Virus record (IMG/VR): IMGVR_UViG_3300046408_000009
Coordinates: 11,047-75,046 of that record
Length of the DNA: 64,000 nucleotides
Reading direction: 5' to 3' (one strand)
Origin: a virus
Taxonomy: Duplodnaviria > Caudoviricetes
The position numbers and the translations under genes were made by a program. Shown piece after piece: positions 1 through 64,000 of this stretch. The first letter of the stretch is position 1. Each line of letters opens with the position of its first letter. The notes beneath the pieces were generated by a model that saw nothing but the letters and a program-made list of their open reading frames with translations, was not told the DNA's origin and searched no databases.

Positions 1-1059
1 AAACACGACGTTGACAGCAGTGATCGTGGGTTGGATGAACGTCACAACGAAATTGATCTCTCGCATGGCGGTAAGGTACGAGATGATCTGCGCTTGGATA
101 GTCGAGTTGACGACAATGCCATTGACGTCAATAGCAGACACCCCCACCGTACGTTCCTGACCAGTCATCTCGGCGAGGGTGATAGTTACTCCGGTCGATG
201 TTGAGGTCGTTGGTAGCGAAAGAGTGACCTGCGTTGGGCTGATGTACGTCAAAATAGTAGTGCCCGCTTGTACGCCTAATCCACTTACCCCACGGCCAAC
301 GTCAGCAGTCGTAAATAGTGCAGTGGCTGAGTGAAGTGATGTATCAGTTGCAATCACTCCATCAGTAAACGACCGTGACGAGTTGTAGCCATCGACACCC
401 AGTGCTCGATAGACGCCAGCGATTGACGTTGCCAGGATACCGAAGTCACTGGGGACTATCGGTCGCGGAGAAAGGAGTTGGAGATCGGCTACGAGTCGGG
501 GCAGATACGTGGCTTCTGTTTCTGCATCGACTCCGCCCTCACTGGTCGTTGAAGCCACGCAACTGACAATGAATACGAGGGGATCAATAATGACCATACT
601 TCCGGTAAGTCCATTCGATGCCGAGCCAGGAATTTTTGCCATCATGATGACGTTCGATATCGAGTTCGACCCCGGGGGAACTACCGTGTCGTTCAGCGTG
701 GAGAAAACCACCAACGTTGTCCCGGTTGTTTGAAATCCGAATTGTGTCCCCGCAGGAATGTCGTACCCGGCAGTATCTTGCACCGTAATAGTGGCTTGAA
801 CTTCTGAGAGGGACGCAGAGATCGGCGGGAGATTTGCAATCGATGCACCAAAAGATTCAAAGATCATGTCGGGCACGATGGATGCTACGTCACGCGATGT
901 CGCCAGCATTTGTGCCAAAGCAACAATCAGCCAAACCTCCAAATTGTTGTCATTGGGAACCCATCCGGGGATGTTGTTCATTAGGTATTTTTCGGCGGCT
1001 GTTGTTAAGACGTCGGGGTCAGTCGTAGTTGGTACGCCGATATATCCGGGCATGCTCAC
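1..1059 (-). CDS. Baseplate J-like protein (3' end runs off the window)
   Basis: My translation from GTG 1059, which overlaps the upstream stop: MSMPGYIGVPTTTDPDVL...GYDIPAGTQF...GGVDAETEATYLPRL...RPIVPSDF. Carries the GGxDxE motif of baseplate J and lies after the gp25-like gene. Missing from the ORF track because there is no stop in the window. Confidence 0.85.
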   Translation of the reverse strand, partial: MSMPGYIGVPTTTDPDVLTTAAEKYLMNNIPGWVPNDNNLEVWLIVALAQMLATSRDVASIVPDMIFESFGASIANLPPISASLSEVQATITVQDTAGYDIPAGTQFGFQTTGTTLVVFSTLNDTVVPPGSNSISNVIMMAKIPGSASNGLTGSMVIIDPLVFIVSCVASTTSEGGVDAETEATYLPRLVADLQLLSPRPIVPSDFGILATSIAGVYRALGVDGYNSSRSFTDGVIATDTSLHSATALFTTADVGRGVSGLGVQAGTTILTYISPTQVTLSLPTTSTSTGVTITLAEMTGQERTVGVSAIDVNGIVVNSTIQAQIISYLTAMREINFVVTFIQPTITAVNVVF

Positions 1060-1379
1060 GGCGTACCCCCAGTGATGTTGATGCGTATGTAGGAGATCAA
1101 CTGATTGATCGTGTTGAGAGTTTGATCGAGGGATACCGCTGCTCGCGGTTCCCAATTATTCAGTTTTGCAATAATGGCCGCAGTGTTCGTTGGCACCTGT
1201 GTGTAAATAGTTTCCGGAGTGCCATAATCAGGCAACACCATACGAGACCCCGTTGGGGTCAGTAGAAGAATTTCAACACACTGTTGCACCTCTTGATGAG
1301 TGTCCTGCTCTACGACCGAGAAAGAATTCCCGTTCAGTTGGAACGGGAATGCAAAGTGTGGAACCATCACGCTAGTCAT
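1056..1379 (-). CDS. Baseplate wedge GPW/gp25-like protein
   Basis: LLTPTGSRMVLPDYG...LNNWEPR motif. Start moved to ATG 1379 (ATGA overlap with the upstream stop). Confidence 0.85.
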   Translation of the reverse strand: MTSVMVPHFAFPFQLNGNSFSVVEQDTHQEVQQCVEILLLTPTGSRMVLPDYGTPETIYTQVPTNTAAIIAKLNNWEPRAAVSLDQTLNTINQLISYIRINITGGTP

Positions 1380-1735
1380 GTTGCCGACCAGCCTAATACC
1401 CACGGACGCAGTCCACCATTGGGAACTGCCACAAATACGACGAGGAGCAGATCACCGGCAACTGGTCCATTAGTGGGTACCGGTGTGACGTGGGTGTGAG
1501 TCCCAAAGGTACTGACTGCCGTCGCGCCCGTGACCCCCGCAGCGGGCCAAGTCCACGGTGCAGGACCCCAGATAGTTTTGTTGTTGTCATACATTGGTCT
1601 CGTAAAAAACACACCAGCCGCACTGATGTGATGAAACTGGCATTGCTCGAATCTTCCGCCAATGTTGTTGTCGTCTTCAACAGCGCGACGATTGAATACC
1701 ACACGAGCCAGTGCATTATTTTCTTGTGGTCTCAT
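1376..1735 (-). CDS. Baseplate spike / gpV-like protein
   Basis: Lies between hub and gp25-like genes; has an HTH (HxH) motif and a GDLLLVVF...PWVLGW OB-fold-like end. Confidence 0.55.
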   Translation of the reverse strand: MRPQENNALARVVFNRRAVEDDNNIGGRFEQCQFHHISAAGVFFTRPMYDNNKTIWGPAPWTWPAAGVTGATAVSTFGTHTHVTPVPTNGPVAGDLLLVVFVAVPNGGLRPWVLGWSAT

Positions 1736-3723
1736 CAGTACGCAATCCCCGGCAGAAGGAATGCCTCGTCAAAAAATCCGGTCGGAACCGGACCAGTCAC
1801 AATGCCTATTGCTGGATCAGCAGCGTTCACCAGTTGCCCATTACCTAGTGACACCGCCGCGTGACCATTACCGGGTGGACTGAGCGTTTGATCTTTAGTG
1901 CTCGAAAGAATGAGAACTGCACCGTACGTCTTAATTGCAGTGTCAACGGAAATTGCATATCCCGCTGACTTCGCCCACGCGTACATTGCATCCGAGTTGT
2001 GTGGCGAACCGGTGATGCCAATTGATTGCATCGCGGCCAGAACGAGGCCGCTACAGTCAAATTGTTTCGGACCCGTAGCGCCCCAATAGTATGTGCAACC
2101 AGATGCGGCAGTTGTGTGGTTAAGACAGAAGTTAACGAATGCTGCAACCTTTGGCGTGGGGTTCTTTCCAGTTTGTGCGCCACCGGGCAATAGCGCCAAG
2201 GGGGACGTCACTGCGGACGATCCAGTGAATGGAGTGAGCGTGGGGAACGTGGTTCGATTCGCGTACGCCTGACCTGACCACCCCGACGACTCAAGGGCTG
2301 TGCCGTAGGCTGTTGGGGTAGCGCACGAATTGATCGCAGCGAGTAGTGCCGGGTTCGCTTCCAGTTGAGTGATATACGCAAGATACCCCTGCGAGACACT
2401 ATCGAACACCTGAATGTTGGACCCAAACGCTTGGACCATATGTCCGCCCGTCATGGATGATTGAGTGCCGGGGTGAGTGTTGAGGTTCCACGGGTTGTTA
2501 TCGCGCAGAAAACCTACTGGTCCCAATGTGCCGGGTAACGGTGTGTTGTTCCCCGCCGACTCTGCACCAATTTGACGTTGAATATTTGCAATATTATCGG
2601 CACACGTTGGTGCGGGATACCCCGCTGACTGAAGAGCAAGGAGTAGCCCCTGTGCCCACGCCAGCGACGACATCTGTCCGGAAACTGGTGCTGACCCCGG
2701 ATTGACCTGAGCCGCTGCACTAGTGGGAGGTTGAGTCTGCACTTCAGTTAAGGTGAGGTTAGGAACGTCGAGCGTGATTGTAGCGAGTGCCGACATTAAG
2801 GATCGAGAGATGTTGGTCACCAGCCAGTGTCCGTTGGCCGGTGGGATATTCGGATTGGGCGAGAATCGCAGTGAGAGATCGTTCTGCACACCAGCGATCC
2901 CCATTTTGGGGGTAAAGGCTATGAGCGATCCGACAGGGTATGCCCACCTTGATGCATCGCAAGTGATGGTCAATGACCCCAATGGTTTGCGAATATCCCA
3001 GTTGAAGTCAATACTCAAGATTCCTTCGTCTGACTCGTCAATAGTAGCGATGGGTGGTTGGGTGTAGAGCCATTGGTCCGACACCATTACTAGAGTGTTC
3101 ACACCTAGTGGGAATCTGCGCCACCCGATGGTGCCAAGGATCGTTCCTGTTGCGTCCCAGAACGTCTCTAGTTCGGTGTATGTAGTGGCATAGGGGAGAG
3201 GGAGTGCCCCACCTGTCGTAGAGTCCACATTTCCAGTGGAAAGGATTACGACAGAGGTGCCAGGTGATGGTCCACCGGGGAGTGCAACGTTGATCCAACT
3301 CTCATAAGCAACCAGTTTTTTGCAGAAATCAGTCCGAGACATAGTCTGGGCCATAACTGCGACTGTATCCGTGTGATCCTTTAACCGTGAGCACACTGCA
3401 TGCTCGAACGTCAACGTGATCTGTGGACCTTGTTTGTCAATGACGGCCATGATGAAACTCACACCATCAATTGTCATGACTGTTCGTTCGAGTCCCAGAC
3501 TCGAACGTAGCAGTGCACGTTGAGGGTCTTCTACCTGCGCGATGATGGTGGACGTGCCATCGATATCAAAAGAGATCGAAAGGTTAGTAAGAGCGTCACC
3601 AATGTTTTCTGCCCAGCCCTTAGCGCCATTGACAAGAAGGTTGTCAACGGACGTTGGTAATAGTCCGGGGTGAGAAACTGGAACCCCAAGAATATTGGGT
3701 GGCGGAGTAATGAGAGATTTCAT
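1735..3723 (-). CDS. Baseplate hub / tail-associated lysin with C-terminal NlpC/P60 domain
   Basis: C-terminal YYWGATGPKQFDCSGLV...GHAAVSLGNG is NlpC/P60. Central DNNPWNL...FDSVSQGYLAY is lysozyme/glucosaminidase-like. N-terminus resembles a late-control D hub. Confidence 0.8.
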   Translation of the reverse strand: MKSLITPPPNILGVPVSHPGLLPTSVDNLLVNGAKGWAENIGDALTNLSISFDIDGTSTIIAQVEDPQRALLRSSLGLERTVMTIDGVSFIMAVIDKQGPQITLTFEHAVCSRLKDHTDTVAVMAQTMSRTDFCKKLVAYESWINVALPGGPSPGTSVVILSTGNVDSTTGGALPLPYATTYTELETFWDATGTILGTIGWRRFPLGVNTLVMVSDQWLYTQPPIATIDESDEGILSIDFNWDIRKPLGSLTITCDASRWAYPVGSLIAFTPKMGIAGVQNDLSLRFSPNPNIPPANGHWLVTNISRSLMSALATITLDVPNLTLTEVQTQPPTSAAAQVNPGSAPVSGQMSSLAWAQGLLLALQSAGYPAPTCADNIANIQRQIGAESAGNNTPLPGTLGPVGFLRDNNPWNLNTHPGTQSSMTGGHMVQAFGSNIQVFDSVSQGYLAYITQLEANPALLAAINSCATPTAYGTALESSGWSGQAYANRTTFPTLTPFTGSSAVTSPLALLPGGAQTGKNPTPKVAAFVNFCLNHTTAASGCTYYWGATGPKQFDCSGLVLAAMQSIGITGSPHNSDAMYAWAKSAGYAISVDTAIKTYGAVLILSSTKDQTLSPPGNGHAAVSLGNGQLVNAADPAIGIVTGPVPTGFFDEAFLLPGIAY

Positions 3724-4610
3724 GGGAGAGACATCGTCCCATAACTCTGAGAGATTATTTGCGATATGGCTTGATCCGCAGGCGACCCCGCTACCGTCAC
3801 AGTTGCCCCCTTGGGCATGCGAAGAACTTGACCTATCTGAATGGATTTAGGATCACGAATAGGTCCTGCAGCGAATGGTGGAAGTGCTGAGTTCAACACT
3901 GCAATGGATTTCCACAAATTTGCATTTCCTAATGTGGCCTTCGCAATTGTTTGAAGAGTGTCACCCTTACGAACCGTGTAGGTCCCACCAGACAGCGGCA
4001 TTGTGTACGTAACTTGCGGTGTCCCATTAGAGACACCGCCTGACGTGACGACTGACGTTGACGTTGACGTTGGAGTGTTTGACGAAGAAGCGGATACCAG
4101 TAATTGCGTAGCGGACGAGTTGGTTTTTGTCAGACTCAGTGCCGTGGGACGCCACTCAAAAAATGTAATGTCGACTTGTGCGTAGTACCGTGAACCATCA
4201 TCGTTTCGATATTCCGTGTTGAACTTTATGTCGTTGATGACGTACTTCAACCAGGTGAGCGGAACGGCGGGTCCTTCGATTTCAACCACCGCTGGTTCTA
4301 CACGTTGCCCCACTAAATTTCTGGCTAGCCCCCGAAGAACTTCTAATTCAGGTTCAATGCTGGCTGACGAAACACCGTCCCCAAACATGACCGGCACGGT
4401 CAGCGTGTATCCGTCGAACCCCATGAACTCCGTCATCGATTGACGACGAGGCAACTTGGTGAACTGCCACCCGCTGGGGGATGTGTACGTGGACACACCC
4501 TTAGCGTGCTGACACTTGAGGGTCGGGCCAGGAGGATCAATGGCCCTGATAGTTATCGCCGTCTTAGGTCTCTTAATCGGCAGTGGACTGTGAGTTCCGT
4601 ATATCAGCAT
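3720..4610 (-). CDS. Tail tube initiator-like protein with LysM domain
   Basis: YTVRKGDTLQTIAK...IQIGQVLRMP LysM; directly follows the tape measure gene. Confidence 0.8.
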   Translation of the reverse strand: MLIYGTHSPLPIKRPKTAITIRAIDPPGPTLKCQHAKGVSTYTSPSGWQFTKLPRRQSMTEFMGFDGYTLTVPVMFGDGVSSASIEPELEVLRGLARNLVGQRVEPAVVEIEGPAVPLTWLKYVINDIKFNTEYRNDDGSRYYAQVDITFFEWRPTALSLTKTNSSATQLLVSASSSNTPTSTSTSVVTSGGVSNGTPQVTYTMPLSGGTYTVRKGDTLQTIAKATLGNANLWKSIAVLNSALPPFAAGPIRDPKSIQIGQVLRMPKGATVTVAGSPADQAISQIISQSYGTMSLP

Positions 4611-6799
4611 TATCGTCTCGCGTAACTATTTTGCATTTCTGTGTACACCAATTCCGCCAGGACCTTACGGTCCACTACCAATTGAATCACAGTGGGCTGA
4701 CCTGCACCTCCTCCATCGTTCGAGATGACTTGCGAGGGAACAGCACTGGAGTTCGCAGAACCGGGGGAGACCTTTGAGACGGCTTGTCCGATCATGGGTG
4801 CCGTCATTGCAGTTCCGGTTGCGTTGTAGATATTCTGTGGTGGGGTGATCACTTCACCACCATGGACCATCGCGAGCATAGGTGCACCCTGTGGGCCGGG
4901 GACTACACCACCCTCAGCGAAACCAAATATCTTGCCAACGAAAGAACCAGCGTGCGAAACCCAACTCATTGCATTGCCTACGAGGTGCATGCCTTCAGCG
5001 ATCTTGTCAAAAATTGGTTTGAGAAAATTCCATACGGCATTAACAGTATTTTTCATGCCGGTCCAAATTTCTCTCCAGTGCGTCCACAGCACCATGAGAT
5101 ATGTCACGGGGGCCATAAGAGCAAATCCAAATACGCGCAAGGTGTCGTCTATGGCGTGCCACACGGTGTCAAATATGTTTTTGATGCCTGACCAAACTTG
5201 TCTCCAGTGGAGACCAAAGAAAACGAGCACCGCCGCCAAAAGAACAAACGGCCACTCCAAAGCCAATAGTTCAATTCCAAACGCCAGCAAGTCATAAGTT
5301 GCCACGGTTACTGTGGCAATCCAAGCAATCATTGCCGCAACGAGCACTCCACCAATTACTGCCGCGAGCGCGATAACAATCGGTTTGTTGTTCTGCATCC
5401 ATTTACCCATAGCGACCAATTTGGGGAGAAGAAATTGACCAATGTCAATTCCCATATTGTGCAAGTCTTTTTTGAATATGGCAATTTGACCATCGAGTGA
5501 TTGGGTCACCTTGGCTGCGGCCTGCTGAACCCCATTCAGTCTGGTGGCTGCGGTGTACGACTGATTATATGCAGCAACACCGGCAAGCACTGTCTTGCCC
5601 ATAGCCTGCGCTGCCCCACTACCAAATAAAGAGGTCTCCGCAAGGAGTTGTTGCGACTGGTTCAAGGACGCCAACTTTGGCTGCAGAATCCCAATGGCGT
5701 TCGCCATCCCGATAAACTTGCCGTCAGGTCCCATGAACGAATTGATAGTGAGACCAAATCTGTTGAGCATTGATGACACGTCGGGGCTACGGCTGAGGAG
5801 AGTGGTCAACGCGCCGGAGACCATGTTGATTCCGCGAGACCCCGACACCCCACCTTTGGTGGCGAGGTCCATCATTAGACCGGATGTGTCAGCCAGTGAC
5901 GGCATCACTTGACCTAATCGTTGGTGCAAGTGATCCATCGTGGTAGCGAGTGCGTCAGTGGTATTTGCAGTAAGACGACTCGTGTTGTAGAGGATGTTAG
6001 AGACGGTGGCTGCTTGACCGACTCCCAGTCCGTACGCCTGCATCACGTTAGTTAATGATTGGGTGTCAGTGCTTAGTTGTTCGCCGGTAGCCGTTGCGAG
6101 GTCCATTGCCGCGTTCATGAACATCATCGATGTACGTACGTCGAGTGCGCCCTTGTTTACCGCCGTTAGTTGTGCCGAAATAGGTTGGAATGCGCTCGCC
6201 ATCTCTTGAGCGTTGTACGTGACTGAACCACTCGTATGCAGAAACGCCTGGGTGATCTTTCCCGCTGCATCTACAGACATATTGGCAGTAGCGGCAATCT
6301 GCGTCGTAGTTTTCTCATAGCCCATAGCCATTTTTGTAGTTTCAAATCCAATGATGGCAGCAGCGGCTGCAAACCCAGTTGTGGCTTGTTTCCCTAAATT
6401 CAAGAAATTTTTGCCAAGTGATGTGGCTGAAATTCCAAGGGTATTTAGTGACCCATTCAATACCTTTGAATCACGTGCAATTTTCGCCTCAGATACCGCG
6501 ACTTCTTCCAGTACAATATCGGCCTTTCCCATGGCAATAGTCGCGTCAATTGACGCCATCGATGCAGCAGTCTGTAGTTCGCGCATTGCTGAAGCGGACA
6601 ACAAGGATGCATCAGTCAATTTACCCATCGACACGGTTGTAGTGTCAATGCCAACACTGGCCGCTGCGAGTTTTGCGTCGGTTTCTTCAGCAGCCGTGCC
6701 AACTGTTTTGATTGAATCGGCTACGGCGACGGTTTGAGCGGCTACCTCTTTACCACCCACCAGCGACATTCGGATGCCAATATCGGAAACTCCTGACAT
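4610..6799 (-). CDS. Tape measure protein (TP901-like core)
   Basis: 729 aa, Ala/Gly-rich and helical, with hydrophobic segments; lies downstream of the tail chaperone. Confidence 0.9.
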   Translation of the reverse strand: MSGVSDIGIRMSLVGGKEVAAQTVAVADSIKTVGTAAEETDAKLAAASVGIDTTTVSMGKLTDASLLSASAMRELQTAASMASIDATIAMGKADIVLEEVAVSEAKIARDSKVLNGSLNTLGISATSLGKNFLNLGKQATTGFAAAAAIIGFETTKMAMGYEKTTTQIAATANMSVDAAGKITQAFLHTSGSVTYNAQEMASAFQPISAQLTAVNKGALDVRTSMMFMNAAMDLATATGEQLSTDTQSLTNVMQAYGLGVGQAATVSNILYNTSRLTANTTDALATTMDHLHQRLGQVMPSLADTSGLMMDLATKGGVSGSRGINMVSGALTTLLSRSPDVSSMLNRFGLTINSFMGPDGKFIGMANAIGILQPKLASLNQSQQLLAETSLFGSGAAQAMGKTVLAGVAAYNQSYTAATRLNGVQQAAAKVTQSLDGQIAIFKKDLHNMGIDIGQFLLPKLVAMGKWMQNNKPIVIALAAVIGGVLVAAMIAWIATVTVATYDLLAFGIELLALEWPFVLLAAVLVFFGLHWRQVWSGIKNIFDTVWHAIDDTLRVFGFALMAPVTYLMVLWTHWREIWTGMKNTVNAVWNFLKPIFDKIAEGMHLVGNAMSWVSHAGSFVGKIFGFAEGGVVPGPQGAPMLAMVHGGEVITPPQNIYNATGTAMTAPMIGQAVSKVSPGSANSSAVPSQVISNDGGGAGQPTVIQLVVDRKVLAELVYTEMQNSYARR

Positions 6800-6813
6800 T
6801 GGTACCCTCCTGT

Positions 6814-7044
6814 CTAGCCATTAAAGGCTTTGGCCACTCCGTTTTGAACTGCTATCTCGAATCGTTGCATCCTCTTGTCCTCTTCTTCGACCCTAATTTT
6901 TTCCAGTCGATTAAGGGCCATCTCCATCACTATTTTTTCAGTGCCTTCGAGAGAGAGCAGACTGAGTGGGTCAATCCCATGTCGAAGTGCGACCGTTGCG
7001 GCTGTGATTGCTGACCCAAATTCCGCACGGTCCTCTATTCCCCC
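6814..7044 (-). CDS. -1 frameshift extension of the tail chaperone (GT product, about 256 aa from 7583)
   Basis: GAG GGG GAA TAG. The -1 frame reads GIEDRAEFGSAITAATVALRHGIDPL...VAKAFNG* to TAG at 6814-6816; GGGGGAA is the L5-type slippery site. Confidence 0.8.
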   Translation of the reverse strand, partial: GGIEDRAEFGSAITAATVALRHGIDPLSLLSLEGTEKIVMEMALNRLEKIRVEEEDKRMQRFEIAVQNGVAKAFNG

Positions 7045-7583
7045 TCTAGGGCCTCGTTGACATCATCGGTGGTGTACCCGGACCATTTAGATACGGTGCG
7101 AGCGGTGCGCAATAGGTCGGCGTCCGTAACAAACATCCACCGGCACAGTTGACGCATCGTTGAATTCTCCGGCAGTCCGGAAGCAATCACGGCATCCCGG
7201 TCGAATCGAGTGAATGCACCATCAAGTCCAAGCCCAATCTCTTCGCCATTTTCCAAAATGGCAATGATCCGAATGCAGCCGTTGATGAGGATGTCGGCGT
7301 TGGTGTCGATCTCCGTAGCAGCCTGCTTGGACGGATCGGTCGAATCCTTGATGCGCTTCTCTTGTTCATTCACACCACGGCGCAGGATGGCGTGGGGAAC
7401 TGGTCGATATTCGATTTCCAGCCGTGGTGATGACCAGCGCGGAACTGGAAGTCGCAGGACTTGTTCGTCAAGAATTTGTTGACGTCGATTGGCAAGAACT
7501 CCCAAAACTCCAGTGCTTGGAGTGGGTGGAACTGACGGCCAACCTTCCGCCACGGGTGAAACTATTGTTTCGTCTGACATCAT
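7035..7583 (-). CDS. Tail assembly chaperone (G protein)
   Basis: Between tube and tape measure genes; ends at slippery GGGGGAA-TAG. Confidence 0.8.
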   Translation of the reverse strand: MMSDETIVSPVAEGWPSVPPTPSTGVLGVLANRRQQILDEQVLRLPVPRWSSPRLEIEYRPVPHAILRRGVNEQEKRIKDSTDPSKQAATEIDTNADILINGCIRIIAILENGEEIGLGLDGAFTRFDRDAVIASGLPENSTMRQLCRWMFVTDADLLRTARTVSKWSGYTTDDVNEALEGE

Positions 7584-7605
7584 TTCTTCTCTCTATTTTT
7601 AGGGT

Positions 7606-8043
7606 TTATGCAATTCCGATAGGACCGTTAACCACCACTGTGATCGTCCACATCTGGATGTCGGACTTAGACGAGTCGGTGTCACCGGGGGCAACTGACT
7701 TCAAAATACCGCTGTAGATCAGTGCGGGTCCGGTGGGGTTCTTATCAATGTCGAGAGGCTGACGGTGAACCCTAACCTTTTCCTTACCCGCTTGTGCGGC
7801 CATCAAACCGGTGACGAATGGCCAGTCGTTAGTGATGTCCACGGCTTTCTCAACGGTGACCGTGCTGATGGATGCAATGCCACCCACGGCCTCCTGATCC
7901 TTCATGCCACCGGCATGGTAGATGTCGGCCACCGAGTCAACGTCACCACCCTTGAAGTTGTCCCAGACACCGTCCGGAGCAGGCGCGAGCACGCCACCAA
8001 TCTCGACTGTGATTAGCCATGTATCACTGCGCATTAAAGCCAT
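7606..8043 (-). CDS. Tail tube protein
   Basis: 145 aa beta-rich protein directly after the sheath gene. Confidence 0.8.
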   Translation of the reverse strand: MALMRSDTWLITVEIGGVLAPAPDGVWDNFKGGDVDSVADIYHAGGMKDQEAVGGIASISTVTVEKAVDITNDWPFVTGLMAAQAGKEKVRVHRQPLDIDKNPTGPALIYSGILKSVAPGDTDSSKSDIQMWTITVVVNGPIGIA

Positions 8044-8057
8044 GGTGACCTACCCCT

Positions 8058-9524
8058 TTAGACAGTCTGAGTGACGTTGTACGATGCGACTTCGAAGAAT
8101 ACAGTTTCGGCATCGGGTGCCGGAACTACGCCAACTGCGACGATAAGATTCCTGCCCGCGACGGACGCTGGAGTGTTGACATCAGCCCCCGCATCAACTG
8201 AGTACGCCTGAGCGGACGTGGCACCGTACAACGCACCTATCTGGTAGTAATCCAGCAACATGCCCGACACCATGTTGGCGTAAATCTGCGCACGATGACC
8301 GTTGCCGTCGATCTGAGCGAACAGTTGCTGTTGGCCGATTAGGTACCCGTTATACTTGATAGCCATCAACAAACGAACCGCGTTTGCCATAATCAGTACG
8401 GGGTTGTTTGCAGGATTCAATAATGTACGGAACCCGAATAGACGCTCAGTGTTGAACATGTAACGGAAGGGGTTAATGCCCGCCGCGACCAGTGCAGTTG
8501 TTTGCGCGTCGGTCCAGTCAACCTGCGTCTTGCCCAGTGCGTAACTTGCAATGCCATTGGGACCAGCCGCCGCAAGGTTGGGGTTGCTGGGATTCTGCGA
8601 CCGGTCACTGGTCGCAATAAGAGCGGCTACGATTGCGGACGGTGGAACAGTTCGAGTAGTCCCCGGCACGATACCAGGGATGATTTGCCAGTCCGCAATG
8701 AACATCCCCGCGCCCAACGCACCACTAGATACGTTCGTATCCGCTTGCGCAGCCGCCGCCGCCGTTGTCAAAGTTGACTGCGATGCCGTATCCACTGCGT
8801 CGAGAAGTGCAAATCGGTTGTTGGTGAATGCGTGGTTGAGCAGCCCTGCGTACACCGCTTCCGTGGTGTGGCCGGGGATCGCAACCTGACCCGGCCCAAG
8901 ACCCCAAGGAATGAGTGCAAGCGCGGCCACGCGCAACGAATCGGTAACTGCCGAGTGGTTGTCCGCTCCACCCGTTAACGCTTGGGCCGCATGGTTGGCC
9001 GGTGCATTCGTGCCCGCCGCCACAACACGAATCAGTGTCGTGTTCAGTGACCAGTTGACCGCATCAGTCTCCGTAAAGAGGTCGGGCGACTGCAGTGTCG
9101 ACCCATCAGGCAGTCCAGTGATCACGATGTTGTACGAACTGGCTGCAACACCCGACACGATGGCCGCAGATAAACCACTGGCTGCAGCCCCAATCGAGTT
9201 GATCGTGATCGCCGGAGAAGCGCCAGAGTCATTGAACGTGACCGAGTCGAGTGTTGCGGACGCTCCTACCACGCGCATGACATAAATCTGTCCGCCGTTG
9301 GCTTCATTGAAAAAAGCGTCGCACCAGTCGTAGGCGTAACTCCACGATACGCGAGGCCCAAAGTTCATGATGAACTGATTCATCGAAGTGATCAGTACCG
9401 GCTTGTCGGTACGTCCCTGTGCCGTCACGTCGACAATGAATGCGGTGTCCGTGCTGGCCGGTGGTTGCTGGGAAGTAACTGAACCAATGGTGAGAAGATT
9501 TACACCCGGAGTGTTAGTTGGCAT
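8058..9524 (-). CDS. Tail sheath protein
   Basis: PGV at the N-terminus, FGPR, VPPSAIVAALIA, GINPFR...GFRTL: contractile sheath motifs. Confidence 0.92.
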   Translation of the reverse strand: MPTNTPGVNLLTIGSVTSQQPPASTDTAFIVDVTAQGRTDKPVLITSMNQFIMNFGPRVSWSYAYDWCDAFFNEANGGQIYVMRVVGASATLDSVTFNDSGASPAITINSIGAAASGLSAAIVSGVAASSYNIVITGLPDGSTLQSPDLFTETDAVNWSLNTTLIRVVAAGTNAPANHAAQALTGGADNHSAVTDSLRVAALALIPWGLGPGQVAIPGHTTEAVYAGLLNHAFTNNRFALLDAVDTASQSTLTTAAAAAQADTNVSSGALGAGMFIADWQIIPGIVPGTTRTVPPSAIVAALIATSDRSQNPSNPNLAAAGPNGIASYALGKTQVDWTDAQTTALVAAGINPFRYMFNTERLFGFRTLLNPANNPVLIMANAVRLLMAIKYNGYLIGQQQLFAQIDGNGHRAQIYANMVSGMLLDYYQIGALYGATSAQAYSVDAGADVNTPASVAGRNLIVAVGVVPAPDAETVFFEVASYNVTQTV

Positions 9525-9792
9525 TTCCTGCTCCTGTTAGTGGGACAGTCGGGGTCGTCGTAGTCGTTGTTGAGGTGACTGGAGTCGGCTGTTCGACTTC
9601 ACCACTTTTGGTGCGAGGAGAACTAGTCGGTGTCTTGGTGAGCACTGTAAGGTGACCGTCTAGGATCGCTTGCGCATTGACAGAATCATCGAGATCGATG
9701 TCCTCCGCCCACTCGCGAGGTCCGATGGTGATCCCATCGGGGTGAAGACTGATGGGGTGAGACGAAGTGCAGAGAACGATTCCGCGTGCCAT
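9514..9792 (-). CDS. Small tail-region protein
   Basis: 92 aa with a Thr-rich tail; coupled to the sheath gene. Confidence 0.55.
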   Translation of the reverse strand: MARGIVLCTSSHPISLHPDGITIGPREWAEDIDLDDSVNAQAILDGHLTVLTKTPTSSPRTKSGEVEQPTPVTSTTTTTTPTVPLTGAGNAN

Positions 9793-10446
9793 CTATGACT
9801 CCTGACCTGGTTGCGATGCTGTGACCGTCATTGACGGGTACTCTACCACAGGCCAACCAGTTGGCGGGTTGCCATTCGAAAGAGGCGTCAGTGGGCCACC
9901 TAATGCACTGGCGAAGTTATCGATAGTGAACGTGAACTCCAGTTCACCAATGGCCAGCGTTCGTTGATCTGCCGGTCGAATAAAGTTTCCGGTGTACTGT
10001 TCTTTGTTCCACGTCACTCCCGATGCGATACCGCCGAGTGAACTTTTTTGCAAAAGAATCTGCCGTACTGCCGCACCATAGAGGCTCGCTAATTTTCGAG
10101 TCGTCTCCGTACCCTGACTGGAAACGGCTACCCCAATGGCTACATCAAGGTCAGCCGTGTATCGACCGTTACCCTGCTTGCGAGGCTTAGACGGAACCCC
10201 CGGCACGACGATGATGCACGTAGGCAACTGCTCCTCAACAAATTCTGAGATATCGAGTGACGACGGGAATGAATTAAAGTCTGGCAATGCCTCCCACTCA
10301 ATCGAAGGATTTTGTTGGTCGTGCCGTGCCATCTCCGCGAGGTAGGTGGCACTCCATGTTTGGATCGTTGTGCGCACGGCGACTAACACATCATTCGTAG
10401 TGACGTATGACCCAAAAGAAATGGCCGGGTCCTGAACAATTGTCAC
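9793..10446 (-). CDS. Tail terminator/completion protein
   Basis: Position before the sheath gene; QLPTCIIVVPG...LYGAAVRQILLQ. Confidence 0.65.
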   Translation of the reverse strand: MTIVQDPAISFGSYVTTNDVLVAVRTTIQTWSATYLAEMARHDQQNPSIEWEALPDFNSFPSSLDISEFVEEQLPTCIIVVPGVPSKPRKQGNGRYTADLDVAIGVAVSSQGTETTRKLASLYGAAVRQILLQKSSLGGIASGVTWNKEQYTGNFIRPADQRTLAIGELEFTFTIDNFASALGGPLTPLSNGNPPTGWPVVEYPSMTVTASQPGQES

Positions 10447-10931
10447 AACACCACCTCACCCTTTTTATCGATGCCACCAATTACCCATGCCTGCAAAACC
10501 TTCACCATAGCGTTCTTTGTCTTTTCGTTAAGTTCTACGGGCTTACGCATTGGCATATTGGTAGTACCTGTTTGGTGGTATTTTCCGTACGGAATGTCGG
10601 ACGAGATTTCCACAAAATCTGGACCAATTTTTTCGTGCGAGAACTCAGCACCCGGAGTGGTCAGTGAGTTCATCATGGCACCGGTTCGCTGCAGCGTCAG
10701 GTTGCTGTGTCCATTGCGTATCTTCTCATCGATGGTGGCTTGCTTATCGGGGACCCAACCGTGTGAGGCCCACGCGCCTTCTGATTCAAATTGACTTTTC
10801 TCTGATGCGTAAAACATCACGGCTATTTCTTTGAATGCCGGAGCCGCGTCAACGGCCCGTTCAGCCACGCGTAGGAGGCTACGTGAAATAGCCTTTTCGC
10901 CAAAAACAGTGAGGTTAATTTCTAATGGCAT
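10443..10931 (-). CDS. Virion morphogenesis protein (Mu gpG / P2 gpS-like)
   Basis: LQRTGAMMNSL...PYGKYHQTGTTNMPMRKPV motif. Confidence 0.8.
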   Translation of the reverse strand: MPLEINLTVFGEKAISRSLLRVAERAVDAAPAFKEIAVMFYASEKSQFESEGAWASHGWVPDKQATIDEKIRNGHSNLTLQRTGAMMNSLTTPGAEFSHEKIGPDFVEISSDIPYGKYHQTGTTNMPMRKPVELNEKTKNAMVKVLQAWVIGGIDKKGEVVL

Positions 10932-11710
10932 CAGAACCTGGGGTAGACCCAGTCCATGATGACTGGAGGTCCGTTGAATGCGCCAAAGGGTGCCATCGAT
11001 TCGTCAGTCGGACGTTCTCCACCGAGACTGACGATGGCGTTCTGCAAACGCTTGAGTTTATCGTCATACTGTTTCTGCAATTGAGGGTACGGGGACCGAC
11101 CAGAGTTGATTTGTTCTGGGTAGTATCCGAGTTCGACGTTGAGTGCAGCCCCAATTGCCGTGAGATTCGCTGCTTGCAAATAGAGACTTGGTGGAACACT
11201 GGCTTCGGGACCGATGGCGTCCTGCACATCGGAAGCCGCTTGGTTGATAAGTCCCATCACGGCGGAGTCCGTGGGGTTCGTGTACGAATTGAACGTACCT
11301 ACTAACTGACCATTTCTAGTATTGGTTCGAGCACGCAGAATTGCACCCACGTCATCGACACCGGGGGACCATGGATAGACCGACCCTCGAATTTCGCTGA
11401 CGTTCTGTTGAATGGTCTTCGTCATCTCCGCTTGACCGACTCCCGTGGATTTCCACGTGATTTCGATATCGCTAATGAACCCAGTGGTGTCAATCTGGAA
11501 CGAGTACTGGATCAGTGTTTCGAGGGGTGTCGTTACGGTTGTTCGATAGATATACCCAAGTCCCGGCGTGGACGCACCCGTGTACGTGAATGGCCCGTAC
11601 GACGCACCATTGGCGACATACGAGAAGGTGACAACGGTAGGGTCGACTGTTGCGCCCGCCGCAGTGAAACTGACTGTGCTAGTTTCCGGCGTCCCCGCTG
11701 TGTATCCCAT
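10931..11710 (-). CDS. Head-tail adaptor with extra N-terminal beta-sandwich domain
   Basis: The C-terminal half is helical and adaptor-like (TNPTDSAVMGLINQAASDV...YYPEQ). The first roughly 105 aa are beta-rich. Confidence 0.6.
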   Translation of the reverse strand: MGYTAGTPETSTVSFTAAGATVDPTVVTFSYVANGASYGPFTYTGASTPGLGYIYRTTVTTPLETLIQYSFQIDTTGFISDIEITWKSTGVGQAEMTKTIQQNVSEIRGSVYPWSPGVDDVGAILRARTNTRNGQLVGTFNSYTNPTDSAVMGLINQAASDVQDAIGPEASVPPSLYLQAANLTAIGAALNVELGYYPEQINSGRSPYPQLQKQYDDKLKRLQNAIVSLGGERPTDESMAPFGAFNGPPVIMDWVYPRF

Positions 11711-11716
11711 GATTTT

Positions 11717-14581
11717 TTACTGTACCACGATGACTGTTGAGTGGCGGTGGACTTCGCTCGCTTGCGTGACTGGAGTGTCTACGCTCACGATTTTGGTCGA
11801 CGGATACTCCACAATAATGGCGGTCGATCCGGAACTCTGAGCACCGGTCACGCTCACATTGAATACGGCGCGAGGAGATGATGAGCCGAGAACAGTTACT
11901 GACCCGTTCACGATCACGGACACGACAGAATTTGCAATGACCGATGACAACACCGTAACCACTCCGCCCGCGCTAACGGTCGTTGTCACCACGGGGGAGG
12001 CAATCCCAAAGAGTGTGAGAGTCCCCGACGTTGAGATCGATGCAATTACTGCAGATATCGCAATAGCGAACCTCGTGTTCACGGCAGTGACGGAGACCGA
12101 CGCTTGAGTGGTAGTTGACACCGCTCCCACAGATGTGATGATTCCGTTAACGGTTACCGACGCAGCGGGTGATACGAGTGCTGCACCCAAGCGGATATCG
12201 ACACCCGTGACTGAGACATTCGCCGTCGATGTCACTGACACCAATCCGATTGCGGACGCAACGGCGGTCGTTGCCACGGTCACGAGTCCGGTGGGTGAAG
12301 AGACACTGAGAAAAGACGCGGTCCCCGTAGTTGATACGGATGAGATTAAAGAAGGACTGACAACGCCAAATTTTGTTAGCACCCCAGGGACGTTGATAGT
12401 CACTGCTCCACTGGAGGAGACAACACCAAAGATTGTCAGCGTCCCACTGACGGACACTCCAGTGGTCGCGGTCACCGACGCTGATCTGAAAAGGGTGAGA
12501 ACTCCGTTGACCGTCACGGACGTGAGGGATGCTGGAGATGCAACGCCGAATCGAGTAACCACGCCGTTTGTTGATACTGAGGAAACAGCAGTGACACTCG
12601 AACTGCCAAGGACCGACACCACCCCCGCGATGACGACGGAACTTGTGCCGGTGGGGGACACGGTGCCAAGTACCGTTCCCTGTGGCGATGCCGATATGGA
12701 CACTTGAGCAGTGGGTGCACTGACACCAAAGATCGTGAGGATACCGTTTGTGGTGACAGACGCTGCAGCGGATACGGCTACGGACTTGAGAAGAGTAAGT
12801 GTCCCCGAAACGCTCACGGATGCCGTTGACGCTGGTGCTGCAGAACCGTTAGCCGACGCGAGTCCATTAGTGCTGATGGATGACACTGCCGTGCTCGATG
12901 CTGAACCTACCGAGACCACCGTGCCCGTCGATGAGATGGATGATATTGCAGTTACGGATGCTGATCCGTTCGCAATAACCACTCCGCCCGCCGTCACGCT
13001 AGTCAGTGATGACGGTGCCACGACAGCGAATCGAGTGACGATCCCCGCCGCGCTCACCGCAGCATTTGCAGAGGGGGACGAAATTGCAAATATGGTGACC
13101 ACACCCGGTACGCTGACTGACGTCACCGCTGCGGGACTCGCCACACCTAACAACGTCAAGATTGCCGTGACGTTCACGTTGACGGTTGCTGCCGGGGACA
13201 CTACACCCAGTCGGGTCACGATCCCGTTCGTCGTAATGTTCGTCGTGCTAGTAGGCGCAGCGGTCCCAAGGACCGACACGACGCCTGATACCGACGACGA
13301 GGCAATCGCCGCTGGAGACACCGCCCCGAATCGTGTAACGATCCCATCGGTAGAGATCGACGTCAATGCTGCCGGTGAAACAGTGCCGAGAACGCTAACA
13401 ACACCTGACGTCAATACCGACGCCAGTGCCGTTGGTGCACCCGAACCGAGAATCGCGGCTGCCCCGGTTGCAGAAATTGATGCGACTGATGATGGTGCAG
13501 CAACCCCAAAGATAGTGGCAACCCCCGCAACACTTATGGAGGCTACCGATGTCGGAGAAGCGACACCCAATTGAGTGACAATCCCCGTGACCGAAATGGA
13601 CGACACTGCTGTCGGTGACGAGACTCCTAATTTCGTCACGATGCCAGCCGTAGAGATAGAAGCCACCGCCGCTGGTGCACCCGCGCCCACGACCGTCACA
13701 ACTCCGGAGACGACTACGGATGCCGCTGGTGTCGGTGACGCCACTCCCAACTGAGTATCAATCCCTGTTGTCGTGACCGATGATTGTGCCGTAGGAGATA
13801 CGATGCCAAAAGATGTGACGACTGCGCCGACACCTACGGATGCAACTGCCGCAGGGGATGCAATACCGGTTGAGTTAATATTGAGGGGTGCACCCCACTG
13901 AGTAGTGCCCCATTCTTGTGATCCCCAACCGACGAGAGATGAGACCGGTGGCACAGCCTGGACAATGATGCCAGTCGATGTTGATGTTCCGGCCACTGAT
14001 TGCACACCGGTTGGTTGATACGACGTGCTGGCAGAAAGCGTTCCATCGAACACGGCCATGTTGCCGTTAGCGTTTACCGTGGAGTACGTGAACCCCGTGG
14101 TGGAACCCGCAGAAGCCGTGTTTGCAACTACCGTCATGCCCCAGTACGACTGATCGTTCCCCGTGGTGGATGTGAGATTAGGGAAGGTCACCGTTGACGA
14201 AGATGCATTTGTGATCATGCCACCAGTGACAATTGACCACGACGCCGGAGTACCGCCGCTCCACACCAACTCCGTTGACCAAATCTCGTTGCTGACACCC
14301 GTGGTCCCGCTGTATGTGACCGTGATCGTTTGACTACCGATTGCCGTTACGGGACCCGACCACGTCGTCAGGTAGTGCGCATTGCCAACGCCAGTGGACA
14401 GAACGTTTTGCGTCCAGAGTGTTACTCCACCGCCCGACACTCCGGTGACGGTGAATGACGCGGAAGATATTTTGATTGATACGACACGCAGGTCACCAAT
14501 GGTGATATTGGTGACGGCGAGGGTGGCTAGGTTCGTGCCAAAATTATTTGCAAAGGCTCCAGCGGCCTGTTGGACTGGCAT
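11717..14581 (-). CDS. 954-aa fibre/whisker-like protein with 34 x 20-aa repeats
   Basis: N-terminal beta domain, then WGxxxWGxxxWG, then ungapped 20-aa repeats (GVASPTAVASISVTGIVTxL type) at 13867-11828. Confidence 0.75.
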   Translation of the reverse strand: MPVQQAAGAFANNFGTNLATLAVTNITIGDLRVVSIKISSASFTVTGVSGGGVTLWTQNVLSTGVGNAHYLTTWSGPVTAIGSQTITVTYSGTTGVSNEIWSTELVWSGGTPASWSIVTGGMITNASSSTVTFPNLTSTTGNDQSYWGMTVVANTASAGSTTGFTYSTVNANGNMAVFDGTLSASTSYQPTGVQSVAGTSTSTGIIVQAVPPVSSLVGWGSQEWGTTQWGAPLNINSTGIASPAAVASVGVGAVVTSFGIVSPTAQSSVTTTGIDTQLGVASPTPAASVVVSGVVTVVGAGAPAAVASISTAGIVTKLGVSSPTAVSSISVTGIVTQLGVASPTSVASISVAGVATIFGVAAPSSVASISATGAAAILGSGAPTALASVLTSGVVSVLGTVSPAALTSISTDGIVTRFGAVSPAAIASSSVSGVVSVLGTAAPTSTTNITTNGIVTRLGVVSPAATVNVNVTAILTLLGVASPAAVTSVSVPGVVTIFAISSPSANAAVSAAGIVTRFAVVAPSSLTSVTAGGVVIANGSASVTAISSISSTGTVVSVGSASSTAVSSISTNGLASANGSAAPASTASVSVSGTLTLLKSVAVSAAASVTTNGILTIFGVSAPTAQVSISASPQGTVLGTVSPTGTSSVVIAGVVSVLGSSSVTAVSSVSTNGVVTRFGVASPASLTSVTVNGVLTLFRSASVTATTGVSVSGTLTIFGVVSSSGAVTINVPGVLTKFGVVSPSLISSVSTTGTASFLSVSSPTGLVTVATTAVASAIGLVSVTSTANVSVTGVDIRLGAALVSPAASVTVNGIITSVGAVSTTTQASVSVTAVNTRFAIAISAVIASISTSGTLTLFGIASPVVTTTVSAGGVVTVLSSVIANSVVSVIVNGSVTVLGSSSPRAVFNVSVTGAQSSGSTAIIVEYPSTKIVSVDTPVTQASEVHRHSTVIVVQ

Positions 14582-14584
14582 AAC

Positions 14585-16594
14585 TTACGCCAGTCGTTCT
14601 GCAGAGCACCACGCATTCATAACCGCTGACGCACCCGGCGTAATATCAACATGCAAATACGGCTGTGCAGCGGTTGAGTTGAACGTCGCCGTGGTACCCG
14701 GAACACCGGGAAGTGAACCGAGTCCCGTCACCGAGGTGAGTTGGTTTTGATAGAAGGCTAGACAGTTCGCGGTCGCCGTTGCACCAGTGGTTAGTACATT
14801 CACAACGATTACGAGCGTGGCTTGGTCCGCTGCCGCCGTGTTCGTCCCACTCGTAAATGTGGCAATCGTGGCGTCCGCCGTTGTCCCAGCGGTACCGAAC
14901 TTCACGTCGGCTTTCCACGTCGCTACTCCCGCAGCAGTCTTCGCGATACCGATCTCGAAACGAAATCGAGTGAGGGTGGAAATTTCACCAGTCGCCAATC
15001 GGAACAATGATCCCGATACAATATTTGCAGAACTCGCCGTCATGGTGGCTGCTTGCTGGGTCGCGGTGGCCGGGGTTCCGATCCCCACCTCAGTGATCGC
15101 TGCCCACGTGCCCGGTGATCCGGCAGTAGTGCACACCCAGAAGTTGCCCGACGTATCCACCACCCAGTCGCCTAAGGCGTAGGTTCCCGTCGTTGGAGGC
15201 CCACCGGTCGTACCACCCACGTAGCGGGTCACCGTGGTGGCACCAGTTAAACCCGTGGGTTCGAAGAGGGTCGCGAGCATTGGGCCACCCTCAACGAACG
15301 GTGTGTTGTAGATCGCCCCCGTGCCCGTGCCAAAGTTGTAATCGGTCACCCACATCTGATTGTCGGGACCTACGCAAATCCCCACGCCGTCAAAGATGGA
15401 AGCGTTTTGGTACAACGTCTGCGCGTATGTTTGAACGTCGATGGCGATCATTCCAGCACCACCGGACGCAAAGTACATAGCGACCCACATGCGACCATCC
15501 GGTCCCGGCGTTGCCCGGTTGGGAGTGGAACTCGCAGTCAGGGTGATGGTTTTGATGATCACACCGGTTAGCGGATCGATGACGTACATGGTGTTGACGT
15601 TGTTGCCATTGGCCCATAGGTAGCCGTCAGGTCCCGTAGTGATATTGACCAGGGTGGTGCTCGACAAACCGAAGTACGTAACGTTGCCCGTGATTGGGTT
15701 GTACCGATAGAGACCACCTGGTGCACCGCTGGCAACCGCCCAAATATTGTTGTCGGACCCCACGCACAACTGACTCAGAACCGCGCCAGTAAATCCCGTG
15801 TTGATCTGTGTCGCCGCGCCCGTCGAGAGCGTGATTTTCCAGAGTCCGTTGCCTGATGTGCTGTCACAGGCGTACGCGAATCCATCGGGACCCATGCAAA
15901 TGTCGTGACACACCGCACCCGCAATGGTGTACTGGGTGGGCACTCCGGCGTAAGTGACTTTCCACACACCCGCGCCCGTAGTGCCATCCGACGCCCACAT
16001 GTTGCCGTCAGAACCCGCAATGAGGTTCGTGATCTGAGCACTGGTCATGGCGTAGTTCGTTACCACCCCAGCGGGTGTGACCTTGCCAACGCCAAGTCCA
16101 CTGTGCGCGTCACCAAACCACAAGTTCCCGTCGCGCATGACTGAGATACAACTGGGTGCAGAACTCGCTTGGGTCGTGACCTTGGTCCACGTCGTGCCAG
16201 GGAGGGACAAACTGTTGGACGGCGGCATGACCTGCAGCAAACCAGACGGTTGAGCAATCGGTTGACGAGTCGTCTTGAAAATCTCTTCGAGAATGAGAGA
16301 TCGAATACTGCCCACCGTGGGCATGACCTTGATTGTCGACCCTGAACCAAACGTATAGGCAGTCTGCACTCCGTTATATGGCTCTACTGCACGGGCACCA
16401 AACGTCACGGTTGATCCCGACAGACTTGCCACCAGTGCGATCTCGTAGTTCGTTCCGTCAGACAACAGCACTCGATACTGACTGTTCGGAAATCCCGTGT
16501 TCGAGGTCAGTACGCAGGTTGACTGTGTGGTCGACGTGATATAGGGGGAAGCAATGGTTGTCCCGACACCATTAACTGGTGCTTCAATAGCCAT
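14585..16594 (-). CDS. Virion appendage protein with Vgb-like beta-propeller
   Basis: Repeated IxxGPDGxxW blades; GTYALGDWVVDTSGNFWVCTTAGSPGTW fibre motif; C-terminal jelly-roll-like region. Confidence 0.7.
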   Translation of the reverse strand: MAIEAPVNGVGTTIASPYITSTTQSTCVLTSNTGFPNSQYRVLLSDGTNYEIALVASLSGSTVTFGARAVEPYNGVQTAYTFGSGSTIKVMPTVGSIRSLILEEIFKTTRQPIAQPSGLLQVMPPSNSLSLPGTTWTKVTTQASSAPSCISVMRDGNLWFGDAHSGLGVGKVTPAGVVTNYAMTSAQITNLIAGSDGNMWASDGTTGAGVWKVTYAGVPTQYTIAGAVCHDICMGPDGFAYACDSTSGNGLWKITLSTGAATQINTGFTGAVLSQLCVGSDNNIWAVASGAPGGLYRYNPITGNVTYFGLSSTTLVNITTGPDGYLWANGNNVNTMYVIDPLTGVIIKTITLTASSTPNRATPGPDGRMWVAMYFASGGAGMIAIDVQTYAQTLYQNASIFDGVGICVGPDNQMWVTDYNFGTGTGAIYNTPFVEGGPMLATLFEPTGLTGATTVTRYVGGTTGGPPTTGTYALGDWVVDTSGNFWVCTTAGSPGTWAAITEVGIGTPATATQQAATMTASSANIVSGSLFRLATGEISTLTRFRFEIGIAKTAAGVATWKADVKFGTAGTTADATIATFTSGTNTAAADQATLVIVVNVLTTGATATANCLAFYQNQLTSVTGLGSLPGVPGTTATFNSTAAQPYLHVDITPGASAVMNAWCSAERLA

Positions 16595-16607
16595 GGCTAT
16601 ACCTCAA

Positions 16608-17807
16608 TCACACCGGGACGAATGCGGCGAATTGCTCCAGTTGAAACTTGATTGGGTTGGCGGCAGTGACGTTCGAGTCATTCGGCGTCGTGCCACTCTC
16701 AGTCTGCGATTGGAACGAGTAGAACATCGGGTGCACATCCGAGTGCGGATCGTTGGGGTCGGCACTCACGAGGGGTAATGTCGCAACGCGCGTGGTGACA
16801 CCCTTAACGGTGAGATCGGTGGTGATGCCGTTGAGCGTCCAGGTGTGCACCCACAGGCCCCAGTCCGTGAGGTCTAGCCCGGACTTCTGCGCCTGAATCT
16901 GTTGGTTCGCCGCGCCCGCGTGGACCGACTCCGTATTAGATGTGGCTGTCGTGGTCTCTTCAATGTCGTCTTCCGGTGGCCACGTATCGCCCATCAGCAA
17001 CTGAATCATGAACCACAGCGGGTACGTGTCCTTGCGTACGACTGACCAAAACTGCGTGCCGATGGGGTAACGCGTCTGCGTCTGGATGCCACCACCGGCC
17101 CAGTTGTTTGCACCGGGGTCATTAGCGTTGGGGTCCTGATACACCTCAATCGTCAGAACCCCGTTGATCACCTTGCAGTGTGTCGCCATGAATCGTCCGC
17201 CACCGGGGTTCGAACCGCCGTCGTACGGTGTGGTCCAGAAGGAAGTATCGAGTCCGCCCTTGAAGTCGGTGCCGTGCTTGGTGAATCCGGCGAGCGATGC
17301 GGGAATGATTAGCCCGCTCGCGTACGTCGATGGCGGAGACGTGACCGGTGGGGTAGTAACGGGCGGAGTCGTCACGGGAGGTGTTGCCACAGGAGGTGTG
17401 CCGGTCATTACGACCGTAGCGTGCAGCAGAGTGCCACCAGGTTCCGTTGCAGTCAACACGTAGGTATCACCGGGTATCAGATTGTTGAACGTGAAACTAC
17501 CGACCGTTGGTTGTCCCGTCAGTACACCAGTGTCCCACGCACCGCCGCCCGACGAATCCACACCGTCGCGTCCGATCTTGGTCGGGGAGAACCCGGACCA
17601 GTTGACGAGGACTTGGTTGGTACCCACCTGGGTCGCCGTAAATGTGGTGCTAGGTGGTACTGGAGGTGTCACCACGGGGTTGATGTTCGTGGCCCAATCA
17701 GCCGGTGCATACTCAGTCGGAATTGTGAGCGAGTACACGGTGTGTCCGTTGGTGCGTGCCACTGCTGCTTGTGCGGCAGTGACGGGAACGAGTGGAGTAT
17801 TCGCCAT
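16608..17807 (-). CDS. FN3-like + Pro/Thr linker + GH16-like glycoside hydrolase
   Basis: WPPEDDIEE matches the GH16 ExDxxE catalytic motif; (PPVTT)n linker; FN3-like VNWSG...FNNLIPGDTYVLTA. Confidence 0.65.
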   Translation of the reverse strand: MANTPLVPVTAAQAAVARTNGHTVYSLTIPTEYAPADWATNINPVVTPPVPPSTTFTATQVGTNQVLVNWSGFSPTKIGRDGVDSSGGGAWDTGVLTGQPTVGSFTFNNLIPGDTYVLTATEPGGTLLHATVVMTGTPPVATPPVTTPPVTTPPVTSPPSTYASGLIIPASLAGFTKHGTDFKGGLDTSFWTTPYDGGSNPGGGRFMATHCKVINGVLTIEVYQDPNANDPGANNWAGGGIQTQTRYPIGTQFWSVVRKDTYPLWFMIQLLMGDTWPPEDDIEETTTATSNTESVHAGAANQQIQAQKSGLDLTDWGLWVHTWTLNGITTDLTVKGVTTRVATLPLVSADPNDPHSDVHPMFYSFQSQTESGTTPNDSNVTAANPIKFQLEQFAAFVPV

Positions 17808-17809
17808 GG

Positions 17810-18223
17810 TTATGCCAGCGAGTTAGTGAGACTCGCACTCGCAACGGTGAATGTGTTACCTGACGCAACCACGATTGATCCTGACGACCATGGTGCCCAG
17901 AACAGTCGCAGAGGAGTGGCTGACGTGTCCCACTCCTCCATGCCGGTCAATGTGGTCGACGGCATGTTGGTCCACGACACGGCGGCGTTCGTGGCGACTG
18001 ATCCCGCCGACGCAGCGGCAAAACTCAATGATGCGCCACCGGCTGTGTAGCCACCGGAGGTGGTCAATTCGGTTCCGGTCGCGGCGTCAGTGCCGTTGAC
18101 CGTGAAGAGACGCATGTGAATTGGTCCCGTGATGGTCTTGGTACCCACCGTCGCGGTTGACGAGTTGATAGCGAGTGCGGCAAGGATCGCCGTCGCCATT
18201 GTCTGATCGATTCCACCAGCCAT
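17810..18223 (-). CDS. Small structural/fibre-associated protein
   Basis: MRLFTVNGTDAATGTEL..GGY...SFAAASAGSVATNAAVSWTNMP: a recurrent phage structural family (from recall). Confidence 0.6.
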   Translation of the reverse strand: MAGGIDQTMATAILAALAINSSTATVGTKTITGPIHMRLFTVNGTDAATGTELTTSGGYTAGGASLSFAAASAGSVATNAAVSWTNMPSTTLTGMEEWDTSATPLRLFWAPWSSGSIVVASGNTFTVASASLTNSLA

Positions 18224-18225
18224 GA

Positions 18226-18552
18226 CTAAACCGTCCCTTCAATGATGCGAGCGCGAAGTGCGTCACCCTTAATGCCCTGAGCACAGAGTGCAGCGATCCG
18301 CGCGTGGTAATCGCCATTGGCCGCAGCGTGCCACGGTGTCGGGCAATCGAAGTGGTAGTGAATCACTCCGTCACGGTCATGGTCATGGTCGTGGAACATT
18401 TGACCATCGGTGGCCGGGTTGTTGTACCCGACGAGAACCATGTGCTTTGGCTCGTTGTCCGTCACACCACAGATTCCGCACCGGGATTCCGGTTCAGCGT
18501 CAGCCACGACTGGTGTGCTCGTAACTTCCGCGCCTGGTTCGATCACACTCAT
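18226..18552 (-). CDS. Small Cys/His protein (CxxC...H...HxDC)
   Basis: RCGICGVTDNEPKH...HYHFDC; co-transcribed with the structural genes. Confidence 0.6.
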   Translation of the reverse strand: MSVIEPGAEVTSTPVVADAEPESRCGICGVTDNEPKHMVLVGYNNPATDGQMFHDHDHDRDGVIHYHFDCPTPWHAAANGDYHARIAALCAQGIKGDALRARIIEGTV

Positions 18553-18561
18553 GGATGCTCC

Positions 18562-19323
18562 TTAGTTGGTGAAGCCACTGGCGGCGCGAACAGCCTTCAC
18601 GACTTCCGCGCGGGGTGATCCTTCGGTGTGCACGGTCTCTGCTTCGAGAATCGCTGCGGCCTGCTCCGGGTGCGCACCAACGTAGTTGGCGACATCCTGA
18701 CCGGTCCCCTGGACAAGAACGGCGTGGTCGACCGGTGGCAAACCATCCGGGTTCCCATTCGCGTCCTTGAGTCCCGTGTTGGGTTCGCCACCTTGCACAC
18801 CCGCACCACCTGCAGGAGGCTCAGTGCTCGCGCCAGCCGGGTTCAGTGACGTCACAATGATGTCGCTGTCGTCCGAGTCGCCGGATGTGTCAGTGGTGTC
18901 GTGGCCACTTACCGCACCACTACCCAGCATGATCTCGTCCGTCTTGAGTCCACCCCGTTGGATGGCCAGACGAATGTCATTGAGGTGCTGGTCCTCGTAC
19001 GCACGAGCGGCCTTGACACTCGTCAAAGCACCCTCCACGCGAGGGGCCAACTCCGGACGTGTGGCAATCAGTGCTCGAACTTCCGACGCGTTGGCATTGG
19101 AAATCCAGCCAAGAATCTCTTCGTCGCTAGGAGAAGTCGGAAGGTCCTGCAAAATGCCAGGGTGCTCCACCTCTTCGTCGGGACCGATGATTGCGAAGTG
19201 ATTCTTCAACCGCTCCGCCTCATTGTCCGGAATTTCCACCACCTGATTACGGAAACCCTGTCCGGGTGTTCCATCCTCGTGTGTCCATGCGGCAATTGCG
19301 TGTCGAATCTTGTAAAGCGCCAT
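18562..19323 (-). CDS. Post-capsid head protein with two short helical repeats
   Basis: Start reassigned to ATG 19323 (MALYKIRH; SD aaagga). Two similar helical units. Confidence 0.6.
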   Translation of the reverse strand: MALYKIRHAIAAWTHEDGTPGQGFRNQVVEIPDNEAERLKNHFAIIGPDEEVEHPGILQDLPTSPSDEEILGWISNANASEVRALIATRPELAPRVEGALTSVKAARAYEDQHLNDIRLAIQRGGLKTDEIMLGSGAVSGHDTTDTSGDSDDSDIIVTSLNPAGASTEPPAGGAGVQGGEPNTGLKDANGNPDGLPPVDHAVLVQGTGQDVANYVGAHPEQAAAILEAETVHTEGSPRAEVVKAVRAASGFTN

Positions 19324-19346
19324 GTCTCTTCGTCCTTTTCTCCGGG

Positions 19347-20387
19347 CTACAGCCCAGTGATCTCCATAACAGCCCACGGATTCGTGACGAACATCACGGG
19401 ACGAACCGATGACTGAGTCCACGCACGCTGGTGGTCGGGGTCATCCCACGTCTGAGTCATTAACGGCTGCTCCAAGCGCATCTCGCCAAGTTGACCAGAC
19501 GCAACGGCGTACGCCGTTCCGAGAGGGACACGGTTCGACGCGTAGAGGTCGTCGTAACCGGCGTCCTCCAGCATCTGGGTGAGACCATCGCGATAAAACA
19601 GGCGCAACGAGTTCAACTGAACGGGGTTGATCAGCATGGTGTCATACTGAATGCCCAACTCAGCCTGGTCCGCCAACATCTGTGGTCGCGAGAAGTCCGC
19701 GCCAGGGGTGAGGGGCGGAGCCGTGGGGTTCGCGCCCGCAGGAATGGCAGTCTCCCAGTTGTTACCAACGTAGGTGGACATTCCGTTGTTCGCGGCGACG
19801 GCGGCATTGACTGCGGCGATGGCGCGAGTGTTCAACTTGCGAACAATCGTGTTGCCCAGTCGGACGAGTTCGTTGCGGAACGCAACGGCCTCGTTGCGGT
19901 CGCGGGCTTCGTACGAGACCCAGAACTTTCCACCGTACTTCTCGACGGATGCAACCTTCGGCACGCGGCGAATCGAGGTGACGACCGGGAATTCCTGTCC
20001 GGGCGAGACCGGCTCGACATCACGCAACAGATAGATGTCGTTGGCCACGACCACGTCGTAGACAACCGCACCACCAGTAACGCCACCGTTCGAGGTGAAG
20101 AGTCGATCCAGTACGAACCGTGACAAGGTCAGGTCCATCAGGAACGAAGTCACTCGCGTGGGCTGTTGGAGCATGATGTCCACCGTGATGTCCGTACCCG
20201 ACATGATTGGCGAGGCCAGCGGGTGCTCGATTGGGTTGACGAGGTCCGATGCACCCATGATGCGAGGGACTTCAAGTCCCATCGACTCATAGCGTCGGTT
20301 CCAAGTTCCAGAACGTGAACCCCTCACGAGGGTTGGAATCTCCAGTTCAGATTCGACCGTGATTCGTGGCGTGGTGTGCTTTCCCAT
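19347..20387 (-). CDS. Major capsid protein
   Basis: 346 aa after the decoration gene; VEKYGGKF, EARDRN, YASNRVP, WTQSSVRPVMFVTNP: phage cap-E-like HK97 fold. Confidence 0.85.
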   Translation of the reverse strand: MGKHTTPRITVESELEIPTLVRGSRSGTWNRRYESMGLEVPRIMGASDLVNPIEHPLASPIMSGTDITVDIMLQQPTRVTSFLMDLTLSRFVLDRLFTSNGGVTGGAVVYDVVVANDIYLLRDVEPVSPGQEFPVVTSIRRVPKVASVEKYGGKFWVSYEARDRNEAVAFRNELVRLGNTIVRKLNTRAIAAVNAAVAANNGMSTYVGNNWETAIPAGANPTAPPLTPGADFSRPQMLADQAELGIQYDTMLINPVQLNSLRLFYRDGLTQMLEDAGYDDLYASNRVPLGTAYAVASGQLGEMRLEQPLMTQTWDDPDHQRAWTQSSVRPVMFVTNPWAVMEITGL

Positions 20388-20396
20388 GTTCCCTCG

Positions 20397-20786
20397 TTAG
20401 TTGTAGATAGCGATCATTGCGTCACTGCCAGGGGTCGCCGCGTTAAGGCACATACCCGCAACGCGGTGCCCAATGGTGGTGTCCCAAGCAATTGCATTTC
20501 CTGAAGCGTCTGACATCACTTCCTGCCCTGCGGTGAGTGCACCAGCACCACACGTGACTGGGAGAATTCCGTGGCGAACAATACCGAACCACTGACCAGT
20601 CGCCACGTTGTACTCCGCAACCCCGAAAGGCTTAGCATTCGCGGGGCACGTAGCGGCCTGGAGGGTGAGGTCGGAAGCGAGGTTCCCAGAGATGGCAACG
20701 AACGTCTTGCCCACGACCGGTGCTGTCGCGGTAGCAGATACGCGATCACCCGGTTCGAAATAAGGAATCATGCTATTCAATGGCAT
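20397..20786 (-). CDS. Capsid decoration/cement protein (DUF2190-like)
   Basis: FGVAEY...GILPVTCGAGALTAGQEVMSDASGNA. Confidence 0.85.
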   Translation of the reverse strand: MPLNSMIPYFEPGDRVSATATAPVVGKTFVAISGNLASDLTLQAATCPANAKPFGVAEYNVATGQWFGIVRHGILPVTCGAGALTAGQEVMSDASGNAIAWDTTIGHRVAGMCLNAATPGSDAMIAIYN

Positions 20787-22315
20787 CAGTCACTCCCAAC
20801 TGTGATACGGCTTGCGAAGCGACGTTGTGCCGCTCTGATCGTGGGCTTCCAGTCATCAGGGTATGCACTGTCGACAGCGACGGTCTCCGTGCTGCCTTCG
20901 TGTCCCCGCTCCTTGATCGGTACGAGACCGGATTCGAGGGAAGCGAGCAACGTCTTCGTGCCTTCGGGGTCAGCCTTGAACAAAGCCTCGTAGTGGTCGC
21001 GGCGAGCGGGCGGAATCTTGCCAGCCTTGATTGCACCATCGAGAACGCTGGCACGGAGTTGATTGTCACGCTCCACGACCAGTTCTCGCGATGCGGCGAC
21101 ACCCTGACGAAGATCATCAAGGATCGACTGATCGATCAGTGCCATTCCTTCCGGAATGGCGGGGGATACAACAACCGGCTCGACTACCGGTGCGGGAGTT
21201 TCGACTGGAACAGTCGACTCAACTGCAGGAGCGACTACCGGAGTAGTCAACTTTGCAGATAAGGCCGCGTTGATCTCATCCTCAGTTGCTTCAGGCGTAA
21301 GCCCCAGCGTCTGAAGAACTTCGGCAGATAGTTGCATATCTGTTCCCTTCTGATTCGTTGGTGGGAGTGTAGCACTAATCGCATCCCTAACGCGGGGTCG
21401 ACCGGCCATTACTGGATTACCAAATCTTTTCGCAACACTTTGGCCAGCCGCAATGATGTCCACATATTGAATGCGAACCTCTTGCGACTCTCCAAACGTC
21501 ACAGCATCGATTCCGTCTTTTGTCGATTTGAGGCTGTAAGGAATTCGGAAAAGATGTCCCGCGTCATCGTCAACAATGAGTTCCATAGGGTCAACGCGAA
21601 CTTCGCGAATCCACCACCAATAAAATTCTGGATCGGCAGACGGACCACTATAGAAAGCGTTAACCACATCATCAATTGACGCGTCAGCCATGATCGTGGG
21701 GTTGACGTTCGAGCGAGCCGCTGCGATGTAGTGAGCATCCTCTAGTCGCACAAGAACTTCAGGACCACCGGCATGCTTCGAAAGGATGTGGTCATTCTCT
21801 TCGACCGGAATCAAAATAGGTGCGTCGGTACCGTAGAGCATTTTCACATCCTCAAGACACGAGATAGCGGGGTACGCTTCGCCCAATAATGCAACGGCCT
21901 CCAAAACAAACGGCCACTCGTTACCGGAACGTAGCGTCATAGCGAAATGACCTTCAATGGACCGACGCGGGAATGCACTGGCCATGCATTCTGCGAGCCA
22001 GCGCGGAACACCCGTGAGGTCCCCCAACAATGTCTGCTTATTCTCGGATAGGTGCAAATTTTCAATGCGACCCAACGAGGGAGTGCCGTCAAAGCGAGGA
22101 TCAGTATGTCCAAGTTTGACGATGGGAGTACGGACGAACGGATCGGCTTGTGATGCAATTGCTGATTGCAAATCTTCCAGCGTAATGGTGAAGACACCAG
22201 TGGAACAAAACCAGTCTTCGCCCACCTCCATCAGTTCAATGTTGGGGACGGTGACGAGAGCGGAAGGTGTGTCGGTTGCCACGGATGCGGCGATGCGAGC
22301 ACTGGGTCTCTTCAT
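20786..22315 (-). CDS. Mu-like prohead protease fused to scaffold (likely internal start at 21337)
   Basis: KLGHTD...SLGRIENL...FPRRSIEG protease region; C-terminal LDGAIKAGKIPPARRDHY scaffold; internal GAAGGGA-N6-ATG at 21337. Confidence 0.8.
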   Translation of the reverse strand: MKRPSARIAASVATDTPSALVTVPNIELMEVGEDWFCSTGVFTITLEDLQSAIASQADPFVRTPIVKLGHTDPRFDGTPSLGRIENLHLSENKQTLLGDLTGVPRWLAECMASAFPRRSIEGHFAMTLRSGNEWPFVLEAVALLGEAYPAISCLEDVKMLYGTDAPILIPVEENDHILSKHAGGPEVLVRLEDAHYIAAARSNVNPTIMADASIDDVVNAFYSGPSADPEFYWWWIREVRVDPMELIVDDDAGHLFRIPYSLKSTKDGIDAVTFGESQEVRIQYVDIIAAGQSVAKRFGNPVMAGRPRVRDAISATLPPTNQKGTDMQLSAEVLQTLGLTPEATEDEINAALSAKLTTPVVAPAVESTVPVETPAPVVEPVVVSPAIPEGMALIDQSILDDLRQGVAASRELVVERDNQLRASVLDGAIKAGKIPPARRDHYEALFKADPEGTKTLLASLESGLVPIKERGHEGSTETVAVDSAYPDDWKPTIRAAQRRFASRITVGSD

Positions 22316-22346
22316 GATGACGGACTATAACACACGGTCAGAATAT
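22316..22346 (-). promoter_or_regulatory. Extended -10 promoter (TGt-TATAGT), near-leaderless, for the protease/capsid operon
   Basis: Minus strand gtgTGtTATAGTccgtcatcATG. Confidence 0.55.
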
Positions 22347-22730
22347 TTATTGATTCCAATTTGATGCCGCTTGGAATTCAGGTGCGGTAGCGCCAACAAA
22401 TTTTCCAGCGGCAGTGTGCCGACCGGTATACACGGGAACTGGTCGCGGGGGAATGAAAGGCTTGATCGGTGGTGGCGCGACGTCCGCCATCCACGCGTGC
22501 TTCGTTACTCCGTTCGCCGCCATCAATCCCACGTAGAACATTGGGTCGTAGTCTGCGTTGAGCCACAACTGATCGGGGGTCAGTGCCCCTTCGACGGGAA
22601 CGCAACCATCCTCAATGTATGTGTTCCAATTCGAATTAACCTCGCTGCCGAAATCCGGCACGAGTCTCTTCGCGTCGTTGATGGCAATGGCGTCGGTAGC
22701 GTCCGGATCGAAGTTCTCGTAACCGGCCAT
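22347..22730 (-). CDS. Hypothetical head-region protein
   Basis: 127 aa, in operon with its neighbours. Confidence 0.6.
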   Translation of the reverse strand: MAGYENFDPDATDAIAINDAKRLVPDFGSEVNSNWNTYIEDGCVPVEGALTPDQLWLNADYDPMFYVGLMAANGVTKHAWMADVAPPPIKPFIPPRPVPVYTGRHTAAGKFVGATAPEFQAASNWNQ

Positions 22731-22733
22731 GCG

Positions 22734-23156
22734 TTACAGGTTCTGGCCAGAACCCTGGTCCGTCTGGTCGCCCTGGTATTCGAGTTCATCGAGACCATCG
22801 ACTGAATAGGTGGGGGTACCCGCCGACAGCAACTTGACGACCGCCATGTCCTCGTAGTCAAAAGGAACCAACACGGTGGAACCGGCGACAGCAGGCAGAA
22901 CCGGCGAGGTGGTGGCAGTCGGCGTCGACCCGTCGACCGTGTAGTTGATCGCGGACGCACCACTCACGTTGGTGATGCGTACGGCAACGTGCACCTTCGT
23001 AAAGGTCACCGTCGCGACAGTGGCGGCGACGAGCGTCCCGTCAAACGTTTCCACAGTGGGCGCGGGGTTAACACTCGCGTATGAACTTGGAGTGTCACTG
23101 GGAACTCCGGGGAATGTTCCAGCAGAACCACCCTGCGGAAGGTCTTGACTTGACAT
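22734..23156 (-). CDS. Small beta-sandwich structural protein
   Basis: Beta-rich 140 aa (VRITNVSG...INYTVDG); SD aaggag; TGaTACAGT extended -10 upstream. Confidence 0.6.
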   Translation of the reverse strand: MSSQDLPQGGSAGTFPGVPSDTPSSYASVNPAPTVETFDGTLVAATVATVTFTKVHVAVRITNVSGASAINYTVDGSTPTATTSPVLPAVAGSTVLVPFDYEDMAVVKLLSAGTPTYSVDGLDELEYQGDQTDQGSGQNL

Positions 23157-23208
23157 GGAATTCTCCTTGTTCGGATTCTTGTTGGCACTGTATCACATCA
23201 AATATGAA

Positions 23209-24336
23209 TCAGTTCGTTTCGTCGTCGTCGTCGCCCAGAGCATTATCGATATCGGTGTGCGCTTCATCATAGACGGCAACGATTGTCCCACGACAGCGGG
23301 GACCTCCAAGACATTCTGAATATCCACCCTGAGGGTAATCTGCTTCAGCGTCCGCGAGAGTCGCGTAATCGTGCCCGTCAATTTTTTCGCACTCCTCACA
23401 CGTATTTTTGTCGAGAAGTTCTGAACTGTAGTAGGTGCCAGCCGACTGACTGAAGACAGCCATGCGTCCCTGATTCTGCGCTTGGGTGAGTGCCCCACCC
23501 AACATATCCTCCGCGTACGAGGGAGACAGTGACGAGAGGTGATCGCCAACGAGATTCGCCACGTCCTCACCACTGAGTGCGTCGACACCGTAGCGCGTCA
23601 GTGCTTGGGTGGCCGCACTATTGGAAATACTGCGAGCCATTATCTTGCCCATTGCCGCCGACTGTCTCTGCAGAGTTCTAGTGACGTCAGAAGTATCAAT
23701 GGTGGAAAGTTTCAGTCCCTGTCTTTCGGCCTCTAGTTTTGCGTCAACAACAGAACTCTCCATCATTGCGGTCATATGCTTCAGAATCAAATCTTCTCCA
23801 GTGACCGTCGTCATGATCGCAGCGACCTGATCCGCCGATTGATTACTCACTGCATTTTGAATTTGACCTTGCAGATCAAGAATCTGTTGTTCCTTGATGT
23901 CACCCCAGCCATTGAGTAATTTCTGAATTTCGTCTTCCCAGTGTTTTTGCAACGCTTGGAAATCAGTCTTGGCGGAAAGTTCAATCTTGGTAGGGTGACG
24001 GTGACCAACGGGCGGTGGACTACTCGTAGAAAATTGTGGGGGCGGAACTCTGCCAGCCTTAACCTTATCGTCGGGTCGTATGATTTTATCGATCACCCCG
24101 ATGACTTCAAAATAATCCGATCTCGATAACAATCCTTTGGCAAAAAGTGTTTGCACTTCCGACCACGATCCCGGTGGCCCAAATGTGTCATCGGGTTCTA
24201 TTGCAGCGGTAGCCTCCGCTGTTCTTGGTGCACTCGGAACTGGTATCCACGAACGCGCAGCCCACCGCTCACCAAGTTGCTGTACGGTGATCTTTCCCTC
24301 GTTGAGTTCTGCAACGTCGTCGGCTACTTGGGTCAT
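23209..24336 (-). CDS. MuF-like head morphogenesis protein with N-terminal extra domain
   Basis: C-terminal ELLDKNTCEECEKIDG...YPQGGYSECLGGPRCRGTIV. Confidence 0.8.
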   Translation of the reverse strand: MTQVADDVAELNEGKITVQQLGERWAARSWIPVPSAPRTAEATAAIEPDDTFGPPGSWSEVQTLFAKGLLSRSDYFEVIGVIDKIIRPDDKVKAGRVPPPQFSTSSPPPVGHRHPTKIELSAKTDFQALQKHWEDEIQKLLNGWGDIKEQQILDLQGQIQNAVSNQSADQVAAIMTTVTGEDLILKHMTAMMESSVVDAKLEAERQGLKLSTIDTSDVTRTLQRQSAAMGKIMARSISNSAATQALTRYGVDALSGEDVANLVGDHLSSLSPSYAEDMLGGALTQAQNQGRMAVFSQSAGTYYSSELLDKNTCEECEKIDGHDYATLADAEADYPQGGYSECLGGPRCRGTIVAVYDEAHTDIDNALGDDDDETN

Positions 24337-24479
24337 GCGCTTCGATTCGCTGGATTCAATTTCTGGGCTAGTTTTTCTGCGTACGCTGCCCGTTCCTCGT
24401 CAGTCATCTCATTGATCTTCTTGGGCGGCTTCGAAAGAAAAACCAAGGGTTGCTTGTTCGCGTCGTCGTTATCACTCAT
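24333..24479 (-). CDS. 48-aa micro-ORF coupled between the zeta-like gene and MuF
   Basis: My translation: MSDNDDANKQPLVFLSKPPKKINEMTDEERAAYAEKLAQKLNPANRSA*. Overlaps both neighbours; below the ORF-track size cut-off. Confidence 0.7.
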   Translation of the reverse strand: MSDNDDANKQPLVFLSKPPKKINEMTDEERAAYAEKLAQKLNPANRSA

Positions 24480-26067
24480 CTTTTTTCACTCCAGTTCCAC
24501 CTGTGTTTATAGAAGCGAACGTTGATAGGTCCGTAATGGCTATCTGGTCTCGCTCCGCACCAAGTGCTTTTGCAAATTCTAGCGCATTTTCTCCGGGTGG
24601 AATCACCTGAGTTACATCCAAATATGCAAGTCCAGTGTCATTGCCCTTGTCATCAACGGCGTGCCACCCACCCAGGTACATTCCGTCTTCTGCCAATTTA
24701 TCTGCATTTGCAGACATGAACGCATCAATTTGACGACCCATGGGTGACGTGCCGTCTGGACCGATCTCGAATTGATCCGGAGTTGCCGGAATCGCGCCAG
24801 ACGAATGCGGGTCCCCCACGGCTACCGCGTAGGGTCCCTTCCCACTACCGTCACCGGTTCCCGGTGGTAAGTCGCCCGTAAACGGATCAAGGGTGAATCC
24901 TCCATCGGGATCACGAAGATCGTTGCTATGTATTGACGCCAGCGCCCCCGCCGTCGTAGTAACCGGTGCATTGGGTTTCGTGTCCGACACAATTGATCGG
25001 TCGTTGTTAACCAGAATTGCACGATCTACTTTTGGAGAGTTCTCGTCAAATGTCACACGTGGCGGAGTACGTCCATCATCGGTCAGCGGCATATTTGCAA
25101 TAATATTGAGGGGGACAAATCGACCACCGCGCTGATATCGACCAGTGGCGTTCTTAATACTCTCTTCCTTAGTGGCGTCGATAAGGATCATTGTTGTGTC
25201 GTAGTGCTCGTCGGTCACTTCCTTGATTGCATCCCAATATCTGTTGAATTGAGCATTGCTTTTCATCGTTGAGTCAATAGCGATGTTTTTGCTCTGTGCC
25301 GCCGCCTGTTGAACAATCATGCCAGCGACGGTCGACTTCTCGTCCTGTATGAGTGTGCCCACCTCTTCGGGCGATAGCCCCAGGGCACTGTAATCGGGGA
25401 TCATTCCCATGGACTGCATCACCACACCAACATCGTCGGGGTTAGCAACCACGTAACTTTTCGGATCGATACCTAACTCGGTAGCGTGTCCCGGTTGTGC
25501 ATCTTGTCCCGGTCGAGCAGCACTACCGTTGAGAAACGTCGACTTCCCCGCGCCCGGTAGTCCAGCCATGATAAGTAATTTGTGGTCGGATTCGATTCCC
25601 GGTGCGTTCAGAAAAACGTCCGCAACTTTTTGCTGTTGCTCAGTTCTTTCCTTCGTGTACATCCCCACGTGACCCTCAACCATGTCGTAGACGGATCGGG
25701 TGTCGAGTTTTTCTTTCATGCCAATGTTTTGTCGAGCAACAACATCGGTCATGTGTTCTTGTAATTCTTCGGGGGTCATATTCACCAATGCCGAAGATGG
25801 TGTTGGCGCGGGTGCACTATCGCCGCCGCCATCGCCGCCGCCATCGCCGCCGCCATCGCCGCCGCCATCGCCGCCGCCATCACTGGTCCATCGACCGTGA
25901 TCATCACGAGGCTCATCATCGTTGTACTCAGCACGCATATCAAGCAGCAACACCATTGCAGAGATCGTGGAGAAAACTGCACAGATTTCACACGCGTCAT
26001 TGTGAAAGTCAGGGTGGACGCGCTCGCGCATCTCGATGATTTCTGAGGTTGACAGAAGCCTAGGCAT
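24472..26067 (-). CDS. Zeta-toxin-like P-loop kinase fused to a C-terminal SAM-lyase-like domain
   Basis: GLPGAGKST Walker A, NPDD, NIAIDSTM, RYQRGGRFVP (zeta family); N-terminal EPRDDHGRWT plus (GGGD)5; C-terminal GGFT...YAVA...LGGWH...YLDVT...A..LG..RDQIAI.DL. Confidence 0.75.
   Translation of the reverse strand: MPRLLSTSEIIEMRERVHPDFHNDACEICAVFSTISAMVLLLDMRAEYNDDEPRDDHGRWTSDGGGDGGGDGGGDGGGDGGGDSAPAPTPSSALVNMTPEELQEHMTDVVARQNIGMKEKLDTRSVYDMVEGHVGMYTKERTEQQQKVADVFLNAPGIESDHKLLIMAGLPGAGKSTFLNGSAARPGQDAQPGHATELGIDPKSYVVANPDDVGVVMQSMGMIPDYSALGLSPEEVGTLIQDEKSTVAGMIVQQAAAQSKNIAIDSTMKSNAQFNRYWDAIKEVTDEHYDTTMILIDATKEESIKNATGRYQRGGRFVPLNIIANMPLTDDGRTPPRVTFDENSPKVDRAILVNNDRSIVSDTKPNAPVTTTAGALASIHSNDLRDPDGGFTLDPFTGDLPPGTGDGSGKGPYAVAVGDPHSSGAIPATPDQFEIGPDGTSPMGRQIDAFMSANADKLAEDGMYLGGWHAVDDKGNDTGLAYLDVTQVIPPGENALEFAKALGAERDQIAITDLSTFASINTGGTGVKKDE
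25819..25878. repeat. 12-bp tandem repeat (ATCGCCGCCGCC) x5 encoding a GGGD linker
   Basis: Five perfect units read directly. Confidence 0.95.
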
Positions 26068-26069
26068 GG

Positions 26070-27515
26070 CTAACTTTGCAGAAATTCATCCCAGGCGTGT
26101 TGATTCCGTTGCCGTTCGATGTCGCTACGTGACGCAGCGGCCTTCTTTTTCTTAGAGTCAATCGGCGTCGGGGCATCAACTTCCTCTTCCGTGTCAGTAC
26201 TATCCGTTACCGTAGAATCAGCGGCTGCAGGTACGGCAGGCATCGTGGCACTCGGGCCGGGAGGTGTTGGCGTGGTAGGACCGGGATCACTAATCCCCCA
26301 GCGATCCGTCAACCACGTACGCACCTCATCATCGACCACGATGCATCCGGCGTCGACCAGTGCGACAAAATCCGTTGCCGTAATGCGAGATTCCGGGTCC
26401 TCGTCCCACGTAAGCAGAGGTGCATTTTCATCGATACCAAAATTCCAGTCAATCATGTTTTCAACAACGTGCTTATTGGTGGTGTTCTTGTACCATCCTG
26501 CAGTCGCGTCAACACCCATCTTGAAAAAGTCAACAAACGATTCGCCCAACGCGCGTGATCCAGTCTTCGTCTGGCCCAGCAAGGAGAACATTGCTAGAAA
26601 TGCACGAGCCATTTGCGTGTCGTAGTAATCAATGGACGCCATGATGTCAGGAAGGTTTCCGGTTACACCTTGGATACCCAGCGTGCCACCGTTAGGTAGA
26701 CCAACCCCCGCCATCCCATCGGCGCGTGTTGCACGAGCCATGGTCGCGTACTGCATGACGGTTTCCCTCGTCGCACCAAGGGGGGCAGTTCCAACGGGGA
26801 TACCCATACCGAATCGCTCGTTCTTCATAGCGTCCACGCGCAACGCACGGTCCTTCAATATCCACGGCTTGTAGCACGAGCGAAGAATCGATTGACCGGT
26901 CCAGTTCGCGCCCTCACGTCCCCAGATGTACGGAGCAAGAACGTTCGCCGGAATCTTCGGACCCATCTGTGGTTCGCCAGGTCGCGGCCACTGTTGAATG
27001 CTTTCGAGTTCACTGTTCTGTTTGTTGAGATTGATGTTGGAGATCGATTGCGGCATACGCGGTGCGAGTTTCGTCAACTCCCATCTTGTTGCCGATTCGT
27101 TAATCTCTCCCACCGTCTCGAAGAACATGTATCCGTAGACCAATGACAACAACGCGTGTTCAAGGTGCATGTCGTGGTTGAAACGCATGCGCTTACGAGA
27201 AGCCGGTTCATCCACGCCACGGATCGGAAGACCTAACGCAGTTGCAACAAGTTCCGTCACTTCGTCCCGTGAACCATTGGGGTCAATGACCCAACGAGAC
27301 CTGCGGATAGGTAGAAACAACGCCTGCAAGAGTGAATAGATTTGCGCGTCAGTTCGCATGTGATGGTAAATTTTCAACGAGTTTGGCCACCGCAATTCTG
27401 CAACGTTCTCATTAATGTCTGCGGACCAAAGACTCCACGTGATGGGACTGGCGTTCGGGTACCCCACTTCCCTCGTCGGTCCGTCTTCCGTACCTGTTTG
27501 CATTTTGTCCGCCAT
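26070..27515 (-). CDS. Portal protein (Mu gp29 / DUF935-like)
   Basis: YHHMRTDAQIYSLL, GANWTGQSILRSCY, ERFGMGIP, GSRALGESF; follows TerL. Start set at ATG 27515. Confidence 0.9.
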   Translation of the reverse strand: MADKMQTGTEDGPTREVGYPNASPITWSLWSADINENVAELRWPNSLKIYHHMRTDAQIYSLLQALFLPIRRSRWVIDPNGSRDEVTELVATALGLPIRGVDEPASRKRMRFNHDMHLEHALLSLVYGYMFFETVGEINESATRWELTKLAPRMPQSISNINLNKQNSELESIQQWPRPGEPQMGPKIPANVLAPYIWGREGANWTGQSILRSCYKPWILKDRALRVDAMKNERFGMGIPVGTAPLGATRETVMQYATMARATRADGMAGVGLPNGGTLGIQGVTGNLPDIMASIDYYDTQMARAFLAMFSLLGQTKTGSRALGESFVDFFKMGVDATAGWYKNTTNKHVVENMIDWNFGIDENAPLLTWDEDPESRITATDFVALVDAGCIVVDDEVRTWLTDRWGISDPGPTTPTPPGPSATMPAVPAAADSTVTDSTDTEEEVDAPTPIDSKKKKAAASRSDIERQRNQHAWDEFLQS

Positions 27516-27534
27516 TATGGGGTCACAATACCAC

Positions 27535-29097
27535 TCACATCTGCTTCGTGAGTAAATCACCGGTAATCATGGCGTCCAAGTTCGGAGTCATCGCAGTTGG
27601 ACCCTTAGTGGGGACCAGACTATAGACAGCCGCGTCACCACGGTCGGGACTGTTGAGATGACGGGCACGCATCTCGTCCTTACTCTCAACTTGTATCTGA
27701 CCGTGCGAATTTATCTTGTAACGAATCGAGGTGAGTTGTGCAATCAATTCTTCATCATCGGGATCGAGATCAAGACGACCATCTTCTCCCGTACCGCTAT
27801 ATCCAGCCAGCCATTCACGCATTCTCCACCACCACTCACTGCGAGCGTTGAAGAACTTTGGTTTACCCCCCGGCAACACTTCGTCTTCGCTGCATCGCGC
27901 TGACGAGATCAGTGCATGGACTGGATACCCCTCTTCCGTCAAGATGTCAGTCACGCCACCGCCCACCCCCGTATCGTCAATGTTTGCAATCGGGGTATTG
28001 AGGCGACCATTACCGATCATTTGGATGTGACCGGCTAGTTCAGTAACGGGACCGTACGCGATGTCCTTGACCACCCGTAAGTGCCCACCGCGACGTAGAA
28101 CAATGATTGAATGGTCGGTACCGTAGCGAGCAACGTCCACCCCCATCCACGGATCAACGTCGACCGGTGGAATCTCGCGAGCGCACGCCAGAGTCACCAG
28201 GTGCGGGTGGATGAGAGTGTTGTTGGTGACGTTTGGGAATTTTCCACGCACGCGAGACGTGAACAACGGACTGCCAATTCCCCATCGCTTGATACGGTCA
28301 TTCACCCACGACGGCGTCACGAGAAGATCACGCACTTGCGATGGAATGGATTCGGTGCTGGGTTCGATACCCTCACTGATCATGATCGCTCGAACGGCGG
28401 GGTACTTATTCACCTCTTGCGCCGTGAAGTTAGGGCTGCGCAGCGCGTCAGCGTGAATGACGTTCCAACCCGACCCTGGTTGGCAAATCTTCTCGAAGTA
28501 ACTACTGGGATCATCGGGGTTCCCCACCGCCACGATACGGGCGAGATCGTTAGTGGCTAGCGATTCTGCGGCATCAAAAATTCCCTGTGACACTCCGCAC
28601 GCCTCGTCAACGATTACTAATACAAATCTGGCGTGAATTCCCAAGAACGACCCGGCGTCGTAGTCCGCAGGCTTACGACCGTAGGCAACGATTTCATCGG
28701 GACCCGACCCCATATCGAGTTTCCAGACACAGTCGGAAGTCAAACGTCCTCTCAACATACCCTTGCGATGTGCACGAGCGAGTTCCTTCCAAAGAATTGT
28801 TTCGACCTGGGACCACGTCGGTGCGGTCGTCACTACGAATGCTTCGCCCGGTGGGTGGGTCTCGATCCACCACGCAGACAATCGAGACGCCGTAAAAGAT
28901 TTGCCAATCGAGTTGCTGGAGTGTACAACCGTGTGCTTATTTTTCACCACACTGGCAAGGATTTCTCGTTGTTTCTCCGTGGTGTGTTCGCTCAATCGAG
29001 AGTCAATCCACCCCGCTGGGTCGTCAGCGAACGGAGATTTTGGCGGATCAAGTCGATCAGAGAAAATCGAGAGTGGATCGTACGCCTTGATATTCAT
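27535..29097 (-). CDS. terL: Terminase large subunit
   Basis: SNSIGKS Walker A, VIVDEACG Walker B, VGNP, GVDVARYGTD, SPDRGDA nuclease motifs. Start set at ATG 29097. Confidence 0.92.
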   Translation of the reverse strand: MNIKAYDPLSIFSDRLDPPKSPFADDPAGWIDSRLSEHTTEKQREILASVVKNKHTVVHSSNSIGKSFTASRLSAWWIETHPPGEAFVVTTAPTWSQVETILWKELARAHRKGMLRGRLTSDCVWKLDMGSGPDEIVAYGRKPADYDAGSFLGIHARFVLVIVDEACGVSQGIFDAAESLATNDLARIVAVGNPDDPSSYFEKICQPGSGWNVIHADALRSPNFTAQEVNKYPAVRAIMISEGIEPSTESIPSQVRDLLVTPSWVNDRIKRWGIGSPLFTSRVRGKFPNVTNNTLIHPHLVTLACAREIPPVDVDPWMGVDVARYGTDHSIIVLRRGGHLRVVKDIAYGPVTELAGHIQMIGNGRLNTPIANIDDTGVGGGVTDILTEEGYPVHALISSARCSEDEVLPGGKPKFFNARSEWWWRMREWLAGYSGTGEDGRLDLDPDDEELIAQLTSIRYKINSHGQIQVESKDEMRARHLNSPDRGDAAVYSLVPTKGPTAMTPNLDAMITGDLLTKQM

Positions 29098-29107
29098 TGA
29101 CGGAATG

Positions 29108-29683
29108 CTACCGCCTAGCCCCACACCACATTGCAAGTCGCATTGGTTCCGTTCGTACCGCGAGACGAGTACCAAGAAACCCTGCGGCTGCTTGTACCAT
29201 CATGACGTGCGTGGAGCAAATAACGTGATCGCTCCATGACGCGTCGAGTTGTAGCCCAGTTGCGTCGTCAACGATGATCGCGGGATACTCGAACCACCCG
29301 TAATCTGCTCCCGACATCGCGTTATCGAACTGCGCTGCTGCTCTGCGTTGCGTATCGTCAATGTCAAACGACACCACGGCGTACAGCCGTGCTCGATACG
29401 ACTCCAGTGGTCGACGCTCGTACCCCCAAAATCCCATCTCAGAAATCATGGGTACGATTGCGTCGCTGGTCCGGATAACACCCGCGTGCCCGCACCATGT
29501 ATATCCGTCGAGTGCCGGTTCGCGAATAGTTGCAATTTTTTCCGCGTCTTCAATCAACGTCGACGCAATGGTTCCGTGATCCACGAGGATGATGTCGGTG
29601 TCTTTCGGGTTCTCGCAGTGCTGACCTCTCTCGAAAAAACGAACCGTGAGTGGTGGAATAACAAGTTGAAAGTCTTCGTTCAT
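29108..29683 (-). CDS. Permuted papain-like NlpC/P60 amidase (YiiX/YebB-like)
   Basis: His first (WCGHAGVI), then DYGW, then Cys last (VICST). Confidence 0.65.
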   Translation of the reverse strand: MNEDFQLVIPPLTVRFFERGQHCENPKDTDIILVDHGTIASTLIEDAEKIATIREPALDGYTWCGHAGVIRTSDAIVPMISEMGFWGYERRPLESYRARLYAVVSFDIDDTQRRAAAQFDNAMSGADYGWFEYPAIIVDDATGLQLDASWSDHVICSTHVMMVQAAAGFLGTRLAVRTEPMRLAMWCGARR

Positions 29684-30033
29684 TTTTTAGTCTCAGCATG
29701 ATGAAGCGCAAAGTGATGCTTTGTCGGACGCTCCATTGAGTTAACTATTGGGTGACACTTTTTGCACAATCGGTACTTCACACCGTTCATCTCGTACTCG
29801 TGTCGACCAAATCTCCAGCATCCTTTTGAGTGACAATTTTGGTGGCGCACAATCGTAACGAGGCCCCCGACGATTGCCATCTCACCAATGTCACTCCCGA
29901 ATCCGGACCAAAAATTGTACGCTCCGTTGGGAACGAGCGGCCTCACCCCAATGAAGTGAAGAAACCAATTCACACTTGTGCACGTGGTAGAAGCCAGTTC
30001 AGGACGATGGCGATCCATCCACAAATCATCCAA
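29680..30033 (-). CDS. Membrane protein with C-terminal Cys/His cluster
   Basis: Hydrophobic segment followed by HQNCHSKGCWRFGRH...CKKCH. Confidence 0.6.
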   Translation of the reverse strand: MDDLWMDRHRPELASTTCTSVNWFLHFIGVRPLVPNGAYNFWSGFGSDIGEMAIVGGLVTIVRHQNCHSKGCWRFGRHEYEMNGVKYRLCKKCHPIVNSMERPTKHHFALHHAETKK

Positions 30034-30167
30034 CTATCCGACCCGAATGAGAAGAGATCGTTGCCGTGAAGTGCCAATAGAGCGAGTACGAAGAGGAGTA
30101 CCGCAACCCAGAGAAGAATTCGAATTCCTCTGTTCTGATGCGGTGTCGATGTTGGGACTGTCGTCAT
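29970..30167 (-). CDS. Small 2-TM holin-like protein
   Basis: Two hydrophobic helices in 65 aa. Confidence 0.55.
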   Translation of the reverse strand: MTTVPTSTPHQNRGIRILLWVAVLLFVLALLALHGNDLFSFGSDSWMICGWIAIVLNWLLPRAQV

Positions 30168-30180
30168 ATATTCCCTTTCG

Positions 30181-30675
30181 CTAATGTCCGGGCAATGTCA
30201 ATACGTATATGGTAATTGGAATAGTTACGACTGCAGCAATTGCACTTATTAATGCAACGATCTGCCCCATTGACGCACGACGTTCACTCTTTGTGTCAAC
30301 AGTTGCCTGTTTTGCACCAGCACCAAGATAGAACGCATTTTTGAGTTGAGTCACATCATCAATGATCGGCTTCAATTTCGCATCCAATGATGACTCAAGA
30401 GTGTTTTTGGTGATCTCCACGGTGGCCGCGAGCGTCTTAGCCGTTTCGATCTGGGTATCAATGGCTCGTTGCGCCGTAGCGACAATGGCAGAGAGGTTAG
30501 AGTCAATTCGCTTACTCTCCGCTCGACGGAGTTGGTGAGCAAAATGCTCGCGCATCTTAGCCTCACGTCGAAGTGATTTCGCTAATTGCAATCGTTCACG
30601 GCGTTCTGACTCTAGTCCCGTACTAACGAGCGCGATGACGTTCGCGGTGGGGTCGACTATTTTCGTCTTAGCCAT
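30181..30675 (-). CDS. Coiled-coil protein with C-terminal TM
   Basis: Heptad-rich; ends in a hydrophobic helix. Confidence 0.6.
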   Translation of the reverse strand: MAKTKIVDPTANVIALVSTGLESERRERLQLAKSLRREAKMREHFAHQLRRAESKRIDSNLSAIVATAQRAIDTQIETAKTLAATVEITKNTLESSLDAKLKPIIDDVTQLKNAFYLGAGAKQATVDTKSERRASMGQIVALISAIAAVVTIPITIYVLTLPGH

Positions 30676-31066
30676 AGAGTGCTTTGCAATTACGCAGTTT
30701 TAGGTCCCGATTGAGTTGCGCTTCGAACAAACTAAACGCCTGACGTTGCTGAACGGTTGGGTGCGTTGGTTCGAATTTGGAGAAGACGTAGTTCCAAAGT
30801 TGGGTTTCATCGGAACGGGTTTTATTGCCAGCCACGCACGCGGAGTACTCTGCGTGCGTCGTTACGGTGTGGAGTTCGTTCACCCCGTACCCAATGATCA
30901 CCGTGAGAATGATGTCAATAAGAAAAGAAATGACCAATGCTCGAATGACCCTGGTATTGGTGCGCGTCATTTGCGCGTTGATCTTTACGACCTCGTCCAA
31001 CGTGCCGATGTCGTAGTGCATATCACTGCGACGATCCGACCCGCTACGCTCCGTCTCGTCATTCAT
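30668..31066 (-). CDS. Single-TM membrane protein
   Basis: Start at MNDETERS; TM ALVISFLIDIILTVIIGYGV. Confidence 0.6.
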   Translation of the reverse strand: MNDETERSGSDRRSDMHYDIGTLDEVVKINAQMTRTNTRVIRALVISFLIDIILTVIIGYGVNELHTVTTHAEYSACVAGNKTRSDETQLWNYVFSKFEPTHPTVQQRQAFSLFEAQLNRDLKLRNCKALYG

Positions 31067-31523
31067 GCACGGACTCCGTCTCCGGAAGTGTCCCCAATGC
31101 TTTTTCGATGCGTAGGAGAGAATCACCAAAGCCGGGACCATCGCCACCGTTCCTCTGATTCTTTTTGCGGTAATCGACAAACTCGCGAGTTAGATTCTCA
31201 AGTCCACTCTTCACTGACAAAAGAACATCATGATCTTCGTAGGCAGTCTTTTCTACCTTGCCAATACGTTCAGTGTGTGCCGCCAACGCTCCCTCATTTT
31301 CTGCACACGCGTGCTCAACGGCTTGCATTCGTTCCGGAGCCGGAAGAATTTTTGCAATAAGCCCCTTGGTGCCGGGGTCACCGGCAATGAAAAGATCGAT
31401 GATCTTCTTCTGCTTTCGTTTTAGTTTCGCCTCATCCGACCACGGCTTGAATATGATAGCGAGCGCCCCGATAAAAGCCGCGCCTACTGACCCGATTGCA
31501 CCCTCCCACTGTAGACCGGCCAC
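31059..31523 (-). CDS. N-terminal TM + coiled-coil protein
   Basis: GAAFIGALAIIF TM; typical of lysis-cassette genes. Confidence 0.6.
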   Translation of the reverse strand: MAGLQWEGAIGSVGAAFIGALAIIFKPWSDEAKLKRKQKKIIDLFIAGDPGTKGLIAKILPAPERMQAVEHACAENEGALAAHTERIGKVEKTAYEDHDVLLSVKSGLENLTREFVDYRKKNQRNGGDGPGFGDSLLRIEKALGTLPETESVHE

Positions 31524-31525
31524 GA

Positions 31526-31993
31526 CTAACCGATGATCAAATCAATGCCGTACGCAATCGTCCCAGTGCCAGCAACCGTGCACACCACCTGAATATCTGC
31601 GGGCAGCATGTCATTAGCCGAAAGGTTCGCTACCGCCGTGAATCCGGTACCTACGCGCAACGGCGTAGTAGCGACTGCAGCGAGCGCGGTGCTGGTGAGG
31701 ATCGGGTAGACCACTCCATCCTTATTCTTACCGTTGATTTGAACCGTTAGGGTGTCGCCACCCGTTACGGCTGTGATGTTGACGATCAGTGCCAACTGCG
31801 CCTCTAACGAGGGGTCAGTAATGATGTCCTTCGTCACCGATGTAGTGGTTCCCGGTGCAACGAATACTCCCGTCGTGGAGTATTGAACCATCTCTCCGGT
31901 GTTTGCGAGTTGTGCGGTTGCGGTGGTGCCGTTGAGCCAGGGGGGTGGCGGCTGCAGTGGGGTGTTGCCTTCGACCGGGTATATGATGCTCAT
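31526..31993 (-). CDS. Beta-sandwich hypothetical protein
   Basis: 155 aa, beta-rich. Confidence 0.6.
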   Translation of the reverse strand: MSIIYPVEGNTPLQPPPPWLNGTTATAQLANTGEMVQYSTTGVFVAPGTTTSVTKDIITDPSLEAQLALIVNITAVTGGDTLTVQINGKNKDGVVYPILTSTALAAVATTPLRVGTGFTAVANLSANDMLPADIQVVCTVAGTGTIAYGIDLIIG

Positions 31994-32670
31994 CTCGTTG
32001 AGACCTCCAATTGTAGGTTCGATGTTGCAGTAATACCGGCGCGGACTTCACGAGCCATTGCTTCGGAAAGATTTCGTTTTACGTCATCAGACAACGGCAT
32101 ACTGCGTAGCGCACGTTCGAATGCAGTGAGGAAAATGCCACTGGTCGACTCGGCGTTTCTCACCATGCGCTCATCGATACCTGCATCAAGAGCCATCTTG
32201 CATGCACGCATATAACGATCCGTCCACACCTGTTGGAGTTCCAACAAGATGTGTGCGGACTGGTCCCAATTGTGGTCATGCCCCCAGAGACCGGGACGCT
32301 CCACCTCCACCGGGGTGCCGTCCGCTGACACGATGGTGTCAGTGTACGGTTCCTCAGGAAGTTCGCTCACCAGCAACTGAAACATTCGTGACATGGTGCC
32401 ACACATCTGCACCGCTTCGAGAAGACCATCCAGGGGACTCATCTCGATATCGAGTGACCACATTAATTCGGCAACTTCTCTGCCGTTGCGCTTCATGAAC
32501 GTGGCTTGTCGAGCCTTCTGACGCTCCAGTTTGGTGCAGTGAATTATGCACTTGTCCATCCCGCGAACGGCGTGCCCCTGACACGGTTTCATTAGAGGCT
32601 CGCGCGTGATGTAATCACGAACGGCTTCGTTATTTTCATCGCGTACGACGGATAATCCAGTGCACTGCAT
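31990..32670 (-). CDS. Terminase small subunit-like protein
   Basis: N-terminal Cys/His (CQGHAVRGMDKCIIH); C-terminal ACKMALDAGIDERMVRNAE, as in actinophage TerS-like proteins. Start set at ATG 32670. Confidence 0.55.
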   Translation of the reverse strand: MQCTGLSVVRDENNEAVRDYITREPLMKPCQGHAVRGMDKCIIHCTKLERQKARQATFMKRNGREVAELMWSLDIEMSPLDGLLEAVQMCGTMSRMFQLLVSELPEEPYTDTIVSADGTPVEVERPGLWGHDHNWDQSAHILLELQQVWTDRYMRACKMALDAGIDERMVRNAESTSGIFLTAFERALRSMPLSDDVKRNLSEAMAREVRAGITATSNLQLEVSTR

Positions 32671-32677
32671 GAGTTGC

Positions 32678-32833
32678 TTACTTCTTTCCCTTCTTGGGGG
32701 AACCCTTCTTCGCGACGGCAGTCGGGTTCCCATCGGGCTTAGCACCTGACGGGCTGACATTCTTGCCAATGGCTTTCGTTGCCTTACCCGTGCCCTTACC
32801 GGCTTGAGTTTTGTCGGTCGTGATCTTCGCCAT
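32678..32833 (-). CDS. 51-aa Lys/Gly-rich basic peptide
   Basis: My translation: MAKITTDKTQAGKGTGKATKAIGKNVSPSGAKPDGNPTAVAKKGSPKKGKK*; SD gaagggg. Confidence 0.7.
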   Translation of the reverse strand: MAKITTDKTQAGKGTGKATKAIGKNVSPSGAKPDGNPTAVAKKGSPKKGKK

Positions 32834-32867
32834 GGTGCACCCCTTCGTTGGACGCACTATACATCAA

Positions 32868-33350
32868 CTAATATCCACCAGTACAGAAACTGGTACCCGG
32901 TGCTTGATCCGGCCACCATCCATATGGCATCAGAACACCGTTCCAACGCAATCGAGTGTGGTTCACGAAGTGCGCCATAGCCCACGCTTGTTGCGCTGGT
33001 GTGGCATCAGCCATGCTCGCGGGGAACGATTTTGCTTTCCACATTGACCACAACCCGTTCATCCAACCCAACCCGCCAGAATACGTCCACCCGCGTACGT
33101 GCCAATTGCCGCTTTCTTCGCACACGTCCACGCGGGACGCTTTTTGCATGATGGCGTCACTCACTAATGGGGGGTGAGCAACGAACCGATGATGGGTAGT
33201 TGATCTATGAAATATTTTGATGTGCGGGATCGACGCTCGCTGCGTCGACGTGTGGTGCGCGTATGTGTCGGCAGTGGCTACCGGCGCAACGCCATTGGAA
33301 ATTAGTAAAAAGACAATAGGGATGAGAAGAGTTCTCTTGAGACGGATCAC
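32868..33350 (-). CDS. Secreted Rpf-like lytic transglycosylase
   Basis: Signal peptide (LLIPIVFLLISNGVAPVATA) plus VCEESGNW...YSGGLGW...W...ADATPAQQ (Rpf/PF06737 pattern). Confidence 0.8.
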   Translation of the reverse strand: MIRLKRTLLIPIVFLLISNGVAPVATADTYAHHTSTQRASIPHIKIFHRSTTHHRFVAHPPLVSDAIMQKASRVDVCEESGNWHVRGWTYSGGLGWMNGLWSMWKAKSFPASMADATPAQQAWAMAHFVNHTRLRWNGVLMPYGWWPDQAPGTSFCTGGY

Positions 33351-33399
33351 GATGCTCCGATGTTCGAGGAATGTTAAGCACTGCGGACTACGTTGTGGT

Positions 33400-35091
33400 T
33401 CATAGTTGCTTAACCTCCCTCGCCAGCGTGTCGTCTGCCTTTAGTTCCCCCCGGCCCTCAATCAGTTCGAGACCGCGTAATTTCGATAGTGAATTTGCAA
33501 ATCCACTTGACGTCGGTGAGTAATTCGTCGCGGCTGCAATATCGTTCTTGTCCATACTTTTAGGCCACACATCAACCAGTGTGCGCAAAATCGCAGACTC
33601 ACATTTACCAAGTTTCCCCAACCAATGTTGAAGTAGTTCCGGCCCAGTAGCGAGGGGTTCGTAGTTTCCCTCGATAGCCAAACTGCCAGAACCAGTGATT
33701 CGCAAATCTCCACGACCTTCGATAAACCCTAATGTCCGCAATCTACTCAACGAATTCGCGAATCCGCTTGATCGTCCACTGTACTCGGAAAGCGTGGCCA
33801 CCTGTTGGCGAGATCGTCCTTGCGGGAACTGAGCCAAAACACTAAGAATCGCACGCTCACAACGACCAAGACCGATTTCTCCGTTATCTTGAGAATCTGT
33901 TCTACTTACTTTTCTCTCAGGGGTCTCGAAAATTCGAAGAGGTTGAGATACAACTGGCGCACGAGAATCTTCTCTCACTGTCTTAGCCGACCCACTGACG
34001 AGAATCTGTTCACGAAGTTTTTGTAATTCCTCATCTATTGACTGCAGTCCCTTTTCAATGGACGTGACCCAATCGGGGACAATCTCAATAATTTTCTCAA
34101 CTGTCACAGTCTCTACCGTTGGCTTTTGCGTCTTAATTTTTTGTTCGAGTTCTACAATTTTCTTTCGCAGTATTTTTGGGTCATCACCTTGTGCACGTTC
34201 GATTGACGCAGCCATTTGAGTTTTCAATGAGCCGAGATCAATATCTGCGAGAGTAGCCACTTTGCGTTTCTTGCCCACCTCCGGCGTTGCTCCGGAGTCG
34301 AACGTTTCGCGACGACGAAATTTATGTTTGGCAGCAATTTGCAACCACTGAGGTGACACAACCCACGCGATACCACTGGACAGTTTAGGGAGATCGTCCA
34401 CGATTGTTCGGGACTCTGCGTAGTAGTCGATCCACCCCAGGATTGCTTTACGGTCATTCGCGCCTGTGGTGCGAAGTGCAAACAACGTCTGGGCTTGACT
34501 GAGTACATCCTTGTTGACGCTGGCACTGCGCTGGGAAATGATCGAACAACCAAGACCGCGTTGTCGACCACGCTTAACGATTAACGTCCACGCGTTCACA
34601 CACTTGGCTTGGTCCCCTCGAACCATCTGAGGAAGATACTCGTCCGCCTCTTCTAAGAACAGGTGTCGTGGCTGCAGACTTTTGGCGTGCAGTCGAAAAA
34701 GAGTCTGTGCAAATTCAGTGAGAAATCTCGTTTGCGATGCCTTTGATGGAAAATCCGAGACGTCGAGAATACACGTCAGATTAAACGTATCCACCAGTTC
34801 CGCAATAAATTTCCCGCTCTCCGCTTCTAATGGAAGATCACCGTGAAGCCCTCCAAAGATGGGAATAGGAAGACCGGGTTTGCGCCCCGTAGAGTCTGAC
34901 CGCATCCCCCACCAGTCACCCTTAGGGTCAACGGCCACCCAGGGTAAGCCGTTCTTATACATCTCCTCCGCCATAACCACGGCGGCATTCGACTTACCAG
35001 CACGCCCCACGGCCAGCAGTGCAAAAGTCTCCGTGACCGCCTCAAGGGGAAGGTCAAACCCTGGACCAACGTGCAGCATCGCCGCCGTCAT
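33400..35091 (-). CDS. HerA/DUF87-like ATPase with coiled coil and tandem winged-helix domains
   Basis: GRAGKS, VDPKGDW, LFLEEADEY, GRQRGLG, SQRSA; two C-terminal SSGFANSLSxLR repeats. Confidence 0.85.
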   Translation of the reverse strand: MTAAMLHVGPGFDLPLEAVTETFALLAVGRAGKSNAAVVMAEEMYKNGLPWVAVDPKGDWWGMRSDSTGRKPGLPIPIFGGLHGDLPLEAESGKFIAELVDTFNLTCILDVSDFPSKASQTRFLTEFAQTLFRLHAKSLQPRHLFLEEADEYLPQMVRGDQAKCVNAWTLIVKRGRQRGLGCSIISQRSASVNKDVLSQAQTLFALRTTGANDRKAILGWIDYYAESRTIVDDLPKLSSGIAWVVSPQWLQIAAKHKFRRRETFDSGATPEVGKKRKVATLADIDLGSLKTQMAASIERAQGDDPKILRKKIVELEQKIKTQKPTVETVTVEKIIEIVPDWVTSIEKGLQSIDEELQKLREQILVSGSAKTVREDSRAPVVSQPLRIFETPERKVSRTDSQDNGEIGLGRCERAILSVLAQFPQGRSRQQVATLSEYSGRSSGFANSLSRLRTLGFIEGRGDLRITGSGSLAIEGNYEPLATGPELLQHWLGKLGKCESAILRTLVDVWPKSMDKNDIAAATNYSPTSSGFANSLSKLRGLELIEGRGELKADDTLAREVKQL

Positions 35092-35443
35092 GAGTAATCC
35101 GAAATGTCGCCACCAACGTCACTGTCGTCATCTTCCTTAGCCTGGTGCACGAAAGGAAAATACATTTTTGCGGGGCAGAACGATTCCTTGTTCTGGTCCT
35201 CCCAACGATGCTTGCGAGCATTCCACTCGATCCCGTGCTCACACCAGGTGCATTCGTGGGACATGAGCAGGTCCGTGATCGTCATGCCACCTCACGATAG
35301 TTCTGGCACCTACACCCGCGCACGGTGCAGGGCCGTGGTGAAGTTCCCTTCTGCTTGCCGTGCTTATTTTCCTTGTGAGTGCATTCGCACGTTCCGGGTC
35401 GGTAGTGCTCGTACCCATTAACCGCTGCGGAGTCAGTCGTCAT
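35088..35443 (-). CDS. Two small Cys-rich ORFs (35088-35285 and 35282-35443)
   Basis: ATGA-coupled; the second reads MTTDSAAVNGYEHYRPGTCECTH...H...CTVRGCRCQNY. Confidence 0.5.
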
Positions 35444-35723
35444 TGTCGTCTCCGGATGGGTACCACGCGCCGCATCTCTTGCAAATTAGTTTGAATTCAT
35501 GAGCATGGTCGTCTGGTGCGACTCGAACAATTTGCACGTAGGAGATGTTGTAAAACATTCCGTTAACGTTGACCACGTATACCGTGTTGGACGTGTCCGA
35601 CTCCTCATCGAAATGAAGAGTGATGTCGTCAATGACACCGTCGACTTCCACGAACTTCAGTGGTCCGGTGGGTGCCTTGAAAGTGATCTGGTCACCGATC
35701 TCGTAGGTGATTGCGATCTTCAC
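35433..35723 (-). CDS. Hypothetical protein
   Basis: GTG start overlapping the thyX stop; SH3-like beta pattern and a CKRC end. Confidence 0.55.
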   Translation of the reverse strand: MKIAITYEIGDQITFKAPTGPLKFVEVDGVIDDITLHFDEESDTSNTVYVVNVNGMFYNISYVQIVRVAPDDHAHEFKLICKRCGAWYPSGDDNDD

Positions 35724-36442
35724 GGTGCCACGTATCCATTCTCCACGAATGCTGCGTGGGTAATGGGCATAAACGCTGCAAATGATTCTTCCATCACGTC
35801 CGCCACCACATTGATCTCGTGCATGGGTGAACTCGGAAATTTTGCCATGGGGTGTCTTTGGCGCAATGAAAGAAATGACATCAAACTGCGAGAATTGCAC
35901 GTGGCGTACATGGTTGAGTAGGTCGACACGGGAAGACACATGCGAGCAACCTCTTTAGCAACCCCTCTATTAAGTTGCATTTGATATGCGTAGTACGCAG
36001 TCTGACACGAGTTCTTTTGTACGGCACGCATGACGTCGTGCTGTTCTTCTGTGCCGGGTTCGAAGATGTAATGACCTGGTTTGCCAGATTGCGTGAGATT
36101 ACGCTCCTCGTCGGGAACGTAGAACTTCCCACGCAATTCTTTGTAGCGACCGCTCTCCTCGTTATAACTCCAACCAATACGGTGGCGATGAAACTCGCGA
36201 AACACGAAGATCGGTGCCTCCACGAAAAATGTAAATTGATTGTGCTCGAACGGAGTACCGTGTCGATTGCGCATGAGGAATTTAATCAAACCCTCGTTCG
36301 CTTCGGGTGCGGTTGCGTATCCCAGAATTTCTTCACCCTGGGTACTCACGCGAGCCGCGCTAACTACCGTTGCATCATCTGCCAGCACCCGAACCAACTG
36401 CACGTTGATCTCGCTGGAAAACTCAACTTCATTTTTCGTCAT
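35720..36442 (-). CDS. thyX: Flavin-dependent thymidylate synthase
   Basis: HGTPFEH, REFHRHRIGWSYNEESGRY (RHRx7SxR), KEVARMCLP. Confidence 0.97.
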   Translation of the reverse strand: MTKNEVEFSSEINVQLVRVLADDATVVSAARVSTQGEEILGYATAPEANEGLIKFLMRNRHGTPFEHNQFTFFVEAPIFVFREFHRHRIGWSYNEESGRYKELRGKFYVPDEERNLTQSGKPGHYIFEPGTEEQHDVMRAVQKNSCQTAYYAYQMQLNRGVAKEVARMCLPVSTYSTMYATCNSRSLMSFLSLRQRHPMAKFPSSPMHEINVVADVMEESFAAFMPITHAAFVENGYVAP

Positions 36443-36498
36443 TACGTCCTTTCGTCTGGGTCGAACCTAACACATTTGCAGAACGAACTGCAAATTAG

Positions 36499-37001
36499 TT
36501 AGCGTCGAGATGACCCAGAATGTTCGTCTCGGAACGCACGCCAATCAACACCAGCGTCATCCAACGCTTCCCGCAATTCTTCGATAAGAAATGCAGGAAT
36601 CCCACGGCGTGCACTGACACCAGCATCAGCCGATTTAGAAGGAAACGCTGCTATCTGCAATGCGATAGCAGCGATTTTCTTCAATTGCTCACGTGTCACA
36701 CAATCTCCCATGGTAGCCCGTACTGCGCACGTTCCGCACGGTGTGCAGGGTTGGCAAGTCTCTGAGCCATCCGGACACGATTTTGATCAATACAACTCTG
36801 TGCAGCGGCAACAGCCTCCTCACGAGTCACATAAGCAACCATTTTGATTTGCTTCGTCCACCCATCACCGTGAATTCCCCCGGTCGAAAACTTGATGATT
36901 GGTACATAGGGGAACTTCGGGTTTCGTCCGCGTTTAGCGGCAGTCGCTACGCCAAAATCAAACCCAGCAACCACCCGTTCAATGTCTTGTGTCAGTGTCA
37001 T
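36499..37001 (-). CDS. Two early hypothetical genes (36696-37001 leaderless; 36499-36711)
   Basis: ATG 37001 lies 6 nt after a TATGAT -10 element. Confidence 0.6.
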
Positions 37002-37040
37002 ATAAATATCATAACATCCTTTTTGCAAATTTGCAAATTT
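37002..37040 (-). promoter_or_regulatory. TTGCAA-N17-TATGAT leaderless promoter with 2 x TTTGCAAA
   Basis: Boxes at 37022-37037; -10 at 37008-37013. Confidence 0.8.
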
Positions 37041-37115
37041 CCAAACAAAAATCCGGGCCATTTCTGGCCCGGACTTCTGTGTCAATGGGTTTCCGCAAGC
37101 GTCTAAATACTAACC

Positions 37116-37496
37116 CTACGCCGTGGCGGGTGGCGTCTGCGTCTGTGCAGCAGCGGACGCAGCCGCGTTGGTGGTCGGTGCCTGTGGAGTCAACTTCAAC
37201 TGCGTAGGTGCGCTCGCGCCCACGTCGAATGTTTCGGTGCCGCTCCACGGCGTACCGCCTACGGTGAACTTCGCCGTCACTACAACCGCCGCGTCCAAGG
37301 GACCGTTCGCCGTCACGGTGATGCCGGAGTTGTCCGCGTTGGGGGTAGCCGTCAACGACGCCGGGTCCGATGACGTGACGGTGAGACTGCCCGCGTCGAC
37401 GGTCGGTGACGTGGCCGGGTTGCCGAATTCATCTTCGAACACGAAGAGAACATCGGAACTCTGATTGTCCTGCAAGCCAAATGGAACAGTGCTCAT
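37116..37496 (-). CDS. Ig-like (Big-type) single-domain protein
   Basis: DEFGNP, VTSSDPASLTATP, VVVTAKFT...TFDV beta-sandwich pattern. Confidence 0.65.
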   Translation of the reverse strand: MSTVPFGLQDNQSSDVLFVFEDEFGNPATSPTVDAGSLTVTSSDPASLTATPNADNSGITVTANGPLDAAVVVTAKFTVGGTPWSGTETFDVGASAPTQLKLTPQAPTTNAAASAAAQTQTPPATA

Positions 37497-37507
37497 AATC
37501 TTTTCCT

Positions 37508-37669
37508 TTACTGATTAGTTGTGGGTGTTTGGGGTTCAAGAACTACTTGTGTTGCGGGTCCCGCTGGTGCTGCGACGGGGGTGACCATGAACTCAATGAT
37601 GTCGTCAAGTCGATCAATAATTGTTTCGAGAAGGCTAATCTGCTTCCGTCGAAAATCCTCTTCGTCCAT
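37508..37669 (-). CDS. 53-aa partner of the Ig-like protein
   Basis: My translation: MDEEDFRRKQISLLETIIDRLDDIIEFMVTPVAAPAGPATQVVLEPQTPTTNQ*; SD gaaggag. Confidence 0.7.
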   Translation of the reverse strand: MDEEDFRRKQISLLETIIDRLDDIIEFMVTPVAAPAGPATQVVLEPQTPTTNQ

Positions 37670-37692
37670 ACGTCTCCTTCGTCCGTTCCACC

Positions 37693-38243
37693 TTAGCGTG
37701 GAATTGCAAACTGTGACAATTTTTCGAGATACGTAAATTCTTCCGGCGTCAGGTGCGTACCCGATTCCAGCCAGAATCGAGTGCCGTGAGTGGTCATCGA
37801 AACTCCCCTCGGATTACTGAGAAGTTTCTGCAAAATGTTCTCGGCCATTTGCAAACGTTCAATCGTTTCAGCGGCCTCAACGCGATCAGCCTGTCGATTA
37901 TGGGGAATCCCGTGCTGTTGTCGCAGCCGATCCACCACGATTTGAGAATCGAGTGCGCTCATTATATCCACGCCTTATGCATGAGATCATCCAACGTCAT
38001 CGCATTCAGACTCTCTAATTGAACGTCGACCACGTTGGTGATCGGCGTGGCGCGTCGGTACTCCGCTCCTCGACAGACGCGGGTCATCTCCTCACGTTGC
38101 TCGTCAGTGATTTGACTGTAATTAGTGCACTCGAATATCTCCCCGCGCACTCGAATGAACTGCGGTGGAGGCCACGACGGTGCGTGGTAAACACCCTGAA
38201 TTCCGTCGACCAAAATGTGATCGTCCTGAAACAACTTACTCAT
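37693..38243 (-). CDS. Two hypothetical genes (37693-37971 and 37962-38243)
   Basis: Coupled minus-strand ORFs from the track. Confidence 0.5.
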
Positions 38244-38424
38244 CTCTCATCCTCTCGTCGTGGCAGATGCTACAACTCTTGCATCCACTTTTGCAATTCT
38301 GTTTTCTCCGCTGAACTCCACATCACTACTCGGCGTCCGGACCACCAGCGATGGTTCTCGTGCTCACCGCTCAGGCGGCACCGAACTGCGGGACCGGGAC
38401 CAGTGTTGACGTGTCGACAACGTT

Positions 38425-38766
38425 CTATTTCTCCCACGGACCCCATGTCTTTTCTCGTTGAAGTCGTGCAAAAACTTCGTCTCGACTGAACACGACGTCG
38501 AGTTTCGCGTTAAAGAATCGCTCGTACGCGTCCGCTGGCCAATCCTGTCCTAACACAGCGTCGTGAATGGTGCCGTTCGGATTAATGCACCACGCGTGAT
38601 CAATGCGCGGACACCCCTCACCTTGGATCGATCCGTGTACCAGTTGTGTGTTCGCGTGCATTTGCACGAACAGCGCATTCTCGCGGAAACACCACCCCAG
38701 ACGGGTCCTAAACGCGTCGTGTTGATCCGTAGTGCCTTCTGTCTGCACGTTCATGAACTCAGTCAT
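38425..38766 (-). CDS. Small papain/transglutaminase-like protein
   Basis: Putative triad GWCF...HG...DHAW...IHD. Confidence 0.5.
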   Translation of the reverse strand: MTEFMNVQTEGTTDQHDAFRTRLGWCFRENALFVQMHANTQLVHGSIQGEGCPRIDHAWCINPNGTIHDAVLGQDWPADAYERFFNAKLDVVFSRDEVFARLQREKTWGPWEK

Positions 38767-39899
38767 GCTTGAAATAATAGACGTGCAGAACAACGTCCCC
38801 TATCTGGACCGTGTCGAGAAATTTCCACCCGACCAAACCATCACCAACTGGTTCCCCGGTCATTAGGCACTGAAACACGAACGTCGCAGAAGACCCCTCT
38901 ACTAAATCTTCGTCCTTCTGTTCAATCCACACTACAACCGAGTCCCGCTGATTTTGTGCCGACAGTACTTGCGACCCCTGCGGAACTATGAACTCAGTGG
39001 GACCTCTGACGGCTAATTGATGTTTGAAAACAACCCTCATCGCGACTCTCTCAATTCCTCAAGGATCGCACGACGCTCCTGTTCGATCTTGTTGAGATCG
39101 ATACCAAAAAATTCCGCGAAGAGTTCTTCGATTCGGGCATGAATCGGCGTCAATTTCGTGTCCTCGTACTCGTCGTACTTGACCCACTCCGCAATGACGA
39201 ATTCCTTTTCGTCACGAAGCCAGTCAACAAAGCGAGTGAGGGTGTCAGCCTCACCGCTCTCAATGACAGCGTGTTGTTTATCAAGTTCTGGTGTGTTGAT
39301 CACTTAGCGTCAACCTTTCCGTTAGCCGTCCACGTAAAGGCGTTAAAGTCCGCCTTCTCTTGCTGAAGCACCGCACTGACGAGCCGGTTCGCTTCGCTCG
39401 TCGCTTCAATCGCGTTGGCGTAGTCGAGCAAAGCACCTTCGACATCAGAACTGAGTCGCAAATGGTGGACCCCGACCGCTTCACGAATCGCACCCCAGGG
39501 TTCGTTGCGTTCCCCGGCGAGACGTTGAATTGCTCGTCCCAGTGCGTTGTTGGCGGAATCCCGGTACGCGGTCCTACCCTCGGCGATGTTCGTGTTCAGC
39601 CACTCAACGACGGCTAACTGCGTAGCATCGTCACAAGCGCGGCGAGCGACCTGTGACAGTTCACTCACGCGACGTCCGTTCTCGTCCACCACGTGCGCGT
39701 CTTGCACATAATACCGCCAGTCACTCAATCCCTGAGAGTGCGTGTACCGGCTGACCTTCTGACTGAACCGAATAGTCTCACCGCGCCAGGTTCCGGAGAA
39801 GTACAAATACACCTCTTCGGTATCAATGGCGAACTGTCGACCAAACTTGATGTGGTGAGAATTCGATCCCTCGAACTTGATGTCCTTGACCTGAGTCAT
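38759..39899 (-). CDS. Three hypothetical early genes (38759-39040, 39037-39303, 39300-39899)
   Basis: Overlapping stop/start junctions; protein-like composition. Confidence 0.6.
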
Positions 39900-40044
39900 T
39901 GTCTATCTTCCTTTTCCTGGTTGTCGGTTTCCTGCTGCACATCTTCACTAACGGGGGGAAATGCTTCTAGCCACGCACACCCCTCGTGGTCCACTTGGTG
40001 CAACTCACACCACATAATCATTTTTGATTCCTTCCTTCGCAGAG

Positions 40045-40074
40045 ATCGTACCTGACTTTTTGCAAATTTGCAAA
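40045..40074 (-). promoter_or_regulatory. TTGCAA-N17-TACGAT promoter with 2 x TTTGCAAA
   Basis: Boxes at 40059-40074; -10 at 40045-40050; followed by SD aaggaagga. Confidence 0.75.
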
Positions 40075-40512
40075 TTAGTGCCCGTACAACTCCTCAGCGA
40101 TCTTGTTGTATTCGCGAGTCTGAACCGAATCGTTGATGATCCAGTGAAGTCCCGCGTAGCACTTTCCCCCGCCGCCGTACGCACCGCGCAAATCACAGTC
40201 TTGCTCGCACTCCACGCACCACCCCGCTGTTCCGGCGCACACCTCACAAAAGTCGGTGACCTTGAGAGACTTGCACCACGCGAGATTGTCGCTGTTCGTG
40301 CATTGGTGATGACGCTCGCAGATTACGAGATACTTACCATCATCTCCGCCCTCGTCCCATACCGTCAAGCCACCCTTGGCGTAAAGCGCACCGTTAGCGT
40401 GGACCGTGCGCGTATGAAACGCGAGTCCAGTACGGAACCCGTTAGGGCGAACAAACTTCGCACCACAGCCCTTCACGGGGCACTTGTAACCAGGGTACCT
40501 AGAAGCGACCAT
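40075..40512 (-). CDS. C2H2-like zinc finger + Cys-rich protein
   Basis: YKCPVKGCGAKF...LAFHTRTVH; SD GAGGAGG. Confidence 0.6.
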   Translation of the reverse strand: MVASRYPGYKCPVKGCGAKFVRPNGFRTGLAFHTRTVHANGALYAKGGLTVWDEGGDDGKYLVICERHHQCTNSDNLAWCKSLKVTDFCEVCAGTAGWCVECEQDCDLRGAYGGGGKCYAGLHWIINDSVQTREYNKIAEELYGH

Positions 40513-40747
40513 CGCGCACACCCTCCTCGTACTCGACGTCCCACTTGTGGTCCTCGATGTCGCGCTTGATGCTCGCTTCGATGGCACCCCCACTGCGGGT
40601 CTCCCACTCGTGGGTCAGGCACTTGGCTTCCCAGCGATTGTGGATGAATCCGCGAGTCCGGGGAATCAACTCGTCCTTGCCAGTCTGCCAGTCACGGCAC
40701 ACCGCGAACCACTTGATCCGGCACTTGGAAACTTGGGTCTCTGTCAC
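40499..40747 (-). CDS. Leaderless early gene
   Basis: GTG ACA 7 nt after TACACT; upstream TTGCAA-N17 and boxes at 40769-40784. Confidence 0.6.
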   Translation of the reverse strand: MTETQVSKCRIKWFAVCRDWQTGKDELIPRTRGFIHNRWEAKCLTHEWETRSGGAIEASIKRDIEDHKWDVEYEEGVRDGRF

Positions 40748-40787
40748 GTAAGTAAGTGTAGTCGAAAATTTGCAAATTTGCAAATTA

Positions 40788-41398
40788 CTAGGACAACACC
40801 GCCCTTTCGTTCACGTACTTTTCGATGGCGTCAGCGGCCACCCGGAGATCGCGAGCGACCGTCATCAGGTCGGTGCGATTCCACAGGTACTTCGGATTGA
40901 GACCCACGTTCTTCAACTCACGAGCGTTGTTGATTGCCTGTGAGAGACGTCCTCGTAATTCGGTCTTGGTCATCAGTCCATCCTCGATCCCGCGTGAGCA
41001 TTGAGACCATTCTGACGCAGCACCTCCGCGAACGCGCCGCACGCGGCTTCCTTCAATTGCATCGACTGTCCGAATTCAGCGTCACGAGATTCAGAGACGC
41101 AGTCATTACCCCACAACTGCCAACCACCGCCGTACGCGCTAGAGCCGATGCCCCCGCGACCGTACTTGCCGGGTTGTTTCTTGAGCCACGCCACGAACGC
41201 ACCGCGAGCGGGCTTGATGGTGACCCACGCGAACCCGCAGGGACCGCCAGAGCAGTACCATTGTTCACCGGTTGATTCGTCACGAACGACCATCGCACGC
41301 AAGCGCGACTTCTCGTCCTCGTACGCGGCCTGAGCCGCCTTCTGCGCCGCCTGGTAAACCTCAGCGGGGCTTAATTTCTTGGTTTGGGTGTCTGTCAT
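40788..41398 (-). CDS. Two early genes (40973-41398 conserved phage hypothetical; 40788-40973)
   Basis: CGFAWV...QSMQLKEAAC.AFAEVL...SRMD family pattern; leaderless start at 41398. Confidence 0.65.
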
Positions 41399-41476
41399 AT
41401 GAATAACTATAGTGCCAAATTTGCAAATTTGCAAAATATTTTTGCAAATTTGCAAAAAATAAACTACGATATTTAT
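41399..41476. promoter_or_regulatory. Back-to-back divergent leaderless promoters with 4 TTTGCAAA boxes
   Basis: Minus strand TTGCAA-17-TATAGT-7-ATG(41398); plus strand TTGCAA-17-TACGAT-6-ATG(41477). Confidence 0.85.
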
Positions 41477-42221
41477 ATGACAGAAACCATCAATAACCAA
41501 TCCATTCAAACCACTGAAAGGATCACTAGTTTCACCACGGTCAGCGGTTTGACCTTCAGCATTGAGGGGAAGAAATTCGTCACCCGTAAGCCCAAGGGTT
41601 TTCGTGTCGGCTTCAGCGAAGAATTAGCCTGCAGTCACCGCGACATCTCTACCTGTGACCAATGCGCGGGCACCTACGCCAACATCATCGAAGTCTACGG
41701 TACACACTACTGGGTCCGCGACTACAGCGAGTGGTTGGAGCAGGTCCGTGAGTTCGCCCTTCTCGACGCTGAGTACGCGAATGAGGAAACCAATTAATCT
41801 GCAAATTTGCAAAAATCTGCTACAATATCCGTATGAGTGAAACCAGAGAAAGGGTCCCCGTGGCCAAGACAGTGAATCAACAGATTGCCGAATTCTTAGG
41901 TGTGACCGAAGAGGTTGGCGCACGAGTTCGTGACCAGATTGATGAGTTGGGGTTGCTCGACTGGAGCGAATGCACCGACCGAGAATTTAAGGCGGCGTGC
42001 CGTGAAGCATTAGCGGACATCGCCGGATGAAATCACTCCCTCTGGATAGAGAACGATGCCACTACGATGTGACGGGTTACCCCATTGACTTCGAGAACCG
42101 ATGTATGCGACGTGCGCGTTGGGTACTTGAATCACCTACCCACGGCAAACATGAAAATTTTGCACGCAGCACGCCAATCATGGAACGTCATGGGTGGAAG
42201 AATCGAGTTGAATTCAAGTGA
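41477..42221 (+). CDS. Three small plus-strand early genes (41477-41797, 41833-42030, 42027-42221)
   Basis: Two leaderless starts after TACGAT and TACAAT; LACSHRDISTC motif. Confidence 0.6.
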
Positions 42222-42844
42222 TGAAAACACTCGAACTATTCTCCGGCACTGAATCATTCTCCAACGCCGCCCGCGAGCGCGGACACCAAACATTCACATC
42301 GGACTTCGATCCACAATTCGATAGTGACTACACCGTCGACATCATGCAACTCGATACCGCACGTCTCCCGTTCCGACCCGATGTGTTGTGGGCGAGTCCA
42401 CCATGTGAGACATTCAGCGTTGCCAGCCTTGGTCGATATTGGTGGAAGGACGAAGATGGTCTCCACCCTAGGAATGACATCGCTCGCGCGGGTATCGCCC
42501 GCGTCGAGAGAACGTTAGAGATCATCGATGAGTTACAACCAAAAGTCTGGATTATCGAGAACCCCCGTGGGGCACTGCGCAAGATGAAATTCATGCAGGA
42601 CTTTGCACGATACACCGTGACCTATTGCCAATATGGTGACGTCCGGATGAAGCCCACGGACCTGTGGTCGAATGTTGATGATCTCGTATTCAAACCGATT
42701 TGCAAAAACGGGGCACCGTGTCATATCGCTGCACCTCGCGGAAGTCAGACTGGAACGCAGGGACCTAAAAGTTACCTTGAGAAGTCTCGTGTCCCACATC
42801 AACTGTGTGTGTGTGTGGTCCAACAATTCGAGGAAAGGATGTGA
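42218..42844 (+). CDS. Compact C5-cytosine DNA methyltransferase-like protein
   Basis: LELFSG (motif I), WASPPC (IV), IIENP (VI), YCQYG...KPTDLW. Confidence 0.85.
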   Translation: MMKTLELFSGTESFSNAARERGHQTFTSDFDPQFDSDYTVDIMQLDTARLPFRPDVLWASPPCETFSVASLGRYWWKDEDGLHPRNDIARAGIARVERTLEIIDELQPKVWIIENPRGALRKMKFMQDFARYTVTYCQYGDVRMKPTDLWSNVDDLVFKPICKNGAPCHIAAPRGSQTGTQGPKSYLEKSRVPHQLCVCVVQQFEERM

Positions 42845-43032
42845 TGGACGAGTTCACTGAACGCCACCTCGCCCGCTGGATCGACGCCAGCGTGTACGAG
42901 GATGATCGGGCGCAATTCCACGCGTACGCGACCCGATGCATTAACGACGATCCGACGTACGACTGGAACTACCCCAGCCTGTACCGATCATTTCTACTTC
43001 AACAAAAAACCAACAAGAAAGAGACCACATGA
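42844..43032 (+). CDS. Small hypothetical protein
   Basis: Coupled between the MTase and the membrane protein gene. Confidence 0.5.
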   Translation: MDEFTERHLARWIDASVYEDDRAQFHAYATRCINDDPTYDWNYPSLYRSFLLQQKTNKKETT

Positions 43033-43442
43033 CTGAAAGAATTGCAACGTCCACTCGACACCGTACGGCGAGAATCATCGCCGCCGCGATTGTGATTGGC
43101 ATCTTCATCGCCATCGTTTCATCCGTGAGTTCTCACGGCGGTGGAGGCCCCTACAGCGCCCAGGTGACGAGCGTGACGCCGCTGCAGGGTCCCGGTAACT
43201 ACGTGCGCGTCGACTACACCGTGACCAACGCGGGGAGTGCGTCGGGGTCACCGTCGTGCCAGATCGACATCCAACTCAACGACGTGAACGGCAACCCCAT
43301 GGCCAGTGGATCGGACGCGATGTCGGGGACCAACACCGTCCCGGCCCACGGCTCGCAGGCGTTCTACGCCGATATCGTGGTGACGAATAACGACGCGTTC
43401 TACGTGACTAACCCGTCGATGGTGACTATCAGCGGGTGCTGA
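43029..43442 (+). CDS. Membrane-anchored Ig-like (FxLYD-like) protein
   Basis: N-terminal TM; VDYTVTNAG...CQIDIQL.D.NG...VPAHGS beta-sandwich. Confidence 0.7.
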   Translation: MTERIATSTRHRTARIIAAAIVIGIFIAIVSSVSSHGGGGPYSAQVTSVTPLQGPGNYVRVDYTVTNAGSASGSPSCQIDIQLNDVNGNPMASGSDAMSGTNTVPAHGSQAFYADIVVTNNDAFYVTNPSMVTISGC

Positions 43443-43445
43443 CGG

Positions 43446-43610
43446 CAAAGAACCCCTGACCGCTGAGTCAGGGGTTCTCCGCCAGCGTTTAGGCATCGCC
43501 ACTCCAGAAGCCTTCAGCGATCAATTAGGAAGAACTGCAACACCATCCAAAGGCTGATCCCAGAGTGTTCCTACACCCGTCGCAGTTGTCAATTGATCGT
43601 TTTCCGGCTT
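43446..43610 (-). ncRNA. Candidate structured small RNA (about 160 nt)
   Basis: Own promoter TTGCAT-17-TATGAT (43645-43617); nested stems CGAUCAAUU/AAUUGAUCG and AACUGCGAC/GUUGCAGUU closing two hairpins; terminator at the 3' end; no credible ORF. Confidence 0.65.
43449..43478. terminator. 12-bp hairpin, probable bidirectional terminator
   Basis: AGAACCCCTGAC-cgctga-GTCAGGGGTTCT between convergent transcription units. Confidence 0.8.
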
Positions 43611-43673
43611 GCAGAAATCATAGTTGATGGTTACTGCAAATGCAAATCTAACTTACGGGATCGTCGGGTGGGT

Positions 43674-44188
43674 TCATGATCGAAACTTGTGGTCGTAGAC
43701 GTTGTTGGCTGTTCCGGGGGTGTGCCAGATACTCTCTCGTACGTCATCACACCCACGGTATGTACATTTTGCGTCCGGGTCCTCAACGGCCAGCGGTGCA
43801 TTGATAATTTGCAGAATAGCGTCACGTTCATTCGCCGTCAACACATTAGAAAATTTCGAATTCTCGATCACTGCACGAATGGCGTCGAGTTTAGAAATTT
43901 GTTCGTTGTCGTTCATAGTGGCTTACCGCACGCTGGGCAGAAATTATACCCGTCGCTCTTCCATATTTTGTGCGATGCACTGTTTTGGTACCAACACTTC
44001 AACAGATCACGAGTCATTACGACGTCCTCAATTCGTTGCATAAACATCTGCGCATCGTCGGGTGTTGAAAATCCTCGAACCGTTAGGGTGACGTTTGCGC
44101 AAAATCCGTCGAGACGTTCATCAACCGCGTAGGGGACAATACTTTCGTCACGCGGGTTGGCGCGTCCGAATTCGTCCCATTCCATCAT
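43674..44188 (-). CDS. Two small hypothetical genes (43674-43916 and 43913-44188)
   Basis: ATGA-coupled; Cys/His ends. Confidence 0.55.
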
Positions 44189-44829
44189 GGATTCGCTTTC
44201 TTAAACTGTTGCGCGAACTTCTGGCTACAGAGACTTCGAAGATCGGCGTCGGTGTGTACAGAATCTACAAACGGCGCGAACTCTTTTATGCGATGCACCA
44301 TGCTTTTATGTTCAACGGACAGTGCCGGTTTTCTCCCCGGTCGCTTCCAGAACGAATCAATTTTGTTAGGAACTTCTTCAAAGGTTTTGTATAGTTTAGG
44401 TGGTGGATTAAACACTCCCCATAGTGCCGTCTTTTTAGTCCAGGGACTTCCGTATTCATAGGGTTGATATGTCCAATCAGGCTTCCCTAGGAAATCACGC
44501 AGACGCCCCGTGGCCGGGTTTTCGATCACCCACCAGACGGGTGACGATGCGTCGATAATTCGTAGACACTCATTGACCAATGCCATTCCATTTTCAGGAC
44601 TACGCGCCTTCCCGCCTTGACGAGCGGTGGAAAACTCTGTACAGACCGGATTGGCAATAATTCCGTGAACCTCCTGAGGAGGGCAATAGTTTTCAACTCC
44701 TATATCTTTCCCGATGCGAATGACGTGATAATCAGGATCAACTTGGTAAGGCCACGAATCGCTGCCCGTGTCCGCGCATAGATGAAGAATTGTTTTCAAT
44801 TTCGTCTTTCGTCTTTCGTCTCTGGTCAT
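44185..44829 (-). CDS. Second compact C5-MTase-like protein
   Basis: ILHLCAD, IANPVCTEFS, WWVIENP, YGSPWTKKTALWG; start set at the ATGA overlap 44829. Confidence 0.75.
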   Translation of the reverse strand: MTRDERRKTKLKTILHLCADTGSDSWPYQVDPDYHVIRIGKDIGVENYCPPQEVHGIIANPVCTEFSTARQGGKARSPENGMALVNECLRIIDASSPVWWVIENPATGRLRDFLGKPDWTYQPYEYGSPWTKKTALWGVFNPPPKLYKTFEEVPNKIDSFWKRPGRKPALSVEHKSMVHRIKEFAPFVDSVHTDADLRSLCSQKFAQQFKKANP

Positions 44830-45143
44830 GGCTTCAACGTCATCACGCAATTGATCACGTCGCCCGTGATTTTCCGGTCCTCGTGTTCGATCTCCAACGC
44901 GATGCGTGGCAGAGAACCGACCACCAAATTGTCGGCTCGCCCGCGCAACAGACTGTACGAAACATTCTCCTCGCGCACAAGTTCGATCTTCACTCGCGGC
45001 CAAACGCCGCGCCGTACCTTGTCCGCGAGTTCTCGCAGAGTGACGATTGCGCTATCCACATCACTGTCGTTCCCCGTGAGGGGACGGGGTCCGAGTTCAG
45101 AGATGGCTAAGTAGATGTCGGTAAGGATTTCGTCTTTCGTCAT
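44826..45143 (-). CDS. Leaderless early hypothetical gene
   Basis: ATG 7 nt after TACACT, with a TTGCAA/TCTGCAAA element upstream. Confidence 0.6.
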   Translation of the reverse strand: MTKDEILTDIYLAISELGPRPLTGNDSDVDSAIVTLRELADKVRRGVWPRVKIELVREENVSYSLLRGRADNLVVGSLPRIALEIEHEDRKITGDVINCVMTLKP

Positions 45144-45263
45144 GGTTCGAGTGTAGCAGGTTTTTGCAGATTGCAAATACAAAACCCTCACCAACTTTTG
45201 AGCCAGAGGCTCAGGTCGATGAGGGTTCTGCCTTATCAGCGTAGCACCTGGGAACTTTCGCAT

Positions 45264-45584
45264 TTACGGACGCGGTTTACGGACCCGAATCTTCTCGCCG
45301 TTACGCGGAGTGGGGACGGAATGTCCCAGCGCGATGGCCTCGATGCGCCGCGCGAGCCACGTCGAATTCTGCGCCCACTCGCGAGCGTTCTGGTGGCCCT
45401 TGCGTGAGTTGCAGGGGTAGCACGCCGCCACGAGATTATGCAGCGCCTGCGTGCCGCCGTGCTTGACCGCGAGCACGTGATCAACGGTGGACGTCTCGCG
45501 CGTGATCGATACGCCGCACCAGTAGCAGCGCCCACCGCTGAGTTGAAATATTTGCAACTTGCGAGACCGCTTCACGTAGGACAT
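45264..45584 (-). CDS. HNH endonuclease
   Basis: RCYWCG...TVDHVLA...GG...NLVAACYPCNSRKG; start set at MSYVKR. Confidence 0.9.
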   Translation of the reverse strand: MSYVKRSRKLQIFQLSGGRCYWCGVSITRETSTVDHVLAVKHGGTQALHNLVAACYPCNSRKGHQNAREWAQNSTWLARRIEAIALGHSVPTPRNGEKIRVRKPRP

Positions 45585-45663
45585 CGATTGAGCATATCCG
45601 GGGAGGTCCGCAGTCCCCACCGCCCATCCCCGTGAAGTGGGGACCGCAGACGCGCAGAGTGTA

Positions 45664-46908
45664 TCAGTGTTGGGGGTCCGCCGCTTGTGCAATCCGACCT
45701 TCGATAATTGGGTAGTAGTCCTCAGTGATCTCACAGCCCACCCACTCGAATCCTTCGAGGATCGCTGCCGCCGCCGTCGTGCCGGAACCCAAGAATGGAT
45801 CGAGCACTTTGCCACCCGGTGGCGTCACGAGGTTGATGAGGTAGCGCATTAGTGCGAGCGGCTTGACGGTGGGGTGGTGGTTCTTGTCCTCGACTCCAGC
45901 ACTTCGTTCGGACTTGCTGGCTTTAGCGCAATAGAAGAATCGAGCAGCGGAACCATCGTCGTTGTACTCAGTACCCGTTGCTGTCATCCCCCAGCCTTTT
46001 CCATTTGCACCACTGCGCGGTTTACCTTTACGTGACGGTTTTACTGATGGGAATGCGTTGAGCACTTCGTCGCTACCGTCGTGGATGATGTTGGCGGGCC
46101 ATCGGCCCTCCGGCAGTTCATAGCGGGTGGCAGCGCCCTTACTGTAAACTCCGTTTGCGCCAATGGTTCCAACGGTGTGTGGGTTCTTTGCATAAATCGA
46201 ATCATCCTTGGATTCAATCAGTACGCGTGAGGCGTCAATGTTCAGTGCCCCCGTACCATACTCCAAAACGTTCTTCACCACCGTCCCGACGAGGGGCTTC
46301 CGAGCGACGACGATTGGTTCGTGAGCGGGCTTGAGCGCCGTACCCCAGCCTTGCCATTTTTGTGCGTCGGGTGTCGATTCGCCCTTGCGAGTGAGTTGGT
46401 TGTTTGTGTTGTTGTACCCTCCGGCACCATCTGGGTTCATGAACCCAACACCGCTCGCAGGTTTCGATGTGAACTCAACACCAGCCGACTTGTCGATGGC
46501 CTTGGATACGTCCATAGACTTCGGGAACCCCGAGCCATACAGCCACATGATCTGATCGCGTATCTCAAACCCCGCATCCTCGATTGAACTGGCGATTCGG
46601 TGATAGGTTCGCGATCCACCAAACGCGAGCAAGTGACCACCCGGCTTCAAGACGCGCAGGGCTTCGACCCAGAGAGCGACATTATAGGCGATTCCCGAAT
46701 TGTCCCAGGATTTTCCCATAAAGCCGAGTTCGTAGGGTGGATCGGTGACGATGGAATCGACACTGTTAGCGTCGAGCGTCTTTAGTAGAACGAGGCAGTC
46801 ACCCCGGAGTAGTCCTACTTGCAAATGTTGGTCCGGCGGTCCCACCCAAAAATCATCTTCGTCGTACTCGTCAACATCGATCAAAACTGCGGGTTCGTCG
46901 TTCGTCAT
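45664..46908 (-). CDS. N4/N6 DNA methyltransferase (beta class)
   Basis: VTDPPY, LKPGGHL, HPTVKPLALM, VLDPFLGSGTT. Confidence 0.95.
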   Translation of the reverse strand: MTNDEPAVLIDVDEYDEDDFWVGPPDQHLQVGLLRGDCLVLLKTLDANSVDSIVTDPPYELGFMGKSWDNSGIAYNVALWVEALRVLKPGGHLLAFGGSRTYHRIASSIEDAGFEIRDQIMWLYGSGFPKSMDVSKAIDKSAGVEFTSKPASGVGFMNPDGAGGYNNTNNQLTRKGESTPDAQKWQGWGTALKPAHEPIVVARKPLVGTVVKNVLEYGTGALNIDASRVLIESKDDSIYAKNPHTVGTIGANGVYSKGAATRYELPEGRWPANIIHDGSDEVLNAFPSVKPSRKGKPRSGANGKGWGMTATGTEYNDDGSAARFFYCAKASKSERSAGVEDKNHHPTVKPLALMRYLINLVTPPGGKVLDPFLGSGTTAAAAILEGFEWVGCEITEDYYPIIEGRIAQAADPQH

Positions 46909-47159
46909 TGAGATGAGAGTGTATCAGATCATTTGCAAATCAGTGCGTGCAAAAACTACTGCATACTCTGGTGGGATTCAATCTCTCTGGTAGCCCTCAC
47001 GTACGCCGCACATCCTCGCGGATTTGCAAGAATCTTTTCTCTTAATTGCTGCGCAGTGATCTGCGCCCGAGCGTATTCATCAAGTGTTGGTTCACTCTCG
47101 CTCACCTGTCGTGAGTCGACCGGAATGTCACATGGTGCCATGTCGGTGATCGTAGCAGA

Positions 47160-47257
47160 TTGACCGGGTGGGATTCGAACCCACGTGACCCTCGCCGTCG
47201 CTCGGACCATCACCTACGTTGGGTGTCCCTTTTTGACCAGACTCCGGGCACCGACAA
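47160..47257 (-). tRNA. Degenerate tRNA-like element (class II body, non-canonical anticodon arm)
   Basis: Perfect T arm GTGGG-TTCGAAT-CCCAC; Tyr-like D arm TG-CCC...GGTC...GGG-A; bulged acceptor stem TTGTCGG/CCGGTCAA; CACC-CAACGTA-GGTG anticodon hairpin; no encoded CCA. Confidence 0.5.
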
Positions 47258-47292
47258 CCTGCGTGCAGGAAACCTCCTGCAGAAAAAGTGTA

Positions 47293-48831
47293 TCAGTGCC
47301 GCGCTTCACCAAACCACTGCACCATGATGTGGTCCGCGAGCATTTGTTTGTGCGCCTTGATAGCGCGGGAACGTTTAATGGGGTGCCACCTCGACGGCAA
47401 GTTGGGAACCACGGGCCAGATTTGCATTAGGAACTGATCTTGCAGATATTGCTCAACGTTGATCATGCCGTAGTGCGCTTCGATGGTGGCGCGTTGGTTG
47501 GGGTGCACGATGATGCGGTCAGGTTCCATTGGCAATCTTTGTTCGTAGGTATTCAATTTCAATCTGGCCGGGGCTGCGGTGGCAGTAACACGAGAAGGGT
47601 CCCTCGTCGTCGGGATCGTCATTCTCTTCGCGTTCACGTTGGCCATTGCACTCGCCATCGCCCTCGTAGCCCCATTCGTGTTCTGCAAATGTGTGTCCGC
47701 ACGGTTCAGGGTAAGCACCGGGCCAGACGTGCACGAACGCCAACAATTCTGGTTCCGGGTCGGGGAATGGTTCAGCCGCCATCAGTTCTCTCCTCCAAAC
47801 CCAGCGATGATGTGTGTCTCTCCCTCTGGGGCCGCCAACATCGCGATGAGGTCACGCGATAGTTCCGGGAATTCCTCGGAACAGACTCCGGCATACGTCG
47901 CTAACGCCTGACGAGCAAAAGGGTCATGGGTCACGTCAAGGACGAAATACCAGCACCCGTCGTGTTTGGTGCCCGGTCCTTCATTGCCGTCCTTTCGCGA
48001 GACGTTGAACTTACCGCCTTGGTGCAATCCATCAGTTTTCATTTTGTCCTCCCTCTGGGGCCGGGGTGAACCTCACGCAGGCACACCCCCCTACTCGACC
48101 GTCAATAACGACAGTGGCGTTGCAATCGTTCCTCTTGTGGAGATGTCCGCGATGACCGCAATAACATATCTGCGCTCGTTTCGATGGTCGCATCATTCAG
48201 CCCCCTCTGGGGCCGGGGCAATCAGAGAGCGCAGGTAGTCGAAGTCACCGGGGGCGAACTTAGTCTCGAATATGGCTGGCCCAGCCGACCAAAAACCATG
48301 TGTCTCAAACGAGTTTTCCCCTATCAATTTCAGCACCCGCTCGGCTCGTTCGGCACTCTCTTCGGCGGCGGCGAGCGCACAGCACATCGATGAGCAATCA
48401 CCCGTGCAGTCGTCGTGATTACCCGCTAAGCAAGGTTCACACGGCTTGTACGCCTTCAGCGCGTCTCTCTCGGCCTCTACTGAGGCGAGGCGGGCAAGTT
48501 CGTCAGCCGCTTCCCATGCATCCATATAGTCGGGCAAGGCCACGCTCGTGATGCCATCCGATGCCCTAAAGGGGCCGGTGTCGCGAAGCCGCTCAATCAA
48601 GGGGCGACCAAGGCGTACTGACTCCAAACGCGCCTTGAGTTCTTCGTGTCGGGTTTCATCGCGTTCGGTGGTGAGAATCATCGTCTCGTTTGGTTCCGTC
48701 CCGAAAGTGTGATCGGCACCAACGTGATTCTTGAGAGGTTGCCCGCAAGTAGCAATTTCTTGATAAGTGCACAGTGCGGGCTTGTCGAGTCCGAGTTCCG
48801 CGAGTTCATCGCCGGTTAGGTGTTCAGTCAT
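47293..48831 (-). CDS. Chain of five short genes (47293-47529, 47519-47782, 47782-48042, 48032-48193, 48193-48831)
   Basis: Coupled ORFs; several carry CxCGH...H...C...CxC metal-binding patterns. Confidence 0.6.
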
Positions 48832-49046
48832 TCGTTCTCCGTCTTTCGTCGTGAGGGGAGCCTACCAGTCGAAAACGAAATTTGCAAAAAGAAAGGGGGA
48901 AAAGTACGTCGAAAAATTTTGGGGAGGGGCCGCGAGACACCGGGGTGGTGGGATAAAAATTTGAGACTTCTTGCACGTGGGTGCACTAAAACTCATTGTT
49001 GTCTTTGGCAGTGCAGGTGGTGTGGTGGGTGGCAGAGGGTGCCGGG

Positions 49047-49469
49047 TCAAGGGGTGGTGGTCGGTGTGAGGAGTTCGATGGTGCGATCCGCTTCACCACT
49101 ACCATCCTCACCCTCGAACCTCATGCTGACCTGTGACTGGTCGTTGAACACCACCACCACATCGTGACCTAGGACGTGCCTGATCTTGTCGACTCGAACG
49201 ATGTCAGCGCGGTTCTGCAAACAAACCATCCGCAGGGTCAGAAACGTCATCATGGTGTCTCGATTCGTCAGTGTCTTTTGCAATTTGCAGAATTAATCAA
49301 GGAGTGGTATTTTACCTCAGCCTGAAAAAGCATGCCTTGCCTAGTGATGGCGATCTCGTGGCTTCACGGGCCATACGGCCAGCACCGCGCTCACCAGCAG
49401 CGCGATCACCAGGCACACGAAGGGTCCAATCACGAGCACGGCCAGCAATAACCACATCCACCAGGGCAT
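49047..49469 (-). CDS. Two small genes (49047-49253; 49341-49469, a 42-aa TM peptide)
   Basis: The TM peptide reads MPWWMWLLLAVLVIGPFVCLVIALLVSAVLAVWPVKPRDRHH* (my translation). Confidence 0.55.
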
Positions 49470-49579
49470 GGTCGCCACCCTACAGCACAGCGCGTTGTCT
49501 ACTTTCGAAAATCGGCGTTATCACCATCGAACGATTTTCGTTTTCCCTGATGAGAGGCTATGAAAACACGCATAAATCC

Positions 49580-50240
49580 TCATTTTCTATCAGCCCATAA
49601 TATACGTTATGTAAAGTTGATGTGGAAAAAGCCAAGTTGATGAGGTTTTATGCAGAAAGTTTTTGCAGAAAAGGCTTGCCCCCCACTGATCCCAGCGACT
49701 AGGTTGTTGGTGGCGGAGAAATCGATCTGCAGGTCGAAATCCCATCACTGTGAAACCAGTTCTGCGCGAGCAGGAAACTTCCGATCTTGCCCAGCGGTGG
49801 GTTGTCGTAGGTGGTTATACCATCGAGGCACCATCGACTGGGCATTTTCGTTTTTCGGGTCGACTCGAAAATTGCAAATCTCAGAACCGAAAATTGCAGA
49901 ATTTCGGCTAAACGAAAAATTCGGTACGCGGGTGGCATGGTTGGATGGGCGGATGGTCTCAGGGGGCTTCCTCAAAACACTTCTATTTTAAACGAATTTC
50001 CCCCTCATCAGGGATTACAGACAGTTTCCGGGGTTTGCTCCTATTGTTACTCCTAGTTTGCATTTCGTGCATGCCTACTCCCTATACCCCTTACTCACTC
50101 TCACGTTTAGTATTTAGCCTTAAATACTGTCCTAACTGTCTAAGTGTCATATAATACCTGATAAGGAGCAACCCAACCGACTCCAAAATCGTCTACAAAC
50201 TGTATTCGACTGTCCTACCCTTTTCGGTTGGTTCGCCCCC
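49580..50240. other. AT-rich non-coding region, candidate origin/genome terminus
   Basis: No credible ORF; CGAAAATTGCA x2 (49866, 49888); ACTGTC(C)TA x3 (50126, 50135, 50209); TATAAT at 50150. Confidence 0.5.
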
Positions 50241-50280
50241 AAAAAGCGAAAATCCCGTCCGCTGACAGATGCGAACGGGA
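50241..50280 (-). terminator. Intrinsic terminator
   Basis: TCCCGTTCGC-atctgtca-GCGGACGGGA followed by TTTTCGCTTTTT on the minus strand. Confidence 0.75.
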
Positions 50281-50305
50281 CCTTCACTAACGAATCATGT
50301 AGGGT

Positions 50306-51457
50306 TCAAACAGTCTCCTCTCCACTCGACGGTCGATCAATGAGCGTCAGGTAGTGAATCGAGACGTATTTTCGTTGCGTCGGTCCACGACGTAAGAACG
50401 CTTCTTCGCCGTTCAGCCCCGCCACGGTCCACCCGTTTCCAGCAGTCGTATGGTGCACGACGTCCCCGATTTTCGGGTAATACGTCACGGGGAAATTCGG
50501 CCTCTTCCCACCGGTTGCCACGCGTTGCACCGCTGGTGTCTCTTCCGAATACCCGTTGATCACTATCTCAATGGCGACGTCCATCGTGCCCGCCGAGACA
50601 TCACGCGGCAGTCGGTCTCGACGCGCCCTCAGTGCCGTCACGAGCCGTTCGAGCGCGTCAGACGATACACCGGCCCAGTTGGTGTCATTGGTGCTCATTG
50701 GAACCCTCCGCTCCATGTTTTACGTTTGGCGACTCGACGTTCTTGTGATCCGGCGTGACGTACGCAAAACGGTCCGAGCCACGATCCATCCACGTCAAGG
50801 ACTGAGACGTGTCCGTGCAGGGTGCAGCCCTTGAACCACACGCAGGGTTCGAGTTCTCGCTGTTGCGCGAGCGCGTGCGTCTTGCAGAAGTACCCCACCG
50901 GCACGATCCGATTCGAGTCGATCACGACCCAATTCCCTTCCCGGCCACAGCCGTTTTGCACACAGGTCACCCGTGCGATCTCGCGAATTGTGATCATTTC
51001 CGGCTCCCAAAAAACACGTTCGCAACCCGCAGGTACATATCCACCAGCGACCAGAAATCGGGACCAGCCTGCATCGCGAGTGGCGAATTATGGCACGAGT
51101 TCTTTACCCGATCAATAGCCTCTGCGTCGAGCACCAGATCACACTCGCGCAGTCCAGAGTGCACGTGATAGCGCACCCCGCGACCGCCGCCAGTCCGATA
51201 TTCGAGGGGCTTGGCACAATTCGGGCACAGCATTGTCTGGCGTCCATAACTGCTCACGACGCCTCCTCTAGAAGGTGTAAACGCAGATAGTGTTCGCGGC
51301 GGTTGTGCCGCTCCCAATCCTTGCGAGCGAGTTCGTGCACGACCTCTCGAACGCCGACGTGCACGATCCCGCGATGCGCTGGCGTGTGCCAGTCACACGA
51401 GAACCGCGCTCGCGCACGGGGTGCGCTGGGACGCGGCGTACGGGTGTTCTTTCCCAC
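50306..51457 (-). CDS. Four small genes (50306-50698, 50695-50997, 50994-51257, 51254-51457)
   Basis: Coupled; several Cys/His zinc-binding patterns; driven by TTGCAA-17-TAAGAT at 51486-51514. Confidence 0.6.
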
Positions 51458-51732
51458 GGGATGGCTCCTTTAGTAGTGCGTACGTATCTTATTGCAAAAA
51501 CTGTTAATTTGCAAATATCAGCACGATCACCGCGACCACGATGAGCGACAGTGCGAACAGTCCGTGCTTCTGTTCCCAGGTCATGTCAACCGAAACTGAC
51601 TCAGCGGCACGTCCGGAGTATCCTCACCGCAGTAACCACAGTGGTGCCCACCCTGGTGCGTGCGGCCCGGTCGAGCACACTGGTGCGGTGCTTCGCACAC
51701 CTCGCAGTACCCCCACTCTGTTTTGCATTCGC

Positions 51733-53137
51733 TCATGGGAACCCGATTTCTTCCGCACTGACGTAGATGGTTTGACCGACTCCGGCGTAGGCCTTGATCA
51801 TCGCGAGCGTGAGCGGATCATTGTCACTACCCAGTAAATCGAAGTCATCGATCTCGACGTTTTGAATTGTGCAGACTTGGTATATATGTTTAGCCATCAC
51901 TTCTCCTCTATCGCGCAGATAATTGCTGCGACCAAACACAGACAGAAGGCGAGAAAACACGACGTCGCGAACGTGGCGTGGTATGCAACATCCTCGTGGT
52001 TCCACAGTTTGTGCGTCTCAATGCACGCGACCGTGGCCCAGAATTCGACCACCATCACAGCAGCAGCGATAGTTGCGAAAACTAAAAATAAGCCCATCAT
52101 GACCAGTCCTCTTCACGCCACTGGGACTCTGGCAGCCCCAACTTTTTAGCGACTCTCTTCGCTCGACGCAACTCCGCGAGCCACTTGCGTCTCGTCCACC
52201 AACCACCTTCGAGGTGTGACTGCAGGTAGGAGTCGATGGCTATAGCAACCATGACCCTCTCGTCTTGGCGCAATGGGGATTTGTTCACGACAAATCTCCG
52301 GTCAGCAGGTCATTCAGGTAGTGGAGATCATCAACGGAAATAACGATCTCGTGTTGGAGAGTGATCTTCTTGAATGATTTCAGCAACTTCAACAGTCGTT
52401 CTGCACGCTCGATCCTCTGGCCCTGGGTATTCTTAATGTCGTCAATCACGGCGTCAATCAGTTCGATCTCTTGGCGTAATTGCTTGACCTCAGCCAACAG
52501 CGCCGGGACTCGCTCATCCACGCGTCCCGTGCCGTCACAGAACTCACAACCGATCATCTCGTGCGAACCCATGTACTCGACACCGGACGGTTCCGATCCC
52601 GAACCGTGACAATTGGGGCAGTCGGTCATGTACTCGCTCGAGGAAGAATCAGCGATGTGCATGCGCAGCACCTTGAGTCCGTCATCTCGATTAACCCACT
52701 CGCCCACGGTGATTGACGCGCCGTGTTCGTTCTCAACTTCTACGAACGGCAATGCACTGCCGGGTCCTCCCCCGAATACGATGTCAATTTGCACCGTTGT
52801 TCTCCTTCATTTGTGTCGGACTACCATTCGCATATTTTGCAAAAATGGTTCTCAGTGATGAAAAGCAGAATGGCTAGTGTCATCGTTGAGCCGCCTTCCA
52901 ACCCAGCGTCCACGCCTGCTGCGCCACACTGACGCACGCTTGGAACTGCGCGGGAGTCTCGTTGGGCACCGGCATGCACAACACGATGATGTCCTTGTGC
53001 GGGATCGATGGCGTGCGTTGCGGAGTGGACGTGACCGTAAAAATGATGACTAGAACACCGACGAGTACGGCGAACGCCGACATGATCTCAATGAATGTAC
53101 GATCTCGTTGGGTGAACGGTCTCACGACTGGCTCCAA
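51733..53137 (-). CDS. Small-gene array including 2-TM proteins and a DnaJ-type CxxCxGxG protein (52285-52794)
   Basis: CPNCHGSG...CEFCDGTG; TM ORFs at 51897-52100 and 52880-53137. Confidence 0.6.
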
Positions 53138-53489
53138 TCCCTCGACAGCAAAATGTCAATGTCGGCTTGCAGTTGTTTACGCCGTGAGCGCCACGCCTGA
53201 CGAGCGCCCAGCGAACTTCGATACGGTGGCGCGTGGGACTCGTCAAAATCCATCGCGCTCAGTTGCTCGCGCAGTTTCGCGACCATCCGATCTCGCGCCT
53301 CCGCGACGACGTCATGACTCGTGGGGATCAGTCGACCGCAGTTCTTGCAGTGCTCATCGAACTCGTAGTTGGAATCATCACGACATATGACGATATTGAG
53401 TGTCGGTAGGTATTCCCAACGGCATAACGCGGAGCAAAACGGGTACGTCCGCTCTTCATCGTTGTTCGTCCACGTGACTAGAAAGGTGG

Positions 53490-53849
53490 TCACGAATTCT
53501 CTTCCCACGGCTGGACGTCGGGTGACAGTTCTCCGTCCCAACAAATTCGTGGGGATAAATGTGCAATGGGCAGTTGACCCACCGGCACGAGACCCGCAGC
53601 GTCGAGTTTCAACTGCACACACCACAGGGCACTCAGCATTGGCTTCTCCGCCTCTGAGATGTCACTGAGACCGTTCGTGTGCCACTGAGCGGCCCGGTAC
53701 CACGCGTGTGCGAACCGCGTGGGGTCAAGGTGCGCGATACCTAATCCAGGCTCTTGGGATCGCGCTGCGCATTCGGCACAGCCGTCCTTGAGCAGTTGAT
53801 TCTCGGTACCGGGTTGGTGGTAATCGTGCCCCGCTGGTGCGTCACTCAC
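53490..53849 (-). CDS. HDYHQ...DGCAEC family protein, copy 1
   Basis: Paralog of 55107-55430. Confidence 0.65.
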   Translation of the reverse strand: MSDAPAGHDYHQPGTENQLLKDGCAECAARSQEPGLGIAHLDPTRFAHAWYRAAQWHTNGLSDISEAEKPMLSALWCVQLKLDAAGLVPVGQLPIAHLSPRICWDGELSPDVQPWEENS

Positions 53850-54869
53850 GTGTTCTTCTCCAATTCTGCAATTACCGCGTCGAAAATTTCAATCAAAACT
53901 TCGGGGGTGCATCGCGGGTCTCCATCATTGAAGTCAACCATCGAAAACTTGTCACGAGGAATTTCGAAACGTTCCAATGTGGCTATCGCGATGAGGTTGC
54001 ACGCGTCCTCAGACATGTGTTCCGCAGCCACCCAACTCCCATCACGATAAAAAAGAGCACAGCACTCTTTCTCGAATCGCGGGTACCCATCGGTCCAGCA
54101 CCATCCGTCATCACCGGCAATCCGTGCACGTTGCACCTTCAACTCACCCAGAATTATCTGTGTGTCCATCACGAAACCCTCCCTTGGGCGATTAGTGCGT
54201 CGAGTTGACGTTGCAACTCGTTACTCAATTCGGTCAAGAACTCGATGGATTCCTCGTGGTTTACCTGGACTCCATCGATCCATAGTTCTATGCCAACTCT
54301 CTGCACTGCTTCAAGCGAGCCAATGAATTCTCGCCCGCTTGATAGGGTGCCCCCGTTGATTCCGGCGAGCAACCATCGCAGTTGTTCCTTACTCAGCATT
54401 TTCAATTTCCCTTTCCGAGAGATCAGTGATGACGTTCCACGCCTTGAATAATTTGCAGCGACCCTTGTGATAAATCACCTTGCCTTCGAGTTCCCAACGA
54501 CGTCCCTCGAACTCTTGTTGACAACCAGGGCACTTGTCCTTGATCATCCGAAATACTCCCTGATACATCCGATCACGACGCTCATTCCGGGCCAGTTGCT
54601 CATCCACGTTCATTTTGGGGGACGTCCTTCCAGTGTGTGATGTCGAGCCGGTCCATGATACGCAGTCGTCGCGCGGACTCGCGAGCCTTGGCTGCGAGTT
54701 TGCGGTCAGACTTCAGCATGCGCTCCCACTTCGCGAGTATCCCGTGTGTCCCCTTGATTGCTTCGTCTTCGTATCGCAATATCAGGGCTTCGGTAGTCTC
54801 CGCACGAGCGTCGTAATCAATCGCGTTGCGCTCGTGCTGTTCCGCGTCGGTAATCTGCTTGTCTGTCAT
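53846..54869 (-). CDS. Four small early genes (53846-54172, 54169-54405, 54389-54613, 54600-54869)
   Basis: Coupled ORFs; the first is leaderless after TTGCAA-17-TAGGAT (54876-54904). Confidence 0.6.
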
Positions 54870-54906
54870 ACGATCATCCTAATCTGGTTTTTGCAAATTT
54901 GCAAAT

Positions 54907-55430
54907 TTACTTTTTCTCCGTCACCAAGGTGACTATCGCGCACAGCACGATGGACAGAATCACGAACACGGCAAGCGCCAGCGCGTCATCCGTGTTGGGT
55001 GTCTTCGACCCCAGCGTGTACCAGGACCAGTGCGCGTCATCGACGTGCACCCACTCCGCGACGAGAAACGCGGTGAACAGTGAGAGGAGATATCCGAGTA
55101 CGCGCCTCATGATACGAACCGATTGACGTAGCGAACCACGTCAAACAATTCCAACAGTGGTCTCTCGGTGGAACTGGTGGGTCCGATGTCCTTGCCCACG
55201 CTCCAATCTTCCGAGCGTTGAGCAGCACGCTGGATATCGTTCTGGTCAAGATAGCCAATAGCCAACCTTGCATCTCCGCGACGAATCAGGTTGGCCCGTC
55301 TCTCGCACTCGGCACATCCGTCGAACCAAATCTGTCGTTCGTCATATCCCGGCAGTTGTTGGTGGTAATCATGTACCATCAGTCGTTTCCTCTCGCATCT
55401 GCATGCACCCATCCCGCGCCAAGACTCCAA
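54907..55430 (-). CDS. 2-TM protein (54907-55110) and HDYHQ family copy 2 (55107-55430 or shorter)
   Basis: Hydrophobic helices; HDYHQQLPG...DGCAECERR. Confidence 0.6.
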
Positions 55431-56362
55431 CTGCCCTTAAACCCCTCAACCTCATGGTCGCGAACGATCTGTCCGGTAAAGGTTTGGTACGCCTGAACGC
55501 TCGTCGCAACAGTTCCTTCGGGCACCGTGTGTTGAATCCCGCTGTGGTGTGGGGCACGGATCACTGCATTTTCAGTGGCTATGCATGTTGACATTATTGA
55601 TTACCATCTTTCTTGTTGTGCTTACGCTTCTTGTGAATTTTGAGACCATTTTCTGCAGACTGCTCGTACGCGTACCTAGCGCGGCCAACGGCGGGGCATC
55701 CTGGCTCTTGACATGCCCACCGCCATCCTCCGCCAACAACTCCGTTACTCACACCTAACATGGTCGCCACTTTCCAATTCCTACGAGTCCGTCAATGAGT
55801 CCATCAACGTACGTCTGTGCCAACTCCACCGTTGTGAACAGAGAGTGCTGGAAGATTGTCTGACCGATCTCGTTGTACACACGCACGACGCACTGACCAT
55901 CTGCATTGACCAACGTCTCGATATTCGCCTGTGACTTTCCTTTACGGAATCTGCTGGGGTACGCTTTCTGCGTCCACTCTTGATTGGTGTTATTCACTAC
56001 CGGTCACCGTCCTTCAAATCATCACCGAAACTGCGATTCACGTAGCAACTCGCGACGTAGGCAACCTCACCAATCTCGTCACAGTAGACACCCGTCAATT
56101 CACCCTTGATGAACTCCTTGCCACCGCGAATGAACACGCGACGTACGGTGTAGGTGTCGTCACCGGCCAACAGAACATCGACCCAGTATCCGGCACCAGC
56201 GGGGAAACGGAGACCTACTACTTCGCTTCGCGTATTGTACAGTGCGTACCTGCAGCCACCACTGATTGCCATAACGTTCATTGCTCCGATTTGGGTGAGC
56301 AATTCAGTCTCGTTGATCGACTTGAAGAGGTCAAATTGATTGATTACTTGGTTTTCTGTCAT
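55379..56362 (-). CDS. Four small early genes including a 52-aa C2H2 peptide (55594-55752) and a leaderless conserved hypothetical (55997-56362)
   Basis: WACQEPGC...LKIHKKRKH; ATG ACA 6 nt after TACGAT. Confidence 0.6.
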
Positions 56363-56465
56363 ATGAATATCGTAGCCTCATTTTTGCAAATTTGCAATTA
56401 TTTTTTGCAAAAACTTTTGCAAATATGTGTCAGGTGATCCTGCAAATCAGTGATATGATCACCAA
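56363..56465. promoter_or_regulatory. Divergent promoter region with several TTTGCAA(A) boxes
   Basis: Minus strand TTGCAA-17-TACGAT; plus strand extended -10 TGATATGAT at 56451-56459; boxes at 56383, 56391, 56404, 56416. Confidence 0.8.
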
Positions 56466-56515
56466 CAAGCCGGGGGGACGACACCCCGGCCTCAGACGAA
56501 AGAGACGAGAGATAA

Positions 56516-57534
56516 ATGCATGACACTCATCACCCACTCACCGGAGCGACGGTCACTCTGACAATTACGACGGTGGTACCTGCGCACGAAACTGCACCGG
56601 TAATTCAAGAACTGCAGGGGAAAGAATTCAGGATCGAAGACTGGCAAGATCGCGTCTTCGGTAAGAGTTGGATGGTCGGAAACGGAAACCCCGCGTGTAT
56701 AAAATACGCGATCCGTTCCGCTTTCTGTGGTCTACCCCTCGATGACGAGGTGGTGTACGGCAAGATAGGTAGCATTGGCCACATCGTCCACGTGAGTGAA
56801 TTCGAGGCTGACACAAAGTGACTGAGCACATCGACATCCCGCTGGAGTCCGTGGACTACCTCATCGGTAGCATGCTCGCGGGCAAACACTCTGAAGTGCT
56901 GGGCGGACTAACAGCGATACGCAAACTATTGCGAGACCCCAACATCCGGTCAGAATTCGAAATCAATTCCACGGTGTTGATCCACCACCAAATGAATCGG
57001 ATCACGGAATTGGAGAACGGTGCTGCAGCATTCTTGAGGGACGTCAACGTGGGTAAGCCATCGAGCCACGATGGATTTTGCGAAGCATTTCAGGAGTGGC
57101 TTGATACCACCAAAAAGGATTACGACGAGCGCGTGAAAGATTTGTTGGTGCAGAAATGACCAAGAGAATGACGATCAGTCACGGTGGGCATCACTTAGAG
57201 ATTCAAAGATCGGATAACCCGCAGCAAAGAAAGTGGCTCGCGACGGTGCGTGAATATCCAATGCTGTGGTGTAGTGACGAATCGTTTGCCGAAACGCTTG
57301 CAGGCATGGTCAAGAGAATCAACGAAATTATCTCGTACCGTGAACTTCACCCCAAGGACTTGGGAAGATTTCGACCATGACGGGCAACTGATGCCTGAGA
57401 TTCGACGCCGTTGTCCGGAGTGTGAAGAGATCACCACGCACGTAACGCACAAACTCACCAGTGCGTTTGGCAACAAGGTTGAGGAGCGTTGCAAAGAGTG
57501 CGGACGAACGAGTACGCGCAGCGTCGACTACTGA
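56516..57534 (+). CDS. Plus-strand cassette: 56516-56821, 56818-57159, 57156-57380 (HicB-like), 57391-57534 (Zn ribbon)
   Basis: FRIEDW...GNPAC..YA.R conserved phage pattern; WLATVREYPML..S.ES..E.L HicB-like; CPEC...CKEC. Confidence 0.6.
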
Positions 57535-57929
57535 TCAACGATCTCAAAGTTGTGGTCAACGAAAGCGTGTCGAGCACGTAGGTACAGACGCATGGCGTCG
57601 TCGTTATCCGTGCACCGCTGAACAACTGGCCACTCCCCGTCGAGTCCGGGTAAACGCTCACCGTTAAGGTATCCACGCATGATGACGTGGTGACCATCTA
57701 ATTCCAATTCGACGTCGTGCGTGCCGTGCATATTGTGGTGCGGGCAGTGACGACGAAAGTGCACGGACCTGTCCATGTCGTACGCCTCGTGCGGGATCGA
57801 TTCGTCGTCTTCGGTTTCCATCTTCACGAGAAATACCTTGTCGGGGTACTGCTCCGCCATCGAGTGCAGCCACTCCACGAACTGCTGTCCGTTCATCTCT
57901 ATCATGCCGTCGAATTCATCCATTTGCAA
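57528..57929 (-). CDS. Hypothetical protein
   Basis: Preceded by TTGACG-18-TAGAAT, near-leaderless. Confidence 0.6.
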   Translation of the reverse strand: MQMDEFDGMIEMNGQQFVEWLHSMAEQYPDKVFLVKMETEDDESIPHEAYDMDRSVHFRRHCPHHNMHGTHDVELELDGHHVIMRGYLNGERLPGLDGEWPVVQRCTDNDDAMRLYLRARHAFVDHNFEIVDQ

Positions 57930-57932
57930 ATT

Positions 57933-60251
57933 CTAGACATGCAACGCGGGCCACGTCAAAGAACTTTCGCGAATTTTCCAGCCCCATAAAATGCGCCCGC
58001 CTTTGTTGTGGTCACGCGTAGTTGGCATTTTGCGTTCTTCGAGGTCCTTAGTGAGTGCTCGCTGGGACCACGGGTGTTCACCCACGTTTTGCATCCACAT
58101 TTCATATTTGGAATAGACGTCGCTCATTTTCACAAAATCAGTGGGTAGCCCCTGCTCCAAAGTCTCAGAGATGAACAGCCCAATGATGTCTTGTTGATCC
58201 TTCCACTGCTCCGTGATGGCCTCCACCATCGCCGGGATGGGGTCGATGCCTTGACGCTGATAGATGGCGCACCCCTCAACGAAAAATGCTAACGCGGCTT
58301 GCATGAATGACGAATTAGGATCGTGCACCTCAGCACCCAGTGAGACATTCTGTTCCCACGATTGCAACTCGCGATAGAACGGCACGATCACCACGCGATC
58401 CTGTAGGGCTTTGTCGTTGGTACTGGGAACGTGGTTGGTGGCCACGAACAACGAGTGCGACGGATTGAACTGGAAGGGGTTGCGGTACTTGTAGCACCCG
58501 GTCAGCGTGTCACCGCCCGTGAGCAACTTCAACGAACTTTCCGCTAAGTGCCCATTGCCGGGTGGTTCGTCACTGACCACCACGCGCATGCCGTACATGC
58601 GAGCCACTTCGTGCTGGGGCATGCCGCCACCAAACTTGTTGCCCATCAAGAACTCTGGCATCAAGAACATCGCGTAATCACCCATCATGGTTTGCAAGAT
58701 ATTCATGAACGTCGTCTTACCAGTGTTCTTGGGTCCGTAGGCAATGTAGAGAGACTTTTCCTGGGACATTCCGATCATCATCGAACCGACCACGCGTTGG
58801 ATATACGAGATCAGTTCCTCGTCCCCACTAAAGGTGCCACTCATATACTGAGAGAATCGTTCATCGCTGTAGCCGCGCTGAAACGCCACGCGAGTTTTCT
58901 TCATGCAAAGATCGTCGCGTCGGTGCTCGTAACCGTCGCCGGATCGTAGGTCGATGGTGCAATTTGCAGCGGCCATGATGTAGGGGTTGGCGTCGAACGC
59001 CGTGATGTGCTGCACGATGCGCGGATCACTCTGGGCCATCTTGATCATGCTGTCGATGCGCCCGCGTGAGTTGCTTTGAAATGCCCACTTCAAAGTGGCT
59101 TGTTTCTCGTCTTCGATGAGTCCCGCTGCCCGCGCTTGCATGATGCGTACAGTGTCTTTAGCCACCTCATTGATGGCGTGTCCCTTGTCCTCTTGCCAGG
59201 TGCCCCCACTCCACTGGCACCACTCCAGTTCTGGGGTCCATACCCACTCGCCCTTGGTGTGCTCTACGAGCAATCTGCCGTTCCCGACGTCCGTGAGGGT
59301 CCCAGTACCCGCTAAACCGCTCTCAGGGGCTTTTGCAGGCCGATCCTGACCTTCTGGTGCCGTGCCGTTGCGGTGCTCGTTGGGGTTCCAATCAATTACC
59401 GGATCAGGGTCAACTTTGGGGTCCTCATAGACCCGACGCAGTTTGCCGTACGCAACCTCTAGCGGGAACTCGTTGCCGGGGGGTTGCTCAGTAAGTTCCC
59501 AGATTCGTTTGGTCTCCGCTACGGCATCTTCGGGTGAGTAATTGAGTTTCTTCAGTTCGAACGCGAGCGTGTTAAAGAACTCGTCTCGGTATCCCGCCTG
59601 CGCTCCATAGATTTTGGCCTCACGAAAGACGGTTGACGGGGCACCCGGTGTTCGCGTCGACTCGTACGCTCCACCACTCTTGGACTGCATCAGTTTCTGG
59701 GCCAGGAGATCGGGGAGGGGTGCGGGCTGTCGAGGGTCACCCACGAGTTGGTAGCGGCGTCCTGAACGGTGCAGACTCGACGGTAAAACGACATACCCAC
59801 CCTGCGCCTTGACGTCGTTACTGGGTTGATACCCATTCATTGATTTGATCTTGTGCTCACCAGCGGCGTAGAAGAACTGCTCACCACCACCACCCGTACG
59901 TTGGTGCAACGTATCGGGAAGATCGTTCAGCCCAAATCCGGCGCACCAGTTGAGAAGGTTCGTGGTGCCGTCGTCACCGTCACAGTCGAGTACGACCAAA
60001 CCACTGCGGCCACAGTCGACCCCGATGTTGGCGAATGGAGCCTGCGCCCACCACGCGGCTATTTGTGCCGATGAGTTGGACGCCGAATTATGTCCGTTGG
60101 GGGCAAGTGCAGTATACGGGTGTTTGCCAGCATTTTTGCAGTCGAGATTTCCGCACGTGCATTTGAGATCGTCCGTAATACTGTGGACTGGAAAGAGAAA
60201 CCAATGGAATGTATCGACCCACCAGCGTGCGTAAGGCTCGTTTGAGTCCAT
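57933..60251 (-). CDS. Bifunctional Prim-Pol primase + D5/P4-type SF3 helicase
   Basis: GKHP, NIGVDCG...LVVLDCD, YVVLPSSLH (Prim-Pol); GPKNTGKTTF, VVSDEP, ATNHVP (SF3). Confidence 0.93.
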   Translation of the reverse strand: MDSNEPYARWWVDTFHWFLFPVHSITDDLKCTCGNLDCKNAGKHPYTALAPNGHNSASNSSAQIAAWWAQAPFANIGVDCGRSGLVVLDCDGDDGTTNLLNWCAGFGLNDLPDTLHQRTGGGGEQFFYAAGEHKIKSMNGYQPSNDVKAQGGYVVLPSSLHRSGRRYQLVGDPRQPAPLPDLLAQKLMQSKSGGAYESTRTPGAPSTVFREAKIYGAQAGYRDEFFNTLAFELKKLNYSPEDAVAETKRIWELTEQPPGNEFPLEVAYGKLRRVYEDPKVDPDPVIDWNPNEHRNGTAPEGQDRPAKAPESGLAGTGTLTDVGNGRLLVEHTKGEWVWTPELEWCQWSGGTWQEDKGHAINEVAKDTVRIMQARAAGLIEDEKQATLKWAFQSNSRGRIDSMIKMAQSDPRIVQHITAFDANPYIMAAANCTIDLRSGDGYEHRRDDLCMKKTRVAFQRGYSDERFSQYMSGTFSGDEELISYIQRVVGSMMIGMSQEKSLYIAYGPKNTGKTTFMNILQTMMGDYAMFLMPEFLMGNKFGGGMPQHEVARMYGMRVVVSDEPPGNGHLAESSLKLLTGGDTLTGCYKYRNPFQFNPSHSLFVATNHVPSTNDKALQDRVVIVPFYRELQSWEQNVSLGAEVHDPNSSFMQAALAFFVEGCAIYQRQGIDPIPAMVEAITEQWKDQQDIIGLFISETLEQGLPTDFVKMSDVYSKYEMWMQNVGEHPWSQRALTKDLEERKMPTTRDHNKGGRILWGWKIRESSLTWPALHV

Positions 60252-60394
60252 CGTCCCTCATCTTCAGTCAACGTCAGTTGGGCTATTAAAACTACCACCG
60301 TATTCACCGTGAGTTAGGATGAGCGAGTGGCTATTAGGGGGTCACTTGTAAGTGCGTGGCGGGTCATTTTTGCGTGACCCGCCGCGACTTGCAG

Positions 60395-60577
60395 TTACTT
60401 CGAGTTGACATCCCGCGTGATGTTCGTGCCGCTAATTCGCGGAGGGTGAACGGGGAACGCACTCGGATTCAACAGTTCTACGTCGCAGTCAGCACTGTTG
60501 TTGTTGACGTGTATCCATGGACCACCCGCTAATTGCATCTGGGCGATTCCACATGACGGACACGTACGCTCTTGCAC
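60395..60577 (-). CDS. Small CxxC hypothetical protein
   Basis: Coupled to the upstream gene. Confidence 0.5.
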   Translation of the reverse strand: MQERTCPSCGIAQMQLAGGPWIHVNNNSADCDVELLNPSAFPVHPPRISGTNITRDVNSK

Positions 60578-61201
60578 CTACACAGCGTATCGCCGCGTGA
60601 CGCCGTTCTCACCCTTAGAGGATTCGATCTTGCCTTCGTCCTTCAGACGACGAATGGAATGGTACGCGATCCCCAGCGGCGCGGCGATAGCCTCAGCGAT
60701 CTCAACGTCAGTGATGCCAACCTTTTTGCTGGCGGTGATGATCGCCAAAACCTTGTCGTCACGTTCCGCCACTCGCGCGTGCTTTTTGGCACCATTGGTC
60801 GCGGCGATACTCTTCGGGGCAACCGCCTTGACCGGGACAGTCTTGGGGGCCACCGTCTTTTTCACGGGTGCCTTCTTCGCAGCCAGAGCCTTCTTCGCGG
60901 GAGCAGCCTTTTTTGCAGGCACACCCTTGCTCGCGGGAATCTTTCTCGCGAGCGCAGCCTTCTTCGCCGGAGCCTTTTTAGTTGGTGACGGTGTCACGTT
61001 CGTACTGCCTTTCTTTTTGGTGTTGGTAAGAGTCCACTCATCATCAATAACCACCACTCTGCCCTGCTCCATCAATTCACCTAGGGCTTCGAGCACCTTA
61101 GGTTTCGTGAGCATGGTGTTATGAGAAAGTTTCTCAACGGTCATCGTCGCTCGCGTAAATGCAGAGAAGACGATGGTGGCATTAGATGGTGCTGGACTCA
61201 A
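60578..61201 (-). CDS. Winged-helix / histone-H1-like (PAKK) linker / winged-helix protein
   Basis: N-terminal VLEALGELMEQGRV; PAKKA repeats; C-terminal ITDVEIAEAI...SIRRLKDEGKIES. Confidence 0.75.
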   Translation of the reverse strand: MSPAPSNATIVFSAFTRATMTVEKLSHNTMLTKPKVLEALGELMEQGRVVVIDDEWTLTNTKKKGSTNVTPSPTKKAPAKKAALARKIPASKGVPAKKAAPAKKALAAKKAPVKKTVAPKTVPVKAVAPKSIAATNGAKKHARVAERDDKVLAIITASKKVGITDVEIAEAIAAPLGIAYHSIRRLKDEGKIESSKGENGVTRRYAV

Positions 61202-61259
61202 TTGTCATTCCTTTGTCGAACATCTTTATCTGCAATCCTATCATGCAAATTGCAATTTG

Positions 61260-61297
61260 TAAAACAGAACTGGCCGGTCCACGGATGGACCGACCAG
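61260..61297 (-). terminator. Intrinsic terminator after SSB
   Basis: 12-bp stem CTGGTCGGTCCA-TCCG-TGGACCGGCCAG followed by TTCTGTTTT. Confidence 0.8.
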
Positions 61298-61315
61298 TCC
61301 TATTTGCAAAATCCC

Positions 61316-62143
61316 CTAGAACGCCGGGGGCGCGGGCGGTGCAGGCGGCATCGGGGGTGCTGGTGCCACAGGTGCGGGAGTGATCGGGGGTGCCCACGTC
61401 GACCCATTCCACACCCAACCCGCAGCCTGTTCCGCTGGCCACGTCCACGCATTGTTCACCAGTTCCATACCGCTCGCGGGATCGAACACCCGTGACGCCG
61501 GAGCCGGTGCGGGAGCCGTTACTGGGGCTGCCGGAGCCATGGGTGGTGCAGGCGGTGCAGGCGGTGCAGGCGGTGCTGGTGCCGGAGCCATTGGAGCCAC
61601 CGGGGGTGCCAAGGGTGCAGCCGCTGCGGGCTGTGCCTGCGGAAATGGCGGTGGCGGAGCAGGAGCCGTAACCGGAGCCGCGACGGGCGGTACCCCCAAC
61701 GGTGCCGGAGCGGGAACCGCAGCCGGAGCCGTACCGCCGGGCAACTGCGACGGGGAAAAACCGTTGAGTTTGTTCCGTTCTTCGCCCTGGTACGGCTCAA
61801 TTGCGATGCTCACGTGCACCAACTTGCCGACCAAGTTTTCTGCGACCTGCTGAGGCGTGGGGTTGCGCCGGAAGAAATCGGCATCGAGTCCGTGGGCCTT
61901 CATGTGTCGGAAGAAGAATCCCATTGATTGCGAACTCTCCGGTGACAGCGTGAAGTTATTGAACACCGGACGTCCGACGTACGGCCCGATCAGAATGTTG
62001 TAGCGAGCCACAATCATGTCCTTGCCGTTGCCGGTTTGCTTAACCGTCGCCGTACCCACCTGTACTTCGTATTCGCCTGCGGGCACTGGCTGAACACCAA
62101 CGTCCGCATCTTGGAGGAGTTGTCCCCAGTTGTAATCAGCCAT
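61316..62143 (-). CDS. DUF669-type single-stranded DNA-binding protein with Pro/Ala-rich tail
   Basis: PVPAGEYEVQV, GKDMI, GRPVFNNF, EPYQGEERNKL; ends PPAF. Confidence 0.85.
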   Translation of the reverse strand: MADYNWGQLLQDADVGVQPVPAGEYEVQVGTATVKQTGNGKDMIVARYNILIGPYVGRPVFNNFTLSPESSQSMGFFFRHMKAHGLDADFFRRNPTPQQVAENLVGKLVHVSIAIEPYQGEERNKLNGFSPSQLPGGTAPAAVPAPAPLGVPPVAAPVTAPAPPPPFPQAQPAAAAPLAPPVAPMAPAPAPPAPPAPPAPPMAPAAPVTAPAPAPASRVFDPASGMELVNNAWTWPAEQAAGWVWNGSTWAPPITPAPVAPAPPMPPAPPAPPAF

Positions 62144-62168
62144 CTTTCATCTCTTTCTGTTTGGTTAG

Positions 62169-62912
62169 TTACTGCGTTACTTGTTGCGATAAGGAAGGGT
62201 AAATGTCATAGAGCATTTGCGTGATGTTGGGGTAATCCACGATCATGGGCAACCGACCCTGCACACGCTCACCGGCTTCGAACTGATCATTGGGCCGCGT
62301 CCACATCCGTCGTGCCTGTTGACCAGTGAACTGATTGTTGGCGTCGACCACGTTCTCCACGAAAAGATACCCGCAGATGTCGACCCAGTAGGGCAACGAG
62401 TCCACGATCTGGCCCTGCATGGTGGGAACCTTTTTGGTCCCGGCCTTGTTGTCGCGCGACTCCGAGACAAACACTACGACCTGGAGTGGGTTAGTGGGGT
62501 GGCGCGTGAGGTTACGCATGTCGCGGATCATCTTGTCCATCTCGCGCAGGAGTTTGCCCCAGTCAGCCATCTTCATCTGCTCGTTGCCCACGAGATTGGT
62601 CATCAGTTGTCGCTGAAGTTCAGTGATCGAATCAAGCACCAGACTGCGGAAGTGATGCTCGCCACTGGCCAGCCACGCGTATACCTGCACGACGTGTTGC
62701 CACGTCAACACGGTGACGTGGCACACGTCCCACGTACCGTCGTAGACGGGCGGAGCAACGGATGGGTTCCAGTCGATTCTGCGAAGTGCCAGAAATTTCC
62801 AACCACCTTCGGCGTCGAGCACCAGGATCGGTGCGGGTGATGTCGCGGCCAATGTTGTCTTACCGACTTTCGATGGTCCGTGGATCAAAATTGAAAGCGT
62901 CTCTATCATCAT
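62169..62912 (-). CDS. AAA_24 (Sak4-like) ATPase/recombinase
   Basis: GPSKVGKTT, ILVLDAEGG, SLVLDSITE, DWG. Confidence 0.88.
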   Translation of the reverse strand: MMIETLSILIHGPSKVGKTTLAATSPAPILVLDAEGGWKFLALRRIDWNPSVAPPVYDGTWDVCHVTVLTWQHVVQVYAWLASGEHHFRSLVLDSITELQRQLMTNLVGNEQMKMADWGKLLREMDKMIRDMRNLTRHPTNPLQVVVFVSESRDNKAGTKKVPTMQGQIVDSLPYWVDICGYLFVENVVDANNQFTGQQARRMWTRPNDQFEAGERVQGRLPMIVDYPNITQMLYDIYPSLSQQVTQ

Positions 62913-64000
62913 TCCGTCTTTTCGTCAGTGTCAGTTGCAACATAGTAGTGATCGTGAACATCGTGAGTCTCAAAATATTCTGCCAGCATTTCCTCAGACG
63001 CCGAGCCGTCATCGAACATGGGGCATACCGCGAGAAAGTCACAGTCCCACGAGCAGTCACGCGTGGGATTGGGATACGCGACTTGGCGGGGATCGTAGTC
63101 CGCGTCTAACTTCTCGCGCAGTTGCAGAATGTCTTCCACCTCACCGTAGACACGAAGCCAGTACGACTGCATATCGTTTTGGTTGTGCCGCACCTCGACG
63201 CGTGAGTAGAACGGTGGCTTGGCGTTAGCCGTGCGCTTCACCTTGCGAAGCATATTGTAGAGACCACCCACCGCGTGCTCCTGGATATCAGTTCCGTTTT
63301 CGAGGAACTGCAAATACTCCAAGAGTTGGTACTGCAAAAGTTGCTCGTCCATGTGCAACGTGGGAACGTCGAGACTCTGCACAGATTTGTGGTCAAGGAA
63401 GAGACGCAGTTTGTCAGTGACGCGCTTGATACGCAGGTCCAATTTTCCGACGAGCACAACTGCTATTCCGCGAATGGTGGTGAAGTTGACTTCGACCACC
63501 TCCTCGTTACCGACGATCTCTATACCGTCATCGACGCCGAGTTCTTCGAGCCATTCAAGGTACCCTTCGAGCATGATGCGACAGAGTTCGATGTCCTTCT
63601 CAAGGCCCGCGAGTCTTTCGGGGTCGTCGGCTACCTTGGCGCGGTCGATCTCGCAGGCATCATTGAACACCTCCCAGATATCTTCGTCGTTGTAGTAGGC
63701 GGACAGCGCGAGGTGAAGTCGGGTGCCGATGGCGCGAGGTCCCGTAACGTCGGGACGCTTCAGACGCAACTCGCGGTAGTAAGCAAGCCACCATTTACGG
63801 TGACACCGCTTGAATGTTCTGAGTTCGCTGTTGGAGATGTGGTACCCCTCCAACTGGAAGTTGTACTTCTCGCGAATCGTGACCGGTGTCGAATTCAGTA
63901 CTTCGACCACTTCGGTCTTGGCATCGTCATAGGGCACATCAGGGAAACCTTGATCCGGTGCACGATCAGTGTCTTCGAGACTTTCGTCCGTGTAGTAACA
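62909..64000 (-). CDS. PD-(D/E)XK (Cas4-like/RecB-family) exonuclease; frame open to the window edge
   Basis: SNSEL..FKRC.RKWWL, GTRLH, GKLDL...LDHKS, QLLQY, CSWDCDFLAVC. Stays in frame upstream of GTG 63937. Confidence 0.88.
   Translation of the reverse strand, partial: CYYTDESLEDTDRAPDQGFPDVPYDDAKTEVVEVLNSTPVTIREKYNFQLEGYHISNSELRTFKRCHRKWWLAYYRELRLKRPDVTGPRAIGTRLHLALSAYYNDEDIWEVFNDACEIDRAKVADDPERLAGLEKDIELCRIMLEGYLEWLEELGVDDGIEIVGNEEVVEVNFTTIRGIAVVLVGKLDLRIKRVTDKLRLFLDHKSVQSLDVPTLHMDEQLLQYQLLEYLQFLENGTDIQEHAVGGLYNMLRKVKRTANAKPPFYSRVEVRHNQNDMQSYWLRVYGEVEDILQLREKLDADYDPRQVAYPNPTRDCSWDCDFLAVCPMFDDGSASEEMLAEYFETHDVHDHYYVATDTDEKTE

Follow-up and report, generated by a model that had tools for sequence, protein, structure and literature searches.

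A modular protein with a zeta-family kinase and an undescribed C-terminal domain, encoded between the portal and MuF-like genes of a tailed phage

Results

Organisation of the head module

We analysed a 64,000 nt-long stretch of DNA (hereafter the window, to which all nucleotide positions refer) of a virus of the Caudoviricetes. The viral record holding the window is 75,046 bp long and complete, with direct terminal repeats. The head genes lie on the minus strand, in the order large terminase, portal, an ORF of 531 aa (hereafter the cargo ORF), an ORF of 48 aa, MuF-like gene, two small ORFs, protease/scaffold, a further small ORF and major capsid. The features considered in this work were the following:

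27535-29175, minus strand: large terminase
26070-27560, minus strand: Mu-type portal, upstream neighbour of the cargo ORF (Portal_Mu E 3.6e-45; phrog_113 E 3.7e-72)
24472-26067, minus strand: cargo ORF, 531 aa, made of leader, junction motif, Gly/Asp spacer, kinase and C-terminal domain
25927-26067, minus strand: N-terminal leader, aa 1-47, with an invariant H-P-[DE]-x-H-x(2,3)-C-x2-C pattern, shared with proteins carrying other cargo
25882-25926, minus strand: junction motif YNDDEPRDDHGRWTS, aa 48-62, of the form [RH]D..G[RKQ][WF], recurring between modules
25819-25881, minus strand: (GGGD)5 spacer, aa 63-83, a perfect tandem repeat of 12 nt x 5.2
24973-25818, minus strand: P-loop kinase of the Pfam Zeta_toxin family, aa 84-365, with the PF06414 core at aa 163-324 (nt 25096-25581)
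24487-24924, minus strand: C-terminal domain, aa 382-527, of an undescribed phage family, with GGFT, G[FY]AV, GGWH, LD, NQxAIxD and TGGTG
24333-24479, minus strand: 48-aa ORF, translationally coupled, overlapping the cargo gene on one side and the MuF-like gene on the other
23209-24336, minus strand: MuF-like minor head protein, downstream neighbour, with weak MuF and SPP1 gp7 matches

The cargo ORF had been delimited in a first-pass annotation made by eye from the sequence, and its coordinates, its length and strand, and the gap of 2 nt between the portal stop and its ATG were all confirmed. Likewise, each of the motifs listed there (EPRDDHGRWT, (GGGD)5, GLPGAGKST, NPDD, IDSTM and RYQRGGRFVP) was found in the ORF. 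The placement between portal and MuF genes held firmly on the portal side (Portal_Mu, as above), whereas the MuF side was weakly supported, as the downstream gene matched Phage_Mu_F (E 0.027) and TIGR01641 (E 0.005) below the cut-offs of both models; it also matched phrog_595 (E 1.6e-10). The protease/scaffold protein of the module had a Mu-like_Pro match, and the positional counterparts, in related phages, of the small ORF before the major capsid gene matched Phage_cement_2 weakly. No GenBank phage was matched when the head module was used as a megablast query.

Leader, junction motif and spacer

Full-length homologues of the cargo ORF were found in four proteins (P0001-P0004), 62-69% identical to it. 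The leader has a wider use: it is common, at 68-74% identity, to proteins of related phages that carry other cargo (P0010, P0011, P0012, P0184 and P0005), and a region search with the leader gave matches only in a handful of related phages. Its HHCC pattern is possibly a zinc knuckle.

The peptide EPRDDHGRWT (aa 52-61) belongs to the junction motif, which had been read as a packaging tag of the form PRDxxGRW. The motif is real and widespread. Precisely, [RH]D..G[RKQ][WF] was found 10-63 residues upstream of the C-terminal domain in 32 of 122 family members, and polyvalent proteins, including those with ART, TopoIB and MuF domains, carry 2-4 copies each. Since it recurs between modules, up to four times in a protein, it marks module boundaries and is not one tag per protein, so that this part of the proposal was not retained. 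Plausibly, it may serve as a site of processing or as a docking peptide present in several copies. The motif, in any of the spellings searched, was not mentioned in the literature covered by a full-text search, nor did text searches of PMC5512222 bring it up. The (GGGD)5 repeat itself covers aa 64-83, and the relatives have shorter Gly-rich linkers at this point.

A variable cargo slot

In the related contigs the order portal, cargo, small ORF and MuF-like gene is kept and the cargo differs. In two of them (L005 and L007) a further cargo gene, also with the leader, precedes the kinase gene. In a third (L004) the extra cargo gene encodes 689 aa, of which the first 85 residues are those of the MuF-like protein of the window, and the junction motif comes next. 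The same N-terminal 85 aa of the MuF-like protein also open P0183, where the junction motif and other cargo come after them; they form a portable leader of their own. The kinase is kept with a different C-terminal domain in P0005-P0007, and in P0009 there is no C-terminal domain.

The zeta-family kinase

The first-pass reading of a zeta-toxin-type P-loop kinase was borne out. The Pfam Zeta_toxin model (PF06414) matched aa 163-324 with E 1.6e-12 and 47.7 bits, against a gathering cut-off of 22.3, and AAA_33 was a second, weaker Pfam match. N-terminal to the core there is a conserved helical extension of about 80 aa. In an alignment of ten homologues the Walker A motif GxxGxGK[ST], N209/D211, D265/K269 and R310-Y311...G315-R316 were invariant or at least 90% conserved. 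Since these catalytic motifs are invariant or nearly so, the domain is likely an active P-loop kinase. Catalytic roles of the residues of the kinase are assigned on the basis of zeta/PezT and, by this analogy, the Walker A lysine, the Asp after strand 2 and the lid arginines would be the catalytic residues.

The kinase is very divergent and has no close solved relative. In searches of PDB sequences, both with the single sequence and with a profile, the best matches were a deoxynucleoside kinase (E 0.0018) and Pnkp1 (E 0.0055-0.02), and these searches did not retrieve zeta/PezT. A kinase of the same type is gp57 of Phrappuccino, whose gene adjoins that of the major head protein.

An alternative is that the protein is not packaged at all: the kinase would be a zeta-type toxin expressed late and kept in check by the protein of the coupled 48-aa ORF, in an addiction, exclusion or lysis-timing module. 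Zeta toxins are classically paired with small antitoxins, and in four related phages the kinase gene is succeeded by a small ORF that is conserved and coupled to it in translation; the counterparts by position in L004, L005 and L006 are 43-55 aa long and 23-40% identical. However, epsilon/PezA genes lie upstream of the toxin gene, whereas the 48-aa ORF lies downstream, and it matched no family in NCBIfam. Moreover, it has no counterpart in L008 after the kinase-terminal homologue P0009. The leader, the junction motif and the position among head genes argue for virion cargo, and an immunity protein could in any case coexist with packaging. For these reasons we consider an unpackaged toxin quite improbable.

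The C-terminal domain

A discrete C-terminal domain of about 140 aa had been proposed at about 24500-24910, and we found it at aa 382-527. An exhaustive HMMER search with aa 378-531 as a query gave a family of 119 cluster representatives at E < = 1e-3. The smallest are stand-alone proteins of 114-150 aa, and the largest are polyproteins that exceed 3000 aa. The signature of the family consists of GGFT, G[FY]AV, GGWH, LD, an invariant Ala, NQxAIxD and, often, TGGTG. In domain numbering G89, W91 and A122 are invariant, and D107, Q131, D136, G13 and T15 are conserved in at least 89% of members.

No model of Pfam or NCBIfam covers this domain, the Pfam LPD families of polyvalent proteins included. 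It is matched by PHROGs 17808 and 3170, both of unknown function, and its neighbours in the ESM Atlas are unnamed clusters only (score 0.89-0.90, 72-94% viral). We produced two AlphaFold2 models, one for the C-terminal domain of the cargo ORF and one for a compact stand-alone member (P0045), with pLDDT of 95.0 and 94.8, respectively. Both have the order beta-beta-alpha-beta-beta-alpha-beta-beta, with a long central hairpin. Foldseek against PDB gave nothing at E < = 0.001 for either model, and a search of PDB sequences with the family profile gave nothing significant (best E 0.19). In BFVD there were 19 significant matches, all of them uncharacterised phage proteins, the top one being named as a zeta-toxin-domain protein. 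Taken together, the domain belongs to a large, phage-restricted and undescribed family of acidic alpha+beta domains of about 145 aa.

DNA binding was also considered as a role of the domain and was discarded in view of the acidic character of the family (median pI 4.8, net charge -7).

Comparison of the C-terminal domain with SAM lyases

The first-pass annotation had described the C-terminal domain as SAM-lyase-like, on a by-eye match to the order of motifs in T3 SAMase. SAM lyases are homotrimers, with active sites at the subunit interfaces, that convert SAM to MTA and homoserine lactone. Were the domain such an enzyme, very distantly related or convergent, its injection would lead to depletion of SAM and thereby to a block of type I RM or BREX. 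The strings that the annotation had given for T3 SAMase are all present in T3 gp0.3, but the match itself was at chance level. Precisely, when scored with BLOSUM62 against shuffles, the proposed segment alignment had z = 0.41 and a local alignment of the whole domain had z = 0.25.

The SAM-lyase assignment was unsupported by the HMM and profile-profile comparisons as well. The PF23780 model (S-AdoMet_lyase) detected T3 SAMase at E 5.7e-42 and matched none of 108 members of the C-terminal domain family (56 + 52 scanned); the domain of the cargo ORF itself had no match at E < = 1. With hhalign, comparison of the trimmed alignment of the family with one of 13 T3-type sequences gave a probability of 0.4% (0.4-0.8% across comparisons), and the score of 14.5 lay within those of column-shuffled controls (mean 12.0, maximum 18.5). 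BLASTP between the domain and T3 SAMase gave a single, non-collinear match of 9 residues with E 0.14.

Matches at the level of fold to T3 SAMase and Svi3-3 were likewise not significant, and depended on the model. In the Foldseek search of PDB, the first model had 6zm9 at rank 8 with E 0.2, and the top 50 of the second contained no SAM lyase. Scores for the second model, which is independent of the first, were higher for eIF4E and for unrelated folds; T3 SAMase fell to rank 20 and Svi3-3 out of the top 50. No SAMase was among the 19 significant BFVD matches.

Some features would be compatible with a SAM lyase. The order beta-alpha-beta-beta-alpha-beta is compatible with the ferredoxin-like fold of these enzymes, and an early-acting lifestyle would be that of T3 gp0.3. 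In Svi3-3 the residues binding SAM are Gly56, Tyr58, Glu69 and Gln104 (PMC7877911). In the C-terminal domain G89-x-W91, D107 and Q131 come in a like order and on comparable secondary-structure elements, in an alignment without statistical support, and typical members of the family share with Svi3-3 a distance of 11 residues from aromatic to acid. However, this equivalence, a tentative one, requires the replacements Tyr to Trp and Glu to Asp. On the whole, a SAM-lyase identity of the C-terminal domain could not be demonstrated, and we regard even a very remote or convergent enzyme of this type as very improbable.

The same annotation had pointed to a tension with three SAM-dependent methyltransferases of the phage itself; among the 20 ORFs scanned we found one, a DNA methyltransferase (45664-46908).

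As a separate observation, GGFTLD at the N-terminus of the domain and GCFTID at the C-terminus of T3 SAMase (9-residue match, E 0.14) hint at a possible circular permutation.

Distribution of the C-terminal domain

The domain recurs in proteins of the phage head. In P0028 it is fused to the C-terminus of a Mu-type portal, and P0122 holds 2H/Acb1-like, the C-terminal domain, TopoIB, ART-PolyVal and MuF in one protein. The co-domains across the 52 long members are ART, MuF, Zeta, S78 prohead protease, portal, NUDIX and SLT, with MuF in 4 of these members, S78 protease in 2 and portal in 2. In the cyanopodoviruses S-CBP42 and P60 it lies within an annotated internal virion protein (1610 aa in S-CBP42). 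In previous works head packaging has been inferred from fusions to head proteins (PMC5512222, PMC9503650), and following the same logic we infer it here from the fusions to portal, MuF, protease and internal virion protein.

Stand-alone genes of the family lie amid small early-type ORFs, one of them adjoining a DUF7178 gene, as would be expected if the function is required from the outset of infection. Stand-alone early genes beside packaged versions have a precedent in the ADP-ribosyltransferases of T4, of which Alt is packaged and the paralogs ModA and ModB are not (PMC5512222). Together with the fusions described above, this distribution fits an effector that acts early in infection.

We also considered whether the C-terminal domain could be the substrate-binding, targeting or auto-inhibitory partner of the kinase and not an independent effector. 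The order kinase and then C-terminal domain recurs in P0117, of a divergent lineage (Zeta at aa 221-372, C-terminal domain at aa 411-524), and both domains are found in P0075 (2183 aa) and in the top BFVD match, that with the zeta-toxin-domain name. Nevertheless, the majority of the family has no kinase at all, being made of stand-alone proteins, portal fusions and ART/TopoIB polyvalent proteins, and the converse also occurs, in the homologues described above that keep the kinase with another C-terminal domain (P0005-P0007) or with none (P0009). A dedicated partner of the kinase is thus unlikely in our view.

Discussion

Proposed function and delivery

The first-pass annotation had described the cargo ORF as a head-module effector. 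What stands of this description is the modular make-up, the zeta-family kinase and the place in the head module, in a swappable cargo slot between the portal and the MuF-like gene; the SAM-lyase part is not supported. The reading that we favour, and consider fairly likely, is that of a two-module effector of the polyvalent, head-packaged class, probably delivered by the capsid, with a C-terminal domain for which a SAM-lyase identity could not be demonstrated.

According to this proposal, the cargo protein would be made late in infection and loaded into the prohead through the leader or the junction motif, in a way akin to the T4 capsid-targeting sequence and to MuF- or portal-fused effectors. 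The protease/scaffold protein, of Mu I type, might cut it at the junction, and it would be ejected along with the DNA. The kinase would then phosphorylate a small-molecule or nucleotide-type substrate; precedents in the superfamily are UDP-GlcNAc and NAD. The C-terminal domain would act separately, binding or converting a small ligand in a putative pocket formed by the invariant Gly-x-Trp, the Asp and the Gln, on the central beta-hairpin and the following strand.

A more speculative extension, which we put forward only tentatively, is that the C-terminal domain would define a new family of effectors that act early, either as early stand-alone proteins or as capsid cargo. Their Gly-x-Trp/Asp/Gln pocket would serve to bind, or to cleave, a host metabolite or immune signal that is cationic or of nucleotide type (for example SAM, NAD+ or a modified nucleotide). 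The family could then be a functional analogue or an extremely remote relative of SAM lyases, and [EH]PRDxxG[RK][WF] would be a general marker of capsid-loaded cargo.

If packaged, the protein adds a defined two-module example to the effectors injected with phage DNA. Its C-terminal domain represents a large family that no database describes (119 cluster representatives, mostly viral), with a confident predicted fold and no clear solved counterpart. Moreover, the places in which the family occurs (early stand-alone genes, portal fusions, MuF/protease proteins and an internal virion protein) are those of known anti-defence and host-takeover modules. The junction motif could allow capsid cargo to be recognised from sequence only. 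As the pair of an injected kinase and a SAM lyase is unsupported, the immediate value of the locus is that of a well-delimited target for biochemistry and not of a new mechanism.

Comparison with known systems

The likeness of the kinase to Zeta/PezT toxins and to AvrRxo1-type kinases (PF06414) consists of an HMM match above the cut-off, the Walker A motif, the Asp after strand 2 and the Arg pair. Unlike them, it is very divergent and carries the helical N-terminal extension of about 80 aa. Unlike for zeta toxins, furthermore, no antitoxin of epsilon/PezA type is evident beside it: the genes flanking it are those of a Mu-type portal and a MuF-like protein, and the 48-aa ORF is without an NCBIfam match.

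Phage SAM lyases (T3 gp0.3 and Svi3-3; PF23780; PDB 6ZM9, 6ZNB and 7OCK) are, as the C-terminal domain is predicted to be, small alpha+beta sandwiches with a long central hairpin. They act at the very start of infection, the same timing that is proposed for the domain, and the ordered set of Gly, aromatic, acid and Gln is similar, although superficially so.

In T4, the internal proteins IPI-III and Alt begin with a short peptide, the capsid-targeting sequence, which brings cargo of various kinds into the prohead and is then cut off by the prohead protease. The leader and the junction motif are proposed to follow this concept, with no relation in sequence. In contrast to the T4 peptide, the junction motif is internal, lies at several module boundaries and is known here from sequence alone.

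The closest comparison is with polyvalent and head-packaged effectors (Iyer, Burroughs, Anand, de Souza and Aravind 2017, PMC5512222; Iyer et al. 2022, PMC9503650), in which several effector-type domains are joined in a polypeptide encoded among portal, MuF and capsid genes. Here, likewise, a kinase and the C-terminal domain are in one polypeptide encoded between portal and MuF-like genes, and the C-terminal domain recurs fused to head proteins (portal in P0028, and together with MuF in P0122). Zeta-toxin-like kinases are explicitly named as MuF-fused cargo (PMC5512222), and the family of the C-terminal domain is present in bona fide polyvalent proteins with ART-PolyVal, TopoIB, 2H/Acb1-like and MuF. 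The 531-aa protein differs from the class in having no MuF, portal or metallopeptidase domain, and delivery would rest on the leader and the junction motif. It also differs from MuF polymorphic toxins, as the N-terminal MuF domain of these was not found in it and the MuF-like protein is encoded by a separate gene downstream. In conclusion, the polyvalent, head-packaged class of effectors is already known, and what is of interest here is the undescribed family of the C-terminal domain and the general junction motif.

Portable N-terminal modules and exchange of cargo

25927-26067 (-): leader of the cargo protein, with a His/Cys pattern at aa 18-29
24082-24336 (-): N-terminal module of the MuF-like protein (first 85 residues), recurring in phage locus L004:6419-8488
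25819-25881 (-): (GGGD)5 spacer, encoded by 5.2 perfect tandem copies of a 12-nt unit
L005:8001-9587 and L006:8001-10208: close kinase homologues (P0005-P0007) with a different C-terminal domain

The MuF-like protein begins with a portable module of 85 residues. P0183 (L004, 689 aa) has the same N-terminus, and behind it come the PRDxxGRW junction, then a Gly/Asp linker and finally unrelated cargo. At aa 18-29 of the cargo-protein leader, the pattern His-Pro-[Asp/Glu]-x-His-x(2,3)-Cys-x2-Cys was invariant in the alignment of the leader-bearing proteins (8/8), which suggests a small zinc-binding knuckle.

In P0005-P0007 the kinase is closely homologous to that of the cargo protein and a different domain of ~150 aa takes the place of the C-domain; in P0005, as well as in P0009, additional modules are flanked by two copies of the junction motif. 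Since the (GGGD)5 spacer is a perfect tandem repeat, whereas the Gly-rich linkers in relatives are shorter and imperfect, it looks like a recent slippage expansion.

A small ORF behind the kinase gene

24333-24479 (-): 48-aa ORF between the cargo gene and the MuF-like gene

This ORF overlaps the cargo gene stop by 8 nt and the MuF-like gene start by 4 nt. In loci L004, L005 and L006 a positional homologue, 43-55 aa long and 23-40% identical, comes after the kinase gene; none was found behind that of L008, and no NCBIfam family matched the ORF. Its product could serve the kinase as an immunity protein or a chaperone.

DNA methyltransferase

45664-46908 (-): DNA methyltransferase (N6_N4_Mtase, E 6.5e-33)

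The first-pass annotation had credited the phage with three SAM-dependent methyltransferases; among the 20 ORFs scanned, the above product was the sole DNA methyltransferase found.

C-domain family in other phages

L011:126-1155: gene pair of P0060 and DUF7178
L001:4219-9051: Synechococcus phage S-CBP42 gp11, a 1610-aa annotated internal virion protein

P0060, a stand-alone C-domain gene, lies immediately upstream of a gene for DUF7178. P0012, which bears the leader, has DUF7178 as its cargo too, and two long proteins have DUF7178 and the C-domain fused.

In the T7-like cyanophage S-CBP42, gp11 contains a member of the C-domain family at about aa 594-710, and in phage P60 a member likewise lies within an annotated internal virion protein.

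Follow-up and report, generated by a model that had tools for sequence, protein, structure and literature searches.

The 231-nt gap at 43443-43673, between two convergent transcription units of a soil phage, is tentatively interpreted here as a transcribed cassette that carries a start-less or cryptic micro-gene, or a gene remnant, a reading to which we assign a probability of about 0.4. The cassette is built like the leaderless early genes of the same phage, its frame has no usable start codon, and it is probably still transcribed. The frame would be a micro-gene that is decaying or cryptic, or else a C-terminal part that was cut off from the adjacent 80-aa gene. An earlier note on this DNA had described the same stretch as a dedicated structured small RNA with its own promoter and terminator. 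Our results indicate that the architecture is real and that a novel structured RNA is unproven at this locus.

Genomic setting of the locus

The window, i.e., the whole 64-kb stretch of DNA that was analyzed, spans bases 11047-75046 of an IMG/VR virus record, which is 75,046 bp long and carries direct terminal repeats. The terminase is ~40% identical to the terminases of Streptomyces phages, and the primase/helicase presents 26-30% identity to its counterparts in Micrococcus, Microbacterium and Mycobacterium phages. These identities suggest that the virus is a distant, uncultivated actinophage-like phage. It was present in two soil metagenome DNA runs, and the copy of the second run, whose contigs have no coverage of 43605-43711, was identical. 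Among the listed runs, no RNA sequencing run contained the phage, both carriers being soil DNA.

The locus sits in an early-type region with three DNA methyltransferases and an HNH endonuclease, which lie within 5 kb of each other (42218-42844 on the plus strand and 44185-44760, 45664-46908 and 45264-45815 on the minus strand). Two of the methyltransferases, encoded on opposite strands, are distant paralogues of PHROG 757 (32% identity) and the third is of the N6/N4 type. The genes of a minus-strand operon, which begins at a cassette promoter near 45150, specify a 105-aa protein, a methyltransferase, a 91-aa zinc-ribbon protein and an 80-aa orphan. Convergent with it lies a plus-strand island of 2 kb (41441-43442), which ends with the gene for a 137-aa protein. 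The features of the locus and of its two flanking genes are as follows:

43674-43916, minus strand: 80-aa orphan gene, last of the minus-strand operon, with a positive coding score
43617-43645, minus strand: promoter-like site TTGCAT-N17-TATGAT, with tandem TTTGCA boxes at 43635-43646
43608-43610, minus strand: predicted transcript start at codon 1 (AAG), placed by alignment to the cassette
43521-43610, minus strand: 29-codon open frame, with codon 1 at 43610, the last codon ending at 43524 and TGA at 43523-43521
43518-43599, minus strand: predicted branched fold with a three-way junction, whose two stems are found in the MFE and centroid structures
43590-43599 with 43518-43527, minus strand: stem 1, 10 bp
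43579-43587 with 43533-43541, minus strand: stem 2, 9 bp including one G-U pair
43563-43578, minus strand: hairpin 1, solid
43542-43558, minus strand: hairpin 2, weak (4+2 pairs with bulges)
43479-43517, minus strand: mostly unpaired 39-nt spacer or tail, running from the stop codon, or from the fold, to the terminator
43444-43483, minus strand: intrinsic-terminator-type hairpin, with a perfect 12-bp core at 43449-43478
43029-43442, plus strand: convergent 137-aa gene, last of the 2-kb island

The 80-aa protein was a singleton in a comparison with 5.8 billion proteins. The 137-aa protein, which by eye presents an N-terminal hydrophobic segment and a beta-rich domain, has 54 homologues in a library of 1.84 billion proteins and no match to a Pfam or PHROG family. 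Its relatives include giant proteins in which the domain is repeated up to 18 times (P0004, 3562 aa). The 137-aa gene obtained a coding score of +31, and its end at 43442 agrees with the earlier statement that the proposed RNA converges on a downstream gene. An 84-aa ORF on the opposite strand (43248-43502, minus), preceded by GGAG-N5-ATG, was rejected as it is antisense to this real gene and its codon score is -20.

A promoter-like site related to the promoter cassette of the phage

The phage possesses a promoter cassette, TTTGCAAATTTGCAAAAA-N6-TAnnnT, in about ten copies:

Cassette copies: 37008-37039, 40045-40076, 40755-40786, 41406-41470, 41795-41826
Further cassette copies: 45150-45181, 51486-51517, 54876-54907, 56369-56400

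The 16-mer of the cassette is a perfect palindrome. Most cassettes drive leaderless genes, with ATGACAGA located 6-7 nt past the -10 box, and two copies differ by having leaders with strong AAGGAG or GGAAGGA sites. Two of the cassettes stand back to back at 41386-41495 and drive divergent genes. Of all predicted structures in the window, that of this segment is the most stable, on both strands alike (GC-corrected z about -7). Since the cassette boxes are palindromic, they could have mediated an inversion of the plus-strand island 41441-43442.

The minus-strand promoter reported in the earlier note was found exactly where it had been placed: a -35-type TTGCAT at 43645-43640, a 17-nt spacer and TATGAT at 43622-43617. 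As in the cassette, 17 nt separate a -35 box of the TTGCAA type from a TAnnnT -10 box. The cassette, however, has tandem palindromic TTTGCAAA boxes with a period of 8 nt followed by an A-rich spacer, whereas the site at 43645 reads TTTGCATTTGCAGTAACC, with a period of 6 nt, broken palindromes and no A-run. The -35-proximal box and the -10 box are in register with the cassette, with the second box displaced (TTTGCATTTGCA). Scored on a matrix derived from the ten other sites, the 43645 site obtained 2.6 bits (rank 74), as compared with 17-45 bits for those ten sites themselves. The idea that the region has its own cassette promoter is therefore borne out for the two hexamers and their spacing but not for the overall match to the cassette, which is poor. 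Generic sigma-70-like promoter matches occur in the region at chance frequency (five found versus 3.9 expected). Close same-strand pairs of TTTGCA are restricted to the cassette promoters, to 49277/49284 and to the 43645 site. Based on these motifs, we accept the site as a likely degenerate member of the cassette family of the phage and its promoter as putative.

An open frame in the position of a leaderless gene

Downstream of this site, the body of the locus reads like a small gene that lacks its start codon, a feature that had not been observed before. Codon 1 of the 29-codon frame lies 6 nt past TATGAT, a spot that is occupied by ATG in six of the eight leaderless cassette genes. This codon, AAG, is one substitution away from ATG. 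The frame contains neither ATG nor GTG, such that the ATG or GTG at the first base that marks a leaderless start is missing. Its first canonical start is a TTG at 43590-43592, located inside stem 1 and preceded by a Shine-Dalgarno match of 4 nt at best (GGAAA-type).

The codon log-odds of the frame is +7.45, a value reached by 33% of long-gene windows and by 1.1% of short open frames. We also scored the frame with a 3-periodic second-order Markov model, using leave-one-gene-out coding windows and stop-free wrong frames in long genes as controls. The resulting log-odds of +5.09 equals the median of the cross-validated coding windows, and 2.1% of the stop-free wrong-frame controls attain it. The signal is modest and was found post hoc after many features had been inspected. 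The other five frames across the body yielded Markov log-odds of -8 to -20. The frame thus presents the coding statistics of this genome, as would be expected of a leaderless gene. Its GC3 of 0.34 is below the range of 0.45-0.79 observed for real genes, and the coding signal is already slightly positive across the codons of the promoter.

The 29-codon frame continues the phase of the upstream 80-aa gene, from which only two stop codons separate it (TGA at 43674-43676 and TAA at 43653-43655). Because of this shared phase, a truncated C-terminal part of the 80-aa gene represents an alternative origin for the frame. The earlier statement that no credible ORF exists between promoter and terminator is accurate with regard to canonical ORFs, but it overlooked this start-less frame, which fills the body with normal coding statistics. 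No homologue of the deduced peptide was found. The tblastn matches of the peptide in Cheoctovirus mycobacteriophages (E = 7-10) were rejected, as they are antisense to annotated genes.

Terminator and spacing

The 12-bp terminator hairpin at 43449-43478 was confirmed as a perfect core that can be extended to 43444-43483. When extended, the stem reaches 15-18 bp, and its U-rich tail on the minus strand, UUCUUUG, lies partly inside the extended stem. The hairpin resembles the other minus-strand terminators of the phage and is absent from the list produced by a strict consensus scan. It starts 2-7 nt past the stop codon of the 137-aa gene, where the convergent units meet.

In three other minus-strand genes, the stop codon is 17-35 nt away from the terminator. 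The stop codon of the 80-aa gene is ~190 nt away from the hairpin, which indicates that ~150 nt of extra sequence is present relative to these genes. The stop codon of the 29-codon frame lies 37-42 nt before the terminator, close to or slightly above the spacing observed elsewhere. The 3' tail, which had been estimated at about 40 nt, measures 39 nt.

Predicted fold of the body

The two nested 9-bp stems that close a three-way junction, as proposed in the earlier note, were recovered in the MFE and centroid structures, with stem 1 extending to 10 bp. Of the two inner hairpins, the first is well formed while the second is not as strong as had been described. Stem 1 contains the palindromes CAATTG and GATC.

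The 167-nt RNA including the terminator has a z-score of -4.24. Once the terminator is removed, the z-score of the body is -2.31 (4 of 200 shuffles were as good) and that of the 84-nt element bounded at stem 1 is -3.13 (1 of 200 shuffles). The z-score of the full RNA thus comes mostly from the 15-18 bp helix of the terminator. The plus strand of the body has a z-score of -3.14, which is equal to or better than that of the minus strand. The minus-strand fold is 4.4 kcal/mol more stable than its plus-strand counterpart, owing to three G-U pairs. We then compared the body, with GC correction, to the 110-nt windows taken from the two strands along the entire 64 kb (8520 windows): the body ranked 295th and the terminator windows were among the top 25. 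The fold is therefore present, but at a level that is reached by 3-4% of the genome and that is not specific to one strand, rather than at a strand-specific folding energy far beyond the genomic background. Together with a body that resembles coding or formerly coding sequence in leaderless phase, this result speaks against the dedicated structured sRNA that had been proposed.

Searches for relatives, families and targets

No homologous locus was found among the phage records, IMG/VR contigs, metagenome contigs and protein clusters that were searched. Positions 43000-44200 had no blastn match in 50,697 phage records, and IMG/VR searches using the 80-aa, 137-aa, 91-aa and 105-aa neighbors yielded no relatives. 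The relatives of two of the methyltransferases presented no synteny with the locus and no match to the RNA, the homologues of the 137-aa protein were found in unrelated contexts with no homologous locus, and scans of genome contigs with the 137-aa gene and with the Rpf-like gene gave no match. The 139-aa gene at 40973-41392 has homologues with 60-67% identity in phage contigs, whose overlap with this phage is limited to that gene and a small number of distant genes.

A scan of IMG/VR and metagenome contigs for the cassette motif identified no contig spanning the locus. Two short metagenome contigs bear the same cassette, at L112:1713-1760 (minus strand) and L191:783-830 (plus strand), with a leaderless ATG 6 nt past the -10 box, and L112 presents weak protein similarity to window positions 39813-40512. 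Public metagenomes therefore contain distant relatives of the phage. Another group of contigs (L094, L100, L109, L110, L131, L142, L170 and L171) contains the same 16-mer in a different setting: a conserved stretch of ~40 nt (CTACTTATTATTTGCAAATTTGCAAAYAAGG...) that is found every 600-770 nt. This group is unrelated to the phage at the protein level.

The earlier note had not been able to assign the RNA to a known family, and our Rfam 15 search is in agreement, as the whole window gave no match at gathering thresholds to any family, 6S RNA, actinobacterial sRNAs, ribozymes and riboswitches included. At E <= 10, the only match within 43400-43700 was to a miRNA model, which scored 14 bits (gathering score 100) on the hairpin of the terminator. 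ARAGORN called no tRNA or tmRNA at the locus; its sole call in the window is a 91-nt tRNA-Arg with anticodon ACG at 47160-47250 on the minus strand. Readings as a hammerhead or other ribozyme, as 6S RNA or as a tRNA-like element were rejected since no model supported them. A single-sequence covariance model (R1) gave no hit in the genome other than itself, and none in 100 fetched loci. Finally, stretches of the phage's own genome that are complementary to the RNA were no longer than 13 nt (E = 0.14), which is not above chance.

Discussion

The sequence elements, the phase and coding statistics of the frame and the orientation of the terminator are direct observations, and they can be connected into a proposed course of events. 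A host sigma-A-type RNA polymerase would start near 43610, 6-7 nt past TATGAT, provided that the promoter is active, and read-through from the upstream minus-strand operon would also enter the region. Transcription would then cross the 29-codon frame, in which AAG stands where the sister cassettes have ATG, presumably with no translation. It would stop at the hairpin 43444-43483, which would also separate the convergent units, and the likely product, an RNA, would be about 130-165 nt long. The stems of this RNA would constitute ordinary background structure of the genome rather than a selected fold.

Several observations argue for a micro-gene that has lost its start or for a gene remnant. Both promoter boxes deviate from the cassette, which fits with decay. 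In addition, AAG occupies the position of ATG, the coding statistics are gene-like, the spacing from stop codon to terminator is close to that of other genes, the frame shares its phase with the 80-aa gene, and the fold is neither exceptional nor strand-specific. Counted against this reading are the absence of ATG and GTG, the modest signal, the low GC3, the lack of a peptide homologue, the z-score of -3.1 of the 84-nt element and the G-U pairs that favor the minus strand. The comparison rests on a single genome.

A genuine non-coding sRNA, expressed from its own promoter, sharing the terminator in the manner of bacterial 3'-UTR sRNAs and acting through its fold or its 39-nt tail on a partner from host or phage, is a possible but doubtful alternative. 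A cassette-related promoter-like site faces the minus-strand terminator at a distance of 130-165 nt with no canonical ORF between them, ~190 nt separates the upstream stop codon from the terminator as compared with 17-35 nt elsewhere, and intergenic small non-coding RNAs have been documented in the actinophages D29, L5 and StarStuff (PMC5712189). On the structural side, z-scores of -2.3 to -3.1 and G-U pairs favoring the minus strand count in favor of such an RNA, but the body ranks only 295 of 8520 and the plus strand scores equally well or better. Moreover, we identified no Rfam family even at E <= 10, no paralogue, no homologue and no complementarity to the phage genome beyond 13 nt (E = 0.14), and the body presents gene-like coding statistics in the leaderless phase. 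If the locus encodes an sRNA, a frame in leaderless phase, median coding statistics and a near-ATG codon must all have arisen by coincidence, with a joint probability that we roughly estimate at 10^-3 to 10^-2 after adjusting for hindsight. If it is a coding relic, the only coincidence is a fold at the 3% level. We consider the prior odds of these two readings to be roughly similar and, because the coincidences that they require differ, we favor the start-less micro-gene over the sRNA. The two readings are not fully exclusive, as a decayed gene can become an sRNA. A more specific proposal is that the 84-nt three-way junction represents a new family of structured phage RNA, derived from a decayed micro-gene, expressed early from a regulator-independent variant of the cassette promoter, and binding a protein of host or phage as a decoy or in anti-defense; we consider this proposal rather unlikely.

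The remaining explanations differ mainly in how they treat the start codon, the promoter-like site and the inverted repeats. The frame may still be translated, as a 23-aa micro-protein that would start at TTG 43592 on a short-leader mRNA, with stem 1 pairing the start and stop regions and limiting translation. The frame has coding-like statistics, it is bracketed by promoter and terminator, and its first bases, TTGACA, resemble the ATGACA with which the sister genes start. This micro-protein nevertheless seems improbable, since its ribosome-binding match is weak and GGAAA-type as compared with AAGGAG or GGAAGGA in the other leadered genes, its start codon is buried in a 10-bp helix, and no homologue was found. 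Alternatively, the region may simply be a long 3' UTR, or it may insulate two convergent operons from each other; the promoter-like site would then be inactive or a leftover operator, and hairpins would help to stop polymerases from both sides. The hairpin is located exactly at the meeting point of the plus and minus units, generic promoter-like matches are at chance frequency (5 versus 3.9 expected), and the site reaches only 2.6 bits on the cassette matrix with its palindromic TTTGCAAA boxes broken. However, a tandem TTTGCA combined with a correctly spaced TATGAT is unlikely to occur by chance (we estimate that the 12-mer is expected ~0.01 times in the genome of this phage), and close TTTGCA pairs are otherwise found at cassette promoters and at 49277/49284, so we regard this explanation as unlikely. 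Finally, the inverted repeats might act at the level of DNA, as a protein-binding site, a recombination site or the remnant of a small mobile element. This would be consistent with repeats whose score is no worse on the plus strand and with the palindromes CAATTG and GATC of stem 1, but it appears very improbable given that neither the genome nor the 100 fetched loci searched with the covariance model contained a second copy, that no flanking direct repeats were seen by eye and that no recombinase gene is adjacent.

To our knowledge, almost no regulatory RNAs are known in the little-known lineage of soil actinophage-like phages; this lineage would gain an sRNA if the RNA proves to be real and has a function. 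For the present, the value of the locus is mostly cautionary: a promoter, a fold and a terminator that lack an ATG can equally be a gene minus its start codon. Phase and coding statistics, evaluated against the genome's own leaderless genes, discriminate between these readings better than the fold does.

Comparison with known systems

The 3'-UTR-derived sRNAs DapZ and MicL have their own promoter at or after the end of the upstream gene and share the terminator of the mRNA. sRNAs of this type present conserved seeds, known targets and a dependence on Hfq. The layout of promoter and terminator at our locus is similar, but no target complementarity was found within the phage genome. Phage morons are inserted units of promoter, gene and terminator with an intact protein gene. 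Our locus is likewise a self-contained promoter-terminator unit between the genes of another operon, but it has no start codon.

In the mycobacteriophages D29, L5 and StarStuff, intergenic small non-coding RNAs were seen by RNA-seq and Northern blot (PMC5712189). These RNAs likewise correspond to short, non-coding-looking stretches between actinophage genes, with no function assigned. Their expression was observed, whereas the locus described here is known from its sequence and shares no blastn similarity with the 50,697 phage records.

A further comparison is with the phage's own leaderless cassettes (for example 37008, 41406, 54876 and 56369, minus strand). The locus differs from them by a box period of 6 nt instead of 8 nt, by the loss of the palindrome and of the A-rich spacer, by AAG instead of ATG or GTG as codon 1, and by its length of 29 codons as compared with 65-141. 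It shares with them a TTGCA-type -35 box inside TTTGCA, a 17-nt spacer, a TAnnnT box, a gene-like frame that begins 6 nt past the -10 box, a short spacer and a terminator-type hairpin.
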